The notes below the pieces were generated by a model. The model ran no database searches. It worked only from the letters and a program-made list of their open reading frames with translations, and was not told where the DNA came from. Below, piece by piece: positions 1 to 3,207 of a stretch of 3,207 bases of DNA. The DNA is from a phage. The stretch lies in sequence record PZ195123.1, one strand, 5' to 3'. Positions within the stretch are counted from its first letter, which is position 1, and each line of letters opens with the position of its first letter. A program made the position numbers and the translations under genes.

Positions 1-108
1 TCATCCTTGAAGGCGCTAGGAATGTTTTGCATAAGCGACTCATTTCTGCAGTCTTTTCACCATGCCGTTAGGTTTAGGTGACGGTATATTCCATATACCG
101 GAGGATCT
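1..108 (+). promoter_or_regulatory. 5' untranslated leader of the phage RNA, probably lacking its extreme 5' end; contains the Shine-Dalgarno GGAGG at 100-104, 4 nt upstream of the maturation-gene ATG
   Basis: No intact ORF with a homology-like translation before 109. GGAGG at 100-104 followed by ATG at 109-111. The window does not begin with the G-rich 5' end typical of levivirus genomes (established knowledge), so the true terminus is probably missing. Confidence 0.7.
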
Positions 109-1281
109 ATGTTTCCGAAGTCAAATATCGACAGAAATTACAAGGTTAAGCTTATTACTTACGACAAGAAAGGGAAACTTGTTTCCGACGACTCTTTCGA
201 GCAAGTCGAAAACTATCTCTATCAAAATCGTTCGAATACGTATAAACCTGGTTATATCCGTCGCGACTTTCGAAGACCAACTAACTTCTGGAACGGCTAT
301 CGCTGTTTCAATCAGCCAGTTGGTACTTTCACTCGGAAACTCTCTGATGGTGGGAGACAAGTTGCTGATTATGGTATCGTAAACCCTAATAAGTTTACAG
401 GTAACAGTCAGCACTTGGGGGACAACATGGTTATTTACCCTGGTCCCTTTTCTATAAATATTGATCAGCGTGCTTCCGTCGAAGTCCTCAATAAACTTTC
501 ACAATCAAACCTCAATATTGGGGTTGCGATTGCTGAAGCTAAGATGACTGCTTCGTTACTCGCTAAACAATCTATAGCTCTCATCAGAGCCTACACTGCC
601 GCAAGGCGCGGTAATTGGCGAGAGGTGTTTTCACAACTCCTCATCTCCGAACACCGTTTCAGAGCTCCCGCTAGGGACCTCGGAGGTCGATGGCTCGAAC
701 TGCAGTACGGTTGGTTACCTCTCATGAGTGATTTGAAAGCTGCATATGATTTGCTTACGCAAACCAAACTGCCCGCTTTCATGCCCTTGAGGGTTACCCG
801 TACCGTTGGCGGAACGCACAATTATAAAGTGCGCAACGTCGAATCTGCAGGGGATACTTGGTCCTATAGCGATCGTTTATCGGTGAATTACCGAATATGG
901 TATTTCATTTCCGATCCACGTCTCGCATGGGCTAGTTCCCTCGGGCTTCTTAACCCTTTAGAAATTTACTGGGAAAAGACGCCCTGGTCGTTCGTCGTTG
1001 ACTGGTTCTTACCTGTCGGTAATCTTATAGAAGCCATGAGTAATCCTCTTGGCCTCGACATTATTTCCGGCACGAAGACCTGGCAACTCGAATCAAAACT
1101 TAATGCATCGCTTACTGCTCCGGGTTGGTCAGGAACTGCAAAGCTGACTGCCTATGCTAAAGCATATGACAGATCTACTTTCTATTCCTTTCCTACTCCA
1201 TTGCCGTATGTGAAGTCTCCACTTAGTGGGCTTCACTTAGCGAACGCATTAGCCTTAATCAACCAACGCCTGAAAAGGTAA
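109..1281 (+). CDS. mat: Maturation (A/assembly) protein, 390 aa; pilus-binding minor virion protein of ssRNA phages
   Basis: ORF track 109..1281 (390 aa) with SD GGAGG upstream. The translation has blocks I recognise as conserved with the MS2 A protein (e.g. [65 protein letters not shown]). Length and position as first gene fit a levivirus. Confidence 0.95.
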
Positions 1282-1285
1282 TTAC

Positions 1286-1289
1286 GGAG
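1286..1289 (+). promoter_or_regulatory. Probable Shine-Dalgarno (GGAG) for the coat gene, 8 nt upstream of the ATG at 1298
   Basis: GGAG at 1286-1289 in the 16-nt intergenic spacer between the mat stop (TAA 1279-1281) and the coat ATG (1298-1300). Confidence 0.6.
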
Positions 1290-1297
1290 TTAGCCAT

Positions 1298-1690
1298 ATG
1301 GCAACTTTACGCAGTTTCGTACTCGTCGATAATGGCGGTACGGGGAATGTTACTGTCGTTCCTGTTAGCAATGCCAACGGCGTCGCTGAGTGGCTTTCTA
1401 ATAACTCGCGCAGTCAAGCTTATCGCGTGACTGCCAGTTATCGTGCGTCAGGCGCGGACAAGCGCAAATACACCATCAAACTTGAGGTACCGAAAATCGT
1501 TACTCAAGTTGTTAATGGCGTTGAGCTGCCTGTTTCCGCATGGAAGGCTTACGCCTCTATTGACCTGACCATCCCTATCTTTGCTGCAACCGATGACGTG
1601 ACTGTTATTTCCAAGTCACTCGCCGGCCTGTTCAAAGTTGGGAACCCTATCGCTGAAGCTATCTCTTCGCAGAGCGGCTTCTACGCGTAA
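1298..1690 (+). CDS. cp: Major coat (capsid) protein, 130 codons; also the translational repressor of the replicase gene
   Basis: ORF track 1298..1690. The translation MATLRSFVLVDNGGTGNVTVVPVSNANGVAEWLSNNSRSQAYRVTASYRAS... matches from memory the levivirus coat fold signature (FVLVDNGGTG, NGVAEWLS.NSRSQAY, ELTIPIF-like TIPIFAA) and is closest to phage GA coat protein. Stop TAA at 1688-1690. Confidence 0.97.
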   Translation: MATLRSFVLVDNGGTGNVTVVPVSNANGVAEWLSNNSRSQAYRVTASYRASGADKRKYTIKLEVPKIVTQVVNGVELPVSAWKAYASIDLTIPIFAATDDVTVISKSLAGLFKVGNPIAEAISSQSGFYA

Positions 1691-1881
1691 TGGGTCTGAA
1701 AGCAAAACATAAGGAAAACCTATGTTCCGATTCACAGAGATCGAAAAGACTCTATGTATGGATCGCACTCGCGATTGTGCTATCCGATTTCACGTCTATC
1801 TTCAGTCACTGGATTTGGGGTCTTCTGATCCTCATTCTCCGGACTTTGATGGACTTGCCTACCTTCGTGATGAATGTCTAA
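1690..1881 (+). CDS. lys: Lysis protein (single-gene lysis protein, L-type), 63 codons, overlapping the coat stop and the 5' part of the replicase gene in a different frame
   Basis: ORF track 1690..1881. Its ATG (1690-1692) overlaps the coat stop as TAATG. The product has a basic hydrophilic N-terminus (MGLKAKHKENLCSDSQRSKR) followed by a long hydrophobic stretch (LYVWIALAIVLSDFTSIFSHWIWGLLILILRTL), the typical architecture of levivirus L proteins. Position between coat and replicase is as in MS2/GA-type phages. There is no obvious SD, which fits termination-reinitiation coupling. Confidence 0.85.
   Translation: MGLKAKHKENLCSDSQRSKRLYVWIALAIVLSDFTSIFSHWIWGLLILILRTLMDLPTFVMNV
1707..1725 (+). 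promoter_or_regulatory. Coat-protein translational operator hairpin enclosing the replicase start codon (ACAUA-A-GG-AAAA-CC-UAUGU)
   Basis: Seen in sequence: 1707-1711 ACATA pairs with 1721-1725 TATGT, A1712 is unpaired, GG 1713-1714 pairs with CC 1719-1720, and the loop is AAAA 1715-1718. This is the same architecture as the MS2 operator ACAUG-A-GG-AUUA-CC-CAUGU, with loop adenines at -4 and -7 relative to the replicase AUG at 1722. An AAGGA SD (1711-1715) is embedded in the hairpin. Confidence 0.85.
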
Positions 1882-3172
1882 CTAAACATCCTTCACTTGG
1901 AGACAGTAATTCGGACGCACGCCGTAAGGAATTGGCATATGCCAAACTTATGGATAGTGATCAAAGATGCAAAATCCAAAACAGTAACGGATACGACTAC
2001 TCTCATATCGAGAGTAGCGTACTGAGTGGTATACTCAAGACTGCTCAGGCCCTTGTGGCAAACTTACTTACGGGTTTTGAATCTCACTTCCTGAACGATT
2101 GTTCATTCTCCAATGGAGCCTCACAAGGGTTCAAGTTGCGGGATGCAGCGCCGTTTAAGAAGATCGCTGGGCAAGCAACCGTTACAGCTCCTGCTTATGA
2201 CATCGCCGTGGCCGCCGTTAAAACGTGCGCTCCGTGGTATGCTTATATGCAGGAAACGTATGGCGATGAAACCAAATGGTTTCGTCGGGTATACGGCAAC
2301 GGTTTGTTTTCTGTTCCGAAGAACAATAAAATAGATCGGGCTGCCTGTAAGGAGCCTGATATGAATATGTACCTTCAGAAGGGGGCGGGATCTTTTATAA
2401 GAAAACGCCTCCGCTCCGTCGGTATAGATCTTAACGATCAGACGCGCAATCAGGAATTAGCCCGACTCGGCAGCATTGACGGTTCACTTGCTACTATTGA
2501 TCTTAGTAGCGCTAGTGATTCCATCTCTGACCGCCTTGTCTGGGACCTTCTTCCGCCGCACGTTTATTCATACCTCGCTCGTATTCGTTCGTCTTTCACT
2601 ATGATCGACGGGCGTTTACACAAGTGGGGTCTATTTTCTACCATGGGGAATGGCTTCACATTCGAACTCGAGTCCATGATCTTTTGGGCTCTAAGTAAGA
2701 GTGTTATGCTATCCATGGGTGTTACTGGCTCATTAGGCATCTATGGTGACGATATAATCGTCCCCATTGAATGTGCCCCAACTCTCCTTAAGGTACTATC
2801 CGCTGTGAACTTTCTTCCTAATGAAAAGAAGACGTTCACTACGGGTTACTTTCGCGAAAGTTGTGGTGCTCATTTCTTTAAAGGTGCCGACATGAAACCT
2901 TTTTACTGCAAGCGGCCAATGGAAACCCTTCCCGATGTCATGTTGCTATGCAACAGGATAAGAGGTTGGCAGACCGTTGGTGGAATGTCAGATCCGCGGC
3001 TTTTCCCGATTTGGAAAGAGTTCGCTGATATGATTCCGCAGAAGTTTAAGGGTGGATGCAATCTGGATCGCGATACTTACCTCGTTTCACCGGATAAACC
3101 TGGTGTCACATTGGTTCGTATCGCTCAGGTTCGCTCTGGTTTTAACCACGCGTTCTCGTACGGCCATGAAAA
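1722..3172 (+). CDS. rep: RNA-dependent RNA polymerase (replicase beta subunit), 3'-partial; about 483 codons readable before the N run
   Basis: Manual translation from ATG 1722 in frame 0 runs without a stop to 3172: MFRFTEIEKTLCMDRTRD...GSSDPHSPDFDGLAYLRDECLTKHP...VPKNNKIDRAACKEPDMNMYLQKGAGSFIRKRLRSVGIDLNDQ...LATIDLSSASDSISDRLVW...FSTMGNGFTFELESMIFWA...GIYGDDIIVP...FRESCGAHF...GGMSDPRLF.... It contains the polymerase YGDD motif (2742-2753) and long blocks I recall as near-identical to MS2 replicase. It is missing from the ORF track only because it has no stop in the window. Confidence 0.95.
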
Positions 3173-3207
3173 NNNNNNNNNNNNNNNCTNNNNNNNNNNN
3201 NNNNNNG
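3173..3207. other. Run of ambiguous bases (N) with isolated calls (CT at 3188-3189, G at 3207); masked or unresolved 3' portion
   Basis: Directly visible. It interrupts the replicase ORF, and the 3' end of the replicase plus the 3' UTR are absent from the window. Confidence 0.99.

Follow-up and report, generated by a model that had tools for sequence, protein, structure and literature searches.

The stretch of DNA analysed here (sequence record PZ195123.1; 3,207 nucleotides, referred to below as the window) raises the question of whether it is an RNA phage genome or a DNA locus and, if the former, whether it is a reference GA strain or a divergent isolate. It is virtually certain that the window represents, in DNA letters, the plus strand of an F-specific ssRNA coliphage belonging to genogroup II, GA/BZ13 type (Fiersviridae, Emesvirus japonicum). 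Genomes of the genus Emesvirus, formerly Levivirus, are linear plus-strand ssRNA molecules bearing a GGG hairpin at the 5' end and CCA at the 3' end, and Emesvirus japonicum, or genogroup II, takes in GA, BZ13, KU1, JP34, TH1 and TL2. Using megablast, positions 1-3172 were aligned to positions 29-3199 of GA (X03869) in a single colinear block on one strand, with 94.5% identity over 100% of the called bases, and 91 of the 91 matching records were Emesvirus. DL10 and DL20 matched at 94.6-95.0% nucleotide identity, KU1 and T72 at approximately 85% and MS2 at 74% over 400 nt only. As the best matches all belonged to Fiersviridae, Emesvirus and Emesvirus japonicum (GA, BZ13 strains DL10/DL20/T72, KU1), the identity as a GA-like group II levivirus proposed in an earlier sequence-only reading was upheld. 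That reading had left open whether the genome was the reference GA strain; comparison with reference leviviruses by BLAST identified it as a divergent isolate, because approximately 175 nt, mostly synonymous, differ from GA, and none of approximately 15 billion catalogued proteins is identical to its maturation protein.

The description of the window as near full-length was borne out for 3172 of the 3466 nt (91.5%), which are called, but not for the two ends. Coverage extends from GA position 29 to about position 3234 out of 3466 nt: the first 28 nt of GA are absent, as are approximately 267 nt 3' of position 3172, including the last 49 codons of the replicase gene and the 119-nt 3' UTR. The last position of the window, 3207, lies approximately 232 nt short of the 3' end of the genome. 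Positions 3173..3207 (plus strand) form an uncalled or masked stretch of 32 N, through which the replicase gene continues in register, the three bases called within it ('ct' at 3188-3189 and 'g' at 3207) matching GA 3215-3216 and 3234 in register. The genome does not truly end at 3172.

The genes are arranged on one strand in the order mat-cp-lys-rep, with lys overlapping rep, which is the Emesvirus layout, and the lengths of 390, 130 and 63 residues for the first three products are those given in the sequence-only reading. Matches to the four Emesvirus protein families (Phage_mat-A, Levi_coat, Phage_MS2_lysis and RNA_replicase_B) were all above the Pfam gathering score, which is 25 bits for each of the four profiles. 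The maturation (A) protein gene, mat (109..1281, plus strand; 390 aa), was assigned from its ORF and Phage_mat-A (212 bits against the cut-off of 25), the coat protein gene, cp (1298..1690, plus strand; 130 aa), from its ORF and Levi_coat (132 bits), and the lysis protein gene, lys (1690..1881, plus strand; 63 aa), from its ORF and Phage_MS2_lysis (30.6 bits against 25). The 3'-truncated replicase (RdRp beta subunit) gene, rep (1722..3172, plus strand), was assigned from its translation and RNA_replicase_B (718 bits, profile positions 14-463 of 540); its frame is open from the AUG at 1722 through the last called base, encompassing 483 of 532 codons, and carries the YGDD catalytic motif at codons 341-344 (2742-2753). 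A ribosome site for cp, GGAG, is located at 1286-1289. No read-through (A1) extension is present: the coat gene closes with UAA, and the lysis gene comes next.

The encoded proteins are close to those of the named GA-type strains. Amino-acid identity to GA, DL10 and DL20 is 96.9, 95.6 and 97.9%, respectively, for the maturation protein, 98.5-100% for the coat protein, 95.2-100% for the lysis protein and 97.1-98.1% for the replicase, which has 89-90% identity to that of KU1/T72; the corresponding values against MS2 are 44.5% (mat), 61% (cp), 38% (lys) and 54% (rep). Relative to GA, the maturation protein carries 12 substitutions (S17T, F38Y, T43N, A98G, K166R, L174F, K189R, R254S, H255D, T334S, P336T and S338P), the lysis protein three (E16Q, Y49I and Q51R) and the called part of the replicase 14, and the coat protein differs from that of the GenBank GA entry by A59T and G79V. 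The coat protein is 100% identical to that of DL10 and, once Met1 is removed, also to the chain in the solved GA capsid structure 1GAV; the lysis protein is identical to that of JP34/DL20. Differences from all strains are mostly synonymous, with dN/dS of 0.03-0.12 across mat, cp and rep (mat against GA, 0.047; cp, 0.047; rep, 0.054), and the lys/rep overlap is nearly invariant, its dS being 0.06-0.09 even against KU1. The 96-98% identity of the maturation protein to those of strains isolated on E. coli suggests that F+ E. coli is the host, with the maturation protein binding the F pilus for infection.

Within group II, the sequence places the window in the GA/DL branch and not in the KU1/T72 branch. 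The coat UAA (1688-1690) and the lysis AUG (1690-1692) share one base in a UAAUG junction, confirming the earlier observation that the lysis gene starts at the coat stop codon as in GA and unlike MS2, and alignments located the same junction in GA, DL10, DL20 and the metagenome contigs L007-L016. KU1 (AF227250) and T72 (FJ483838), which constitute the second genogroup II branch, have species, genes and operator in common with the window, but in both of them 18 nt are inserted after the coat stop, ahead of the lysis coding sequence, and 3 nt more before the operator; the window lacks either addition. The genogroup II prototype GA (X03869 / NC_001426) shares with the window its gene set and gene spacing, the 390/130/63 aa lengths, the UAAUG junction and the leader architecture, the window having one extra U (window 89), which falls in the third hairpin loop of the leader. 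The closest named strains are the BZ13 strains DL20 (FJ483839; 95.0% nucleotide identity) and DL10 (FJ483837; 94.6%); DL20 also has the extra U at window 89, and differs from the window by 8 substitutions in mat and 9 in rep. Gene order and Pfam families, and presumably control logic, are shared with MS2 (V00642; genogroup I, Emesvirus zinderi), but the MS2 L gene begins 50 nt within the coat gene (at 1678, the coat gene ending at 1727) and encodes 75 aa, and its genome is approximately 100 nt longer.

Closer relatives were found among metagenome contigs, with 97.7-98.0% nucleotide identity over the whole window. The closest of these in Logan (SRR30876066_388, SRR9703302_512, SRR17509909_88329, SRR30875675_1648 and SRR30876228_551) encode a coat protein identical to that of the window and share its gene layout, the window differing from them by eight private nucleotide states, four of which, at 3040-3156, fall in the last 135 called bases. 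At approximately 98% identity, the lineage recurs in five or more independent public sequencing runs, and it is approximately 5% removed from every named strain. In IMG/VR, only GA itself and one partial relative were found, and an invariant 30-mer retrieved from JGI/ENA metagenomes only two partial KU1/T72-like contigs (L040 and L041), with approximately 86.5-87% identity. The possibility that the window is a recombinant, i.e. a mosaic of different genogroup II strains, was considered, since its coat protein is 100% identical to that of DL10 and its lysis protein to that of DL20/JP34, the ranking of GA and DL10 in sliding identity switches around 2200-2800, and environmental leviviruses have been reported to recombine (PMC3499819). 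However, the coat and lysis proteins are very short and highly conserved, so that their identities come down to 0-3 residues, and identity to L009-L013 is steady along the window, at 95-99.7% throughout in sliding comparison. Neighbour-joining trees calculated for each of the three genome thirds and for the whole genome always grouped the window with L009-L011, without any clade jump. As tree placement was consistent, recombination was rejected and is considered very unlikely.

The window falls with L009-L013 in a sub-clade separate from DL20/DL10. That it might lie outside Emesvirus japonicum, as a new species or genogroup, could be argued from its exact maturation protein, which is absent from approximately 15 billion catalogued proteins and for which no contig encoding the same protein was found, and from the lack of any named strain closer than 95% in nucleotide identity. 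However, the replicase is 97-98% identical to those of GA/DL10/DL20 and 89-90% identical to those of KU1/T72, the latter two belonging to the same species as well, and the window is nested inside the GA/DL clade. These identities already refute a new species or genogroup, to which we assign next to no probability; genome-wide nucleotide identity, a replicase within the species range and nesting inside the clade place the window in Emesvirus japonicum, and the UAAUG junction together with the absence of the 18-nt insertion in its GA-type sub-branch. The window is an ordinary sewage-type strain, approximately 5% from the GA reference.

The contention of the sequence-only reading that the window represents an RNA genome and not a DNA locus fits the data, because predicted folding is very strong (z of -7.8, -6.4 and -9.8), matches to promoters and terminators do not exceed the shuffled expectation, translational-control structures are conserved and the sequence is absent from DNA collections. 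No megablast match was obtained among 72,556 plasmids or 5,426 complete E. coli genomes, and the invariant 30-mer was absent from 185,579 prokaryotic species genomes (GTDB). A DNA entity, whether a cDNA clone, an expression construct or an insert within a bacterial genome or plasmid, would be in keeping with the facts that database records of RNA phages are necessarily cDNA-derived, that GA coat and operator parts are in biotechnology use and that the N-run is a sign of record processing. However, the window contains neither vector nor cellular flank, the plasmids, complete E. coli genomes and prokaryotic species genomes are all without a match, and the pattern of mostly synonymous differences from all strains is that of a natural-looking variant and not of a copy of a laboratory clone, so that a DNA origin is regarded as extremely improbable.

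For an RNA genome, expression would be regulated through the RNA itself, following the MS2/GA paradigm, and candidate control structures were delineated along the window. The predicted fold of the partial 5' untranslated leader (1..108, plus strand; position 1 aligns with GA 29) is a cloverleaf of three hairpins (3-106), whose closing helix pairs an upstream complement (3-8) with the Shine-Dalgarno region of mat (GGAGGA, 101-106). The leader has a minimum free energy of -41.7 kcal/mol (z -4.4), and none of 200 shuffles was equally stable. In a consensus fold of five group II leaders the structure was kept with three compensatory pairs, one of them in the closing helix (3:106, A-U to U-A in KU1); among the control structures examined, compensatory changes were found in this cloverleaf only. 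The ribosome site of mat would thus be sequestered in the folded leader by upstream pairing, a structure supported by the present analysis, and is therefore proposed to be open on nascent chains only, a kinetic mechanism carried over from work on MS2.

The coat gene would be translated freely. In MS2, the 'Min Jou' interaction couples replicase translation to coat translation, and a pairing of this type was predicted in the minimum free energy fold of positions 1001-2000, with a 5' arm GCUUUC in coat codons 32-34 (1393..1398, plus strand), at the position of the MS2 interaction, and a 3' arm GAAAGC (1698..1703, plus strand) immediately 5' of the operator hairpin. The 21 nt around the 5' arm are invariant in 15 group II sequences, although the dS of cp reaches 0.49 against KU1, and the 3' arm is invariant in all group II sequences compared. 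From the prediction and the invariance of both arms we infer that this pairing forms; by analogy with MS2/GA, it would close the replicase start, which ribosomes translating the coat gene would open.

Directly downstream, a translational operator hairpin, a putative binding site for a coat dimer (1706..1726, plus strand), was predicted from its fold, its position and the annotation of GA, whose record labels the same element 'pot. binding site coat protein'. It reads AACAUA-A-GG-AAAA-CC-UAUGUU, with a bulged purine (A 1712), a 2-bp upper stem, a four-base loop (1715-1718) and the replicase AUG (1722-1724) within its 3' arm. The hairpin (-4.9 kcal/mol, z -2.95) is identical to that of GA and invariant in 11 group II sequences, and shares with the MS2 operator the bulged A, the 4-nt loop and the replicase AUG in the 3' arm, its loop being AAAA and that of MS2 AUUA. 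Its score against the Rfam family for the MS2 operator hairpin (RF02359; 18.1 bits, E 0.46) is under the gathering score of 40 because RF02359 was built on MS2-type loops. By analogy with MS2/GA, a coat dimer on this hairpin would later shut the replicase start. A further hairpin, lying in the last part of the coat gene shortly before the lysis start (1655..1681, plus strand), is equivalent to the GA feature at 1683-1707, annotated as 'pot. function in lysis gene control'. It has a predicted energy of -10.2 kcal/mol with a z of only -1.7, and across 11 sequences its pairs are mostly retained, with no compensatory change and two pairs broken in KU1/T72. Because the arms are invariant within genogroup II, no covariation is obtainable for the operator, the lysis hairpin or the Min Jou-type pairing. 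As the UAAUG junction suggests, ribosomes terminating at the coat UAA may restart at the overlapping lysis AUG; lys itself overlaps rep, in a different frame, from 1722 on.

Additional open reading frames were examined and rejected. The overlapping ORF at 62-382 (106 codons) is created by the U insertion, is broken by stops in GA, DL10, L007 and KU1 and varies freely where changes in mat are synonymous, so that a real gene is effectively excluded. Interruptions in KU1, T72 or GA at least were found for the alternative-frame ORFs at 1443-1568, 2113-2334 and 2476-2604, and that at 1897-2025 has lost its start codon or is interrupted in relatives; all were attributed to chance.

The appropriate label for the window is thus partial RNA genome of a GA-like phage (genogroup II, Emesvirus japonicum), for which the logic of a DNA locus (promoters, terminators, minus-strand ORFs) is unsuited; its species and genome organisation are both already known, and it raises no biological question. 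Nothing was retrieved when the literature was searched for Emesvirus japonicum in combination with wastewater. Genogroup II phages serve as indicators of human faecal pollution (PMC6963950), and a further strain from a recurrent lineage of such phages is therefore of modest value for assay design and strain surveys. Together with L009-L013, the window may define a currently circulating genogroup II sub-lineage, distinguished by its distance of approximately 5% from GA, DL10 and DL20 and by the U insertion in the leader loop, and possibly more representative of today's sewage than the references of the 1960s-2000s; we advance this tentatively, as somewhat short of an even chance. If true, such a sub-lineage could have a bearing on primers and probes for faecal source tracking.

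Megablast of the window against 50,697 phage records returned a single alignment of nucleotides 1-3172 to positions 29-3199 of phage GA (X03869/NC_001426) at 94.5% identity, with 94.6% and 95.0% identity to the BZ13 strains DL10 and DL20, respectively, and approximately 85% identity to KU1 and T72. For MS2-type phages the match was confined to about 400 nt in the replicase gene (rep), at approximately 74% identity. Every matching record belongs taxonomically to the genus Emesvirus of the Fiersviridae, and those of group II to Emesvirus japonicum. Closer still (97.7-98.0% identity across the full window) were five Logan assemblies, each from a different sequencing run, found among contigs encoding an identical coat protein. 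Neighbour-joining trees were built from the complete alignment and separately from its three thirds; in all of them the window grouped with three Logan metagenome contigs (L009-L011) within the GA/DL10/DL20 branch, at a large distance from KU1/T72, as expected from the GA/group II lineage proposed in the sequence-only reading. This constant placement gave no evidence of a recombinant. Human sewage commonly contains genogroup II phages (PMC6963950).

The window consists of 3172 called bases followed by a stretch of 35 bases, nearly all N. Three bases were called inside this run and, because all agree with GA in register, the genome continues through position 3207. GA has 3466 nt (genogroup II genomes of 3458-3486 nt have been published; PMC3499819), of which the called part represents 91.5%. 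Absent are the 28-nt hairpin at the 5' end, the final 49 codons of rep and the 3' UTR. The earlier description as near full-length is to be read in this sense, and is slightly generous. Only 8 nucleotide states are private to the window, four of them in the last 135 called bases (3040-3156), adjoining the N-run, and three of these four change an amino acid of the replicase (P440Q, K469Q and P479S). The private changes at 3040-3156 are probably consensus errors caused by thinning coverage, rather than real variation.

The gene order mat-cp-lys-rep on one strand was recovered exactly as previously read. The plus strand contains three complete ORFs, encoding the maturation protein (mat, 109-1281, 390 aa), the coat (cp, 1298-1690, 130 aa) and the lysis protein (lys, 1690-1881, 63 aa), and a rep frame open from the AUG at 1722 to the last called base at 3172 (483 codons), with YGDD at codons 341-344. 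Lengths and spacing are as in the GA record (mat 136-1308, cp 1325-1717, lys 1717-1908, rep 1749-3347), and all four products passed the curated Pfam cut-offs (Phage_mat-A, Levi_coat, Phage_MS2_lysis and RNA_replicase_B). Amino-acid identities to GA/DL10/DL20 were 96.9/95.6/97.9% for mat, 98.5/100/98.5% for cp, 95.2/96.8/100% for lys and 97.1/97.1/98.1% for the called part of rep, with identities to MS2 of 44.5%, 61%, 38% and 54%, respectively. Relative to GA, there are 12 substitutions in mat (S17T, F38Y, T43N, A98G, K166R, L174F, K189R, R254S, H255D, T334S, P336T and S338P), two in cp (A59T and G79V), three in lys (E16Q, Y49I and Q51R) and 14 in rep. Searches of public protein collections gave exact matches for the coat and lysis proteins and none for the maturation protein. 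This absence and the substitutions relative to GA indicate a divergent isolate distinct from the reference strain, a choice previously left undecided.

Once Met1 is removed, the window coat has the same sequence as the protein chain in the solved GA capsid structure (1GAV). Among group II sequences, Ala59 and Gly79 occur only in the GenBank GA entry X03869; residue 59 is Thr in the window, all other strains and 1GAV, and residue 79 is Val in the window, 1GAV and the other strains with the exception of strain SD (Ile). The X03869 differences may be strain-specific changes or old sequencing errors.

A DNA locus is very unlikely, in agreement with the earlier exclusion of a cellular or DNA-phage locus: megablast gave no match to any of 72,556 plasmids or 5,426 complete E. 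coli genomes, and none of 185,579 prokaryotic species genomes contained an invariant 30-mer from the operator region; the 30-mer search of a metagenome collection yielded two partial KU1/T72-like contigs only. Promoter-like and terminator-like matches were at or below expectation, and three 1-kb segments folded far better than shuffled controls (z of -7.8, -6.4 and -9.8). By analogy with its relatives, the phage would have an RNA template and an F-pilus host range.

The mat, cp and rep frames are real genes under purifying selection, since dN/dS was 0.03-0.12 in mat, cp and non-overlapped rep against GA, DL20, the Logan contig L010 and KU1. The lys/rep overlap (1722-1881) is near-invariant across genogroup II, with a dS of 0.06-0.09 even against KU1, versus 0.5-1.0 elsewhere, as expected of a doubly coding segment. 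A further plus-strand ORF (62-382, 106 codons), starting at an AUG in the leader and overlapping mat in another frame, is open only where a single U is inserted in the third hairpin loop of the leader (position 89), as in the window, DL20 and L009-L011. It was judged a chance ORF, as its frame is broken by stops in GA, DL10, L007 and KU1 and its product changes more freely than mat (8 residue changes between the window and L010, against one or two in mat).

For bases 1-125 the predicted structure is a cloverleaf of three hairpins (-41.7 kcal/mol, z -4.4), closed by pairing of 3-8 with the mat Shine-Dalgarno region at 101-106. Comparison of five group II leaders supports this predicted structure, the fold being kept with three compensatory pairs, one in the closing helix. 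The hairpin at 82-100, just before the mat ribosome site, carries a clean compensatory change (A-U in the window, G-C in GA), and its loop length is polymorphic (3 or 5 nt versus 4 nt). The DL20 record (FJ483839, 1-78) opens with ~60-80 nt that could not be aligned with any other group II 5' leader, although the remainder of its leader aligns, and this odd start may be an artefact.

The lysis gene does start at the coat stop codon, as previously read, the UAA (1688-1690) and the lysis AUG (1690-1692) sharing an A; this UAAUG junction implies that lysis translation would depend on ribosomes that end coat translation there. Two insertions absent from the window occur in KU1 and T72, one of 18 nt that precisely separates the coat UAA from the rest of the lysis start and one of three nt before the operator; in their records the lysis gene is annotated as beginning at a non-AUG codon 18 nt past the coat stop. 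A modest hairpin predicted at 1655-1681 may act in lysis control, its counterpart in the GA record being annotated as a potential lysis-control stem-loop. In the minimum free energy fold of 1001-2000, the hexamers GAAAGC (1698-1703), adjoining the operator on its 5' side, and GCUUUC (1393-1398), in coat codons 32-34, are paired, which is the position of the MS2 Min Jou interaction. A Min Jou-type pairing is plausible; its two arms do not vary across 15 sequences and so show no covariation. The putative operator hairpin (1706-1726), with a bulged A, an AAAA loop and the rep AUG in its 3' arm, is invariant in 11 of 11 group II sequences compared and scored 18.1 bits with the Rfam MS2 operator model, below the cut-off of 40.

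Control by RNA structure is established in MS2, fr, GA and KU1 from the work of the Fiers and van Duin laboratories, and the predicted anatomy of the window matches this MS2/GA paradigm. The window is a partial genome with a textbook organisation, from one strain of a species known for a long time; its membership of a sub-lineage approximately 5% from all named strains is the one mildly new aspect.

Follow-up and report, generated by a model that had tools for sequence, protein, structure and literature searches.

The 63-codon open reading frame (ORF) at positions 1690-1881 of the window, the 3,207-nucleotide stretch of phage DNA (PZ195123.1) analyzed here, very probably (about 95%) encodes a GA-type single-gene lysis protein, L, that is translated without a Shine-Dalgarno (SD) sequence by ribosomes that reinitiate after terminating at the coat UAA. 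The anatomy of the gene, its homology, its lack of an SD and the constraint imposed by dual coding are all observed directly, and nothing was found that contradicts a GA-type lysis gene.

In Megablast searches of the phage collection, the window matched phage GA (X03869/NC_001426) over its entire length at 94.5% identity; BZ13 strains DL10 and DL20 matched at 94.6-95.0%, and KU1 and BZ13 T72 at ~85%. All of these are Emesvirus japonicum, group II F-specific leviviruses. The records X03869, FJ483837 and FJ483839 cover 98-100% of the window at 94.5-95.0% identity and, by this measure of sequence similarity, the window comes from a strain of Emesvirus japonicum and covers most of the genome of this GA-type group II levivirus. 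The three large ORFs of the window match Phage_mat-A, Levi_coat and RNA_replicase_B in Pfam, and maturation, coat, lysis and replicase genes are annotated at equivalent coordinates in the relatives' records. The maturation ATG lies at 109, and the coat protein is identical to that of BZ13 DL10. At the other end of the window, an N run with isolated c, t and g at 3173-3206, which looks like an assembly gap or a masked stretch, truncates the replicase ORF, leaving it ~150 nt short of its expected end. The genes and the junction on which the analysis centers are as follows:

1298-1690, plus strand: coat gene, 130 aa (Pfam Levi_coat, E = 1.5e-38; coat annotated there in GA, BZ13 and KU1).
1688-1692, plus strand: UAAUG junction, in which the coat stop and the lysis AUG share an A (read from the sequence; identical in GA, DL10 and DL20).
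1690-1881, plus strand: lysis (L) gene, 63 aa (identity to DL20, PF11125, homology to MS2 L, intact in relatives).
1722-3172, plus strand: replicase beta-subunit gene, 5' part (Pfam RNA_replicase_B, E = 7e-216; annotated in relatives).

A first-pass annotation of the same DNA had placed the coat stop TAA at 1688-1690 and the lysis ATG at 1690-1692, and reading of the sequence confirms that the two share one A in a TAATG. From this ATG the L ORF runs for 63 codons to a TAA stop at 1879-1881, and the overlap with replicase described in that annotation is indeed 160 nt long (1722-1881) and read in two frames, with the replicase ATG (1722-1724) in the third frame. Upstream in the L frame, the nearest stop is a TGA at 1654, no ATG, GTG or TTG occurs in that frame between this stop and 1690, and the next methionine after the start is residue 54. 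Because there is no start codon between the stop at 1654 and 1690, position 1690 is the only plausible start of L. The lysis CDS likewise begins on the final base of the coat CDS in the records of GA, DL10 and DL20, and the window conforms to the general pattern of an ORF of 63-64 codons that starts at or just after the coat stop, ends inside replicase and encodes the annotated L protein.

The L product is the same, at 100% identity, as the lysis protein annotated in BZ13 DL20 (ACT66727), and the alignments with the GA and MS2 L proteins that had been proposed as a check gave ~95% and 43% identity, respectively. Three residues distinguish it from GA L (X03869; Inokuchi et al. 1986), namely Q16E, I49Y and R51Q. 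The position of the lysis gene, the UAAUG junction, the 63-codon length and the replicase overlap in GA, DL10 and DL20 are all as in the window, with differences limited to strain-level substitutions. Two nucleotides in the overlap are private to the window strain: an A at 1782, which replaces V21 of replicase with I but leaves L unchanged (L31), and a C at 1809, which is silent in both frames. The BLASTP match to MS2 L extends over 51 residues (E = 1e-10) and aligns LAIVLSDFT of the window protein with LAIFLSKFT of MS2 L, leaving the Leu-Ser dipeptide in register. Furthermore, the product scores 30.6 bits (E = 3.3e-7) against the Pfam family PF11125 (Phage_MS2_lysis), for which the curated gathering cut-off is 25 bits. 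The matches to DL20 L, GA L, MS2 L and PF11125 together bear out the designation of 1690-1881 as a lysis gene.

The domain organization of the protein is also that of an L protein. Residues 1-20 contain six K/R and two D/E residues, in agreement with the basic N-terminal region noted in the first reading of the sequence. The hydrophobic segment of about 30 residues proposed in the same reading stands as to its extent and composition, since residues 21-52 (nt 1750-1845) are hydrophobic by Kyte-Doolittle hydropathy, but it is not one uniform helix. Two hydrophobic cores, at residues 21-31 and 41-50, lie around the polar SDFTSIFSH of the LS-motif region, and the best 19-residue mean is 1.77. The LS motif occupies residues 31-32 and is aligned with the LS of MS2 L. 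L-like proteins are described as having a basic N-terminus, a hydrophobic domain, a Leu-Ser dipeptide and a variable C-terminus (PMC10229422), and the window protein follows this order, being basic over residues 1-20 and hydrophobic from residue 21, with LS at 31-32. It would thus be an L-like (type II) protein, in which the basic N-terminal region, hydrophobic domain and Leu-Ser motif are followed by a short C-terminal domain, and would cause host autolysis without a block of net peptidoglycan synthesis. The near-identical KU1 Sgl, a type II protein, lyses Escherichia coli when expressed alone, while mDAP incorporation continues (PMC10614894).

An ORF that lies largely within another gene could also be a chance frame, conserved by replicase coding and RNA-structure constraints alone. 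That ORFs of this size can arise by chance is evident from the window itself, where other alternative frames of the plus strand hold ORFs of like length at 62-382 (106 aa) and 2113-2334 (73 aa); with two such ORFs as long as L present, ORF length was rejected as evidence for L. Both controls are broken in relatives. ORF 62-382 carries a frameshift and stops in GA, DL10, KU1 and T72; ORF 2113-2334 has lost its start in GA and DL20 and is interrupted by a stop in KU1 and T72. Judged by this pattern, both are chance ORFs. The L ORF, in contrast, is intact in 5/5 database genomes and in six metagenomic or IMG-VR group II loci (L007-L010, L014 and L015). ORF 62-382 is open only in the window and in BZ13 DL20 because of one extra nucleotide near ~97, in the 5' UTR upstream of the maturation ATG, where these two read TATATTCC and GA, DL10, KU1 and T72 read TATA-TCC.

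The pattern of substitution in replicase bears on the same question, and defines one further feature:

1722-1881, plus strand: dual-coding stretch, read in the L and replicase frames (suppressed replicase third-position variation).

Among six aligned genomes, replicase third-codon positions are variable at 4 of 53 sites in the overlap versus 201 of 430 in 1882-3170 (Fisher p = 5e-9), and the overlap is 98.1% identical to KU1, the remaining replicase 82.9%. The low third-position variation in the overlap is characteristic of selection acting on a second reading frame. Parts of replicase beyond the overlap are invariant as well, with 0 variable sites in the 30-nt bins 1950-1979 and 2010-2039, which is what a chance frame under other constraints would lead one to expect, and given these bins RNA structure may add to the constraint. 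A chance frame, however, is at odds with synonymous replicase sites being suppressed specifically in the overlap, with an 18-nt insertion in KU1 that keeps the frame and supplies a new start, with the significant homology to MS2 L and the Pfam family, and with the lytic activity of the KU1 homologue when expressed alone (PMC10614894). The homology and the lytic homologue refute the chance-ORF reading, to which we assign almost no weight, and 1690-1881 is treated below as the L gene.

How ribosomes reach the L start is a separate matter, and one for which the sequence immediately upstream is informative:

1668-1689, plus strand: 22 nt upstream of the L AUG, without a Shine-Dalgarno (best anti-SD duplex -2.5 kcal/mol).

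The first-pass annotation had reported that no SD precedes the lysis ATG, and the duplex with the 16S 3' end supports this, its energy being equalled or bettered by 52% of window positions. The corresponding values at the maturation, coat and replicase starts are -9.5, -6.1 and -6.2 kcal/mol. The suggestion that L is made by ribosomes that terminate at the coat TAA and reinitiate corresponds to what is experimentally established for the same UAAUG junction in GA (PMC9955659). That study (Inokuchi et al., PLoS One 2023) summarizes and extends the authors' own EMBO J 2000 work, in which, as summarized there, the SD-less GA lysis gene was read strictly by coat-translating ribosomes, and deletion and substitution analyses of GA gave no sequence that allowed lysis-gene expression without coat translation (PMC9955659). 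In reporter fusions of the UAAUG junction, removal of the upstream (coat-frame) start abolished downstream expression, as did an AUG to AUA change within UAAUG when ribosome recycling factor was active; ~25% of upstream ribosomes reinitiate, a figure that comes from a plasmid lacZ reporter and not from phage RNA (PMC9955659). Only three sites, all of them synonymous coat positions, separate the window from GA across 1600-1734, and because the two are nearly identical here, carrying the GA coupling result over to the window is a small step. We infer, from GA or KU1, that L of the window strain is dependent on coat translation and lytic.

The arrangement suggests the following course of events. 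Without a ribosome-binding site of its own, the L start would be reached only by ribosomes terminating at the coat UAA (1688-1690), some of which, after release, would bind again at the overlapping AUG, one base downstream, and go on to translate L. The output of L would then be a fixed, low fraction of coat output and, being tied to coat, would delay lysis until coat protein has accumulated; this link between coupling and the timing of lysis is probable. Ribosomes on the L ORF would pass through the replicase operator hairpin and then through the 160 nt held in common with the replicase gene, in the other frame.

Two predicted RNA structures flank the junction:

1654-1680, plus strand: predicted hairpin at the coat 3' end (MFE fold; the GA-annotated equivalent is window 1656-1680).
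1706-1726, plus strand: predicted replicase operator hairpin (coat-protein binding), inside the L gene and holding the replicase AUG (1722-1724).

In the GA record the equivalent of 1656-1680 is called a 'pot. stem loop; pot. function in lysis gene control', and the equivalent of the operator hairpin, GA 1733-1753, is annotated as 'pot. binding site coat protein'. A consensus fold was made from eight GA- and KU1-type junction sequences. The operator hairpin is invariant in 8/8 of these, and the hairpin at 1654-1680 has an invariant inner CUCU/AGAG stem and an outer stem that is partly broken in KU1-type sequences. With 0 matches in a gathering scan of the window against Rfam, neither the junction nor the operator is represented by a curated RNA family.

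The fold also predicts that ACCC (1644-1647) pairs with GGGU (1692-1695), so that the G of the L AUG and codon 2 are covered; this pairing is present in 8/8 sequences. Such a pairing over the start, together with the stem-loop that the GA record associates with lysis gene control, is the kind of evidence on which a different account of the coat requirement could be built, in which free ribosomes initiate de novo at the AUG at 1690 and coat translation only unfolds a repressive RNA structure. For MS2, with its spacing of -50 nt, an RNA-unfolding model of this kind has been discussed (PMC12548453). With a -1 overlap, however, the terminating ribosome is physically on the start site, and there is no SD with which free 30S subunits could be recruited; free ribosomes are excluded from an SD-less start, and the GA deletions and substitutions, as summarized in the same study, gave no coat-independent expression (PMC9955659). 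Nor does the local structure stand out, the MFE fold at the junction having an unexceptional z of -1.9 and no pair in the eight GA- and KU1-type sequences showing a compensatory change, the ACCC/GGGU pairing itself being invariant. De novo initiation is thus highly improbable, and reinitiation after coat termination remains the preferred explanation for translation of L.

The junction varies among relatives in ways that leave L close to the coat stop. The L proteins of KU1 and T72 match that of the window almost completely from residue 4, and the replicase overlap and operator hairpin are as in the window. Unlike the uninterrupted UAAUG of the window, however, KU1-type genomes carry an 18-nt insertion between UAA and UG, and an extra 3-nt insertion makes KU1-type L one residue longer than the window L. 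The 18-nt insertion is found in KU1, T72 and five metagenomic or IMG-VR contigs (L008-L010, L014 and L015); its sequence is GGCGUAGUUCUUCAGCAU in L003 (1715-1737), L005, L008-L010 and L014, and it aligns between window positions 1690 and 1691. L begins in KU1, T72, L008-L010 and L014 with a UUG created by the insertion, 17 nt past the coat stop codon. The coat 3' end and the first 7 nt of the insertion are reverse complements, so that they form a perfect 7-bp hairpin whose loop holds the coat stop (CUACGCC-UAA-GGCGUAG). The metagenomic KU1-type contig L015 (375-397) has the same 18-nt insertion with ...CAGUAAUG in place of ...CAGCAUUG, a variant in which an AUG start, and with it a second UAAUG pentamer, is regained 17 nt past the coat stop codon.

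Other junctions occur in more distant levivirus (Emesvirus-like) contigs, with 57-74% coat identity (L013 and L016-L019). For instance, L018 (1198-1202) has a UGAUG junction and a 72-aa MS2-L-like ORF, and L017 (1772-1777) has a UAA abutting a GUG that begins a 60-aa L-like ORF. In L016 (1886-1893) the AUG lies 5 nt before the coat stop and the L-like ORF runs off the contig end, and in L013 (1649-1666) and L019 (1647-1664) an AUG at +15 with its own AGGAG begins a 70-aa L-like ORF. In every examined contig that spans the coat stop, the L start is no more than 20 nt from it, and it is the exact junction that varies. The ACCC (1644-1647)/GGGU (1692-1695) pairing is kept in GA- and KU1-type genomes despite the 18-nt insertion. 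It is conceivable, if rather doubtful as a joint proposal, that this pairing acts as a second lock on the L start and that the junction variants represent a reinitiation efficiency retuned repeatedly in evolution, and with it lysis timing; the identity of the feature would be unchanged if either were true.

The lysis gene arrangement described here is real but already known, as an identical protein is in GenBank and the mechanism has been described and tested in GA. Obligatory translational coupling at the GA UAAUG junction is a textbook case, and the junction has served in work on ribosome recycling factor for >20 years. The window thus adds one more strain with the canonical lysis-gene arrangement, and little is gained beyond that; the gene, its missing SD and the coupling mechanism had all been correctly deduced in the first-pass annotation from the letters of the sequence.

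The closest comparison outside group II is with the L genes of the group I phages MS2 and fr, which encode a homologous protein (PF11125) in an alternative frame between coat and replicase, as in the window, and whose translation is established to be coupled to coat termination (PMC12548453). The two groups differ in the position of the start. The MS2 L start is ~50 nt upstream of the coat stop (1678 versus 1725-1727) and that of fr is 38 nt upstream, whereas the stop and start of the window overlap by one base. With the start upstream of the stop, MS2 and fr need backward ribosome scanning or the unfolding of a regulatory hairpin (PMC12548453). MS2 L is, in addition, 12 residues longer at its N-terminus than the window L. 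Most cellular stop-start overlaps keep some SD for the downstream gene. The window L differs from these in having no SD at all, which would make its coupling obligatory. In the -1 overlap itself, and in a downstream start served by terminating ribosomes, the window junction is nevertheless like the AUGA and UAAUG overlaps of bacteria (PMC9955659, PMC12548453).

Follow-up and report, generated by a model that had tools for sequence, protein, structure and literature searches.

The RNA hairpin at positions 1706-1726 on the plus strand of PZ195123.1, whose whole stretch of 3207 bases is called the window here, is almost certainly the translational operator of the replicase gene in a GA-like RNA coliphage of group II (Emesvirus japonicum). 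Direct observations are the structure, the register in which it sits on the replicase AUG, the sequence identity to the operator of phage GA and the identity of the coat protein encoded by the same genome; binding is taken from the literature, where coat binding has been published for the identical GA operator sequence (Gott et al., 1991, as cited in PMC3561173), while by homology with MS2 the hairpin would also act as a site of repression in vivo and as a nucleus of assembly. The element is already known in every respect raised, its ambiguous adenine included, and is a copy of a classic RNA-protein recognition system, in which the GA operator was annotated in 1986, binding studies followed in 1991 and an NMR structure in 1998. 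Its practical value is that of a positive control, confirming that the window is the genome of a group II levivirus in which the order of the genes and the layout of the regulatory elements are canonical, and it illustrates that a real regulatory hairpin can be recognised from raw sequence alone, as the original prediction of this element showed.

Four genes lie on the plus strand of the window, namely those for the maturation, coat, lysis and replicase proteins:

109-1281, plus strand: maturation gene, from the list of open reading frames (ORFs).
1298-1690, plus strand: coat protein gene, whose product is identical in 129 of 129 residues to the crystallised GA capsid protein (PDB 1GAV) and is the presumed cognate repressor.
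1690-1881, plus strand: lysis gene, from the ORF list, the annotation of relatives and the translation; its frame crosses the hairpin.
1722-3172, plus strand: replicase (beta subunit) gene, the presumed regulated target, truncated by a run of N at the window end.

In megablast comparisons with phage records, the window has 94.5% nucleotide identity to phage GA (X03869 / NC_001426) over positions 1-3170, up to the run of N, about 95% identity to the BZ13 strains DL10 and DL20, and about 85% identity to KU1 and BZ13 T72. On these sequence grounds it is to be placed as a strain of Emesvirus japonicum (GA/BZ13), the classical group II F-specific RNA coliphages. A group II assignment had been drawn earlier with the hairpin as support, and it holds, resting far more on the nucleotide identity to GA than on the loop sequence. 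The ORF that starts at 1722 is free of stops up to the run of N and matches GA replicase in 469 of 483 amino acids, and the annotated replicase starts of relatives align at the ATG at 1722-1724, which bears out the reading of this region as the replicase initiation site. As to the extent of the record, window position 1 corresponds to GA position 29, the run of N occupies 3173-3206 (with "ct" at 3188-3189) and is followed by a final "g" at 3207, and the genome is incomplete: the hairpin at the 5' terminus is missing, as are some 270 nt at the 3' end.

With the A of the AUG numbered +1, A1712 is -10, A1711 is -11, A1718 is -4 and A1715 is -7, and the parts of the hairpin are as follows:

1706-1726, plus strand: complete operator hairpin of 8 bp with one unpaired A and a 4-nt loop, equivalent to 1733-1753 of GA X03869, from the folds and GenBank annotation.
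1706-1710, plus strand: 5' strand of the lower stem, AACAU, pairing with 1722-1726 (pair probabilities 0.72-0.99).
1711-1712, plus strand: AA facing the single U1721, one A being paired and the other being the unpaired purine (-11 or -10).
1713-1714, plus strand: 5' strand of the upper stem, GG, with pairs G1713-C1720 and G1714-C1719 (pair probabilities 0.94-0.95).
1715-1718, plus strand: tetraloop AAAA, -7 to -4, with A1718 as the -4 adenine and A1715 as the -7 purine.
1719-1721, plus strand: 3' strand of the upper stem, CC, then U1721, which pairs with A1711 or A1712.
1722-1724, plus strand: replicase initiation codon AUG, inside the 3' strand of the lower stem and pairing with 1708-1710.
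1710-1715, plus strand: putative Shine-Dalgarno element UAAGGA, wholly within the hairpin and taking in both ambiguous adenines.

The Shine-Dalgarno consensus UAAGGAGG is the complement of the 3' end of 16S rRNA, and UAAGGA at 1710-1715 matches it over six bases.

The original prediction had placed a 19-nt hairpin at 1707-1725 (letters ACAUAAGGAAAACCUAUGU, also given as ACATAAGGAAAACCTATGT), with an AAAA loop, a GG/CC upper stem and the AUG at 1722-1724 within it, and each of these points is confirmed from the sequence. The lower stem has five base pairs, formed by 1707-1711 with 1721-1725, and is lengthened by the extra pair A1706-U1726, which is gained when the 19-mer (minimum free energy, MFE, -3.3 kcal/mol, z = -2.3) is extended to a 23-mer (-4.9 kcal/mol, z = -3.0). 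At -3.3 to -4.9 kcal/mol the hairpin is weak; it is nevertheless kept in the MFE structures of 46-, 81-, 141-, 451- and 903-nt contexts and in the fold of the full 3172 nt, and none of the contexts, from 19 nt up to 3172 nt, yielded a rival structure that abolishes it. The proposed check by folding, for which a more stable competing structure would have been damaging, thus came out in favour of the hairpin in every context, the 46-nt one included. Partition functions, computed for contexts of up to 903 nt (the 3172-nt fold being an MFE only), give probabilities of 0.94-0.99 for every pair except the outermost, with U1721 split between its two partners.

The closest known counterpart is the operator of phage GA (X03869 / NC_001426, 1733-1753), to which the hairpin is identical in 21 of 21 nucleotides (19 of 19 for the shorter form), at the same genomic position and with the same overlapping lysis frame, in a surrounding genome that is about 5.5% different; among the differences in the flanks the nearest is at C1735 of the window, where GA has G. 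The GA record X03869 labels its copy "pot. stem loop structure; pot. binding site coat protein". The operators of MS2, R17 and fr share with the window a 19-nt hairpin with a 5-bp lower stem and a GG/CC upper stem, an unpaired purine two pairs below a four-nucleotide loop, A at both -4 and -7, and the AUG in the 3' strand in the same register. They differ in the loop, which is AAAA in the window but AUUA in MS2 and AAUA in fr, so that the contrast with MS2 drawn earlier is borne out; in the -11/-1 pair, which is A-U in the window and G-C in MS2 and fr; and in predicted stability, the window hairpin standing at -3.3 and that of MS2 at -5.3 kcal/mol. Because the -11/-1 pair is A-U rather than G-C, the window hairpin has a register ambiguity of two adenines against one uridine (AA/U) that is absent from MS2.

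A more distant likeness is to the operator of PRR1 (Persson, Tars and Liljas, 2013), which has in common with the window the core AUAAGGA...CCUAUG and an AUG in the 3' strand. Its sequence, CCAUAAGGAGCUACCUAUGG, also sets two adenines opposite a single U and therefore has the same bulge-register ambiguity as GA, whereas its loop is one of five nucleotides (AGCUA), its genus is a different one (Perrunavirus) and its coat protein is different. In Rfam the sole relevant match is to the family of the MS2 operator hairpin (RF02359); it spans 1705-1725, keeps the register and scores 18.1 bits (E = 0.46), short of the 40-bit gathering score, with the alignment confined to model positions 16-36 out of 36; we attribute the low score to the MS2-type 5' flank in the model. 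The window hairpin is thus a structural homologue of the MS2/fr operator and not a scored member of the MS2-centred family RF02359.

Taken against the traits of Emesvirus operators (levivirus groups I/II), the hairpin has the replicase AUG within the 3' strand of its lower stem, a single unpaired purine on the 5' side at -10, or at -11 as for GA, and a loop of four nucleotides in which -4 is A and -7 is a purine, and the same genome encodes the cognate coat protein with a conserved RNA-binding surface. Within that group it is of the group II (GA) type, the 19-mer being that of the GA, KU1 and BZ13 operators, AAAA loop and -11/-1 A-U pair included. In the MS2/R17 type (group I), position -5 holds a pyrimidine, either U or the more tightly bound C, and the bulged A lies unambiguously at -10, on top of a G-C pair, whereas in the window -5 is A1717 and the bulge is ambiguous above an A-U pair, a mismatch that is the expected group II difference. 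Identity to the hairpin annotated in GA, the architecture shared with MS2 and fr, and the cognate coat gene just upstream together uphold the class that had been proposed, that of levivirus replicase operators.

The ambiguity of the bulged adenine, also foreseen in the original prediction, is exact in the computed energies. The conformers with A1711 out and with A1712 out come to -3.3 kcal/mol each, and in the ensemble U1721 is partnered by A1711 with a probability of 0.51 and by A1712 with one of 0.48; because both adenines face U1721, the unpaired purine is free to sit at -11 or -10 without energetic cost. The motif falls into the "group II bulge loop" class, in which two identical adjacent purines stand opposite one pyrimidine and the position of the bulge is ambiguous (Dishler et al., 2015, PMC4408803); this is a general class of RNA structure rather than a functional family. 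The coat-protein binding site of GA, its AA/U bulge included, has an NMR structure (PDB 17RA; Smith and Nikonowicz, 1998), which Dishler et al. list as panel O and group with structures whose loop-distal nucleotide is unpaired and intercalated, and in the model hairpins of those authors, too, the A farther from the loop is unpaired in the free RNA (PMC4408803). The loop-distal unpaired nucleotide of the GA-site structure, which is of the free RNA, corresponds to A1711 (-11) in the window. The construct used for that NMR work reportedly carried the loop of MS2. When protein is bound, the bulge would be at -10, by homology with MS2, in which a G-C pair at -11/-1 leaves no ambiguity. Reportedly, the GA coat protein tolerates the unpaired purine at either -10 or -11, as the original prediction also held for GA-type operators, and makes no distinction between the two bulge positions; a Ka of about 7 x 10^7 M^-1 has reportedly been measured for GA (Gott et al., 1991). 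Its reported needs are a paired stem with an unpaired purine, a four-base loop, A at -4 and a purine at -7, and it is reportedly not strongly selective for a pyrimidine at -5.

The ambiguity might itself be under selection, giving a longer Shine-Dalgarno match together with an unpaired adenine in either register, with the relaxed positional specificity of GA-type coat proteins as a co-adaptation, although we consider this unlikely. Were it so, UAAGGA would supply six contiguous Shine-Dalgarno bases as against about four in MS2, and the AA/U core of PRR1 would be owed to common ancestry or to convergence.

The coat protein of the window has in common with that of MS2 the RNA-site residues V29, T45, S47, R49, K57, T59, K61 and Y85, and it carries S87 and K55, as does GA, where MS2 has N87 and N55. 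The N87 to S difference was reportedly linked to relaxed specificity at -5 by Lim, Spingola and Peabody (1994). A PDB search by sequence gave only two entries for the GA coat protein, neither of which has RNA in its name. The -4 adenine and the unpaired purine, both present in the window hairpin, are critical for binding in MS2, GA (Gott, 1991) and PRR1, as summarised in PMC3561173. On a separate matter, mature coat residues 59 and 79 (codons 60 and 80 when the initiator Met is counted) are Thr59 and Val79 in the window, in PDB 1GAV and in KU1, unlike the GenBank GA reference X03869, which has Ala59 and Gly79; residue 59 aligns with Thr59 of MS2, in the adenine-binding pocket, and the mismatches of the X03869 coat protein may be strain differences or old sequencing errors.

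By analogy with MS2, a dimer of the coat protein made from the gene just upstream would bind the folded hairpin late in infection, recognising the unpaired stem adenine and the loop adenines at -4 and -7. Because the hairpin holds both the Shine-Dalgarno element and the AUG, the bound dimer would occlude the whole ribosome-binding site, blocking 30S binding and so shutting off replicase synthesis, and the same high-affinity complex of coat protein and RNA would also be the starting point for assembly of the capsid around the genome. The weight could conceivably fall on the latter role, the hairpin being mainly a primary packaging or assembly-nucleation signal and translational repression being secondary or minor in group II. 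The equivalent hairpin of MS2 (TR) is the highest-affinity packaging signal, and contacts between coat protein and RNA in virions overlap it (PMC4836477, PMC4751978). Packaging and repression are, however, not mutually exclusive, the sequestration of both the Shine-Dalgarno element and the AUG makes sense only for translational control, and GA-specific assembly data were not found; a hairpin devoted mainly to packaging is, in our judgement, very improbable.

Conservation and chance bear on a different doubt, namely that the hairpin is a mere by-product of a triple constraint of coding and initiation (the lysis ORF, the replicase Shine-Dalgarno element and the AUG) and does not serve to bind protein in this strain. 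All 12 group II sequences compared, namely six GenBank genomes, four IMG/VR contigs and two metagenome contigs, have an identical 19-mer; among them are GA, BZ13 DL10, DL20 and T72, KU1, the IMG/VR contigs, one of which copies the GA genome, and the metagenome contigs. The collection was assembled by an exact-match scan for the 19-mer and, independently, with an anchor placed 20 nt 3' of the hairpin, the two metagenome contigs being retrieved through the anchor outside the hairpin. Without any variation in the hairpin among the 12 sequences, there is no covariation within group II, and the sole comparative support is one compensatory change at -11/-1, where the G-C of MS2 and fr is A-U here and the pair is kept. 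Moreover, group II lineages that are about 15% different elsewhere hardly vary in the lysis/replicase overlap (about 1705-1880), a pattern that fits a constraint of coding in two frames; the lysis frame crosses the hairpin as the codons K-H-K-E-N-L-C and adds a coding constraint on the operator. Because almost the whole overlap is equally invariant, conservation of the hairpin cannot be credited to RNA structure alone. Nor is the existence of the hairpin by itself significant. Its class combines a lower stem of 5 bp and an upper one of 2 bp with an unpaired purine and an RNNA loop; chance would supply 0.20 such hairpins per strand of the window's size, and one or more are present in 19% of shuffles. 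Near-invariance beyond the hairpin, this frequency in shuffles and the weakness of the stem are what a by-product would lead one to expect. Against it, the sequence is identical to that of the GA operator, a published binding site of the coat protein (cited in PMC3561173), and the architecture with its exact register on the AUG is common to MS2, fr, PRR1 and M despite divergence in sequence, the compensatory replacement of G-C by A-U included. The only plus-strand instance of the class in the window occupies the exact MS2 register on the replicase AUG, a placement whose chance, judged from the shuffle expectation, would be roughly 0.2 in 3150 positions. Upstream conservation, furthermore, ends sharply two bases 5' of the hairpin, at a 3-nt insertion of the KU1-type sequences. 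A by-product devoid of protein binding is thus extremely unlikely, and the hairpin is best read as the operator of the replicase gene.

An exact copy of the 19-mer also occurs at 7377-7395 of IMGVR_UViG_3300042090_000749 (36.7 kb); its flanks are unrelated, and, given the great size of the database, it was taken as a coincidence.

Immediately upstream of the operator, GAAAGC (1698-1703) pairs in the full-length MFE fold with GCUUUC (1393-1398), which lies within the coat gene some 95 nt downstream of its AUG. This layout is that of the "Min Jou" long-range interaction of MS2, which couples replicase to coat translation. Both strands of the predicted pairing are invariant in 11 group II sequences, without covariation, and the U1697 to A change of KU1-type sequences would add one A-U pair to it.

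At the other end of the coat gene, the coat stop UAA (1688-1690) and the lysis start AUG (1690-1692) share one base (UAAUG, 1688-1692), which is the GA-type arrangement and is consistent with translation of the lysis gene by ribosomes that re-initiate after coat termination. A KU1-type metagenomic sequence, OGVH01001890.1, has an 18-nt insertion after the coat stop and carries CAGUAAUGGG where KU1 and T72 have CAGCAUUGGG, about 28-19 nt upstream of its operator copy and aligned to 1686-1695 of the window. Its lysis start is in consequence AUG rather than UUG, with the UAAUG motif restored, and looks like an intermediate between the GA type and the KU1 type.
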